Shown here: positions 1 through 64,000 of the stretch, one piece after another
Layout: each line of letters opens with the position of its first letter
Position numbering within the stretch: the first letter of the stretch is position 1
Assembly: GCA_964016885.1 (NCBI GenBank)
Contig: OZ024746.1
Span: forward strand, 96,224,001-96,288,000
Source: Eledone cirrhosa
Lineage: Eukaryota
Length of the DNA stretch: 64,000 bases
Reading direction: 5' to 3'
Notes under the pieces: generated by a model
Database searches by the model: none
What the model was told of the DNA's origin: nothing
What the model saw: only the letters and a program-made list of their open reading frames with translations
Position numbers and translations under genes: made by a program

Positions 1-530
1 TAGTAAGGATCAAACCGCCAGCCTCGTTCGAAAACGAAAGAGGCAGTTTTCCTCTGTACAGTGGCTATGGTGAAAGAGGTTATATGGTGGACGAGATTGA
101 GAGGACTGAGGACAGATGCCTTTCTCTCCGGACAACAATTGATTCCCTTCTTTAAGTATCACTTTAGAAGGAGAATCAGGGTGGAGAGAGAGGCACTGCA
201 CCCCAGTAAATTTACTGAAAGGTGGGTGAATGAAGCGAAAAGGCCCGAGTGATTGGGCCTTCTCTGTTTATAAGCCTGTAGGTTGAAGAAGAGAGCAAAA
301 GGAAGAAAGGAGCACTTGCACAACACGCTCCTGAAGTGGAGGGTTGTTCTATCGATGGGGTATTAAACAACCCATTTGTGGCACTTCCCCCCTATTGGGG
401 ATTTCGATTGTTGTAATTGTTTGTTTTTATATTTTTTACACGACTCTATGTAAAATCCCCGGCACGTCTTTGTATTGTCCCCGTTTCTTGTGCGCCCTTG
501 TGGCAAATAGAGAAATATATCTAAAAAGAG
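1..530 (+). mobile_element. 3' end of an L1/Tx1-like LINE (ORF2 C-terminus plus 3' UTR)
   Basis: Translation VKEVIWWTRL...FFKYHFRRRIRVEREAL..SKFTERW resembles the Tx1-type ORF2 C-terminus. An A-rich end lies near 505-530. Confidence 0.55.
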
Positions 531-980
531 AAAGACTAAGAATTATAGAGAGAGATCACTAAATCGCCTAATTGAAAATTTGAATTTTATTTTGCTCAAA
601 ACACTCACAGGACCATAAGTATTACATGTGTAAAGTTTGAAAACAATCGGTTGGGCGGTTCTCGAGTTTTAGGGGGACAAACAGACTGACAGACATTCTC
701 TGTTTTAGATATTATAATATATACTATGTATAAATATCATATATTTTTTTTTAATTTTACTATATTCATATATATGTATCATGTTCATATTTAATATACT
801 ATTATATCATCTCTACCGTCCCAGCACTCCCTTGGACCTTCTCAACGCCACTACCCCGGGGGTAGGGGTTAGCGCCCACTTTGAGAACCTCTGCACTACA
901 TAGTCAATACACATCTATGTCAATCATATGTACGACCCTCCACACCATATTGAATATTTTCCTCAGCACCATTATGCAGC

Positions 981-1238
981 AGTGATGGTTAGTGATGGTT
1001 AGTGATGTTTAGTGATGGTTAGTGATGGTTAGTGATGTTTAGTGATGCTTAGTGATGGTTAGTGATGTTTAGTGATGCTTAGTGATGGTTAGTGATGGTT
1101 AGTGATGGTTAGTGATGTTTAGTGATGGTTAGTGATGGTTAGTGATGGTTAGTGATGGTTAGCGATGTTTAGCGATGGTTAGCGATGGTTAGTGATGGTT
1201 AGTGATGGTTAGTGATGTTTAGTGATGGTTAGTGATGT
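981..1238. repeat. 10-bp minisatellite (AGTGATGGTT)n
   Basis: About 25 tandem units seen directly. Confidence 0.95.
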
Positions 1239-1515
1239 TCCAACCGACAAGCTGAGGCCATACTGGAGCACCACCATATATTACTGTATTACGTGTTCCA
1301 GCTGACAGGCTGAGGCCATACTGGGGCACCGCTATATATTACTCTATTACATGTTCCTGCTGACAGGCTGAGGCCATACTGGGGCACCGCTATATATTAC
1401 TCTATTACATGTTCCTGCTGACAGGCTGAGGCCATACTGGGGCACTGCTATATATTACTCTATTACATGTTCCAGCTGACAGGCTGAGGCCATGCTGGGG
1501 CACCGCTATATATAT
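1239..1515. repeat. 58-bp tandem repeat, about 5 copies
   Basis: GCTGACAGGCTGAGGCCATACTGGGGCACCGCTATATATTACTC... recurs every 58 bp. Confidence 0.9.
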
Positions 1516-1629
1516 TGATCACAGGAAATTATATGTTAAATTATAAGTTAATTGGGGATCCAGCCAGATCAGTTGGAGACGGTCGCTTCTGATAGGAGTG
1601 TTTGTGGGCTCTTCCCCCATGACCCCTCC

Positions 1630-1918
1630 TTCTTCTTCTTCTTGCTCACAATGAGAAAATTAGTTCTTGTTCGCCCACTTATTCCTGGAAGGGTCGTGGA
1701 AGCAGAGCCCTCAAAGACTCCTTCCAGCAGGTCCTGTCAGAGGCAACCGTCTCCAACTGATCTGGATGGATCTCCAGGCGAGACCAGCCAAGCTCATGGA
1801 TGTTATCCAACCATCTTGCTTGGGGTCTACTTCTGGGTATTCTGTCGATTTGTTTTGCCCATAAAATCTGTCCAGCAATTCTTTCCCGAGACATACTAAC
1901 CACATGCTCATAATATCA
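1630..1918 (-). mobile_element. RTE-clade LINE 3' fragment (family R2)
   Basis: MSRERIAGQIL...RPQARWLDNI...ASDRTCWK translation and an (AAG)n tail. The same family occurs at 14155-15580(+), 19390-19750(-) and 35010-35305(-). Confidence 0.75.
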
Positions 1919-2252
1919 GAGCTTATTTAAGAGCTACTGAGATCACAGATTAAAATACTTAGAGCAAGACATACTCTCGGGTCCCAAATAATGGGTGAGT
2001 GGGGTCGGTAATTTTTCCGTTGAATTTTTTTTTAAAACCAGAATTAGTCATTTAGTTTACATATTAAGACCCCCAACTCAACCTATTTATTTTATAATGT
2101 ATGGGATTTCTAGTAATGTACTTTTGTGTTATGTATAATGTTTTTTAATGTCTAAAGAAAATTGACGCAGGAATGCTATTTCGAAGGAGATAGATTAGCA
2201 AATTTTAATAAGCAGAGCGGGGAGGGGGGGGGGGGGGTCCGAGACCCTGGAG

Positions 2253-2573
2253 CAGAGGTTCTCAAACTTTTGGAGCAACCGGCCCCCTCACGGCCATGTA
2301 ATACCCTCAGCGCCCCCAAGCCTGTTTCCAGAGAGACCTGGCTACATGCAAATTGTAAATAATATATAATAAATAATGTAATATATACTATGTATAAATA
2401 AATTTTACTATATTTATATATACTGTGTATATATATTTATTTACGTAAAGTGTGGAGTGTATGTGCATAAACACCTACTCAGCGTGCTGTATTATTGCAG
2501 TACTGTGTTAGCTCAATGTACATAGGCAGAGCCGTTATATGCAAAAGAATAGTGCCCAGTTTGAGAACCTCTG
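2253..2573. mobile_element. Non-autonomous DNA transposon (hAT-like MITE)
   Basis: 16-bp TIR CAGAGGTTCTCAAACT / AGTTTGAGAACCTCTG. Related fragments at about 700-893 and 5925-6385. No TSD recognised. Confidence 0.65.
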
Positions 2574-4502
2574 TATGAAACGTAAACACATTGTATCATC
2601 TGCTATATACACCTCTATTGTGAATCATGCTGTGTTAGTGCTACTACTAATTAGACCCAGTTTTAAACATGTTTCTTGATTGTATCTAGTTCAAATTCCA
2701 CTTGGATTGATTTTCTTCCTCTCTCTTTCTCTCTTTCTCTCTCCACGTCCCCACCTCCTCTCTCTCTCTCTCTCTTCCTCCTCGTTCCCCCCTCTCCCCC
2801 CCCATTCTCTCTCTTCCTCCTCGTCCTCGTTTCCCCCCTCTTCTCCCTCTTCCTTTCCCCCCTCTTCTCCCTCTTCCTCCTCGTCCCCTCCCTCTTCCCC
2901 CTCGTTCCTCCTGTTGTAGGTTATAAGCACGTGCAACAACAACAAAAATCAATTGTTGATTTGACAGTCCTACATTACAGGCTGTGACAGTGGGAGGTTG
3001 GTTCTTCTGTGGTCAAACCTGGTGTATATAAGACAGAATGTACAGCTACATTACAGGCTGTGACAGTGGGAGGTTGGTTCTTCTGTGGTCAGACCTGGTG
3101 TATATAAGAATGTACAACTACATTACATTGCAGCCTGATGTACAAGCTACATGAACTTTGATAACTGAATATATAAAGTAGAATTTATATGGTTATGTTT
3201 GCTAACATTTTATAAAGTAGAATTTATGTGGTAATGCTGGGTAACATTTTATAAAGTAGTATTTATGTGGTAGTGTTGGGTAACATTTTATAAAGTAGAA
3301 TTTATGTGGTAGTGTCTGTTAGTAGGAGTGTTTGAGGACTCTGCTCTCCCTGGGATAAGTGGGCAAAGAAAAAGAACACAGTTCTTATCGCTGTATATAT
3401 ATTACAGATTCTCTGAAATTCTTAAGATAGACTCTTGCATTGACATGTATTTCAAGTTCTAATTTGTGCCTGAGAGTGACTGGAGAGATTATAAAAACAG
3501 AGGCACCTATTATTTTGGTGGTTTTGAAAAAATAAAAGGAAAGGAACCATTTATCAGACCTAAGGACACAATACTTCCATTACTGATAATATCTGCCAGT
3601 TTCAACTTTTGGCAGAAACAGCAATAGAAACTAAAGTATTTTGCTCAAGAACACAATGTACTGCCCAATGCAAGAATTGAAGCCCTGTCCTTATAAACAT
3701 GAGTCCAATGCCCTATATACTAGGCCAGGCCAGGCATGTCAAACTGGGGGGCCACATGGGTCACATGGGTCACATATGTGTTGTCTGAGGGCCACACATG
3801 ACAACTAATATTTTTTATTTTATATTATGCTCATGCTGTAAAAACCTTTCTGCAGGCCACAGATGTGCTTGTAAAGAGCGGCATGTTTGACTTGCTTGCA
3901 TTAGACCACATACCTTCTCATTAGGGTCTTAAATATTAGTGTTGCACAATATAGAGATTTGAAACCCTTTTGATATCATATTTCTAATAATATATACACC
4001 CATGCAAGCATAGAAGAATTGACACTAATGGAAATGATGATGACGATGATGATGATCATGTGTTTCAATTAATTTTGAAAATAACTAAAAACCAGAGAAA
4101 TTTAGTACAATAGCTAATTTTTTCATTATTAAACTGATGTTTGAGCATTACTTAACAAAATCCATTTACATAAAATTATGATGGAAGTGATCATATTTAT
4201 GTTAATTTAGTATAAATTTAATTTAAACAACTAAACTTACTTTAAAACAAACAGCTTTGTATCACAGAAACAAAAGCTGTTTTAAGCCTTTACCATTTAC
4301 ATTACTCTATATATAGTTACATTTTATTGGTAAGGGCTTTACCTCACATAATATTGAATCTATGAGGTTTTGAGATAAATACCTTAACATCAGTATGAGC
4401 AGCTGGTTATGCCTGGTTTGAACATAAAGAGGTGCGAGAATTCTGGCCAGATATGGCCGGTTAATGCTAAAGGGTTAAGCAAGTTAATATCAAAAGGGTT
4501 AA

Positions 4503-4957
4503 CCCTTTCATTAGTGTATTTCTAATGAAAGTCACTGCCTATAAATGTCAAATAATTTTTTGGATACTCTAGAATTTAGGGGATTAAGTAATATAAGTAA
4601 TTTTCTCATTATTAACCCTTCAGCATTTACATTACTCTATCAACTATTGTATTTTTGAGGTAAAGGCTTTATCTCATATAATATTGAATCTATGCGATTT
4701 TTATATTACTTATTTAGAGAACAATACCTTAACATCAGTATGAGTGACCAGTTTGAACAGAAAGAGGTGAGAGAATTCTGGCCAGATACAGCTGGTTTAA
4801 ATGCTAAAGGGTTAAGCTGGTGTTTGGAGCATGACTTAATAAATGTTCTTATATGAAATTGTAATGGAAAGATTTTAGATAAATTTGAATATTTTAAAAT
4901 AAAAAGCTTTGTATCATAGAAACCTGGGCAGTTTCATGCAGTTTGGTATCAAAAGGG
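4503..4957 (+). mobile_element. TTAA-flanked piggyBac-like MITE family B containing a family A copy (4616-4811)
   Basis: ttaa|CCCTTTCAT...CAAAAGGG|ttaa, with a nested ttaa|CCCTT..AATGCTAAAGGG|ttaa. Confidence 0.8.
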
Positions 4958-5376
4958 TTAAACAATATAATTGACATTGGTGGCTTTTTGACTGTTTAGG
5001 ACGTACACAACATTGGATTAGAATAAAGATTGTTCTTGACTTCAGCTAGTTCTTGTCTCAGTACAAAAATTAATTTCAAAATGTTTACTACAAAATTTTT
5101 TTTTATTCTTGTGTAAATGTTCTGTTTTATCCCAAAATATTTTATCTTAGAATCTCTTGTGAAGTTTCCATAAATGGTAGCCTAAAGTTCAGTTATATAA
5201 GTAAACATTACAAATAAACATACATGCTCTTCCCCTCCTTTTTCTCTCATTTATGGCATTTATGGTCCTTCCCAATGCCATAAATGAGAGAAAAAGGAGG
5301 GGAAGAGCAAGGACTACTAGACAAAGGAAGAAAGAAAGGGGGGAGGGTGACATACTTTACACCTAGGTTAGAGTGG

Positions 5377-5834
5377 TGTTTTGGCTGTGCCCGTGGACAA
5401 TGGCCTGCAACACATACTACAACAGCTGCCCCAGCTCGCGGGGCTACTTCCCCAGACTGGCTGCAATCGATACAATTTTATGCAGGAGGTCAGCTGTCCA
5501 GGGTCCAAAGACATCTGAGGTCTAGACAGTGCAAAGAGAAAGCGGCCAGACAAGTTCCGGTATTTGCTTGTCTTTCTGTCATCGTGAGCTGCGGTGCCGG
5601 GGTTTATGGCTGAGGTGACTAAGTTGGAGGCGGAGAACGTGTCACAGAATATCCCATCCCATCCCAGATCAGGGATTTACCTCCTTCGAAAAGGAAGAAG
5701 GTAATTCTGTCGGAACACTTGTTGTCACCCCAATCAAGGACTACTGGCTCCTGTTTTGATGGGAAGCTGACTGGGCTGTGTTGAGGCTCCTTAATATAAA
5801 GACCAATAAACAACTGCAAAGTTATGTCTCAACA
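5377..5834 (+). other. GC-richer unique block, possible solo LTR
   Basis: TGTT...AACA ends and AATAAA about 25 nt before the end. No TSD found. Confidence 0.25.
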
Positions 5835-6439
5835 TCTTTGTTATCATATTTTTAACAATTAATGTCCAATTTGTATTCTTATAGCCTTTTATATTTTCTG
5901 TTAGATCTTAGTCTAAGTCTAAAGGTTCTGAAAGTGGGCGCTATTGTCCCCCCTCCCCTCATGGGGCCTTGAGAAGGTCCAGGGGGCGCTGGAGCCAGTA
6001 GAGTAAAAGGGGGTTATTTTTACTAAGTCTGAGATAGCATGGCTATCTCAGACTTAGTACAATTCAGCTTGAGAGATTGAGAAGCTACTTTCACTTTACC
6101 AAACTCATCCGTCTCGTTGAAACCCCCTCCCCCAAAAAACCTATCTGGATTAACTGTTTTAGGGGTATACTATTGACTTCTCCAAAATGTGTTGTAAAAG
6201 AGTAAGAATAAATTTGTGTATGTAGAAAGGTCTCTTTTTTGTCAGTGGATTGGGGTATGCTATGAATTTATTATTTATGATATTATTATAGTATTGTAAA
6301 CATATGTTATAATAGTATATTAGGGGTGAGGGGCCGCTGATGGTATTACATGGTCGTGAGGTGGACGGTGGCCCCAAAAGTTTTTATGAGAACAATACCT
6401 TAACATCAGTATGAGTGACCAGTTATGGCCAGAGAAGCT

Positions 6440-6730
6440 CTAGTCTAAAGTCTATCTCGAGCTTGAAGGCTTGTCAGACCGGTGCTTATCTCGGTTTCCA
6501 TGGCATGAAACCACTGAAAGTACAAGACTCCCCCCTGGATAGGACACTAGTCCATGAAAGAGTTAAACCCCCAGTTATTACTGGTATTCATTTTCAGCTT
6601 AGTATACTGGAGCAACGTGAAATGAAGTATTTTGCTCAAGAACACAACACGCAACCCAGCCCAGAAATTGAACCCATGCCATTATTATCATAAGTACAAC
6701 ACCTTTGCCACTAGGCCATGCACCTTCACA
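6440..6730 (-). mobile_element. Octopus-type tRNA-derived SINE
   Basis: The minus strand reads GTGAAGGTGCATGGCCTAGTGG...GGTTCAATT...TGTGTTCTTGAGCAAAA (A and B boxes). Further copies at 25260-25550(-), 37225-37500(+), 57500-57760(+) and 3500-3725(-). Confidence 0.75.
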
Positions 6731-6853
6731 TGAGAAGATGGAAGCTTTCAAATCCAATGAGACAGGATTGAAACATATAAAATTAGTAAATGGGCCTTAA
6801 CTACTTATGAAGTCATAGAGGTGCTGTTCTGGCATCCATATTTATAGACTTAA

Positions 6854-9800
6854 CCCTTTAGCATTCACATTACTCTATATATACTATTGTATTTTAACAG
6901 TAAAGGCTTTACTTCACATAACATTTACATTACTCTATATATACTATTGTATTTTCACAGTAAAGGCTTTACCTCACAACATTTACATGACTCTATATAT
7001 ACTATTGTATTTTCACAGTAAAGGCTTTACCTCACATAATATCTCACATAATATTTACATTACTCTATATATATTATTGTATTGTCACAGTAAAGGCTTT
7101 ACTTCACATAACATTTATATTACTCTATATATACTATTGTATTTTAACAGTAAAGGCTTTACTTCACATAACATTTACATGACTCTATATATGCTATTGT
7201 ATTTTAACAGTAAAGGCTTTACTTCACTTAACATTTACATTACTCTATATATACTATTGTATTTTAACAGTAAAGGCTTTACTTCACATAACATTTACAT
7301 TACTCTATATATACTATTGTATTTTAACAGTAAAGGCTTTACTTCACATAACATTTACATGACTCTATATATACTATTGTATTTTAACAGTAAAGGTTTT
7401 ACTTCACATAACATTTACATTACTCTATATATACTATTGTATTGTCACAGTAAAGGCTTTACTTCACATAACATTTATATTACTCTATATATACTATTGT
7501 ATTTTAACAGTAAAGGCTTTACTTCACATAACATTTACATGACTCTATATATACTATTGTATTTTAACAGTAAAGGCTTTACTTCACATAACATTTATAT
7601 TACTCTATATATACTATTGTATTTTAACAGTAAAAGCTTTACTTCACATAACATTTACATTACTCTATATATACTATTGTATTTTAACAGTAAAGGCTTT
7701 ACTTCACATAACATTTACATTACTCTATATATACTATTGTATTTTAACAGTAAAGACTTTACTTCACATAACATTTACATTACTCTATATATACTATTGT
7801 ATTTTAACAGTAAAGGCTTTACTTCACATAACATTTACATGACTCTATATATACTATTGTATTTTAACAGTAAAGGCTTTACTTCACTTAACATTTACAT
7901 TACTCTATATATACTATTGTATTTTAACAGTAAAGGCTTTACTTCACATAACATTTACATTACTCTATATATACTATTGTATTTTAACAGTAAAGGCTAT
8001 ACTTCACATAACATTTACATGACTTTATATATACTATTGTATTTTAACAGTAAAGGTTTTACTTCACATAACATTTACATTACTCTATATATACTATTGT
8101 ATTGTCACAGTAAAGGCTTTACTTCACATAACATTTATATTACTCTATATATACTATTGTATTTTAACAGTAAAGGCTTTACTTCACATAACATTTACAT
8201 GACTCTATATATACTATTGTATTTTAACAGTAAAGGCTTTACTTCACATAACATTTATATTACTCTATATATACTATTGTATTTTAACAGTAAAAGCTTT
8301 ACTTCACATAACATTTACATTACTCTATATATACTATTGTATTTTAACAGTAAAGGCTTTACTTCACATAACATTTACATTACTCTATATATACTATTGT
8401 ATTTTAACAGTAAAAGCTTTACTTCACATAACATTTACATTACTCTATATATACTATTGTATTTTAACAGTAAAGGCTTTACTTCACATAACATTTACAT
8501 TACTCTATATATACTATTGTATTTTAACAGTAAAGGCTTTACTTCACATAACATTTACATTACTCTATATATACTATTGTATTTTAACAGTAAAGGCTTT
8601 ACCTCACATAACATTTACATGACTCTATATATACTATTGTATTTTCACAGTAAAGGCTTTACTTCACATAACATTTACATGACTCTATATATACTATTGT
8701 ATTTTCACAGTAAAGGCTTTATATCACATAACATTTACATTACTCTATATATACTATTGTATTTTAACAGTAAAGGCTTTACCTCACATAACATTTACAT
8801 TACTCTATATATACTATTGTATTTTAACAGTAAAGGCTTTACCTCACATAACATTTACATTACTCTATATATACTATTGTATTTTAACAGTAAAGGCTTT
8901 ACCTCACATAACATTTACATTACTCTATATATACTATTGTATTTTAACAGTAAAGGCTTTACCTCACATAACATTTACATGACTCTATATATACTATTGT
9001 ATTTTCACAGTAAAGGCTTTACCTCACATAACATTTACATGACTCTATATATACTATTGTATTTTCACAGTAAAGGCTTTACCTCACATAACATTTACAT
9101 TACTCTATATATACTATTGTATTTTCACAGTAAAGGCTTTACCTCACATAACATTTACATTACTCTATATATACTATTGTATTTTAACAGTAAAGACTTT
9201 ACCTCACATAACATTTACATGACTCTATATATACTATTGTATTTTCACAGTAAAGGCTTTACCTCACATAACATTTACATGACTCTATATATACTATTGT
9301 ATTTTCACAGTAAAGGCTTTACCTCACATAACATTTACATTACTCTATATATACTATTGTATTTTAACAGTAAAGGCTTTACCTCACATAACATTTACAT
9401 TACTCTATATATACTATTGTATTTTAACAGTAAAGGCTTTACCTCACATAACATTTACATTACTCTATATATACTATTGTATTTTAACAGTAAAGGCTTT
9501 ACCTCACATAACATTTACATTACTCTATATATACTATTGTATTTTAACAGTAAAGGCTATACTTCACATAACATTTACATGACTCTATATATACTATTGT
9601 ATTTTCACAGTAAAGGCTTTACTTCACATAACATTTACATTACTCTATATATACTATTGTATTTTAACAGTAAAGGCTATACTTCACATAACATTTACAT
9701 GACTCTATATATACTATTGTATTTTCACAGTAAAGGCTTTACTTCACATAACATTTACATTACTCTATATATACTATTGTATTTTAACAGTAAAGGCTTT

Positions 9801-10310
9801 ACTTCACATAACATTTACATGACTCTATATATACTATTGTATTTTCACAGTAAAGGCTTTACTTCACATAACATTTACATTACTCTATATATACTATTGT
9901 ATTTTCACAGTAAAGGCTTTACTTCACATAACATTTACATTACTCTATATATACTATTGTATTTTCACAGTAAAGGCTTTACTTCACATAACATTTACAT
10001 TACTCTATATATACTATTGTATTTTCACAGTAAAGGCATTACTTCACATAACATTTACATGACTCTATATATACTATTGTATTTTAACAGTAAAGGCTTT
10101 ACTTCACATAACATTTACATTACTCTATATATACTATTGTATTTTCACAGTAAAGGCTTTACTTCAAATAATTACTCATAATATCGAATCTATAAGATTT
10201 TTATATTATTCATTTTGAAAACACGTCAGTATGAGTGGCCGGTTGCAGCTAGTTTAAAGAGAGAGGTGAAAGAATTCTGGACGGATACGGCCGGTTTAAA
10301 TGCTAAAAGG
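6854..10310 (+). repeat. 60-bp satellite (about 55 units) inside a family A piggyBac-like MITE
   Basis: Exact 60-bp periodicity. The block starts ttaa|CCCTTTAGCATT and ends AATGCTAAAAGG|ttaa. Confidence 0.93.
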
Positions 10311-10356
10311 TTAAATTAGATATTAAAAGGAATTCTATTTTCATTTCTATTTACAG

Positions 10357-10433
10357 AACGAAACTTTTCATTCGTTTCCCTCGATTATTGTTTGCCACCG
10401 AAGATGCCTTTCAAATGAAACAAAATTCCCTTG
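10357..10433 (+). CDS. MYO1C: Myosin-IC-like exon (end of motor/converter): (R)TKLFIRFPRLLFATEDAFQMKQNSL
   Basis: ttacag acceptor and gtacgt donor. The translation matches the myosin-I converter motif TKIFIRFPKTLFATEDA. Phase 2 to 1, in frame with the next exon. Upstream exons were not found in the window. Confidence 0.93.
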
Positions 10434-10754
10434 GTACGTATATAGTTAAATTTTCTCTGTTCAATAACTTGGTATGTATATATAGTCTGTTTGCTTTTTA
10501 CGCTAACATATAGTACTCAAATTCGCTTTAACACCTCTTGAGAATATTAAATGTTCATTTTGCACGAATAACGCACTATAACCTCCTCTATATTTCAAGT
10601 CTAAGATAGTCTTTGCCTTGTGGATTAAGTGCAATAACTCCCATTCTTAGCCATAATGGTGAAGTTAAAATGAACACTTTAGTTACCAACCCAGCCAAAA
10701 CTGGCTCTGGTTCTATAAAACAAAGCCATCCATTTTAAAGAGTTTCAATTTTAA

Positions 10755-10972
10755 CCCTTTAGTATTCACATTACTCTATATATACTATTATATTTTCATG
10801 GTAAAGGCTTTACCTCGCATAATTATCTCGCATAATATCGAATCTGAGATTTTGAAAGTATTTATTTTGAGAACAATACCTTAACATCAGTTTGAGTGAC
10901 CAGTTACAGCCAGTTTCAACAGAAAGAGGTAGAGAATTCTGGCCGGTTTTGGCCGGTTTGAACATTAAAGAG
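10755..10972 (+). mobile_element. piggyBac-like MITE family A (about 200-220 bp), representative copy
   Basis: TTAA TSD with CCCTTTAGCATT/AATGCTAAAGGG-type TIRs. Other copies at about 4286, 4616, 13860(-), 15597, 18405(-), 21266(-), 24156(-), 27605, 32646, 48575, 53801 (x2), 55172 (x2), 57887, 58556, 59311, 61145 and 62983. Confidence 0.85.
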
Positions 10973-11357
10973 TTAAGTCAAATCTTCCAAAATAATTTTA
11001 TATATGAACCTTACATTACGTTACTTAAATTGTATTTAGTAATTAAATAATTAATGATTTATATAAATCCATTAAAATTCTTCATCAATTAATTAAAATA
11101 GAGTGCATTTCATTAGAAATTTGGTCATGAAAGGGTTAGACTAGCCCCCATTATCCCAAATAAAATCATTTCAACCCACTGTTTAACAAGTTGACAAGCT
11201 TAGTTTGAGATTTTTTTACTTTGACCACACTAAGAAAATTACTAATTTTCCATTACATAGTCAATACTCATCTATGCCAATCATAAGTATGTCCAACCCT
11301 TAAGGGTTAAACATCTGTAAAAATTCACTAAAGGTATATTTTGTATCTGTTTTTCAG

Positions 11358-11426
11358 CTACACAAATTCAAGCTCAATATAAGGCCCATAGGCAACAACA
11401 AGTCTACAAGAATTTACGAACTTCAG
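11358..11426 (+). CDS. MYO1C: Myosin-IC-like exon, IQ1: ATQIQAQYKAHRQQQVYKNLRTS
   Basis: tttttcag/gtaaaa splice sites, IQ motif, 69 nt, phase 1 to 1. Confidence 0.92.
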
Positions 11427-11479
11427 GTAAAATATTTATACTTCTTGGATATCTCTTAATGTATTTCATCTTATTTAAA

Positions 11480-11958
11480 CACTGTATGATGCCTGTGTGA
11501 GATGTGCAATGCTTCATGGTAGTGAAACATGGGCTGGCTGTGACTGCCAAAGACATGCTTGGACTGGAGAGAAATGAAGCAACCATGTTTTGTTGGATGT
11601 GTAATGTAAATGTGAGAGAATGGCAGAGCTTGGACGAGCTGAGGGAGAAACTAGGCTTAAGGGAAATCTGAGGTGGTGTGCAGGAGAGAAGATTGCGTTG
11701 GTATGGACATGTGATGCACATGGACAATGACCAATAGATGAAGAAATGCCAGGAAATCCTAGTGGAAGGAAGCCGCAGTAGAGGACGACCAAGAAAGACC
11801 TGGGCAGTGGTTGGGAGAGCTGACCTTAAATCGCTAAGACTGGAAGAGGAAAAGATGAAGGAATGCAACCAGTGGAGAGATGCTGTGCTGAGAAGGACCC
11901 GTCCAACCCATACAAGCATGGAAAAGCAGACGTAATGATGATGATGATGATGATGATT
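11480..11958 (+). mobile_element. RTE-clade LINE 3' fragment (family R1), degenerate
   Basis: HGSETW...ERNE..M...RRLRWYGHVM...GRPRKTW motifs with stop codons, and a (TGA)n tail. Confidence 0.85.
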
Positions 11959-12884
11959 TTGTTCTGGTCCTTTACAATCTGAGTTAAAATCCTACTGCAG
12001 TCAACTTTATCTTTCACCCTTCATTCCAGGGCTGATACAAAAAAGTACCAGTAAAGTACTAGAGTTGAGTTAGTAATGCACTGGGATAATTGCTGGCCTT
12101 GTGCCAAAAGTAGAAACAATTATTATACAACTTTTGTAGAAGGCAGGATTGAGTCCATATAAGAAAATCTTCCAAGAAGAATTGGAAATAATAAGGCTGT
12201 ATACTATGGTTGTTCTACAAAGTGAAAACAAACTTTTATTGAATTTTCTTCATAAATCACATAAAATCATTGAAGAGTTAAGAATGGTAATGATAAAAAT
12301 AATTTCTATATTTACATCATCATCATCATCATCATCATCATTGTTTTACGTCCATTTCTCCACACTGGTATGGATTAGACAAGTTGTCCTGTTGTGGGTA
12401 ATGTTAGGTCAGGTGACCATGTCTTGCACATACAGAACTGATTTGGGCTTGGTTTCTATGGCTGGATGCCTTTCCTAATGGCTACCTCATTTACAGTGAG
12501 TACTGGATGTTTTTTGTCGTGATACCTACACGACCACTTTATAGTGTAGGCTGGGTGCATTTTACTGTGTCACCATCACGACCACTTTACAGTGTTTCAG
12601 CCTGTCCTCATGAGGGTGGGATGGGGTGGTGCATACTGTATATATGCTTCAGCTTTGGCCTGTGCTTGTGGGAAGTCGGGTCTTCTGTATTACCACATGC
12701 TTTCAAAACTCATGTACAGTGTGTGTGTGTGTGTGTGTGTGGAGGCTGAGCAGTCTAGAATTCATGGAACACGTATGGAAGATGTAAAAAAAGATAGGGA
12801 GATAAAATGTTCATAAGGTTCTAAAATGTTTTCATTCATGTCAGAAATCAGTGTTTTTTGCCAATGATGTTTTCTGCCTATGTC

Positions 12885-12927
<43 letters not shown>

Positions 12928-13591
12928 ATCATTATTATCATCATCATCATCCCTGGTGGCAAGGCTTCGATGGGTCATCACCGACTGAGTCAATATACTT
13001 ATCTTTCCGATGGGCTAGGACCACATCTCATTTACATACGTCCCCACTCCCCACATATATATATATGTCAAACATGTTAAATTTGGCTTCGTTTATTATA
13101 AATTCTCTGCTATATATATTTCAGTGACAGCTATTATTGGCTGTGACCTCATCAAGTAGTACGAATTAATGTAGAAAATTGGTAAATCTGTTAGAGTGAC
13201 AGACAAAATACCTGCCTGCACTTACTCAGGCCTTATAACCTCTGCTCTAGCGTTCAAATCCAGCCATGGTCAATTTTGCCTTTCACCCTTCTTAGCTAGA
13301 TAAAATAAAGTAGTCAAGTGCTGTGGTCAATATAATCAACCTCTCCCTCCTCAATATTGCTGGCCTTGTACCTAAATTAGAAACCATTATTTCACAAAGC
13401 TAAAGGGCCAAAACACTTGCTTGGGGGGGGGGGGGGGGGGGGGTCTTCTCTGAAGACCTTCTACTGTCCAGCTCTCCTGAGAGTTTCTTCTCTGAAAACC
13501 TGCTGTCCAGCTCTCTTAGGAGATTCTTCTCTGAAGACCAGCTGTCCAGCTCTCCTGAGAGTTTCTTACCTCTTCATTTGTTATATTTTAG

Positions 13592-13676
13592 TTATTGCTC
13601 TCCAATGTTGGTTCCGACGGATCCAGGCCAAAAAATTATTGGAACGGCGAAGGAAATCTGCACATGTGATTCGCAA
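13592..13676 (+). CDS. MYO1C: Myosin-IC-like exon, IQ2: VIALQCWFRRIQAKKLLERRRKSAHVIR
   Basis: ttttag/gtaagt splice sites, IQ-like LQxWFR motif, 85 nt, phase 1 to 2. Confidence 0.92.
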
Positions 13677-14154
13677 GTAAGTCTATATTGTTAACCCTTT
13701 CATTACTATATTTCTAATGAAAGACATTTCCAATGTTTTTCAAATCTGTCAGTTGCAACACCTGGCCAAAGTATCAGGTTTTTGTGTGGCAACAGTTGGT
13801 GGAACTCAAAACATACACAGTCAGAACAGATACTGCAAAGCATCTCAACTAATGCTTTAAACCTTTAGCATTTAAATCAGCCAGAATTCTCTGACCTCTT
13901 TCTCTTCAAACCAGCTGTAGCTGGCCACTCATACTGATGTTAAGGTATTGTTCTCAAAATACATATCAAAATCTTATAGATTCGATATTATGTAAAATAA
14001 AGTGTTTACCATGAAAATACAATAGTAAATAAAGAATAAAGTAAATGCTAAACAGTTAACCCGTTCATTACCATATTTCTAATGAAAAATATTGCTTATG
14101 ATATTCAATTCATTTTTAAATAATCAAGAATTTAGAAATATTTAGAATTATAAC

Positions 14155-15580
14155 ATATTACCTATGGTCATGAATCTTTGGTAATGACTGAAAGAATATG
14201 ATCAGGAATATAAGCAGTCAAAATGGGGTTCTTTCGAAGGCTTTTTTGGAGTAACATTACTTGGTAGAGTGCATAGCTCAGAGATCAGAGAGTTACTCTA
14301 GTTAGACCTGCTACTTCTCCAAATTGAGAGATCACAGCTCCGATACTATGGACATGTGGTTAGAATGTCTCAGGAAAGAATCACTGGAGAGTCACTCTAG
14401 GTAGAGCCGCTACTTCTCCAAATTGAGAGATCACAGCTCCGATACTATGGACATCTGGTTAGAATGTCTCAGGAAAGAATCACTGGAGAGTCACTCCAGG
14501 TAGAGCCACTACTTCTCCGATACTATGGACATGTGGTTAGATTGTCTCAGGAAAGAATCACCGGAGAGTCACTCCAGGTAGAGCCACTACTTCTCCGATA
14601 CTATGGACATGTGGTTAGATTGTCTCAGGAAAGAATCACCGGAGAGTCACTCCAGGTAGAGCCACTACTTCTCCGATACTATGGACATGTGGTTAGATTG
14701 TCTCAGGAAAGAATCACTGGAGAGTCACTCCAGGTAGAGCCACTACTTCTCCGATACTATGGACATGTGGTTAGATTGTCTCAGGAAAGAATCACCGGAG
14801 AGTCACTCCAGGTAGAGCCACTACTTCTCCGATACTATGGACATGTGGTTAGATTGTCTCAGGAAAGAATCACTGGAGAGTCACTCCAGGTAGAACTGCT
14901 ACTTCACCAAATTGAGAGATCACAGCTCCGATACTATGGACATGTGGTTAGAATGTCTCAGGAAAGAATCACTGGAGAGTCACTCCAGGTAGAACTGCTA
15001 CTTCACCAAATTGAGAGATCACAGCTCCGATACTATGGACATGTGGTTAGAATGTCTCAGGAAAGAATCACTGGAGAGTCACTCCAGGTAGAACTGCTAC
15101 TTCACCAAATTGAGAGATCACAGCTCCGATACTATGGACATGTGGTTAGAATGTCTCAGGAAAGAATCACTGGAGAGTCACTCCAGGTAGAACTGCTACT
15201 TCACCAAATTGAGAGATCACAGCTCCGATACTATGGACATGTGGTTAGAATGTCTCAGGAAAGAATCACTGGAGAGTCACTCCAGGTAGAACTGCTACTT
15301 CACCAAATTGAGAGATCACAGCCCCGGTACTATGGACATGTGGTTGGAATGTCTCAGGAAAGAATCGCTTGACAGATTTAACGGGCAAAACCAACTGTGT
15401 TGCTCGGTAGACCCCCGAGCAAGAGGGTTGGATAACATCCATGAGCTTGGCTGGTGTCGCTTGGTGATCCAGCTAGGTTAGTTGGAGATGGTTGCTTCTG
15501 ACAGGATCTGTTGGAAGGAGTGTTTGAGGACTCTGCACCCACGACCCTCTCGGGAATAAGTGGGCAAAGAAGAAGAACTA
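14155..15580 (+). mobile_element. RTE family R2 fragment with an internal 99/78-bp tandem expansion (about 14290-15365)
   Basis: The unit encodes QERITGESLQVE.LL(HQIERSQ)LRYYGHVVR.S, derived from the RTE 'QLRWxGHVxRM' motif. Normal element sequence flanks both sides. Confidence 0.85.
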
Positions 15581-15909
15581 ATTTTCTCATTATTAAACCT
15601 TTATCATTTACATTACTCTATACATAGTATTGTATTTTCACTGTAAAGGCTTTATCTCACATAACATTTACATTACTCTATACATAGTATTGTATTTTCA
15701 CTGTAAAGGCTTTATCTCACATAATATCGAATCTATAAGATTTTGATATTATTTATTTTGAGAACAATACCTTAACATCAGTATGAGCAGCTAATTACAG
15801 CCAGTTTGAACAGAAAGAGGTGAGAGAATTCTGGTCAGGTATGGTTAGTGTAAATGTTAAAGGATTAAGTTGGTGTTTATTAAGTTTTCTCTGTATTAAT
15901 TTATTAACA

Positions 15910-16090
15910 AATTGGCAGTATCGGTAGAGGGTCGGACGCCATGCTTTGACGCAGAGTTACGGCCCTTGCCATTCTGGGTTCAAATCCCGCCGAGGTTAAC
16001 TTTGCCTTTCATCCTTATGGGGTCAATAAAATAAAGTACCAGTAATACACTGGGTAATTGCTGGCCTTGTGCCAAAATTAGAAACAATTA
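15910..16090 (+). mobile_element. Octopus-type SINE with a GCCTTTCATCC...GGTCGATAAAAT..AGTACC core
   Basis: tRNA-like head (GGTTCAAATCCC) plus the conserved core. Copies at 17755-17945(-), 61485-61670(-), 13170-13390, 35440-35650 and 60058-60240. Confidence 0.75.
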
Positions 16091-16369
16091 ATTTATTAAC
16101 AAATGTTCTTACATAAAATGATGGAAGATTTTAAAATAAACAAACAGTTTTATTTCATAAAACCCAGAGCAGTTTCATGGGGTCTGGTATAAAGAAGAGG
16201 AAAATAGAAATCTTTGTCGCAGTGTGCCCTCATTGCTGGGGTTAGCATGTATAAGAAATAGTTTGATTTGTTGGGTAACAAGTTGAAGCCATAAGAGGAG
16301 ACTAACATTTCTGGAGATGAAGTTACTGGGATGAAGAATCAGATCTGATTCTCATCATTGTCATTGTCA

Positions 16370-16815
16370 CTGTTGTTGTTGTTGTTGTTGTTATTCTTGT
16401 TGTTGTTGATATTGTTATTCTTGTTGTTGCTATTATTTTTGTTGTTGTTGTTGTTATTCTTGTTGTTGTTGTTATTGTTGTTCTTGTTATTATTATTTTT
16501 GTTGTTGTTGTTGTTGTTCTTGTTGTTGATATTGTTATTCTTGTTGTTGTTGTTGTTATTCTTGTTGTTGTTGTTGATATTGTTATTCTTGTTGTTATTA
16601 TTTTTGTTGTTGTTGATATTGTTATTCTTGTTGTTGTTGATATTGTTATTCTTGTTGTTGTTGGTATTCTTGTTATTATTTTTGTTGTTGTTGTTGTGTT
16701 GTTGCTGTTGATGTTTTGTTGTTGTTGTTATTCTTGTTGTTGTTGGTGTTGTTGGTGTTTTTGTTGTTGTTGTTATTCTTGTTGTTGTTGTTTTTGTTGT
16801 GTTGTTGTTGTATTG
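16370..16815. repeat. Degenerate (TTG)n microsatellite
   Basis: Seen directly. Confidence 0.95.
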
Positions 16816-17362
16816 TTAACCTTGATCAGCAGATCTATGATCAAAGGTATTCAAGTTGTAAGTTTCCAGTCTTTTTTTATATCAAGAACTACATTAACTA
16901 ATGTATCCTTCATTTAAGATGTAAGAGTGGGATCTGAGGGATGTATGGCTGCTATTTTTAATAAGGCCGGAATATGAGGGATGTATGGCTACTATATTTT
17001 AGCAAAGTGACTGTGTAAATGGCTGGAATCTGAGGAATATATGACTACCTGTTTTAGCAAGGTAGTGACTGTGTAAAAAGCTAGAATCTGAGGGATGTAT
17101 GGCTGCTATTTTTAGCAAGGCAAGTGGCTGTGTAAAAGCAGTTTACTCAACTATGTTAGTATTAAGTATATGTGTAGGAAATACATGATGATATGAGTGC
17201 TAGAAGACAAGAAGATGGGTGTGGCAGATTTGTTTAACCTATTTGAAGCTATATTTATATTAAACTATACTGTCTGTGTGTTTTAGTTAAACCTTGAATG
17301 TAATCAAGAATTTTTATTGACGTCCTGTACCACATGAAACCACATTAGCAAGATGTAATTAA

Positions 17363-17670
17363 CCTGTTGACTGCTGCATATATTTTACACAGCTACAGTT
17401 GCAGTAGCCAGGTTTTTGTCTTCAGTAAAATTACTATTTTTTAAACTAAGCATTTATTAACAACACTTATCTGAATGATTGACAAAAGACACACCAATAA
17501 ACTAGTAACTCCATCTAGCTTTGAAGTTATGAACTGTCAGAAACGAGTTCATAACTTTGAAGTTATGAACTGTTGGAAAAGAGTTCAAACGTGTTAGGAC
17601 AAGTTATCTCATCTATGGCACTGGAATGCATACATTAGGACGAGTTATCTCATCTATGACACTAAAGAGG
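17363..17670 (-). mobile_element. TTAA-flanked MITE family D
   Basis: ttaa|CCTCTTCAGTG...GTCAACAGG|ttaa with an internal TTCATAACTT..AAGTTATGAA palindrome. Copies at 34471-34743 and 35682-35877 (+). Confidence 0.75.
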
Positions 17671-18025
17671 TTAAAAAGTACAAAAGTTTGACTATATCAC
17701 ATTCAAAATTAAAGGTTTTGATACTGCATATTTTCACAACAATCAGTCTTCTAATAATTGTTTATACTTTTGGCACAAGGCCAGCAATTATCCCAGTGTA
17801 TTACTGGTACTTTATTTTATCGACCCCCGTAAGGATGAAAGGCAAAGTTAACCTCGGCGGGATTTGAACTCAGATTGGAAAGGGCCGTAACTCTATGTGT
17901 CAAAGCATGGCGTCTGACCCTCTACCGCTTCTGCCAATCCACCCTAAAAATGACACTATAAACATTTGAATAAGAGACTCTGTTTTTAGATATTTTCTGC
18001 TAAATTTCAGGATGTGAAAAGTTAA

Positions 18026-18786
18026 CCCTTTCGTTATTATATTTCTAAAGAAAGACACTGCTTATTTTTCTTTTCAAATAATTTTGAAAATAATCAAGAA
18101 TTTAGAGGGATTTGTAATATATCTAACTTTCTCGTTGTTAACCCTTTAGTTACCAGCCTGGCCAAAACCAGCTCTGGTTCTATGTAATAAAACTACACAT
18201 TTTAAAGGTTTCCAATTTAAATGAAAATCTTCCAACATAATTTTATATAAGGACCTTACAATAAGTTACTATCTTAGTGATGAAATCATCATCTTCATCA
18301 TCACCATTTTAATTAATAATTTTAATAAATAATTATTAATAATTTTAGTAAATAATAATTAATAATTTTAGTAAATCCCTCAAAATTCTCCATTAATTAA
18401 TTTACCCTTTAATGTTCAAACCAGCCAAAACTGGCCAGAATTCTCTACCTCTTTCTGTTCAAACTGGCTGCAACTGGTTGCTCAAATTGATGTTAAGGTA
18501 TTGTTCTCAAAATAAATACTTTCAAAATCTCATAGATTCGATATTATGTGAGATAATTATGTGAGGTAAAGCCTTTACCATGAAAATATAATAGTATATA
18601 TAGAATAATGTGAATGCTAAAGGGTTAAAACAGTGTATATCATTAGAAATGTAGTCATGAAAGGGTTAAGCTAGTGTTTGGAACATAACTTAACAAAGAT
18701 TCTTACAAAGGGAAGGTTCTTAGGTAAACATAAATACTTTAAAACAAACAGCAGAGACAGTTTCAGGTGAATTTTTCAAGGAAGGG
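18026..18786. mobile_element. Triple-nested TTAA MITEs: B(+) containing B'(-) 18142-18665, which contains A(-) 18405-18624
   Basis: Three concentric CCC...GGG pairs, each bounded by TTAA (one left site reads TTTA). Confidence 0.78.
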
Positions 18787-18843
18787 TTAATCCCTTCCAA
18801 ATGTTTTCAGTTTATTCTAACACTTTGTTGTTTCTGTTTCTAG

Positions 18844-19003
18844 ATTCATCAAAGGCTTCATATACCGTAGACACCCAACGTGTGAAGAAAATCGAGACTT
18901 TGTTCAATATACTAAATATAATTATCTTCTAAGATTGAAAACAAAACTGCCAAAATCTGTTTTAGATAAATCCTGGCCACCATGTCCAGAACTACTACAA
19001 GAG
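18844..19003 (+). CDS. MYO1C: Myosin-IC-like exon, IQ3/post-IQ: FIKGFIYRRHPTCEENRDF...LPKSVLDKSWPPCPELLQE
   Basis: ttctag/gtaagg splice sites. Resembles the MYO1C segment IRGF..RH.P.C.EN...LPQNVLDTSWP. 160 nt, phase 2 to 0. Confidence 0.94.
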
Positions 19004-19805
19004 GTAAGGTGTTTTTTTTTTAAATTCTTATTACATAATGCATATGCACCCAGTACACTCTGTAAAGTGGTTGTGTGGGCGTTATAATAAAATGTACTCA
19101 GTACACTCTGTAAAGTGGTAGTGTTGGTGCCATGGTAAAATACACTCAGTACACTCTGTAAATTGGTAGTACTAGTACCACAATAAAATGCACTCAGTAC
19201 ACTCTGTAAAGTGGTAGTACTGGTACCATGATAAAATGCACCCAGTACACTCTGTAAAGTGGTAGTGCTGGTGTTATGATAGAATACATTCAGTACACTT
19301 TGAAAAGTGGTAGTGATGGTGTCATATGAGATAAAGCCTTTACAGTGAAAATACAATAGTAAATGCTAAAGGGTTAATAATGTGAAAATTAGTTCTTCTT
19401 TGTTCACTTATTCCTGAGAGGGTCATGGTGGGGAGCAGAGTCCTCAAACATTCCAGTGGGTCCTGTCAGAAGCAACCGTCTCCAACTGATCCTGCTGGAT
19501 CCCCAAGCGAGACCAGTCAAGGATGTTATCCAATAATCTTGCTCTGGGTCTCCTGCCGGTTGGTTTTGCCCATAAAATCTGGCCAGCGATTCTTAACCAC
19601 ATGTCCATAGTATCGGAGCTGTGATCTCTCAATTCGGAGAAGCAGTGGCTCTACCTGGAGGGACTTTCTCATTTCCAAACTATGCAGACTATCGAATAAT
19701 GTTACTCCAAAGACCTTTCGGAGGAATCCCATTTCAGCCACTTATATTCACATTAATCTTTTAAATTAGTTGATAAGTTTTTGAAAAGATTATTCTATTG
19801 TTTAA

Positions 19806-21213
19806 CCCATTATCATTTACATTACTCTATATTTACTACTGCATGTCCACGGTAAAGACTTTACCTCACATAATATCTCACATAACATTTACATTACTCT
19901 ATATTTACTACTGTATTTTAGTAGTAAAGGCTTTACCTCACCTAATATCTCACATAACATTTACATTACTCTATATATACTATTGTATTTTCATGGTAAA
20001 GACTTTACCTCACATAATATCTCACATAACATTTACATTACTCTATATTTACTACTGTATTTTCACGGTAAAAGCTTTACCTCACCTAATATCTCACATA
20101 ATATTTACATTACTCTATATATACTATTGTATTTTCGCAGTAAAGGCTTTACCTCACATAACATTTACATTACTCTATATTTACTACTGATTTTTCACGG
20201 TAAAGGCTTTACCTCACATAATATCACACATAATATTTACATTACTCTATATTTACTACTGTATTTTAGTAGTAAAGGCTTTACCTCACATAACATTTAC
20301 ATTACTCTATATTTACTATTGTATTTTCACTGTAAAGGCTTTACCTCACCTAATATCTCACATAACATTTACATTACTCTATATTTACTATTGTATTTTC
20401 GCAGTAAAGGCTTTACCTCCAATAATATCTCACATAACATTTACAATACTCTATATTTACTACTGTATTTTCGTGGTAAAGGCTTTACCTCGCATAATAT
20501 CTCATAACATTTATATTACTCTATATTTACTATTGTATTTTCATGGTAAAGGCTTTACCTCATATAATATCTCACATAACATTTACATTACTCTGTTTAC
20601 TACTGTATTTTCACGGTAAAGACTTTACCTCACATAATATCTCACATAACATTTACATTACTCTGTTTACTACTGTATTTTCACAGTAAAGACTTTACTT
20701 CACATAATATCTCACATAACATTTACATTACTCTGTTTACTACTGTATTTTCACGGTAAAGACTTTACCTCACATAATATCTCACATAACATTTACATTA
20801 CTCTATATTTACTACTGTATTTTCATGGTAAAGACTTTACCTCACATAATATCTCACATAACATTTACATTACTCTATATTTACTACTGTATTTTCATGG
20901 TAAAGACTTTACCTCACATAATATCTCACATAACATTTACATTACTCTATATTTACTACTGTATTTTCATGGTAAAGGCTTTACCTCACATAATATCTCA
21001 CATAACATTTACATTACTCTATATTTACTACTGTATTTTCATGGTAAAGGCTTTACCTCACATAATATCTCACATACTATCGAATCTATGAGATTTTGAT
21101 ATTTATTTTGAGAACAATACCTTAACATCAGTATGATTGCCAGTTACAGCTGGTTTGAATAGAAAGAGGTGAGAGAATTCTGGCAGGATACGGCTGGTTT
21201 AAATTCTAAAGGG
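19806..21213 (+). repeat. 72/60-bp satellite (about 18 units) inside a family A MITE
   Basis: Same MITE-derived unit as at 6854. Bounded by ttaa|CCC and GGG|ttaa. Confidence 0.9.
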
Positions 21214-21518
21214 TTAATCTTTTAAATTATCTAATAATTTTTTAATAGACTATTCTGTTGTTTAACCCTTTAATGTTCAAACCGACCAGAATTTTCTAGC
21301 TCTTTCTGTTGAAACCAGCTGTAACTGGCCACTCAAACTGATGTTAAGGTCTCAAAATAAATACTTTCAAGATCTCATAGATTCGATATTATGTGAGATA
21401 ATTATGCGAGGTAAAGCCTTTACCATGAAAATATAATAGTATATATAGAGTAATGTAAATGTTAAAGGGTTAAGTCTCTAAAACATGACTTTAAACATGT
21501 TTTTTTTTTTTATCACAG

Positions 21519-21602
21519 ACATCTTTACTGCTGTGTAGTTTATGTATGAGGAATATGGTGTTGAAATACTGCAAAGGTATTTCTAAAGAGAAAAAATCTC
21601 AG
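21519..21602 (+). CDS. MYO1C: Myosin-IC-like exon: TSLLLCSLCMRNMVLKYCKGISKEKKSQ
   Basis: poly-T-atcacag/gtaaga splice sites. Resembles MYO1C LCIKNMVWKYCRSIS. 84 nt, phase 0 to 0. Confidence 0.93.
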
Positions 21603-21875
21603 GTAAGATTATTTCAGTTTTCTTTGTTCATCATCATCATCATCATATCATCATCACAATCATCATCATCACCCTATCAACATCATATCATCACCATCAT
21701 CATTGTATCCTCATCATCTTCATTATCCTCATCACCATCATTATCCTCATCACCATCATAATCATCATATCCTCCTCCACGCCATCATCATCATCATATC
21801 CTGCTCATCATCATCATCACCTTATCCTCACCACCACCACCTATTTGTTTGACAAAAGACTCATACACCATTAGA

Positions 21876-23943
21876 AGCACTGCAGTACTACAGCACTACA
21901 GTACTACAGTACTACAGTACTACAGCACTACAGTACTACAGCACTACAGTACTACAGCACTACAGTACTACAGCACTACAGCACTACAGCACTACAGCAC
22001 TACAGTACTACAGTACTGCAGTACTACAGCACTACAGTACTACAGCACTACAGTACTACAGCACTACAGCACTACAGTACTACAGTACTACAGCACTACA
22101 GTACTACAGCACTACAGCACTACAGTACTACAGTACTACAGCACTACAGCACTACAGTACTACAGCACTACAGCACTACAGTACTACAGTACTGCAGTAC
22201 TACAGCACTACAGCACTACAGTACTACAGCACTACAGCACTGCAGTACTACAGCACTACAGTACTACAGCACTACAGTACTACAGCACTACAGTACTGCA
22301 GTACTACAGTACTACAGTACTGCAGTACTACAGCACTACAGCACTACAGTACTACGGCACTACAGTACTACAGCACTACAGTACTGCAGTACTACAGTAC
22401 TGCAGTACTACAGCACTACAGTACTGCAGTACTACAGCACTACAGTACTACAGCACTACAGTACTACAGTACTACAGTACTGCAGTACTACAGCACTGCA
22501 GTACTGCAGTACTGCAGTACTACAGTACTACAGTACTACAGCACTACAGTACTGCAGCACTACAGCACTACAGTACTACAGCACTGCAGTACTGCAGTAC
22601 TACAGCACTACAGTACTGCAGTACTACAGCACTACAGTACTACAGCACTACAGCACTACAGCACTACAGCACTACAGCACTACAGTACTACAGCACTACA
22701 GTACTGCAGCACTACAGTACTACAGCACTACAGTACTACAGCACTACAGCACTACAGTACTACAGCACTACAGTACTGCAGCACTACAGTACTGCAGTAC
22801 TACAGTACTACAGCACTACAGTACTACAGCACTACAGTACTACAGCACTGCAGTACTACAGTACTACAGCACTACAGCACTACAGTACTGCAGCACTACA
22901 GCACTACAGTACTGCAGTACTACAGTACTGCAGTACAGCACTACAGTACTACAGCACTACAGCACTACAGTACTACAGCACTACAACACTACAGCACTAC
23001 AACACTACAGCACTGCAGTACTACAGTACTACAGCACTACAACACTACAGCACTGCAGTACTACAGCACTACAGTACTACAGCACTGCAGTACTGCAGTA
23101 CTACAGCACTGCAGTACTACAGTACTACAGCACTACAGCACTACAGTATAACAGTACTATAGTACTACAATACTACAGTACAACAGCACTACAGTACTAC
23201 AGCACTACAGTACAACAGCACTACAGCACTACAGTACTACAATACTACAGCACTACAGTACTACAGTACTACAGTATAACAGTACTACAGTACAACAGCA
23301 CTACAGCATTACAGCACTACAGTACTACAGCACTACAGTACTACAGCACTACAGCACTACAGTACAACAGCACTACAGTACAACAGCACTACAGTACAAC
23401 AGCACTACAGTATAACAGCACTACAGCATTACAGTACTACAGCACTACAGCATTACAGTATAACAGCACTACAGTACTACAGTACTACAGTACTACAGCA
23501 CTACAGCATTACAGTACTACAGCACTACAGCATTACAGTATAACAGCACTACAGTACTACAGTACTACAGTACTACAGCACTACAGTACAACAGCACTAC
23601 AGTACAACAGCACTACAGTACAACAGCACTACAGTATAACAGCACTACAGTACTACAGCACTACAGCACTACAGTACAACAGCACTACAGCATTACAGTT
23701 CTACAGCACTACAGTACTACAGCATTACAGTTCTACAGCACTACAGCACTACAGTACTACAGCATTACAGTATAACAGCACTACAGTACTACAATACTAC
23801 AGCACTACAGTACTACAGCACTACAGTACAACAGCACTACAGTACAACAGCACTACAGTACAACAGCACTACAGTACAACAGCACTACAGCATTACAGTA
23901 CTACAGCACTACAGCACTACAGGACTACAGTACTACAGCACTA
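21876..23943. repeat. 8-bp minisatellite (CAGTACTA/CAGCACTA)n
   Basis: About 2.07 kb of 8-bp units with variants. Confidence 0.95.
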
Positions 23944-25930
23944 AATATGATGAGAGACAGGAGGCTATAGCGTTTGGCAACCAAAACCGAATGAAGACAA
24001 TATAGAGGTTGAGAGAACTCTTCAGTCTAGCCTAGTATGTAACAACCTCTCTTGTGCTGGGTGGCATCACAAAATACTTGCAGTACACCCAGAAAAGTGA
24101 TAGTGCTGGTGTCACACAAATGCATGCAGCACACCCTGAAATGTTATTGGTATAACCCTTTAGCATTCAAACCGGCCGTATCCGGCCAGAGTTCTCTCAC
24201 CTCTTTCTGTTCAAACCGGCTGTAACTGGCCGTTCATACAGATGTTACGGTATTTTTCCCAAAATGAATATCAAAATCTCATAGATACGATATCATGTGA
24301 GATAAAGCCTTTACTGTGAAAATACAATAGTAAATATACAGTAATGTAAATGATAAAGGGTTAAGGAAGGACGTCCAAGCAGAGAAAATATATGAAATAT
24401 GGAACATAACAAACAAGATTTGTAGAACCATGACAACCCATCCAACCAATACCAGGTCCAAAAGGAGACTTAAAATGTTGATGATAAGAGTGGTGAAAGG
24501 AGGAGAGAGGGAAGACTCGGATTACTGTAAGAACTTTGATATGTGATAAAATGAATCAAGGAATTACTGATCTGACATTTTTCAAAGAATGTATTATTAC
24601 AATTAATTCAGTTTAATTTAACTCCTTTGTTACACTGTATGGTGGTCGTGTAGGTGTCACAACAAAAAGCACCCAGTCCACACTGTAAAGTGGTTGTGTA
24701 GGTGACGCTACAAACAACACCCAGTCTACACTGTAAAGTGGTCATGTAGGTGTCATGATAAAAAGCACCCTGTCCACACTGTAAATGTGGTTGTGTAGGA
24801 GTCACGACAAAAAGCACCCTGTCCACACTGTAAATGTGGTTGTGTAGGAGTCACGACAAAAAGCACCCTGTCCACACTGTAAATGTGGTTGGCATTAGGA
24901 AGGGCATCCGGCTGTAGAAATCTAGGCAGAAACAGTTCTATATGAGCAAGACATGGTCACCTGACCCAACTAGCCACAAATGGGATAACCTGTCTAACTC
25001 ATGCTACTGTGGAAAGTGGACATTAAACAATGATGTTATCAAGCTTCCTGTTTCTGTGATACAAAATTGTTTAGATTTACTTAAAACCTTTTGTCATAAT
25101 TTTATGTAATACTCTTTGTTATGTTATTTTCCAAACATCATCTTGATAATGAGAAAGATAATTATTTCACTAAAGCTTTCCAAATTCTTGATTATTTCAA
25201 AACTAACCAAAACTTATAAACATCTTCCATAAGAAATATGGTCATAAAAGTGGTCTAAAAAAAGTCTAAAGTCTGTCTTAGCTTGACAGCACATCAGGCC
25301 AGTGCTTATCCCAGTTTCTGTGGTGTGAAGCAACTGTGAGTACATGACTCTCCCCTGGTCAGGATGCCAGTCCATTGCAGGGTTAAACCCCCGGCTATTG
25401 CTGGTACTCATTTTTAACTGAATATACCGGAGCAATGTAGAACAAAGTGTTTTGCTCAAGAACACAACACACAACCCAACCCAGGAATCGAACCCACAAC
25501 ATTATGATCGTAAGTCCAACACTCTTACCACTAGGCCATGCACCTCCACATAAAAGTGGTAATAACAAAAAAAAGATGGGAACATTCTCATTTCTAATCT
25601 TTCCAACCTTCTCTACTATGAAGGATTCATTGCCCAAGTCTCACTCCCATAAATCTTGCCACTTCTTTCACATGCCATGTGGCATACACCTTTTCTTCTC
25701 GGTTCTTTCTAGTCTTCTCTACTGCTCCACATTCATTACCCTTGCTCCATTCACACTCATGTGGCATACACCTTTTCTTCTCGGTTCTTTCCTGTCTCCT
25801 ATACTGCTCCACATTCATCACCCATGCTTCATTTTCACACATGTACCAAACATGATGTAAAATGTATTCCATAAATGTTGTCAATGTTTATTATACACCA
25901 TTAGTAAGTATATTACTGGTATTCTTATAG

Positions 25931-26024
25931 ATGGAAGAAAAAGTAGTTGCTGAACAGATATTTCGAGATCAAAAGGAGTCCTATCCACCTAGTATTAAAT
26001 TTCCTTTCGTCAGTAGTCGTTTAG
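25931..26024 (+). CDS. MYO1C: Myosin-IC-like exon, start of TH1: MEEKVVAEQIFRDQKESYPPSIKFPFVSSRL
   Basis: ttatag/gtaagt splice sites. Resembles K.VA..IF...K..YP.S....F...RL. 94 nt, phase 0 to 1. Confidence 0.93.
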
Positions 26025-26084
26025 GTAAGTTTTATTATTATTTTGTTAATATTTTTTTACAATTTCTATGAAATAAAGAATATG

Positions 26085-26590
26085 TTCTCTACCTCCAACT
26101 TAGTTGGTTCGGCCACAAACCCCGGTACTGCGGCCTGTCATGCAGAGGAAAGGAAGATAAATAAATACTGGAGATTGTCCAACCGCTTCCTCTTCGAACC
26201 GGTCGCTGTTGAGACCTCAGGCGTACTTGGACCCCGTTCTGCCGAGCTCCTCCGCGACATTGGAACATCGGCAACCCATCTGAGGAAGCAGCCCCATAAG
26301 GTGGGGTGGCTGTTGCTGGCCATTGTCCATGGGAATGCTTTTGGGGTCTTGTCTGTGGGGCACAGCCACATTACTGCCACACTCTAGGCCCAGAGCCCAA
26401 TCCCTCCCTATTCTTCTGTGACACTAGAGCCTTTCCCTTCCTTTTCCTGTTTCTTTTTTATATTTTCTTATTTTACATTCTATTCTTTCTTCTCAATCTA
26501 AAAAAAATGTTTTTCTTAAATTGTTTTTTACTATTATAAATGTCAATTTACTACTGTTAATTAAATAAATCAAAGTAAAAATAAAATGTA
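26085..26590 (+). mobile_element. 3' fragment of a CRE-like (restriction-like endonuclease) non-LTR retrotransposon
   Basis: AEERKINKY...FEPVAVETSGVLG...LAIVHGNA matches the recalled AE..K..KY / F.P...ET.G..G / RGNA pattern. A T-rich 3' UTR and an A-rich end follow. Confidence 0.7.
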
Positions 26591-27073
26591 GATTAATCCA
26601 TGGGTCTCATTACAGTGTGAGTTTTGTCTCAATGTGAGAAGGAATGTATTTTGGCAGTCATAAGTACCTGTCGTGTTGACAATATAGGGTTTGTGAAACC
26701 CTTTCAATCTGGACTAACATATGATAACCTCTCTTGTGTTGATGCCACTATAAAATGCACCCACTACACTCAGTAAAGTGGTTTGTACAGGTGCCAAGAT
26801 AAAATAGACTTAGTACACTCTGTAAAGTAATAGTGCTGGGGCCATGAAAACAACGCACCAAGCATACCCTGTAATGTGGTTGACCTTAGGAAGGGTATCC
26901 AGCTGCAGAAACTATACAATATATGGAATGTTTGAAGAAGATTAGGTCACCTTGACTCATCTGGTATCGGACCATGACATCCTGTCCAACCCATGCTAGT
27001 GTGGAAAGTGAACATAAAATGCTGAATGAGTTAGAGCAGTGGTGGTCTTTGAAAAAGTTTCATCTTCAATATA

Positions 27074-27483
27074 CCGTATGTGCAGGCATACAAGTCAATC
27101 CAGCGCATAGATCGACCCCTAAATTTCTGAGGTTTAATTCAGGTTTAGGCCTATATTTGCTGGATAAGACGACGACCCCCCCCCCCCCCCCCGCCCAAAT
27201 AAGGCATTACCATCTCCCCTATCCTATGAGCTGCAGCAAGTCATTGATATTATTATAATCTCTACATTAAATAAACTTAACAAATATGAGATTCAGTAGG
27301 AAATAATTGTGGTGGGTTGCTAGAGTTATGGTAAGTGGTGTACAACAAGTGTTAGGCTGACAGTTTCACTGTTTACCCCTGATTGATAAAGATTCACATT
27401 TATATTTGGTGGACAAGTCGAAACCTGGTTTTGAAGAGATATTTTTAGGCTCCAAATGTCAACTTGTATGCCAGCATATACAG
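27074..27483. mobile_element. pogo/Tigger-like MITE (degenerate)
   Basis: ta|CCGTATGTGCAGGCATACAAGT ... ACTTGTATGCCAGCATATACAG|ta. Confidence 0.6.
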
Positions 27484-28096
27484 TAGGCCTGATTTTTGGT
27501 TGAGTCATTTCACATTCTTTCTTCTACCAAAACTTTCTGGCCACTGTTATAATCACATTTAGTTATAATACCCATCAATTATAGTCTATGTAATTCCTCT
27601 CTAACCCTTTAACATTTACATTACTCTATATTTACTATTGTATTTTCACAGTAAATACTTTACCTCACATAATATCGAATCTATGAGATTTTGATATTAT
27701 TTATTTTGAGAACAATACCTTAATGCCAGTATGGTATACAGCCAGAACAGAAAGAGATGAGAGAATTCTGGCCAGATACGGCTGGTTTAAATGCTAAAGG
27801 GTTAAAACCTGATCGGTGCCATTAACAGTTAATTCCAATTTCATGTAGTGTATTGTAAATCTTTGTTTTTGAATTTGTTTTGCAAGATTTCATTATCTGA
27901 AAACGTGTGTTGAAACAGATACTGTTATACTTTGGGAGGGTCATGCTGCCAATAACACACGCACCTTCAATTTATTATAAATTTCTTGTCGATTGGTTCA
28001 ATAACCAGATGGTTGTCTATATATTGTCAAAGCTCTTTCGTCACATTCTGTGACCTCCTCAGTGACATATATTCAAAGTTTCATATATGTTTTCAG

Positions 28097-28164
28097 CAAC
28101 ACACCATGAAACTCTCAGAATCTCTGTATTTAATACAATAAAAGTACAAAGTGAAGTAATTGTG
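28097..28164 (+). CDS. MYO1C: Myosin-IC-like exon, TH1: ATHHETLRISVFNTIKVQSEVIV
   Basis: ttttcag/gtaagt splice sites. 68 nt, phase 1 to 0, bridges the flanking exons in frame. The sequence is more divergent. Confidence 0.85.
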
Positions 28165-28509
28165 GTAAGTTATCCAAAATATAATTTTGTTTTCCATTTC
28201 TTCAGTCCAATAAACAAAGAAAAGAAAAAATAAATCTCATATAGTTATATTTTTTTTAAAAAACTGAATTTTTAAGAGTTTGTTGTTGTGATTTTATGAT
28301 TGCAAACCCTTTCTAGCTGGGAAATCATCATCATCATCATCAGCATCGTTTAACGTCCATTTTCCATGCTAGCATGGGTTAGACAGGTTGTCCCATTAGG
28401 GCAGTGGTTTCCAACCTTTTGTGTACCATGTCCCACCTCAACAATTAAAAAATTGTTATGCACCCCACCTCACTCTTTAATATGAAATCAGCAATGATCA
28501 ACTGCAAAG

Positions 28510-29448
28510 TGTAAACAAATTGGTGTATAGGTGGTGTCAGATACACAATAACATGTGAAAGAGGTGAGACAGGAATTTCTGACAGTAATGTGTAGCATAA
28601 AGGTGGTGCCAGATATACAATAACATGTGGAGGAGGTGAGACAGGAGTTTCTGACAGTAATGTGTACCATATAGGTGGTGCCAGTGGTGGAGGAGGTGAG
28701 ACAGGAGTCTCTGACAGTAATGTGTACCATATAGGTGGTGCCAGTGGTGGAGGAGGTGAGACAGGAGTTTCTGACAGTAATGTGTACCATATAGGTGGTG
28801 CCAGTGGTGGAGGAGGTGAGACAGGAGTCTCTGACAGTAATGTGTACCATATAGGTGGTGCCAGTGGTGGAGGAGGTGAGACAGGAGTTTCTGACAGTAA
28901 TGTGTACCATATAGGTGGTGCCAGTGGTGGAGGAGGTGAGACAGGAGTCTCTGACAGTAATGTGTACCATATAGGTGGTGCCAGTGGTGGAGGAGGTGAG
29001 ACAGGAGTTTCTGACAGTAATGTGTACCATATAGGTGGTGCCAGTGGTGGAGGAGGTGAGACAGGAGTCTCTGACAGTAATGTGTACCATATAGGTGGTG
29101 CCAGTGGTGGAGGAGGTGAGACAGGAGTTTCTGACAGTAATGTGTACCATATAGGTGGTGCCAGTGGTGGAGGAGGTGAGACAGGAGTCTCTGACAGTAA
29201 TGTGTACCATATAGGTGGTGCCAGTGGTGGAGGAGGTGAGACAGGAGTTTCTGACAGTAATGTGTACCATATAGGTGGTGCCAGTGGTGGAGGAGGTGAG
29301 ACAGGAGTCTCTGACAGTAATGTGTACCATATAGGTGGTGCCAGTGGTGGAGGAGGTGAGACAGGAGTCTCTGACAGTAATGTGTACCATATAGGTGGTG
29401 CCAGTGGTGGAGGAGGTGAGACAGGAGTCTCTGACAGTAATGTGTACC
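28510..29448. repeat. 60-bp minisatellite (about 14 units plus two older 72-bp units)
   Basis: GGAGGAGGTGAGACAGGAGT(T/C)TCTGACAGTAATGTGTACCATATAGGTGGTGCCAGTGGT periodicity. Confidence 0.95.
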
Positions 29449-29617
29449 AAAGTTGCCTTGATGTAAAGGTGATAAAATAAAACCTGAGGTTTATTCTCAT
29501 TAACATCATTTCAAACGACCCCCTTAACTATTGGATTAGCCTGTAGAATTACATTCATATTAGATTAAAAATGTTCTGATGAAGTAAATAATTGCAACAC
29601 TATATATTTACTTGTAG

Positions 29618-29759
29618 TACGCCACTGCTGTTACCAAGTATGATCGTCATGGTTACAAGCCTCGGAACCGTATCCTCATAGTTACAGACCAAGCTCTTTA
29701 TGTGTTGAATGAAAAAGATTTCAAAGTTAAAGACAAAATAACTTTCATGCAACTAAAAC
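29618..29759 (+). CDS. MYO1C: Myosin-IC-like exon, TH1/PH beta1-beta2: YATAVTKYDRHGYKPRNRILIVTDQALYVLNEKDFKVKDKITFMQLK
   Basis: ttgtag/gtaagt splice sites. Carries the KYDRxGYKPRxR phosphoinositide-binding signature of Myo1c. 142 nt, phase 0 to 1. Confidence 0.95.
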
Positions 29760-29808
29760 GTAAGTATGTTCCTGTAATCATTGTCAAATTAATATAAACT
29801 AACTTATA

Positions 29809-29974
29809 CCGTATTTCCCGGCGCCAAAGACTCTTCCTCCTCAAGGACACCCTAATTTTGACAACGAAAAATTTGAAAAAAAAATAATAAACAATCTTCG
29901 GCCTCCAAGACGCATGGTAGATTTTTTAGACTTACTTTAGAAAAAAGTAGCGGCTTTGACGCCGGGAAATACGG
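29809..29974. mobile_element. pogo/Tc1-superfamily MITE
   Basis: TIR CCGTATTTCCCGGCG / CGCCGGGAAATACGG with a TA TSD. Confidence 0.8.
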
Positions 29975-30625
29975 TAATTTATAGTAGTGTGTATGTATGT
30001 GTAAATATGTTTGTGCAACTTTCATACAACTAAAACACAAGTATGTTCCCGCAGTCATTGTCAGATTAATATAACTTATAGTTTATAGTAGTGTCTATGT
30101 ATGTGTAGATATGTTTGTGTGAATGCAACTCAGCTGGTTACTTTCTTCCCAACTTTCTTTGTCTTATCAAGTCCGTGTATGCATTGATGTTCTCTCTCTC
30201 TCTCTCTCACTGCCTCCATCTCTCTCATTCTCCCCTCTTCCTATCTCTCACTATTATATGCAAATGAATTCCATGTGTCTAGCACACGTGGGCATGCCTA
30301 CAATGTCGGAAAACAGCACAGCTCCCATGTTTTCTGAAACATTTTTTCACGTTCAGAGTTGCTGAAACATGGAACAAACTACCTACATCAGTTGTTAGCT
30401 GCCGAGACACTGCATTCTTTAAAATCTCCATGCTTCCTGCAATTCGCCAACACTACACCTAAAACCCCCGCCCCTCTCCATACACACGCACACATGTATA
30501 TCATGACTCATACACTGTTCACTTTCCTGACATTTGTACATTATTCTATGTACTATACATGCACATTTGATGAGTTGTAGTGCACCTGAGCACTGTACAC
30601 ACTAATTTCATTATTATTTATTGTA

Positions 30626-30840
30626 AATGCGGGCCCAGACGCTGGCCGCCCACGGTCCTGGCAGACAGAATAGAGAAGGCGTTTCCCCGGAGGATGGTGA
30701 GGGAGGCGCGTTGGAAGAGCCATTCCAGTTCGTGGCTCACACCTGCGGGTAGTCAACTCCATGCCGATGAAAGTGAGTAGAGAAGGGTCTGAAGGCCGAG
30801 GACACCAGAAGTATCCACTGCTACGGGCCTGAAATTTTTC
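30626..30840 (-). mobile_element. Second CRE-like endonuclease C-terminal fragment (frameshifted)
   Basis: The minus strand gives FRPVAVDTSGVLG ... ELEWLFQRASLTILRGNAFSILSA across frameshifts. Confidence 0.7.
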
Positions 30841-30951
30841 ATAGTAAAGGCATGTGCCTTAGTAGTTTTGGTTTTTAGCTCACAAGTTCACTTCCTGTTT
30901 GTACATTGTGTCCTTCAGTAAGATACTTTATTTCGTGTTGCTCCAGTCTTA

Positions 30952-31170
30952 TCATCATCATCATTTTTATGTCCTCTTTTCCACGCTTGCATGGGTTGGA
31001 TGGGTTCTTCTCAGCATGCCATCTCTCCACATGTCGCGATCCTTTATCATTTCCTCTGTGAGTCTCAGTAATTTGGGGTCAGCTCTCACAACCTCTGCCC
31101 AGGTCTTTCTTGGTCTACCTCTACCGCAACTTTCTTCCGTTGGTGTTTCCTGGCACTTCTTCCTCCAATG
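30952..31170 (-). mobile_element. RTE family R1 3' fragment
   Basis: KKCQE...GRGRPRKTWAEVVR.D...DRDMWR translation with a (TGA)n tail. Confidence 0.8.
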
Positions 31171-31468
31171 ACCATTGTCCGTGCGAAAGTTGGTAAAAAT
31201 CACTTTCTGTTACACTGAATCTCCCTAAAAACTGCAGAATGCTCAGCCACTTACATGTTAATTTCATGAGCAGGTTACGCCATTGATTGAACAACTGAAC
31301 ACTCATTGTCGAAACCAATGACAGCCCATTCCATCTCACCTGTATTAGCAGCAGGACCATCTCATTAGCTTCACCTGGGACTAGTAAAGGAGATAAAGGG
31401 GGAATATGTTTGGTCTACTGCATTGTGCTGTTTGATGGGAAGGGGAAGACTCAATGACTGCCTCATGT

Positions 31469-32230
31469 GGTACAGGAGGGGGTACAGACTCCATGAGGTG
31501 GTACAGACTTCAGGAGGGGGGTACAGACTTCAGGAGGTGGTACAGACTTCAGGAGGGGGTACAGACTTCAGGAGGGGGTACAGACTCCATGAGGTGGTAC
31601 AGACTTCAGGAGGGGGTACAGACTTCAGGAGGGGGTACAGACTCCATGAGGTGGTACAGACTTCAGGAGGGGGTACAGACTCCATGAGGTGGTAGAGACT
31701 TCAGGAGGGGGTACAGACTCCATGAGGTGGTACAGACTTCATGAGGTGGTACAGACTTCAGGAGGGGGTACAGACTCCATGAGGTGGTACAGACTTCAGG
31801 AGGGGGTACAGACTCCATGAGGTGGTACAGACTCCAGGAGGGGGTACAGACTTCAGGAGAGGGTACAGACTCCATGAGGTGGTACAGACTTCAGGAGGGG
31901 GTACGGACTTCAGGAGGGGGTACAGACTCCATGAGGGGGTACAGACTTCAGGAGGGGGTACAGACTCCATGAGGTGGTACAGACTTCAGGAGGGGGTACA
32001 GACTCCATGAGGGGGTACAGACTTCAGGAGGGGGTACAGACTTCAGGAGGGGGTACAGACTCCATGAGGTGGTACAGACTTCAGGAGGGGGTACAGACTC
32101 CATGAGGTGGTACAGACTTCAGGAGGGGGTACAGACTTCAGGAGGGGGTACAGACTCCATGAGGTGGTACAGACTTCAGGAGGGGGTACAGACTCCATGA
32201 GGTGGTACAGACTTCAGGAGGGGGGTACAG
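31469..32230. repeat. Compound minisatellite of two ~20-bp units (GGTACAGACTTCAGGAGGG / GGTACAGACTCCATGAGGT)
   Basis: Seen directly. Confidence 0.92.
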
Positions 32231-32550
32231 CATTGTCACACTGAATCTCCCTAAGAACTACATTATAGGTACACGTGTTTGAGGAATGCTCAGCCACTTG
32301 CACATTAATTTCATGAGCAGACTCTTCCATTGATCGTATCAATTGGAACACTCGTCATCGTAACTGGCGGAGTGTCGCTATCATACACTAAACTGAATAT
32401 ATCATTCACTCCTTTATTTTCTAAACCATTTATTATGAATGAATTAATGTCTTATATTTATTTATAAACATTTCCTTTAAATTCCCTTATTGGTATAATT
32501 CCAATAGGAACAATTTACATATGATATTCTGTACCTTTTTTTGTACATAG

Positions 32551-32624
32551 GTGTAATAACCAGCTCTTTGACAGATGGTATCTTTGTTGCTATAGTAATA
32601 CCATCTGAGGAAAATGGAACCAAG
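32551..32624 (+). CDS. MYO1C: Myosin-IC-like exon, TH1: RVITSSLTDGIFVAIVIPSEENGTK
   Basis: acatag/gtaaat splice sites. SSLxDxxFV motif of TH1. 74 nt, phase 1 to 0. Confidence 0.92.
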
Positions 32625-34223
32625 GTAAATGAATTTGTTGTTTAACCCTTTACAGTTTACATTACTGTATATTTACTTTTGTTTTTTCATCGTAAACACT
32701 TTATTTCACATAATTATCTCACATAATATCGAATCTATGAGGTTTTGATATTATTTATTTTGAGAACAATACCTTAACATAAGTTTGAGCAGCCAGTTAC
32801 AGCCGGTTTGAACAGAAAGAGGTGAGAGAATTCTGACCAGATACGGCTAGTTTAAATGCTAAAGGGTTAGATGTATTTGTTATGGATCTTATAATACTGT
32901 ATTTGAGAATGATAATTAGAAATTGCATGACTTAACCCTTTCATGGCTATATTTCTAATGAAATACATTTAGTTTCAATTAATTAATGAAGAATTTTTAA
33001 GGATTTATTAAAATTATTAATTATTTTATTACTAAAATAGTAGGCCTGGAGCAATTCTTGAGTACTTCTCATATTTTCATCACACATACACACACATTAA
33101 ATTCTTCAACTAAAGTCAGAACCCAAACTGATTTTTTCCAAATCAAATTCTACTAACTTTCAACTTAATAATAAAAAAAAAAGAAATTAATATTTAACTG
33201 TTGAAATCTAATACTATCTATTATGTAGTAATGAAATTTCAGTCTAGAATTTTAATTTTAATTTGAACACCTTAATAGAGTTGGTTTCAGTTGTGTTTGT
33301 GTTTAGAGCATTAATTTTAAAGTTTATTCAATTTGCTCACCACATTGTGATATTAGTTCACATCTGTAATTATTTTACTTATCTCTAAAAATCTAGACAT
33401 TTTACGGTGAGTAAGAAATCACAAATAAAATATATATAATTTGATTCAGAACTAGAAATATATTTTAAATCTTGTAGACATTTTATGGTGGGTAAAAATA
33501 AAATATATATAATTTGATTCACAACTCAATATGGTGGATATATATTTTAAATTTTGGAGACACAGACATTTATTATTTCATTAAATAATTGTAATTATTT
33601 TACTTGTTGATTATCTTTTCCACATTTCAAGTGTAGTATCACAAAAAATATGATTGAATGTGCCTGTGCCTCTTAATATTTTATCATTTCTTCTCCAAAA
33701 TTGCTAATTCCCATCATTTTATTTCATTTTAAATCATGAACTGTAGTTTTAATAACAATTTGTTTGATTAAAATAAATGCATATTGGTTGAATGTGTTTT
33801 TTTTTTCTTTCTTCTTAGTTATTTGTTTCTAGATTAAGTTATGCTGCATAGTTCTTCTTGTTTACAAAGTACTAATGGTATAACAGTAACTAATATTTTA
33901 TTAGTAACTAATAAAATATTAATTTCTTACTAACATATAAATCTAACTAATATCTAAAAACAAGTTTGTTAATCCAAATGTTTACAGTACTTCTGGACAG
34001 GTCTTTGTGAAAATTTGTAGTGAGTGCTTGCTATTTTGTACTTTTCAAGAATATCTTACTAATGTGTTTTCATGCAATACAGAACATTAATAATTAATCA
34101 TCTTGCAATTTTGTTAAAAGGACTGCATTCATTTTTTTTTTCTCTGCTGTTCCATTCTTTTCATATGGCATGTTATTTAAACTAACAATTTATTTATTTC
34201 CCCCTTCCATTTTGCTATCTCAG

Positions 34224-34259
34224 TCTGGAGGTGAGGATGATGATCCTGATTATGATAAG
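34224..34259 (+). CDS. Candidate alternative 36-nt cassette exon: SGGEDDDPDYDK
   Basis: ACTAAC branch point, pyrimidine tract and ctcag acceptor; AAG|gtaaca donor. Symmetric phase 0 to 0 with no stop, inside a phase-0 intron. It is a purine/G-rich island in AT-rich unique sequence. Confidence 0.6.
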
Positions 34260-37200
34260 GTAACACACATACCCTTCATGGAAACAATTCTTCCCTTTAT
34301 AAACTTTGTAATGATTCTCATTGACCATTTCTTCAAATTAGCATGACTCAACTTTCTTTGCAACTTCATCGCTTCCAACAGATGTTGTCTTTTTTTACCT
34401 TATTTTCCTTCTGTATATTCTATTGAAGTTTTGCTGCTAGCAAGAAATTATTCCATGTATTTCATATTAACCTCTTCAGTGCCACGGACGAGATAGCTCA
34501 ACCTAACATGTTCAAACTCTTTTCCAACAGTTCATAACTTCAAAGTTATGAAATCGTTTCCAACAGTTCATAACTTCAAAGTTATGAACTCATTTCCAAA
34601 AGTTCATAACTTTAAAGCTAGATGGGGTTACTAGTTTATTGATGTGTTGTTAATAAATGTTTGTTTTAAAAAATAGTCATTTTATTGAAAAAAAAAACCA
34701 GCACAGCAACTAAAACTGTAAAATATACACGGCAGTCAACAGGTTAATTACATCTTGGAGGAAGGAGTCATTTCAGTTATTCAAAAAGCACACAAAAACC
34801 GTTAAATTTATTTTGTATTTATCATTATTTTTTGGTGTCAAAATTTTCATTGCGCTGAAGTTCTGTGGCAATAACCAGATGGCAAAAAATGTGATGAAAG
34901 TTTTCACACCAAGGCATAAATGGTAAATATAAAGAGAATTTAACAGTTTATGTATATTTTTGAATGGTTAAGATGAATCTTTTGTGATGTAATTGTTTTA
35001 GTTTCAACACTTCTTCTTCGTCCACTTATTCCTGAGAGGGTCGTGGGGGCAGAGTCCTCAAACACTGCTTCCAGTGGGTCCTGTCAGAAGCTACCATTTC
35101 CAACTGATCCAGCTGGATCCCCAAGCAAGACCAGCCAAGCTCATGGATGTTATCCAACCATCTTGTTCGGGGTCTACCCTTATATCTCCTGTCGTCTGGT
35201 TTTGCCTGTAAAATCTGTCCAGTAATTCTTTCCTGAGACATTTCTACCACATGTCCATAGTATCGGAGCTGTGATCTCTCAATTCAGAGAAGTAGCAGCT
35301 CTACCAGTCTCAAATCAAATCATTTATCAAACAAGTACAAATCCTGTATTTCTACTGTTTTATAACTAAAACTAAATCTAATATCTCCCATCACATAAGA
35401 CTTAGTATTTATATCTCAATATAATTGCCAATTTAAAGGTAGTAGTTTGGCAGTATTGGTAGAAGAACATTGGATAAAATGCAGTATTTGTTCTGGCTTT
35501 GTACATTCTGAGTTCAAATCCCATCAAGGTTAATTTTGCCATTCATTTTTCCAGGGTCGATAAAATAAAGTAACCGTCAAGTACTGGGTTTGATTTAATC
35601 AACTTTTACTGTCCCCCAAATTTGCTGGCCTTGTGCCTAAATTAGAAATCAATATGATTATCAGTTTAGAACACGCATTAACCTCTTCAGTGCCGTAGAC
35701 GAGATAACTTATCCTAATATGTTTGAACTCTTTTCCAACAGTTCATAACTTCAAAGCTAGATGGGGTTACTAGTTTATTGATGTGATGTTTGTCAATCAT
35801 TCAGATATGTGTTGTTAATAAATGTTTGTTTAAAAAAATAGTCATTTCACTGAAAAAAAAACCCAGCAGTCAACAGGTTAAATATTCAAAAGGTTCTGGC
35901 TAAGAAATCATTCCAAGAATATTTCAGTTTCTCTTGGGATCTTCTTACATTGATATGTCATCTTACTATGCTAGAATTTGAACATGGAAGAAATTGTCTT
36001 AAGAACATATATTCAACTGAATATCAAATGCTACATTATAATCTTTACAATACTTTTATTACAATACTTTGTATGGTTTCTGCTGAAAACACAATACCAT
36101 TATCTGAATATATAATCATGACCATTACTTTACCAGTCTATATCTCTGACTCCACAATGATTAGTTTTCAAGTACATAAAATCATTTATTTAACTTGCTT
36201 GGAATATATAACTGGTTAGTTACAAGCTAGCATGGTTTCTATGAAATATCAGCTCCAATTCCAAATAATTTAGAGAGTGTACTGAGTATATTTTATCTCT
36301 ACGGATATACATGATAAAATATATCCAGTATGCTCTGTAGTATGCTTGACATTAGGTTGAATGTCCAGCAGTAGAAATCATGCCAAAATTTGAATATATG
36401 TCAGCAAGATGTAGCTCCCAGCCTGTCTAGGAGTACAGTAGCTCTGATTAAGTACTGTCTTGGTCTGTAATGGCTCCCAGCCTGTCTAGGAGTACAGTAG
36501 CTCTGATTAAGTACCGTCTTTGTCTGTAATGACCCATCCAACCCAAGCAGGCTTGGAAAAACAAATATAGAATAATGATGATGATGATTATAACAACGAT
36601 GACAACTCTGCTTCCTTCAATTGCATCATCTCTTTATGATGGGACGTCTACATGGCAGAGTTTAGAGTTGTACCAGATGGTGTACCAACTGGTGTCTGGA
36701 CCAACTGGTCAACTGTGATCTTAGTTCATTCTCCAAATGGATTGATAGGCTGACCACACAAAAAGCACGTACCAGTATTACTTATCAACAGGACATTTAC
36801 AACATACAGTAGTTACGACAAACAGTAGTCACAACATATATTGGCTGCATCTCGGTTTCAAGAATTTCCCTTCCTTGACCTTTTTCTCATACATGGGTGG
36901 TGCCAAGGACTTAGATTTCTTTCTGGATAACCTGCAATGAAAGAAAAAGAAAAGGCTATGCTTACGCAACACATGTGAAAGTCGTTTAGATCAAGTGATA
37001 CCTGTGTTTGAAGCTTTTTTAAGTGATGGAAGGCCTTGCACTGGAGCAGTCCCACTCTATAACAATGGTAACAGGTATTCAAAAAGAACAACAGATCAAC
37101 ATCATTGGCTGCCATCGAGTCACAGGTTTTACATCAGAATTTTCCTTCTCTTAGAATGATGTCCTAACAAGAACTAAGGGTTTCTCACTCCCGGTGGGCT

Positions 37201-37739
37201 AACTATGCACTTGGGCACCAAACTCAGCATTTCCATGTCCCTGTGCTAACATCGTTGGTTCGATTCTTGGGTTGCGTATTGTGTTCTTGAGCAAAACACT
37301 TCATTTTACGTTGCTCCCGTATACTCAACTGAAAATGAGTACCAGCAATAGCTGGGGGTTTAACCCTGTGATGGACTAGCATCCTCTCCAGGGGAAAGTA
37401 TTGTACTCTCAGTTGCTTCATGCCATGGAAACCAGGATAAGCATCAGCCTGATGAGCCTCGAAGCTCTAAACAGACTTTAGATTTATTTTTAGACTTAGT
37501 GCCTACATACAGAAGTCACAACACACACTACTCATCATCATCATTGTTTTTACCTCAGTTTTTCCATCATCATCATCATCGTTTAACGTCTATCTTCCAT
37601 GGTAGCATGGGTTTCCCCGTTCTTATTAATTAGATGAGTCCTATTAATTTGATATTTGAAAATGTGGGAATCCTTAACACAGAAAATAACTAACAACATT
37701 TGATCACTATAAATAAGAACTTAGAAACTGGGGTAAAAT

Positions 37740-38305
37740 CAGGGCCAGATTTAAACCTTGTGGCACCTGGGGCACTTCATGTTGGTGTGTGTGTTGGGGG
37801 GGGGGGGGCATACACACAAAAAAATAGAATACTCAGCAAACCCCCAATTTTACCTATCAAAGTCATCTTGGTGCAAGTAATTGGAATTGAAAAGTTATAC
37901 ATATAAGTATTAAATTTTAAAAAATCTGAGACCAGACATAGTGGAGCAATGTTATCTTGCTCATACATTACATATTTGGCATGGTTTCTATGGCTTGATT
38001 TCCTTAACATAACCACTTTACAGTGTTTACTGGGTATATTGTTTTGTGATACCAGCACAACCACTTTACACAGTTGACTAGATATAGTCTATCAAGGTAC
38101 CAACACTAACAATTTACAGGATGGATTGAGGGCATTTTATCATGACACTAGTACTAAAGAGGTTGTCACATGCTTGTTGTCAAAGGGATAAACTAAAAAG
38201 CCCAGCAGAGGGCACAAATAAATTAATATGGCTGTCACTGGTGGGGCCCCTACTTTGGGAGTACCAAGACAATTGCCCCTTTGCCATGCAATAAATCTGG
38301 CCCTG
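37740..38305. mobile_element. hAT-like non-autonomous transposon with an 8-bp TSD
   Basis: TIR CAGGGCCAGATTT / AAATCTGGCCCTG and TSD GGTAAAAT on both sides (37732-37739, 38306-38313). A related copy lies at about 54420-54890. Confidence 0.85.
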
Positions 38306-38564
38306 GGTAAAATAACTCTAGAGACTAACCACTTTTTTCCATCTCTAGGAGTATTTTACCCAAATTTCTGAGCTATTATTCACAGAAATTGACTCTTGTT
38401 ACAACTATTTTCTGCCTTTGGGATTCCCACATTAACACATCTCTCTATTTGTTTCTTTCCTTTGTTCGATTCAGTTTAAGATTAGCTTTCACTAACTTTG
38501 CCCATCTCTTTCTTGGTCTTCCACTTGGAGTTCTTAGCACATCACCCAATGATTGTCACTCATT

Positions 38565-41500
38565 GTGTCATATTATCATTAGATGATACATATGTGTAAA
38601 ATACTGATCAGAGAACTTCCATTTTATTAAACAATACTGAAGTGTACCTGTGTCATATTGTTGATAGATGATATATAAGTGTAAAATACTGACCAGAGAA
38701 CTTCTATTTTATTAAACAATACTGAAGTGTACCTGTGTCATATTGTTGATAGATGATATATATGTGTAAAATAATGACCAAAGGACTTCCATTTTATTAA
38801 ACAATACTGAAGTGTACCTGTGTCATATTGTTGATAGATGATATATAAGTGTAAAATACTGATCAGAGAACTTCCATTTTATTAAACAATACTGAAGTGT
38901 ACCTGTGTCATGTTGTTGATAGATGATATATATGTGTAAAATAATGACCAAAGGAATTCCATTTTATTAAACAATACTGAAGTGTACCTGTGTCATATTG
39001 TTGATAGATGATATATAAGTGTAAAATACTGACCAGAGAACTTCTATTTTATTAAACAATACTGAAGTGTACCTGTGTCATATTGTTGATAGATGATATA
39101 TATGTGTAAAATAATGACCAAAGGACTTCCATTTTATTAAACAATACTGAAGTGTACCTGTGTCATATTGTTGATAGATGATATATAAGTGTAAAATACT
39201 GATCAGAGAACTTCCATTTTATTAAACAATACTGAAGTGTACCTGTGTCATATTGTTGATAGATGATATATAAGTGTAAAATACTGATCAGAGAACTTCC
39301 ATTTTATTAAACAATACTGAAGTGTACCTGTGTCATATTGTTGATAGATGATATATAAGTGTAAAATACTGATCAGAGAACTTCCATTTTATTAAACAAT
39401 ACTGAAGTGTACCTGTGTCATATTGTTGATAGATGATATATAAGTGTAAAATACTGATCAGAGAACTTCTATTTTATTAAACAATACTGAAGTGTACCTG
39501 TGTCATATTGTTGATAGATGATATATATGTGTAAAATAATGACCAAAGGACTTCCATTTTATTAAACAATACTGAAGTGTACCTGTGTCATATTGTTGAT
39601 AGATGATATATAAGTGTAAAATACTGATCAGAGAACTTCCATTTTATTAAACAATACTGAAGTGTACCTGTGTCATATTGTTGATAGATGATATATAAGT
39701 GTAAAATATTGATCAGAGAACTTCCATTTTATTAAACAATACTGAAGTGTACCTGTGTCATATTGTTGATAGATGATATATAAGTGTAAAATACTGATCA
39801 GAGAACTTCCATTTTATTAAACAATACTGAAGTGTACCTGTGTCATATTGTTGATAGATGATATATAAGTGTAAAATACTGATCAGAGAACTTCCATTTT
39901 ATTAAACAATACTGAAGTGTACCTGTGTCATATTGTTGATAGATGATATATAAGTGTAAAATACTGATCAGAGAACTTCCATTTTATTAAACAATACTGA
40001 AGTGTACCTGTGTCATATTGTTGATAGATGATATATAAGTGTAAAATACTGATCAGAGAACTTCCATTTTATTAAACAATACTGAAGTGTACCTGTGTCA
40101 TATTGTTGATAGATGATATATAAGTGTAAAATACTGATCAGAGAACTTCCATTTTATTAAACAATACTGAAGTGTACCTGTGTCATATTGTTGATAGATG
40201 ATATATATGTGTAAAATACTGATCAGAGAACTTCCATTTTATTAAACAATACTGAAGTGTACCTGTGTCATATTGTTGATAGATGATATATAAGTGTAAA
40301 ATATTGATCAGAGAACTTCCATTTTATTAAACAATACTGAAGTGTACCTTTGTCATATTGTTGATAGATGATATATAAGTGTAAAATACTGATCAGAGAA
40401 CTTCCATTTTATTAAACAATACTGAAGTGTACCTGTGTCATATTGTTGATAGATGATATATAAGTGTAAAATACTGATCAGAGAACTTCCATTTTATTAA
40501 ACAATACTGAAGTGTACCTTTGTCATATTGTTGATAGATGATATATAAGTGTAAAATACTGATCAGAGAACTTCCATTTTATTAAACAATACTGAAGTGT
40601 ACCTGTGTCATATTGTTGATAGATGATATATAAGTGTAAAATACTGATCAGAGAACTTCCATTTTATTAAACAATACTGAAGTGTACCTGTGTCATATTG
40701 TTGATAGATGATATATAAGTGTAAAATATTGATCAGAGAACTTCCATTTTATTAAACAATACTGAAGTGTACCTGTGTCATATTGTTGATAGATGATATA
40801 TAAGTGTAAAATACTGATCAGAGAACTTCCATTTTATTAAACAATACTGAAGTGTACCTGTGTCATATTGTTGATAGATGATATATAAGTGTAAAATACT
40901 GATCAGAGAACTTCCATTTTATTAAACAATACTGAAGTGTACCTGTGTCATATTGTTGATAGATGATATATAAGTGTAAAATACTGATCAGAGAACTTCC
41001 ATTTTATTAAACAATACTGAAGTGTACCTGTGTCATATTGTTGATAGATGATATATAAGTGTAAAATACTGATCAGAGAACTTCCATTTTATTAAACAAT
41101 ACTGAAGTGTACCTGTGTCATATTGTTGATAGATGATATATATGTGTAAAATACTGATCAGAGAACTTCCATTTTATTAAACAATACTGAAGTGTACCTG
41201 TGTCATATTGTTGATAGATGATATATAAGTGTAAAATATTGATCAGAGAACTTCCATTTTATTAAACAATACTGAAGTGTACCTTTGTCATATTGTTGAT
41301 AGATGATATATAAGTGTAAAATACTGATCAGAGAACTTCCATTTTATTAAACAATACTGAAGTGTACCTTTGTCATATTGTTGATAGATGATATATAAGT
41401 GTAAAATATTGATCAGAGAACTTCCATTTTATTAAACAATACTGAAGTGTACCTGTGTCATATTGTTGATAGATGATATATAAGTGTAAAATATTGATCA

Positions 41501-43550
41501 GAGAACTTCCATTTTATTAAACAATACTGAAGTGTACCTGTGTCATATTGTTGATAGATGATATATAAGTGTAAAATACTGATCAGAGAACTTCCATTTT
41601 ATTAAACAATACTGAAGTGTACCTGTGTCATATTGTTGATAGATGATATATAAGTGTAAAATACTGACCAGAGGACTTCCATTTTATTAAACAATACTGA
41701 AGTGTACCTGTGTCATATTGTTGATAGATGATATATAAGTGTAAAATACTGATCAGAGAACTTCCATTTTATTAAACAATACTGAAGTGTACCTGTGTCA
41801 TATTGTTGATAGATGATATATAAGTGTAAAATATTGATCAGAGAACTTCCATTTTATTAAACAATACTGAAGTGTACCTGTGTCATATTGTTGATAGATG
41901 ATATATAAGTGTAAAATACTGATCAGAGAACTTCCATTTTATTAAACAATACTGAAGTGTACCTGTGTCATATTGTTGATAGATGATATATAAGTGTAAA
42001 ATACTGATCAGAGAACTTCCATTTTATTAAACAATACTGAAGTGTACCTGTGTCATATTGTTGATAGATGATATATATGTGTAAAATAATGATCAGAGAA
42101 CTTCCATTTTATTAAACAATACTGAAGTGTACCTGTGTCATATTGTTGATAGATGATATATAAGTGTAAAATATTGATCAGAGAACTTCCATTTTATTAA
42201 ACAATACTGAAGTGTACCTGTGTCATATTGTTGATAGATGATATATAAGTGTAAAATACTGATCAGAGAACTTCCATTTTATTAAACAATACTGAAGTGT
42301 ACCTGTGTCATATTGTTGATAGATGATATATAAGTGTAAAATACTGATCAGAGAACTTCCATTTTATTAAACAATACTGAAGTGTACCTGTGTCATATTG
42401 TTGATAGATGATATATAAGTGTAAAATACTGATCAGAGAACTTCCATTTTATTAAACAATACTGAAGTGTACCTGTGTCATATTGTTGATAGATGATATA
42501 TAAGTGTAAAATACTGATCAGAGAACTTCCATTTTATTAAACAATACTGAAGTGTACCTGTGTCATATTGTTGATAGATGATATATAAGTGTAAAATACT
42601 GATCAGAGAACTTCCATTTTATTAAACAATACTGAAGTGTACCTGTGTCATATTGTTGATAGATGATATATAAGTGTAAAATACTGATCAGAGAACTTCC
42701 ATTTTATTAAACAATACTGAAGTGTACCTGTGTCATATTGTTGATAGATGATATATAAGTGTAAAATACTGATCAGAGAACTTCCATTTTATTAAACAAT
42801 ACTGAAGTGTACCTGTGTCATATTGTTGATAGATGATATATAAGTGTAAAATACTGATCAGAGAACTTCCATTTTATTAAACAATACTGAAGTGTACCTG
42901 TGTCATATTGTTGATAGATGATATATATGTGTAAAATACTGATCAGAGAACTTCCATTTTATTAAACAATACTGAAGTGTACCTGTGTCATATTGTTGAT
43001 AGATGATATATAAGTGTAAAATACTGATCAGAGAACTTCCATTTTATTAAACAATACTGAAGTGTACCTGTGTCATATTGTTGATAGATGATATATAAGT
43101 GTAAAATACTGATCAGAGAACTTCCATTTTATTAAACAATACTGAAGTGTACCTGTGTCATATTGTTGATAGATGATATATATGTGTAAAATACTGATCA
43201 GAGAACTTCCATTTTATTAAACAATACTGAAGTGTACCTGTGTCATATTGTTGATAGATGATATATAAGTGTAAAATATTGATCAGAGAACTTCCATTTT
43301 ATTAAACAATACTGAAGTGTACCTGTGTCATATTGTTGATAGATGATATATAAGTGTAAAATACTGATCAGAGAACTTCCATTTTATTAAACAATACTGA
43401 AGTGTACCTGTGTCATATTGTTGATAGATGATATATATGTGTAAAATAATGACCAAAGGACTTCCATTTTATTAAACAATACTGAAGTGTACCTGTGTCA
43501 TATTGTTGATAGATGATATATAAGTGTAAAATACTGATCAGAGAACTTCC
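38565..43550. repeat. 85-bp satellite, about 58 copies
   Basis: Phase recurs every 1020 bp, which is 12 x 85. Confidence 0.95.
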
Positions 43551-44342
43551 AGACAGAGATGAAAATACAGACAGACTGCTGCCATGTAACCATAGTCCTC
43601 CTCTCTCTCTCTCTCATTATCTCTATATAACCACTTCTCCCTCATTCTCTCTATATATATTTCTTCTTATCTACCTCTCTCTGTCTCTCTCCACTTGTCC
43701 TCCCTCACCTTCTATCTATGTATCTCTCTTCCTGTCTCTCTTTCTCTCTCAATTCTACTTTCTTAGATTTTTTTCTTAGATTTTTTACATTTGTTTGTTT
43801 TCACAGCAAGGCTTATACTTTAAAACATTAAATGTATCTTATGTGTATGTGTGTATATATATATATCTGTGTGTTTTTTCTTTTTGAAGCAAGAGATTCC
43901 TAGTCTTCATTAAAACATCTCTCTAGGAGAAAGTCACTCTGATATAAAATCTGCGACTTCATTTGCATCCAATGATGTAGACCAGTTCTTCTTTTTGGGC
44001 AAATGCATTCGATGTTCAGAGAGTGGGATTGGCCTCCACACTTAAAAAAGCTTCAAGCACAGGCATCACTTGATATGTGACATTTTTTGCGAAGTATGAT
44101 ATTGCTGGCCAATGGCAAGTCCCTAGCTGGACGAAAAAACCAAATCCGTGATGTTCATGCTTAAGTATCAAGCGATGGCATTACTAAAAACTGAGTTGCA
44201 GTCATTATATCTGTGTGTATGTAGTAGCAATTGGGATGAGAGGTCACCAATTGTAGCAGTTGTTAGGAAGATTGCTCTCTCTCTCCCATATAAAGCTCTG
44301 TGTGAATGTTTGATATGCATGGCTAATGAATTGTGTGTGTTT

Positions 44343-47300
44343 CCATAGCCAGTAGTTGAGTCTCAGTGAGTCATTGTGTGGTTCTCCATAGCCAATAGTT
44401 GAGCCTCAGTGAGTCATGTTGTGTGGTTCTACATAGCCAGTAGTTGAGTCTCAGTGAGTCATTGTGTGGTTCTCCATAGCCAATAGTTGAGCCTCAGTGA
44501 GTCATGTTGTGTGGTTCTCCATAGCCAGTAGTTGAATCTCAGTGAGTCATGTTGTGTGGTTCTCCATAGCCAGTAGTTGAGCCTCAGTGAGTCATGTTGT
44601 GTGGTTCTCCATAGCCAGTAGTTGAATCTCAGTGAGTCATGTTGTGTGGTTCTCCATAGCCAGTAGTTGAATCTCAGTGAGTCATGTTGTGTGGTTCTCC
44701 ATAGCCAGTAGTTGAGCCTCGGTGAGTCATGTTGTGTGGTTCTCCATAGCCAATAGTTGAGCCTCAGTGAGTCATGTTGTGTGGTTCTCCATAGCCAGGA
44801 GTTGAGTCTCAGTGAGTCATGTTGTGTGGTTCTCCATAGCCAGTAGTTGAGCCTCGGTGAGTCATGTTGTGTGGTTCTCCATAGCCAGTAGTTGAGTCTC
44901 AGTGAGTCATGTTGTGTGGTTCTCCATAGCCAGTAGTTGAGCCTCAGTGAGTCATGTTGTGTGGTTCTCCATAGCCAATAGTTGAGCCTCAGTGAGTCAT
45001 GTTGTGTGGTTCTCCATAGCCAGGAGTTGAGTCTCAGTGAGTCATGTTGTGTGGTTCTCCATAGCCAGGAGTTGAGTCTCAGTGAGTCATGTTGTGTGGT
45101 TCTCCATAGCCAATAGTTGAGCCTCGGTGAGTCATGTTGTGTGGTTCTCCATAGCCAGTAGTTGAATCTCAGTGAGTCATGTTGTGTGGTTCTCCATAGC
45201 CAGTAGTTGAATCTCAGTGAGTCATGTTGTGTGGTTCTCCATAGCCAGTAGTTGAGTCTCAGTGAGTCATGTTGTCTGGTTCTCCATAGCCAGTAGTTGA
45301 GCCTCGGTGAGTCATGTTGTGTGGTTCTCCATAGCCAGCAGTTGAGTCTCAGTGAGTCATGTTGTGTGGTTCTCCATAGCCAGTAGTTGAGCCTCAGTGA
45401 GTCATGTTGTGTGGTTCTCCATAGCCAGGAGTTGAGTCTCAGTGAGTCATGTTGTGTGGTTCTCCATAGCCAGGAGTTGAGCCTCAGTGAGTCATGATGT
45501 GTGGTTCTCCATAGCCAGTAGTTGAGTCTCAGTGAGTCATGTTGTGTGGTTCTCCATAGCCAGTAGTTGAGCCTCGGTGAGTCATGTTGTGTGGTTCTCC
45601 ATAGCCAGCAGTTGAGTCTCAGTGAGTCATGTTGTGTGGTTCTCCATAGCCAGTAGTTGAGCCTCAGTGAGTCATGTTGTGTGGTTCTCCATAGCCAGGA
45701 GTTGAGTCTCAGTGAGTCATGTTGTGTGGTTCTCCATAGCCAGGAGTTGAGCCTCAGTGAGTCATGATGTGTGGTTCTCCATAGCCAGTAGTTGAGTCTC
45801 AGTGAGTCATGTTGTGTGGTTCTCCATAGCCAGCAGTTGAGTCTCAGTGAGTCATGTTGTGTGGTTCTCCATAGCCAGCAGATGAGTCTCAGTGAGTCAT
45901 GTTGTGTGGTTCTCCATAGCCAGGAGTTGAGTCTCAGTGAGTCATGTGTGGTTCTCCATAGCCAGTAGTTGAGCCTCAGTGAGTCATGTTGTGTGGTTCT
46001 CCATAGCCAGGAGTTGAGCCTCAGTGAGTCATGATGTGTGGTTCTCCATAGCCAGTAGTTGAGCCTCAGTGAGTCATGTTGTGTGGTTCTCCATAGCCAG
46101 GAGTTGAGTCTCAGTGAGTCATGTTGTGTGGTTCTCCATAGCCAGTAGTTGAGTCTCAGTGAGTCATGTTGTGTGGTTCTCCATAGCAAGTAGTTGAGTC
46201 TCAGTCAGTTGTGATGTGTGGTTCTCCATAGCCAGTAGTTGAGTCTCAGTGAGTCATGTTGTGTGGTTCTCCAAAGCAAGTAGTTGAGCCTCAGTGAGTC
46301 ATGTTGTGTGGTTCTCCATAGCCAGTAGTTGAGTCTCAGTGAGTCATGATGTGTGGTTCTCCATAGCCAGTAGTTGAGTCTCAGTGAGTCATGTTGTGTG
46401 GTTCTCCATAGCAAGTAGTTGAGCCTCAGTGAGTCATGTTGTGTGGTTCTCCATAGCAAGTAGTTGAGCCTCAGTGAGTCATGTTGTGTGGTTCTCCATA
46501 GCCAGCAGTTGAGTCTCAGTGAGTCATGTTGTGTGGTTCTCCATAGCCAGCAGTTGAGTCTCAGTGAGTCATTATGTGTGGTTCTCCATAGCCAGCAGTT
46601 GAGTCTCAGTGAGTCATGTTGTGTGGTTCTCCATAGCCAGTAGTTGAGTCTCAGTGAGTCATGTTGTGTGGTTCTCCATAGCCAGCAGTTGAGTCTCAGT
46701 GAGTCATGTTGTGTGGTTCTCCATGGCCAGTAGTTGAGTCTCAGTGAGTCATGTTGTGTGGTTCTCCATAGCCAGCAGTTGAGTCTCAGTGAGTCATGTT
46801 GTGTGGTTCTCCATAGCCAGTAGTTGAGTCTCAGTGAGTCATGTTGTGTGGTTCTCCATAGCAAGTAGTTGAGCCTCAGTGAGTCATGTTGTGTGGTTCT
46901 CCATAGCCAGTAGTTGAGTCTCAGTGAGTCATGTTGTGTGGTTCTCCATAGCCAGGAGTTGAGCCTCAGTGAGTCATGTTGTGTGGTTCTCCATAGCCAG
47001 TAGTTGAGTCTCAGTGAGTCATGTTGTGTGGTTCTCCATAGCCAGGAGTTGAGCCTCAGTGAGTCATTATGTGTGGTTCTCCATAGCCAGTAGTTGAGTC
47101 TCAGTGAGTCATGTTGTGTGGTTCTCCATAGCCAGGAGTTGAGCCTCAGTGAGTCATGATGTGTGTTTCTCCATAGCCAGTAGTTGAGTCTCAGTGAGTC
47201 ATGATGTGTGGTTCTCCATAGCCAGTAGTTGAGTCTCAGTGAGTCATGTTGTGTGGTTCTCCATAGCCAGTAGTTGAGCCTCAGTGAGTCATGATGTGTG

Positions 47301-48528
47301 GTTCTCCATAGCCAGTAGTTGAGCCTCAGTGAGTCATGTTGTGTGGTTCTCCATAGCCAGTAGATGAGTCTCAGTGAGTCATGTTGTGTGGTTCTCCATA
47401 GCCAGGAGTTGAGCCTCAGTGAGTCATGATGTGTGGTTCTCCATAGCCAGAAGTTGAGCCTCAGTGAGTCATGTTGTGTGGTTCTCCATAGCCAGTAGTT
47501 GAGTCTCAGTGAGTCATGTTGTGTGGTTCTCCATAGCCAGTAGTTGAGCCTCGGTGAGTCATGTTCTGTGGTTCTCCTTAGCCAGTAGTTGAGTCTCAGT
47601 GAGTCATGTTGTGTGGTTCTCCATAGCCAGGAGTTGAGTCTCAGTGAGTCATGTTGTGTGGTTCTCCATAGCAAGTAGTTGAGCCTCAGTGAGTCATGTT
47701 GTGTGGTTCTCCATAGCCAGTAGTTGAGCCTCAGTGAGTCATGTTGTGTGGTTCTCCATAGCCAGTAGTTGAGTCTCAGTGAGTCATGTTGTGTGGTTCT
47801 CCATAGCCAGGAGTTGAGCCTCAGTGAGTCATGATGTGTGGTTCTCCATAGCCAGTAGTTGAGCCTCAGTGAGTCATGTTGTGTGGTTCTCCATAGCCAG
47901 GAGTTGAGCCTCAGTGAGTCATGTTGTGTGGTTCTCCATAGCCATGAGTTGAGCCTCAGTGAGTCATGTTGTGTGGTTCTCCATAGCCAGGAGTTGAGCC
48001 CCAGTGAGTCATGTGTGGTTCTCCATAGCCAATAGTTGAGCCTCAGTGAGTCATGTGTGGTTCTCCATATCCAGTAGTTGAGCCTCAGTGAGTCATGTGT
48101 GGTTCTCCATAGCCAGTAGTTGAGTCTCAGTGAGTCATTATGTGAGGTTCTCCATAGCCAGTAGTTGAGTCTCAGTGAGTCATTATGTGAGGTTCTCCAT
48201 AGCCAGTAGTTGAGTCTCAGTGAGTCATTATGTGAGGTTCTCCATAGCCAGTAGTTGAGTCTCAGTGAGTCATGTTGTGTGGTTCTCCATAGCAAGTAGT
48301 TGAGTCTCAGTGAGTTGTGATGTGTGGTTCTCCATAGCCAGTAGTTGAGCCTCAGTGAGTCATGATGTGTGGTTCTCCATAGCCAATAGTTGAGCCTCAG
48401 TGAGTCATGATGTGTGGTTCTCCATAGCCAATAGTTGAGCCTCAGTGAGTCGTGATGTGTGGTTCTCCATAGACAGTAGTTGAGTCTCAGTGAGTTGTGA
48501 TGTGTGGTTCCCTATAGCCAGTAGTTGA
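44343..48528. repeat. 45-bp satellite, about 93 copies
   Basis: Unit CCATAGCCAGTAGTTGAGTCTCAGTGAGTCATGTTGTGTGGTTCT. Confidence 0.95.
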
Positions 48529-49199
48529 AAATCAAAGTACTATTCAATGAACAATAACAAAAGCCACTACTTAACCCTTTAGTATTTACATTACTCTATA
48601 TATACTATTATATTTTCATGGTAAACACTTTTTCATATAATTATTTCGCATAATATTGAATCTATGAGATTTTGATATTATTTAGAGAACAATACCTTAA
48701 CATAAGTATGAGTGGCTGATCATGGCTGGTTTGAACAGAAAGAGATGAGAGAATTCTGGCTGGGTACAGCCAATTATTAAGAAATAACTTACACTGATGT
48801 TATTATGATGACACAGGAACTTGATATAGTAAGAAAAGAGTCTTTACGTTTCGGACGTTAATATTTCATCAGAAAATAAGATGAGAAATTAAAGAAGAAA
48901 TAGAAAGATTGAGGAGACTGGCAGAAAGAAAAGGTCCAACCATGTCATCATCTTTTAGAAAAGTGATGATGCTGGCGTTTTGTATATGATATACTTCTTT
49001 TGAAAAGGTGATGATGGAGCACGTCTATCTGAAAGGGAAAAAAAGATGTTTTGTATATAGAGCTGTATACATGTATCTACAAACAGTCTCTTAAGCCATG
49101 TGAGTAGAATGACCTCGTCATTCTTGCTCTTGTGTTGGCATAAATACAGAACGAGTAATCTTTCTGGGTTATTATCCTTCATCAGTATTGTATACTATT

Positions 49200-49700
49200 T
49201 ACCTGCCAACTGTCATATCTAGAGAAAATATATTTTCTGGAATATACAGTGACTGATTGGCCTGATTTGCATATTAGCAGACTGCCTGATCAATCAGATC
49301 TGCATATCTTTGTAGGAGCTGTAACAAATTTTTGCCCAGTTTGGTGATATCTTCCAATTAATTTAGATATTTCTAATTTGCAAGTTCAGAAGTAATAACA
49401 GATTTCTCTGAAACAGTTAAATCACATTTACGACCCATAATTACACGATTATCAGAACACTTGTTAATAATTTGGTACACTGAAAGTTTGTGGAAATCAT
49501 GCAAATGGCAGCGTTTTGTTTACACTTGTGCAAAACCTCACGATTTTTACACAGCAGCCACATATAACTGTTGCTATCATTCTATGGATATTTCGTTGGA
49601 TTCTGAGGAGTTTTTAAATAGAATAATAATTTAAATAGTTTTCTGTTGTTAATAATTGAGCTTCAAAAAAATAACAGAGAGGACAAGACAACGAATGAAA
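49200..49700 (-). mobile_element. Tc1/mariner transposase relic (N-terminal HTH region plus 5' end)
   Basis: Minus-strand ATG at 49438 gives MGRKCDLTVSEKSVITSELA*, then EISKLIGRYHQT..KFV after a frameshift. This resembles a Tc1-type N-terminus. Confidence 0.6.
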
Positions 49701-51604
49701 AACAATCTATATATAAAGATGTTGGTGTGTGTGTGTGTATATGTATATATATATGTGCATACATTTATATGTACATATAAGGATTTTAAGAGACTGTAAA
49801 TTGTTTAAAAGTTCAGTGACGATTTGGTAAGTAAAACATGAAAATAAACCACACGTCTTGTCTTTCCAGATGTTAAACATAATATAATAATCTTTTGAAA
49901 TGTTCCTCATTTGATTTTCTTATGATTTTCGAATGTTTTGCCTGAGAGCTACGTTACCATGTTCTCATTTTTAATTATCTTTCAGTTGTTTATTCTTTGT
50001 ATGTTTGTATTTTAAGCATCTTATATCTTGTCATTACATTCTAATTGACACACTTGCCGTCTGATTATAGCAATGTGTCTCAAATTTACATTTACATCTG
50101 CTCATTCAACTTTGTAAAATACTAACAACTAATGTAGTTATATCGTGGAAAAGATATTTTCGTTACTGAAAAAACAATCAAATGTATATACATAAAAAAA
50201 AAAAAAAATTGTTAAATTCACATTACACATTTTTTTATTTATTTCTCTGTGTCGAAAATTTTCATTGCACTGGTTGTGACCTGGTCATTGACACAGTTCC
50301 TCGGTGTGATGAATATTTTGACACCAGAAAATAAATGGTTGTGTACAAATGCGTAACTAAGGTCTGGCAAACATGGTATGTGCCTTGGTCACCACATGAA
50401 GGGGGCGCCACTTCGACTAGGAGCACGTTCTATTAAAGTCAAGTAAGCCTTGTTGGAGAGTGATATTCCTTCAGATGTATGATCTGTCTCTGATTATCAT
50501 GGTTGAGAAACACTATGGAGGCTGGATCATTAAACCATTTATATAAATTATAAGGCCGAAAGGTAAAAATACAGTGCTGGGCAGGGGTGTAATATCACTG
50601 CTGCTATTTTCCCTAGTTATGCCTCTGGTTGTGTGTATTCAGTTTAGAATAGGTACACTAGTTTGTTTTAAAAAGAGACTAAAATGGTTGGTGTCGAAGG
50701 GCATCCAGCTGTGAAACATTTTTGCAAAAGGTCACGCCCAACCCATGCCAGCATGGAAAAGTCAACGTAAAAACAATGATCAACATTTATCATCATCATC
50801 ATCATCGTTTTACGTCCGTTCTTCCACGCTAGCATAGGTTAGACGGGTTGTCCTGTCGTGGGCAGTGTCTGGTCGGCTGACCATGCCTTGCTCATACAGG
50901 AACTGATTCTGGCTTGATTTCTACAGCTGGATGCCCTTCCTAACACCAACCTCATTTACAGTGAGTGCTGGGTGCTTTTTTTCCGTGGCACCTCCACGAC
51001 TTCTTTACAGTGGGAGGGGGTGGGGGCATATTGTCTATATGCTTCAGCTTGGCTTGTACCCATTGGGGGGTCGAGTCTTCTGTATTTCTGCATGACGCCA
51101 GAGGTCACGGTCATGTGTCATCGCCTTTGAGAGGTGTAATTGGGTAAGGTCGGCTTTTATCACCTCATTTATATTTCATATAATTTATATTTTCTTTGTT
51201 TTTAAGAACTAAAATATTTTATTTGAACTATTGTAAAATTATTTCCAGCATTATCCAGTGGATGGAGTTTAATCCTTTCATGACCACATTTCTTATGAAA
51301 TATACTATATTTTAATTACTTAATGAAGAATTTTGAGGGATTTACTAAAATTATTAATTATTTCTTTACTAAGATAGTAACTTAATGTAAGGTTCTTATA
51401 TAAAATTATGTTGGAAGATTTTAATTTAAATTGGAAACCTTTAAAATCGGTTGTTTTATAGAACCAGAGCTGGTTCTGGCCTAGTTGGTAACTAAAGGGT
51501 TAACTTTGAAATATCTTGGGTATAGACTTGGTGTTTCACCATAGCATTAGATAACCTGAAGGACTTCAATAGAGTCTCTAGCTGCTCAATATTAACCATT
51601 TCAA

Positions 51605-53052
51605 AAAGTGGCAGTGTTACTGCCATGGTAAAATACACCCAGTACACTCGGCAAAGTAGTAGTGTTACTGCCATGGTAAAATACACCCAGTACACTCGGC
51701 AAAGTAGTAGTGTTACTGCCACAGTAAAATACACCCAGTACACTCGGCAAAGTAGTAGTGTTACTGCCACAGTAAAATACACCCAGTACACTCGGCAAAG
51801 TAGTAGTGTTACTGCCACAGTAAAATACACCCAGTACACTCGGCAAAGTAGTAGTGTTACTGCCACAGTAAAATACACCCAGTACACTCGGTAAAGTAGT
51901 AGTGTTACTGCCATGGTAAAATACACCCAGTACACTCGGCAAAGTAGTAGTGTTACTGCCACAGTAAAATACACCCAGTACACTCGGCAAAGTAGTAGTG
52001 TTACTGCCACAGTAAAATACACCCAGTACACTCGGTAAAGTAGTAGTGTTACTGCCACAGTAAAATACACCCAGTACACTCGGCAAAGTAGTAGTGTTAC
52101 TGCCACAGTAAAATACACCCAGTACACTCGGCAAAGTAGTAGTGTTACTGCCATGGTAAAATACACCCAGTACACTCGGCAAAGTAGTAGTGTTACTGCC
52201 ACAGTAAAATACACCCAGTACACTCGGCAAAGTAGTAGTGTTACTGCCACAGTAAAATACACCCAGTACACTCGGCAAAGTAGTAGTGTTACTGCCACAG
52301 TAAAATACACCCAGTACACTCGGCAAAGTAGTAGTGTTACTGCCACAGTAAAATACACCCAGTACACTCGGTAAAGTAGTAGTGTTACTGCCATGGTAAA
52401 ATACACCCAGTACACTCGGCAAAGTAGTAGTGTTACTGCCATGGTAAAATACACCCAGTACACTCGGCAAAGTAGTAGTGTTACTGCCACAGTAAAATAC
52501 ACCCAGTACACTCGGCAAAGTAGTAGTGTTACTGCCACAGTAAAATACATCCAGTACACTCGGTAAAGTAGTAGTGTTACTGCCACAGTAAAATACACCC
52601 AGTACACTCGGTAAAATAGTAGTGTTACTGCCATGGTAAAATACACCCAGTACACTCGGCAAAGTAGTAGTGTTACTGCCACAGTAAAATACACCCAGTA
52701 CACTCGGCAAAGTAGTAGTGTTACTGCCACAGTAAAATACACCCAGTACACTCGGTAAAGTAGTAGTGTTACTGCCATGGTAAAATACACCCAGTACACT
52801 CGGCAAAGTAGTAGTGTTACTGCCACAGTAAAATACACCCAGTACACTCGGCAAAGTAGTAGTGTTACTGCCACAGTAAAATACACCCAGTACACTCGGC
52901 AAAGTAGTAGTGTTACTGCCACAGTAAAATACACCCAGTACACTCGGTAAAGTAGTAGTGTTACTGCCACAGTAAAATACACCCAGTACACTCGGTAAAG
53001 TAGTAGTGTTACTGCCACAGTAAAATACACCCAGTACACTCGGTAAAGTGGT
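51605..53052. repeat. 48-bp satellite (about 30 copies) derived from a dispersed repeat motif
   Basis: The unit contains TAAAATACACCCAGTACACTCGG(C/T)AAAGT(A/G)GT. The same motif forms short arrays at 19040-19322, 24627-24892 and 26745-26882. Confidence 0.93.
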
Positions 53053-54699
53053 AATTAACTTAGTGAGGTATATTTGTGTATTGGTGTGAGTTGTTAAGAT
53101 TGTAAAGTGAATTTAGTTGTGATGTTATTGCATCACTTCCTATATTATCTGTATTACTTGAAACTGCAGCTGTATAGAATCCATTGATATCTCCTACAAT
53201 CACATTGTTGGTAAGTTTGGTATTGGCAGTATATGTGTATGTGTCTATTAATTTGCTGCTTCATATTCTAAAGCCGATAGTCCAACTTTATCAGAATGTA
53301 ATTAGGGATTTGAGCTGTCCTTTGTTTTGCTTGTAAAGGTGTTACCAGAACTAGCAATTGTTGTGTGTGATGATAACACATTTTTTTTTTTACTTCCATA
53401 AAGGTGTTTTTTATGCCTTTACTGTTATATTGTTATATTAACATTTTGTGTTATATCTACAAGCTTTATGTTTGTGAGTGAAGTGGGGTTTTTATGTGTC
53501 CTGTAACACTGAAGAAGGAACTAATAATGTTACATACCGTTGTTGTTGTTTCTGAGATGTGGAGTTTTTTTGTAAATGATGATGTTTAATTGAATTTCTG
53601 TGAATATCTGGAAAAAAACCTTCTTGAGCATTTTAAAAAAAATATTTCATACAAAATCTTTTGCTTTTTGATGGCATCCACTTGCATGTTACTATGTTTC
53701 TCTGTGACTTGTCAAATTCTTATTACCTTAGCATTTATATCTTACACGTATTGTCAGGCTTCCAAATGACCAAACTTATTTCCTAGTTATATTTGTATTA
53801 ACCCTTTACCATTTACATTACTCTATATTTACTATTATATTTTCACGGTTAAAGCTTTACCTCACATAATATCAAATCTTTGAGATTTTGATATTATTTG
53901 TTTTGAGAACAATACCTTAACATCAATATGAGCAGCCGGTTACAGCCAGTTTGAAAAGAAAGAGGTGAGAGAATTCTGGCTGGATATGACTGGTTTAACA
54001 TTCACATTACTCTATATATACTATTGAATCTATGAGATTTTGATACTATTTATTTTGAGAACAATATGTTTACATCAGTATGAGTAGCCAGTTATGGCCT
54101 TTTTGAACAGAAAGAGGTGAGAGAGTTCTGGCTGGATACAGCCAGTTTAAATGCTAAAGGGTTAAATATATATCATTCGACTAGCTTTCAAGTCATGATC
54201 ACCATATCTTCTTTTGTGAATTAATATTCAGAACTACCTTATTAAATATATTCCTCTTGTTATAAAATGGTTGGGTATGACTGGAAGGAGATTTGGTTGA
54301 ATCGTTAAGAAATTCGCTTCATAATTATGAGGTCTCAGGTTTGAACCCACCGTGTGCCTTTATCACAGCTTCCAGTTGACCGAAATCTTGTGAATGAAAC
54401 TGTATGGAAGCCTGACAGGCAGGGTTGGAATTAGACCTTGGTGGAGCTGGGGCACTTCAAGAATTAGAATACACAGCAAAGCCCCCAATTTTACATATCA
54501 AAGTTAGCTTGGTACAAGTAATTGGAATTGAAAAGTTATATATACAGGTATTAAATAAAAAAATTCTAACCACCCTAAAACTAAAAAGCCCAGCTAAGGA
54601 GGGCAGAAATAAATTGCTATGGCCGTCACTGGTGCTCCTCCCCACTACAGGGGGCCTGGGGCAATTTCCACCTCCCCATTCCCATTAAATTTGGTGCTT

Positions 54700-54835
54700 G
54701 GCATGGCTGTGTGGTTAAAGAGTTCAGTTCACAACCATGTAGTTTTAGGTTCAGTCACACTGTGAGGCACCTTGGACAAGTATCTTTTACTACAGCCATA
54801 GTAAGTGATATCTGGTAACTATGTAGAAGCCTGTT
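54700..54835 (+). mobile_element. Octopus-type tRNA-derived SINE head
   Basis: GCATGGCTGTGTGGTTAA...GGTTCAGTC...GGCACCTTGGACAAGT. Confidence 0.6.
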
Positions 54836-56242
54836 GTCTGCAGGGGCCCAGGGCAATTACCCCCTTTTCCCCCCATTAAATCCGGCCCTACTGGCAGATA
54901 GATAGTACCTGTAATTTGAAGGTCCAGCCATGTCACATATTGTATTATGCTGATTCAGCTTGAGAATTACATTAAAAGTACACGTGTCTGTGGAATACTC
55001 AGCCACTTACAAAGATGTTAATTCCCAAGCTGGACATTGTGGTTGATCAAATAACTGACAGAGAACCTATTAGGGCAGGTTAAATGATAGTATATATACT
55101 CCTTTATTGGTTCATTAAGAGTCTGACTTTTTAAATCAGTGATCTGGTGAACAATGTCTGACAATACTTTAACCTTTTAGCATTTACATTACTCTATATA
55201 TACTATTGTATTTTCATGGTAAAGACTTTATTTCACATTATATCAAATCTATGAGATTTTGATATTATTTATTTTGAGAACAATACCTTAACATAAGTAT
55301 AAGTAGTTGGTTGTGGCCAGTTTGAACAGAAGAGGTGAGAGAATTCTGTCCGGATACAGCCGGTTTAACCCTTTACCATTCACATTATTCTATATATGCT
55401 ATTGTATTTTCACATCAAAAGCTTTACCTCACATAATATTGAATCTATGAGATTTTGATATTATTTATTTTGAGAACAATACCTTAACATCAGTATGAGC
55501 GGCTGATTATGACCGGTTAGAACAGACAGAGGTGAAAGAATTCTAGCCGGATACATCCGGTTTAAATGCTAAGGGGTTAAATGGTGTTTATGCTCTGCTG
55601 AACAGTGAATCTTTCATCTTTCTGCAGTGAATTAAAATGCCAATATCAAATAAGATAATTAGTTCAATTTGAGAAATAAACTTGATATTTTTATCTCAAT
55701 AGAAATCAACTCAATATACTTGGTTTGAATTCTACAGGCTGGGTGTATGGGATACCTACAGTCATGAGTCCAATTCCTTTTTCATTTGTTTCACCAAATC
55801 TACATGTCTCCCCTTTACCATGTAGCAACATGTAGTCAATAACTGCTGCTATTAGTCAAACCTGTATGTCTCCACCTTAACATGTAGCCTTATGTAGTAA
55901 ATAGCAACTACTGTAAGCCAAAAATTACATGCATGTCTAGATTTCAGTATTTAAGTCATCATTATAAAATAACTAGCTGGTCCTGTGCCATAAAAAATTA
56001 CGGTTGATTGTAATATCTATACATAATATAAAAAAAGAGATGTTTGTTGGTTGGTTCCTTCACGTTCACTCACACAAGTGATACAAACACAGCTGTGACA
56101 AATCTTAGAACGCTGGACTTCTCTAGTTTCTCATCTCCCTCCTTCCTCAGTCATCACATAGATGTGTTTGTAATAATTATTTTTTCTAAGTGTGTCTGTT
56201 TATATATATATATATATATGTGTAGATGTGGGTCTGTACTTT

Positions 56243-56576
56243 GTCATCACCCCTTCCTTCCTCAGTCGACACCATCACCCCTTCCTTCCTCAGTCGACAC
56301 CATCACCCCTTCCTTCCTCAGTCGACACCATCACACCTTCCTTCCCCAGTCGACGTCATCACCCCTTCCTTCCCCAGTCGACGTCATCACCCCTTCCTTC
56401 CCCAGTCGACGTCATCACCCCTTCCTTCCTCAGTCAATGTTATCACCCCTTCCTTTCTCAGTCGACGCCATCACCCCTTCCTTCCCCAGTCAACGCCATC
56501 ACCCCTTCCTTCCTCAGTCAATGTTATCACCCCTTCCTTCCTCAGTTGACGTAATCACTCCTTCCTTCCTCAGTCA
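56243..56576. repeat. 28-bp minisatellite, about 12 copies
   Basis: CATCACCCCTTCCTTCCTCAGTCGACAC periodicity. Confidence 0.92.
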
Positions 56577-56737
56577 TCTTTCTGCAGTGTGTGATGGACA
56601 AATACACAAGGCTATTATATGAGTAGATTGCTTAACAATTACAAATACCATAGTAATATATTATTTATTTTACATTTAGCGTCTCAGTGATTATATAGTG
56701 TAGTTTATAACACGCAATGATCTTTATTTTCTACTAG

Positions 56738-56838
56738 GGTGACTTAATACTACACAGTAACTATCTGATCGAAGCTCTAACCAAAATTGCAGTAGCTACT
56801 AACAAATCTAGCCTTGTGACAGTCGCCAAAGGAAATAG
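56738..56838 (+). CDS. MYO1C: Myosin-IC-like exon, TH1: GDLILHSNYLIEALTKIAVATNKSSLVTVAKGN
   Basis: ctactag/gtaaga splice sites. GDxxL...IExLTK motif. 101 nt, phase 0 to 2. Confidence 0.94.
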
Positions 56839-56894
56839 GTAAGACATTTTTCGTGTTGTTAAATTATGAATATATCTTAATGTATTTCATCTTA

Positions 56895-57366
56895 TATTAT
56901 ACACTGTATGATGCCTGTGTGAGATGTGCAATACTGCATGGTAGTGAAACATGGGCTGTGACTGCCGAGGACATTTGTAGACTGGAGAGAAATGAAGCAA
57001 CCATGTTTTGTTGGTTGTGCAATGTAAATGTGAGAGAAAGACAGTGCTTGTATGAGCTGAGGGAAAAGCTGGGTTTAAGGGGAATCTGAGATGGTGTGCA
57101 GGAGAGACGACTGCGTTGGTATGGACATGTGATGTGCATGGACAATGACCGATGAGTGAAGAAATGCCAGGAAATCTCAGTGGAAGGAAACTGCAGTAGA
57201 GAATGACCAAGAAAGACCTGGGCAAAGGTTGTAAGAGCTGACCTCAAATCACTAAGACTGGTGGAGGAGATGACAAAGGAGCGTGACATGTGGAGAGCTG
57301 CCGTGGTGAGCAGGACCCATCCAACCCATGCAAGCATGGAAAAACAGATGTAAAAACGATGATGAT
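56895..57366 (+). mobile_element. RTE family R1 3' fragment
   Basis: DACVRCAILHGSETWAVT...ERNE...RLRWYGHV...PRKTW with stop codons. Closely similar to 11480-11958. Confidence 0.85.
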
Positions 57367-58430
57367 TGATTGTTTCCTTGTGAAATTGATTCCATTTGGC
57401 TTTTCTAAAGATTATAAAAGTGGTTTTACTTTGTTCATGGAATGGCTCTCCTTTGGTTCCAGTAATACTTAGAACAGACTTTAACTAACTTAACATGAAG
57501 TGAAGGCATGCAGCCTAGTGTATAGGATGTTGACCTCACAATTGTAAGGTTGTGGGTTCAATTCTGAGACTAAGTGACATGTGTCCTTGGGCAAGACACT
57601 TCATGTTGAAAAAATTAGTATCAGCAGCTGCTGGGAATTAAACTTGCAAAGAACTGACATCCCATCCAAGAGGGACTCATAAATTTTCAAATATTTAATG
57701 TCAAAGAAACTAGGATGAGCTCTGGCCTGAGGAACCCCTAGACATGTTAGAGACTTTAACTAAACATAAATTTATAGCAAGATCACAGTAAACTGAGACT
57801 TCAATACAAGTTCAATTCTTGCTTGAACTACTTTGTTTCTTTTATGGGTTTTCATTGTCCTCCAAAGAAAATACAAATGAGTTTTCTCCATATTACTCTA
57901 TATTTGCTATTGTATTTTCACAGTAAAGGCTTTACCTCACATAGTTATCTCACATATCTCACATACCATTTACATTACTCTATATATACTATTATATTTT
58001 CACGGTAAGTGCTTTATCTCATAATTATCTCACCTAGTATTTACATTACTCTATATTTACTATTGTATTTTCACGGGAAAGGCTTTATCTCATAATTATC
58101 TCACCTAGTATTTACATTACTCTATATTTACTATTGTATTTTCATGGGAAAGGCTTTATCTCATAATTATCTCACCTAATATCGAATCTATGAGATTTTG
58201 ATGTTATTTATTTTGAGAACAATACCTTATCAGTATGGGTGGCCGGTTACAGCTGGTTTGAACAGAAAGAGGTGAGAGAATTTTGGCCAGATATGGCTGG
58301 TTTAAATGCTAAGGGTTAAGGAAGTTAGACAAACAAGGATTACAATCTGTAAATAATATTAAATAGATTGTTTTTCTTTTTATTGAGTGGCTTCTTTCTG
58401 TTCTAATGATCTTATTTGATTTCTTTATAG

Positions 58431-58530
58431 TATCACACATGATGTATCAAGTGGTAAACAAGGAAACATTCAGTTCTCCAAAGGACCTGTATATTCTGTG
58501 AAGAAAAATAAAGCAGGAGGCCTTATTGTT
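58431..58530 (+). CDS. MYO1C: Myosin-IC-like exon: SITHDVSSGKQGNIQFSKGPVYSVKKNKAGGLIV
   Basis: ttatag/gtaagt splice sites. Resembles the MYO1C/Myo61F C-terminal beta region. 100 nt, phase 2 to 0. Confidence 0.92.
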
Positions 58531-60581
58531 GTAAGTTCTAGTTTACACTATTTAAACCTTTGGAATTTACATTACTCTATATTTACTATTATATTTTCTT
58601 GGTAAACACTTCACCTCGCATAATTATCTCTCATCATATCGAATCTACAAGATTTTGATATTATTTATTTTGAGAACAATACCTTAACATCAGTATGAGC
58701 GGCCAGTTTGAACAGAAAGAGTTGAGAGAATTCTGGCCGAATATGGTTTAAATGCTAAAGGGTTAATATAAACTGTTTTGTTACCATATTTCTATTGAAA
58801 AATACTGTATATAATTTTCAAATAGTTTTGAAAATAATCAAGAATTTGGGGGGATATGAACTAACTTTCTCATTATTAAACTGGAGTTTAGAACATAACT
58901 TAACAAAGGTTCTTAGATAAATATAAACACTTCAATCCAAATGAAACCGGCTTTGGTTCTATGAAATAAAATCACCCATTTTAAAGGTTTACAATTAAAA
59001 TCTTTCAACATAATTTTTATATAAGAACCTTACATTAAGTTAATTAGTAATGAAATAATTAAAATTGTTGATAAATCCCTCAAAATTCTTCGTTAATTAA
59101 TTGAAACAGTGTATTTCATTAGAAATATGATAATGAAAGGTTTAAAACAAAGTGTTGTATCATAGAACCAGGAGCAGTTTCAAGGGTTTTGGTATCAAAA
59201 GAGTCAAACTATTTTATTTCATTGTACTACCAATTGATTGACCGTTTTTTTTTATTTTGTTTTATTAGAGTGACTAATTAAGGCTTTATATTTAATATTC
59301 TTTTCTGTTAACCTTTTATCATTTACATTATACTATATATACTATTGTATTTTCATGGTAAATGCTTTATTTCATATTGAATCTACGAGATTTTGATATT
59401 ATTTATTTTGAGAACAATACTTTAACATCAGTATGAGCAGCTGGTTATGGCCGGTTTGAACAGAAAGAGGTGAGACAATTCTGGCCGGATACAACTGGTT
59501 TAAATACGAAAGGGCTAAAGTATTTTGTGTTATCTCTTTATAAATGAGATAACAAAAACGAGCTGTAACCTAACATCTTTATACTATACTTCTTTATTTC
59601 TCCTCGATCGTTATCCTTATCTATATAGTCCTATTGTGACCCAGGTTGATGAAGCAGGAGACATAATGATCCAAGTCTTTTGGAGCTTCTCACCTCTGTG
59701 TACTAACTCTCTGCAATATCGGGACGACAGTTTTTAACAAAGAGTTTTACTCCTCTAGATGAGTATAACCCTGCTGAACTTTATACTTTATACTTTGCCA
59801 AAGCGCAACCTGTATTTGACCCCAAAATGTTTCTTCTAAGCATATGTGCAGCTAACCCTTATATCCAAAGGTTTTTCTCGAATTCATCACCTGGAAACTC
59901 AGGACAACTATGGAAATATTTAATTGGATCCTTGGTGGTAAGAAACTCTCAGGAGAACTGGACAGCAGAAGGTCTTCAAAGATGAACCCTGCCACCACTC
60001 AAGCGAGTGTTTCGGTCCTTAACTTCTGGGGCAGTATTTAATTGGACCTAATATATTAGGCGGTGAATTGGCAGTCATTAAAACATCGGATAGAATGTTT
60101 TACGGTATTTGTCCCACCTCATTGCGCACTCCGAGTTCAAATCCCATTGGAGCCAACTTTGCCTTTCATCCTTTCAAAGTCGATAAAAAAAAAAGTACCA
60201 GTCTAGTACTGGGGTTGATTCTTCCTCTATAGAAATTGGCTGTGTTCAGACCTGGAGAGGGTTGGGCTCCGCCAGGTTTAAAAGTGCCCTAGACACACCG
60301 TATGACGGTGCCTCTACGACTCCACAAAGAATTATGGGATCTTTATTTTTTTATTTTAATATATATCAGGTAAAATCTCGTTTTGCAAAAGAGTTAAGAG
60401 AACATGGGGAAATAACAATTACATCTTGTATTCTCTTAACTCTTTTGAAAAAGGAATTTTTCTGAAAATATTATCAAGGAACAAATCAAACTACAAGATT
60501 CCTTCATATGTTTATAATTTATTGAAATTTATATTTATATAAAATACTTATAACATAAGTAATTATTCATTCTGTTTTCAG

Positions 60582-60602
60582 GTTGCTCCAAAATTACAGT
60601 GA
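60582..60602 (+). CDS. MYO1C: Myosin-IC-like terminal coding exon: VAPKLQ*
   Basis: gttttcag acceptor. Resembles the MYO1C terminus VAPRLNSR*. TGA at 60600-60602. Confidence 0.88.
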   Translation, partial: VAPKLQ

Positions 60603-60757
60603 CCACAACAATAAGTTCATACTGTTCAGTTATCCAGGTGCTATGACCAATACAGTTTCCACACGGAATATTTCCAAATAATAACAGCATTACATTGAAA
60701 GAACTTTCTGCCTCCACTGCTCGCTGTGATATAGAAATTGCTGTCAAACTACCTAAA

Positions 60758-60803
60758 AATAAATGCAGCTTCTTTCAACAACTTCAGCTTCAGTAATAAT
60801 AAA
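60758..60803 (+). promoter_or_regulatory. Candidate polyadenylation signals (AATAAA at 60758 and 60798)
   Basis: Two AATAAA hexamers 155-200 nt after the stop codon, followed by a T-rich tract. Confidence 0.5.
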
Positions 60804-61693
60804 TTTACTTTCATTTTTTCTCATTTTTTTCTTCTCCTTTTCTTGAAGATCTTTCCTTTCTCTCTCTTTTTCTTTCTTTTGCGCTCCCTCAATATAATAT
60901 AATAGGCAGGCCACTTGTGTGTTTTACCAGAAGGATCAAATACTTCAGAATCTGTAGGTAAACCACAGACATGCAGGCCTGTGTAAAAGTTGTATAAGCT
61001 TTTGATACAATCTAATGATTAAAACAAAATGGTGCTAGCCAGTCTTACTAGCAAGTGCCTTTTACTGCAGTGTTTGTGTTTGTTTTTGTTTTGTTATTTT
61101 CAGTGTTTTCAATAGTGATGCATTATTTATAATCATTTGAGTTAACTCTTTATCATTTACATTACTCTATATTTACTATATTTTCACGGTAAAGGCTTTA
61201 CCTTACATAATTATCTCACATAATATAGAATCTGATATTTTGAGAACAATACCTTAACATCACTATAAACAGCCAGTTTGAAAAGAAAGAGTTAAGAGAA
61301 TTCTGGACCATAATGCACCAGAGCACTCAATACTTAGAGTGGGTAATAGGAAAAGAGTCGGAACCCCAATGGCTGAGCTCCGGTCTTTTCAACAGCTAGA
61401 TCCGAACTGTTCGGATCTAGCTGTTGAAAAGACCGGAGCTCAGGCGTTGGGGTCCTGACTCTTTTCCTATATATATATATATATAATTGTTTCTACTTTT
61501 GGCCAGCAATTACCCAGTGCATTACTGGTACTTTATTTATCGACCCCGTAAGGATGAAAGGCAAAGTTAACCTCGGCGGGATTTGAACTCAGATCATAAA
61601 GGGCCGTTACTCTATGCTGCAAAGCATGGCGTCCGACCTTCTACCGATACTGCCAACCCACTCGCCCATAACTCATATATATATATATATATA

Positions 61694-62507
61694 TTGAAAA
61701 GGTAACACACTAGAGAGATAGTGCGCTATCAATAAAACAGGGAAAAACTACCAGTGTATGGAATCTATAACCTATGAAAGGCAGAATATAGACACAATAA
61801 TTAAAAGTATAAATTAAAGCGTAAATAAATACCTCTATAACTATATAACACACGTACAAATCCAAAGAGATCTGTTTCACCAGTAAGTTGTTGACAGAAA
61901 TGAAATAACCCAGGTTCATCAGCGTGTGTAAGGCTATACATTTCAGACAACACTAAGAGAATTTTAAAGTGACTGTCCAGCTACACATGGGAGAGAAGTC
62001 ACAGCGTGTTTAAGGACAGTGAACCAGTGCCCTCTGAGGGACGAGCTGCTAGAAAGGGCAGCCCAAAACCACTCAGAGAAGTATGCTCAACCAAACAGAG
62101 AGGAAAGACTGTTATAAGGAGTGAAATATCACGATACATTAACGAAGCCATAGACTCTCGCCATTCCCTGTAAATAATGTGCTCAAAGGAGAGGAAATTC
62201 TGTCATTCTGTCAACAACTTACTGGCGAAACAGATCTCTTTGGATTTGTACGTGTGTTATATAGTTATAGAGGTATTTATTTACGCTTTAATTTATACTT
62301 TTAATTATCGTGTCTATAGTCTGCCTTTCATAGGTTATAGAGTCCATACACAGGTAGTTCTTTCCCTGTTTTATTGATAGCGCACTGTATCTCTTTCTAG
62401 TGTGTTACCTTTTCAACATATTGTATTTTAAAGAGCTCAGGATTTCCTCTCCTTTGAGCACATTATTTACAGGGAATGGCAAGAGTCTAATGCTCCGTTA
62501 ATTTATT

Positions 62508-62514
<7 letters not shown>
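61694..62514. mobile_element. Element with interlocked inverted repeats (Penelope pLTR-like or DIRS-like), embedded in (TA)n
   Basis: A 61694-61903 pairs with A' 62203-62416, and B 62126-62198 pairs with B' 62442-62514. Confidence 0.55.
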
Positions 62515-62543
<29 letters not shown>

Positions 62544-62782
62544 CACACACACACACATATTCACCTGATCTGGAAAACATTATATGTAACTACATGGTTT
62601 ATATCCAAGTGTCTGCAAGTACATATTTCTAATACAAACACTTCTCAATATTGAAACATACATTCATATACAAACTATTCTACATACTTCTCTCTGAACA
62701 TCCTCAAGGAGTCAGGAAACCCACACACTCACAAACCAACAAGGAGTAAACAACAAATAAAATAAAATATAGTCACACCAGA

Positions 62783-64000
62783 ATGGCTACTCAACAAAAA
62801 TCCAAACAAAACTGGTCTGAGAATGAAATAGATCTAATAAACTCATGGTACTGCCTTACCTAAACAGAAAACATAGGTGCTTCATGTGGATGAGATTGCT
62901 AAGCAGACGGTTCAGCTTTTAAAAACCGGAACAGAACAGCAGATTCAAAACAAACTAAAACAAATTGAAGTTGCATTAATTAACCGTTTACCATTTACAT
63001 TACTCTCTATTTACTATTATATTTTCACTTTATCTCATATAATATGGAATCTATGAGATTTTGATATTATTTATTTTGAGAACAATACCTTAACATCAGT
63101 ATGAGTGACCGGTTACGGCTGGTTTGAACAGAAAGAGGTGAGAGAATTCTTGTTGGATACAGCCGGTTTAAATGCTAAAGGGTTAACAGACATTCTGATA
63201 AACTAAAATGTATTTTTTCTTCAAACACTTGAGCAGCACCCAACACTACCACCGCAAGAACAACAACTTCAATCACTCTTCAATTCAACCACAATGGAAA
63301 CCATCAACCTTTCAGATACCAGCTTCTCACAGCAAGAAACCGAAAAATCACTTCCTCTCACTGCCCCAATGCTTCAATCAAGCAATAACTCATCATCATC
63401 ATCATTGTCAACATCTCCTCTGCCTACTGCTACTATCAACCCCAAAACAACATCTTTCCTACTATCTCAAGGAATTTACCACACACAGGTCACACAGGTC
63501 ACCCTAACCTACACAAATTATCATCTATTCCTCTCCCAACACACACACCCCCTTGAAACCTCATCATTTGCTGCTATTCTTTACGTAGTACTGCCAGAGA
63601 CTGCAAATTGACTCATTGACACGGGACAAAGCCCTTAATCTCTATAGACAACAGCAGCCGACACATATTCAACCAATAATTTCACCAAATGCTAAAACAC
63701 AGAATCCCAAAACATGCCGCTATTCACAGCGAGACAGATTATGTCTGCAGCGTGATTGTCCTTTTACCCATCTTCCGGGGACTCGTCGTACGAATAAAAA
63801 AAAAACCCTAACCAATACAACCCCCCCTCCCCATCTACAGTCACTTACAGTTCCCTAAAAAGGGGACCTCTTCTTCAGCTATAATGAATCTGACAAAAGA
63901 ACTACAAAAAAAAAACATTCTAGCCATCACCCAACACCACCCCACTGTACAAACTCCCATTGCTGCCATTAACAAACAAACCCCCAAAACAATTAAAATC
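62783..64000 (+). pseudogene. Degenerate ORF1-like sequence of a retroelement (Myb/SANT-like start plus a CCCH-like knuckle), interrupted by a family A MITE
   Basis: MATQQKSKQNWSENEIDLINSW...RTA..IQNKLKQI (frameshifted), then CRYSQRDRLCLQRDCPFTHLPGT. Multiple stops and frameshifts. Confidence 0.35.

What the first reader, a model, noticed from the sequence alone, without database searches (positions are those of the whole stretch)
33860..34350. Candidate regulated acidic micro-cassette exon in the lipid-binding PH loop of myosin-IC
Seen: a 36-nt, frame-preserving, stop-free exon (SGGEDDDPDYDK, 34224-34259) between NGTK and GDLIL. It sits in a largely TE-free stretch. Seven ACTAAY motifs lie upstream (33871, 33889, 33907, 33929, 33946, 34058, 34181). 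A TGC lies about 11 nt before the acceptor, and GCATG occurs on both sides (34168, 34341). Known: ACUAAY is bound by QKI/How/SF1, GCAUG by Rbfox, and a UGC near the 3' splice site marks SRRM3/4-type neural microexons. The basic TH1/PH domain of Myo1c binds PIP2. As I recall, vertebrate MYO1C has no such insert. Inference: a tissue-specific isoform with six acidic residues and a Tyr in acidic context could tune membrane binding or add a phosphosite.
Basis: partly seen in the sequence, partly recalled or inferred. Interest (0 to 1): 0.75.

Follow-up and report, generated by a model that had tools for sequence, protein, structure and literature searches.

The report
Ancient optional exon in myosin-1c tail
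This octopus myosin-1c gene has a real optional 36-base exon, with counterparts at the same spot in snails, clams, oysters and shrimp, that adds an acidic loop to the membrane-binding tail; it is likely switched on in neurons and would likely weaken or retune membrane binding, neither of which is shown.

Summary
The exon is real and alternatively spliced. All coordinates and motifs match. RefSeq Octopus bimaculoides and O. sinensis carry isoforms differing by exactly SGGEDDDPDYDK. A spliced contig from this species shows the skip junction 32624->56738; inclusion was not seen in that one run. Optional inserts of 8-13 residues at the same K|GDLIL site occur in gastropods, bivalves and malacostracan crustaceans, and none in the vertebrate, insect or cnidarian proteins retrieved. 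The host intron is shared with arthropods. The insert lies in the disordered beta6-beta7 loop of the PH domain, not in the K892/R903 lipid-binding strands. The 3' splice site has the eMIC/SRRM3-4 anatomy (about 100-nt AG-free zone, CTAAC at -42, TGC at -11), and eMIC and QKI genes exist in the genome. Corrections: the stretch is not repeat-free, 36 nt exceeds the 27-nt microexon limit, the Tyr is cephalopod-only, and strong acidity is limited to cephalopods and gastropods. Tissue pattern and lipid effect are untested. New member of a known kind.

The parts
29618..29759 (+). Constitutive Myo1c exon, PH strands beta1-beta4, with the K892/R903-equivalent residues (KYDRHGYKPRNR; K891/R902 in O. 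bimaculoides numbering)
   Evidence: PF06017 hit, 98% to P0001, junctions
32551..32624 (+). Upstream constitutive exon (beta5-beta6, ends ...EENGTK), donor AAG|GTAAAT
   Evidence: covered by the spliced contig of run X4
33871..33951 (+). Array of five ACTAAY motifs spaced 17-22 nt (-353 to -278); candidate QKI/How sites (inferred); 33885-33927 folds as an AT-rich hairpin
33949..34097 (.). Decayed dispersed repeat between the array and the exon; holds the sixth ACTAAT (34058)
   Evidence: raised DNA depth
34121..34221 (+). AG exclusion zone of about 100 nt (22-42 nt at 8 other acceptors of the gene)
34168..34172 (+). GCATG, possible Rbfox core site upstream (weak)
34181..34186 (+). ACTAAC at -43: likely branch point and possible SF1/QKI competition site
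   Evidence: PMC13004596 abstract
34213..34215 (+). TGC at -11, eMIC/SRRM3-4-type motif between pyrimidine tract and AG
   Evidence: 0 of 8 other acceptors have TGC within 20 nt
34224..34259 (+). 36-nt cassette exon, SGGEDDDPDYDK, phase 0-0, in the PH beta6-beta7 loop
34224..34230 (+). 7-nt short form through an internal donor GAG|GTGAGG; predicted to give ...NGTKSGG-stop
   Evidence: matches the older RefSeq O. bimaculoides isoform X3, P0126, 958 aa
34341..34345 (+). GCATG, possible Rbfox core site downstream (weak)
56738..56838 (+). Downstream constitutive exon (beta7 and C-terminal helix, starts GDLIL)
   Evidence: joined directly to 32624 in run X4
58431..58530 (+). Penultimate coding exon
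60582..60602 (+). Last coding exon to the stop codon (VAPKLQ*)

Best explanation
It is a real, conserved, alternatively spliced 36-nt cassette exon of octopod myosin-Ic that adds twelve residues (net charge -5) to the predicted-disordered beta6-beta7 loop of the tail PH domain; it is likely included in neurons by the eMIC (Srrm234) splicing factor, likely kept out elsewhere with help from QKI/How at the upstream ACUAAY sites, and would likely weaken or retune the tail's binding to anionic membranes. Shown: exon, frame, both isoforms in relatives, the skip junction in this species, position in the loop, the splice-site anatomy and the presence of both regulator genes. Inferred: neural inclusion (about 0.6), eMIC dependence (about 0.55), QKI repression (about 0.45), and the membrane effect in cephalopods and gastropods (about 0.4). 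That the exon is real and alternative: about 0.97.
For: Isoform pairs differing by exactly this peptide: O. bimaculoides 1040/1028 aa, O. sinensis 1040/1028, and an unnamed cluster sister to octopods 1037/1025. Peptide 12 of 12 identical to O. bimaculoides, O. sinensis and Argonauta while the flanking exons are 79% and 88% identical to O. bimaculoides; 11 of 12 in the sister cluster. Skip junction in a 3996-nt spliced contig of run X4, depth 80. 3' splice-site features listed for fly eMIC exons in PMC8797185 section 10 are present: AG-free zone about 100 nt versus 22-42 at 8 other acceptors, CTAAC at -42, TGC at -11; only 2 of 2225 YAG sites on the + strand of the window meet all three (thresholds set after seeing the exon). 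An eMIC coding region split over two exons on C22 and a QKI-like STAR gene on C9. QKI represses exons with ACUAA branch sites (PMC13004596 abstract). AF2 model of P0001: residues 950-966 pLDDT under 50 between strands 942-947 and 970-973. Acidic residues in the PH core rise from 10 to 16 with inclusion. A long beta6-beta7 loop closes the canonical lipid site in ARHGEF9 (PMC4704004 passage).
Against: No tissue-labelled expression data; no inclusion junction seen in this species (one RNA-like run, unlabelled). In the sister cluster's main species inclusion forms stand on 69 contigs and skip forms on 56, high for a neuron-only exon unless sampling is brain-heavy. Bivalves also show inclusion isoforms, although their bulk samples hold little nerve tissue (own knowledge). 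Clam and shrimp inserts are near neutral (net -1 to +1) and oyster inserts -2 to -3, so acidity is not a general property of the site. The main PIP2 residues lie in beta1-beta2, outside the insert. One ACTAAY lies in a repeat and two in a hairpin. Flanking-intron conservation could not be checked.
Confidence: 0.45

Rival explanations
1. The cassette is regulated but not neural: it is included in muscle or another non-neural tissue under Rbfox/QKI control.
For: GCATG on both sides; inclusion forms on more than half of the contigs of the sister-cluster species (69 versus 56); inclusion isoforms in bivalves; flies have many muscle exons independent of eMIC (PMC8797185 passage).
Against: All ACTAAY motifs are upstream, the position where QKI represses (PMC13004596 abstract); the long AG-free zone plus TGC plus CTAAC is described as largely unique to eMIC-dependent exons; GCATG enrichment is weak.
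Confidence: 0.2
2. Inclusion is regulated as in the best explanation, but the loop acts as a protein-docking or phosphorylation segment (Tyr in DPDYD, or the first Ser in a CK2-like S-x-x-E context) rather than as a lipid-affinity switch.
For: Strict peptide identity among cephalopods, more than a charge patch needs; exposed disordered loop; near-neutral inserts in clams and shrimp cannot act by charge. Kinase motif names are recalled, not tested.
Against: No Tyr in 18 of the 22 inserts tabulated (all non-cephalopod ones); sequences and lengths (8-13 aa) diverge between classes, so no single partner motif is shared.
Confidence: 0.25
3. The loop simply tolerates insertions, and the exon is a near-neutral by-product that arose several times in a permissive intron.
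For: Insert sequences of molluscan classes and crustaceans are not alignable with confidence; distant class-I myosins also vary in this loop; no insert found for Mytilus, Mya, the chiton or insects.
Against: 12 of 12 and 11 of 12 identity across cephalopods, above the flanking exons; all inserts keep frame; both isoforms are kept in 15 tabulated pairs; regulatory motifs beyond chance.
Confidence: 0.07
4. The main role is to lower Myo1c output: use of the internal donor gives a 7-nt exon, a stop after SGG, and decay or a tail-truncated motor.
For: Internal donor GAG|GTGAGG matches the consensus at 7 of 9 positions against 6 of 9 for the real donor; the predicted product equals an older RefSeq isoform (P0126, 958 aa).
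Against: That isoform is held only from the older annotation (EukProt), not among the current NCBI entries listed; full-length inclusion is a common assembled form in the sister cluster.
Confidence: 0.03

Closest known systems
eMIC/SRRM3-4-dependent neural short exons (Drosophila Srrm234 programme, PMC8797185; mammalian SRRM3/4 microexons, bioRxiv 10.1101/2024.09.17.613571)
   Same: Short frame-preserving cassette (fly median 31 nt); long AG exclusion zone, UGC near the acceptor, CUAAY branch point; regulator gene present in this genome.
   Different: 36 nt is above the 27-nt microexon limit; flanking introns are long (1.6 and 22.5 kb) unlike fly targets; an upstream array of ACUAAY motifs; neural inclusion and eMIC dependence not shown; Myo61F does not occur in the main text of the fly paper.
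Cytohesin-1/2 PH-domain microexon (diglycine/triglycine switch, PMC6314551)
   Same: An optional small exon inside a PH domain, proposed to change phosphoinositide binding and localisation.
   Different: Cytohesin adds one Gly (3 nt) with measured PIP2/PIP3 selectivity, in the beta1-beta2 loop (position recalled); here 12 residues go into beta6-beta7 and no binding has been measured.
QKI-repressed, SF1-activated exons with ACUAA branch sites (RAI14 exon 11, PMC13004596)
   Same: ACUAAC at the likely branch point with further ACUAAY motifs upstream.
   Different: RAI14 has two tandem branch-like sites; here one at -43 and six more at -166 to -353; shown in mammalian cells only.
Vertebrate MYO1C isoforms (N-terminal extensions; PMC7948490, abstract start only)
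   Same: Same gene family, alternative isoforms; PH K/R residues conserved.
   Different: Vertebrate isoforms differ at the N-terminus; no vertebrate protein retrieved has an insert in this loop (mouse 4R8G alignment).
Recurrent ('type I convergent') neural exons in one intron position (bioRxiv 10.64898/2026.09.05.749416)
   Same: Different short exons at the same intron position of orthologous genes in molluscs and arthropods.
   Different: Myosin/Myo1 is not mentioned in its main text; whether this site is one ancient exon or several origins is unresolved.

Membership tests
Myosin-Ic (Myo1c/Myo61F) orthologue | TH1/PH tail with KYD..R basic motif and grouping with named Myo1c proteins | tested here: met
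   PF06017; 83% to O. bimaculoides myosin-Ic; K891/R902; 4R8G best PDB match for the tail; tree of 46 relatives, no paralog outgroup beyond MYO1H
Alternative cassette exon | Isoforms with and without exactly this exon | tested here: met
   RefSeq pairs in two Octopus species and Logan pairs; skip junction in this species; inclusion in this species not seen in the one RNA-like run
Microexon (3-27 nt definition, PMC6314551 passage) | Length of 27 nt or less | tested here: not met
   36 nt; counterparts in clams (24 nt) and shrimp (24-27 nt, deduced from protein length) would meet it
eMIC/SRRM3-4-dependent exon | Long AG exclusion zone | tested here: met
   about 100 nt versus 22-42 nt at 8 other acceptors
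eMIC/SRRM3-4-dependent exon | UGC between branch point and AG | tested here: met
   TGC at -11; 0 of 8 other acceptors within 20 nt
eMIC/SRRM3-4-dependent exon | Strong CUAAY branch point | tested here: met
   CTAAC at -42; 2 of 8 other acceptors have CTAAY within 100 nt; actual branch use not tested
eMIC/SRRM3-4-dependent exon | Weak own 5' splice site, stronger upstream one (fly pattern) | tested here: inconclusive
   6 of 9 versus 7 of 9 consensus matches; crude count, no MaxEnt score
eMIC/SRRM3-4-dependent exon | eMIC-bearing regulator encoded in the genome | tested here: met
   PF15230 over cut-off, open two-exon eMIC on C22
eMIC/SRRM3-4-dependent exon | Neural-specific inclusion and loss on eMIC removal | not testable with these tools
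   No tissue-labelled runs listed
QKI/How-repressed exon | ACUAAY motifs upstream or at the branch site, beyond chance | tested here: met
   7 versus 0.49 expected, not fully independent; QKI-like gene on C9
QKI/How-repressed exon | Conserved motifs in relatives, QKI binding, de-repression on knockdown | not testable with these tools
   No cephalopod or mollusc genomic DNA with the cassette was found in the collections
Cytohesin-type PH lipid-specificity switch | Exon lies in the beta1-beta2 headgroup-binding loop | tested here: not met
   Insert lies between beta6 and beta7
Cytohesin-type PH lipid-specificity switch | Isoforms differ in phosphoinositide binding | not testable with these tools
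   Needs liposome or ITC assays

The most novel reading that the evidence does not exclude
This is a single protostome-ancestral neural exon, kept in molluscs, malacostracan crustaceans and perhaps centipedes and lost in insects, which in cephalopods and gastropods became an acidic lid over the Myo1c lipid pocket, so that neurons make a motor with different membrane anchoring from all other cells; a nested 7-nt donor adds a built-in off-switch.
Probability: 0.12. Interest if true: 0.75.

Novelty: new member of a known kind. Interest (0 to 1): 0.42.

Why it matters
Myo1c anchors actin to PIP2-rich membranes through this PH domain, and its described isoforms differ only at the N-terminus. An optional loop at one fixed site of the lipid-binding domain, kept across molluscs and also present in crustaceans, would be a second way to tune a class-I myosin and a clean test case for whether same-intron short exons in distant phyla are ancestral or recurrent. 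The isoforms are already in automatic RefSeq annotation; what is new here is the cross-phylum pattern, the regulatory anatomy and the nested truncating donor. Without tissue and binding data it remains one more conserved cassette exon.

Tried and rejected
Sequencing runs: no RNA holder listed by label; run X4 behaved as a spliced assembly and was used for presence of the skip junction only; it gave no cover on the cassette, which is no evidence of absence. Flanking-intron conservation: an exon pattern found 0 matches in metagenome contigs; a protein search returned 16 loci, none closely matching a cephalopod, gastropod or bivalve cassette region. Hidden cassette in insect-like introns: 4 complete introns scanned, no convincing candidate; the only open candidates shared by the two closely related loci were a 3-nt one differing in sequence and a 30-nt one whose frame differs between them. 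Paralog on C8: has an intron in the same loop at another position; two weak cassette candidates, not followed. Profile search of cluster representatives added no named Myo1c with the insert. Fold searches of the full-length model were filled by motor domains and did not test the tail; no coordinates were available to measure loop-to-pocket distance. Literature: 10 full-text searches listed no paper whose title or abstract start concerns this exon; the 2019 eMIC paper that covers octopus is not held. Earlier scan findings: none near, none by words, two unrelated amoeba myosins by sequence. Rejected readings: chance pseudo-exon (relatives express it); constitutive exon (skip form seen in this species); a conserved Tyr phosphosite (cephalopod-only); 'TE-free' flank.
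Full report
1. Observation. The window is from a 3.0-Gb animal genome. The 36-nt segment 34224-34259 translates to SGGEDDDPDYDK, has a CAG acceptor and a GTAACA donor, and is phase 0 on both sides, between an exon ending ...EENGTK at 32624 and one starting GDLIL at 56738. Seven ACTAAY in the 400 nt upstream compare with 0.49 expected (0 of 5000 dinucleotide shuffles); the cluster is the densest in the window, and 1 of 200 block-shuffled windows reached seven. The motifs are not fully independent: one lies in a decayed dispersed repeat at 33949-34097 whose three other copies inspected lack it, and two lie in one AT-rich hairpin. The flank is therefore not repeat-free. The two GCATG are weak evidence (about 1% of shuffles).

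2. The gene. The exon at 18844-19003 is 83% identical to Octopus bimaculoides myosin-Ic; mapping that protein places the neck and tail exons across the window. The organism is an octopod other than O. bimaculoides (inference from identity). The tail matches the mouse Myo1c tail structure 4R8G.

3. The exon is real and optional. RefSeq O. bimaculoides X1/X2 (1040/1028 aa) and O. sinensis X1/X2 differ by exactly this peptide; Argonauta carries it; an unnamed transcript-derived cluster, 79-82% identical to the octopods and sister to them in a tree (likely squid or cuttlefish, inferred), has SGGDDDDPDYDK in 3 of 11 members and lacks it in 8. In that cluster's main species inclusion forms stand on 69 contigs and skip forms on 56; these are not tissue-labelled. 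The window's peptide is 12 of 12 identical to O. bimaculoides while its flanking exons are 79% and 88% identical. In this species, run X4 holds a 3996-nt spliced contig (depth 80) that joins 32624 directly to 56738; inclusion was not seen in that single unlabelled run.

4. Depth of the site. Inserts at the same K|GD[LI]IL position occur in Haliotis (12 aa), Patella and Lottia (13), Mercenaria, Ruditapes and Dreissena (8), four oysters (10), Macrobrachium and Palaemon (9), Penaeus (8), Oratosquilla (10) and one Strigamia gene model (11); 15 of the 22 tabulated cases have a matching isoform without it. Of 403 proteins from the homolog and cluster look-ups, 357 had a recognisable site and 36 a long loop; all 36 are molluscs, malacostracans, the centipede or unnamed sequences grouping with molluscs. 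None of the vertebrate, amphioxus, tunicate, cnidarian, insect or chelicerate proteins had one, nor Mytilus, Mya, Gigantopelta or the chiton; these sets are not complete isoform catalogues. Eight of 16 metagenome loci show genomic arthropod-like Myo1c with an intron opening at the same phase-0 position after K, six of them with the GDL acceptor in view, so the host intron is shared by molluscs and arthropods. Insert sequences do not align convincingly between phyla, so one ancient exon and repeated origins both remain open; a 2026 preprint reports that such same-intron recurrence is common for neural exons (bioRxiv 10.64898/2026.09.05.749416; abstract, passages and section 10 read; supplements not seen and may list this exon).

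5. Position in the protein. An AlphaFold2 model of the O. bimaculoides inclusion form (25-sequence alignment, mean pLDDT 72.7) shows seven PH strands and a helix; residues 950-966 are low-confidence coil between strand 942-947 (beta6) and 970-973 (beta7) (strand numbering by counting). The residue whose mutation abolishes phosphoinositide binding in mammals, K892 (PMC5797967 passages), and R903 (search listing; role recalled) correspond to K891 and R902 in beta1-beta2, outside the insert. Beta7 takes part in the canonical binding mode and a long beta6-beta7 loop closes that site in ARHGEF9 (PMC4704004 passages), so an effect from this loop is plausible. Inclusion raises acidic residues of the PH core from 10 to 16. 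Net charge is -4 to -5 in cephalopods and gastropods, -2 to -3 in oysters and the centipede, and -1 to +1 in clams and crustaceans; Tyr occurs only in the cephalopod inserts.

6. Regulation. Fly eMIC-dependent exons have median length 31 nt, long AG exclusion zones, UGC near the acceptor and CUAAY branch points, an architecture called largely unique to that programme (PMC8797185 section 10); UGC helps but is not strictly needed in mammals (bioRxiv 10.1101/2024.09.17.613571 passages). This exon has an AG-free zone of about 100 nt (22-42 at 8 other acceptors of the gene; a ninth was mis-indexed and dropped), CTAAC at -42 and TGC at -11; 2 of 2225 + strand YAG sites in the window meet all three thresholds, which were set after seeing the exon. 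The genome encodes an open eMIC region and a QKI-like protein. QKI represses exons by competing with SF1 at ACUAA branch sites (PMC13004596, abstract only). The likely logic is default skipping, reinforced by QKI/How upstream, and eMIC-driven inclusion in neurons. This is inference from motifs; the high share of inclusion contigs in the sister cluster and inclusion in bivalves leave a non-neural pattern open.

7. A third outcome. An internal donor, GAG|GTGAGG after base 34230, would give a 7-nt exon and ...NGTKSGG-stop at the start of the next exon, about 200 nt upstream of the last junction. The older RefSeq isoform X3 of O. bimaculoides (P0126, 958 aa) is exactly that protein. It is probably minor and may be degraded by nonsense-mediated decay (inferred; not tested).

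8. Comparison and verdict. It works like an eMIC-type short neural exon and, functionally, may resemble the cytohesin PH microexon that changes lipid selectivity (PMC6314551, abstract and passages). It is not a microexon by the 27-nt rule and is not in the cytohesin loop. Ten full-text searches listed no paper on it; an octopus transcriptome paper (PMC9699675 passages) does not mention myosin or microexons in its main text; the 2019 eMIC paper covering octopus could not be read. The isoforms already stand in automatic annotation. Verdict: real, conserved, likely regulated; new member of a known kind; interest 0.42.

Noticed in passing
window 34224-34230 / P0126: Internal donor gives a predicted 7-nt truncating form identical to an older O. 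bimaculoides RefSeq isoform (958 aa).
   Followed up: partly
window 32551-32624: The upstream exon encodes one residue more in the same beta6-beta7 loop (IVIPSEENGTK) than O. bimaculoides (IVTTEENGTK).
   Followed up: no
window 33885-33927: AT-rich hairpin (14-bp perfect stem, TAA loop) holding two ACTAAY motifs; could mask them or be their origin.
   Followed up: partly
window 33949-34097: Old dispersed repeat sits between the five-motif array and the exon; if inserted later, the array once lay about 150 nt closer.
   Followed up: partly
P0437, P0530, P0537 versus P0516, P0529 (unnamed representatives): Another class-I myosin lineage shows long (about 20-25 aa) and short versions of the same beta6-beta7 loop; the apparent paralog on G000 C8 has an intron in this loop, with no clear cassette.
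   Followed up: partly
L022 about 10213-10305: The host intron opens with GC instead of GT in a springtail-like locus.
   Followed up: no
window 6862-10171, 21876-23943, 38580-43551, 44331-48528, 51613-53049: Large intronic tandem arrays (units 60, 16-24, 85, 45 and 48 nt) that give long spurious open frames.
   Followed up: no
G000 C22 (L010, L011): The eMIC coding region of Srrm234 is split over two exons about 21 kb apart.
   Followed up: partly
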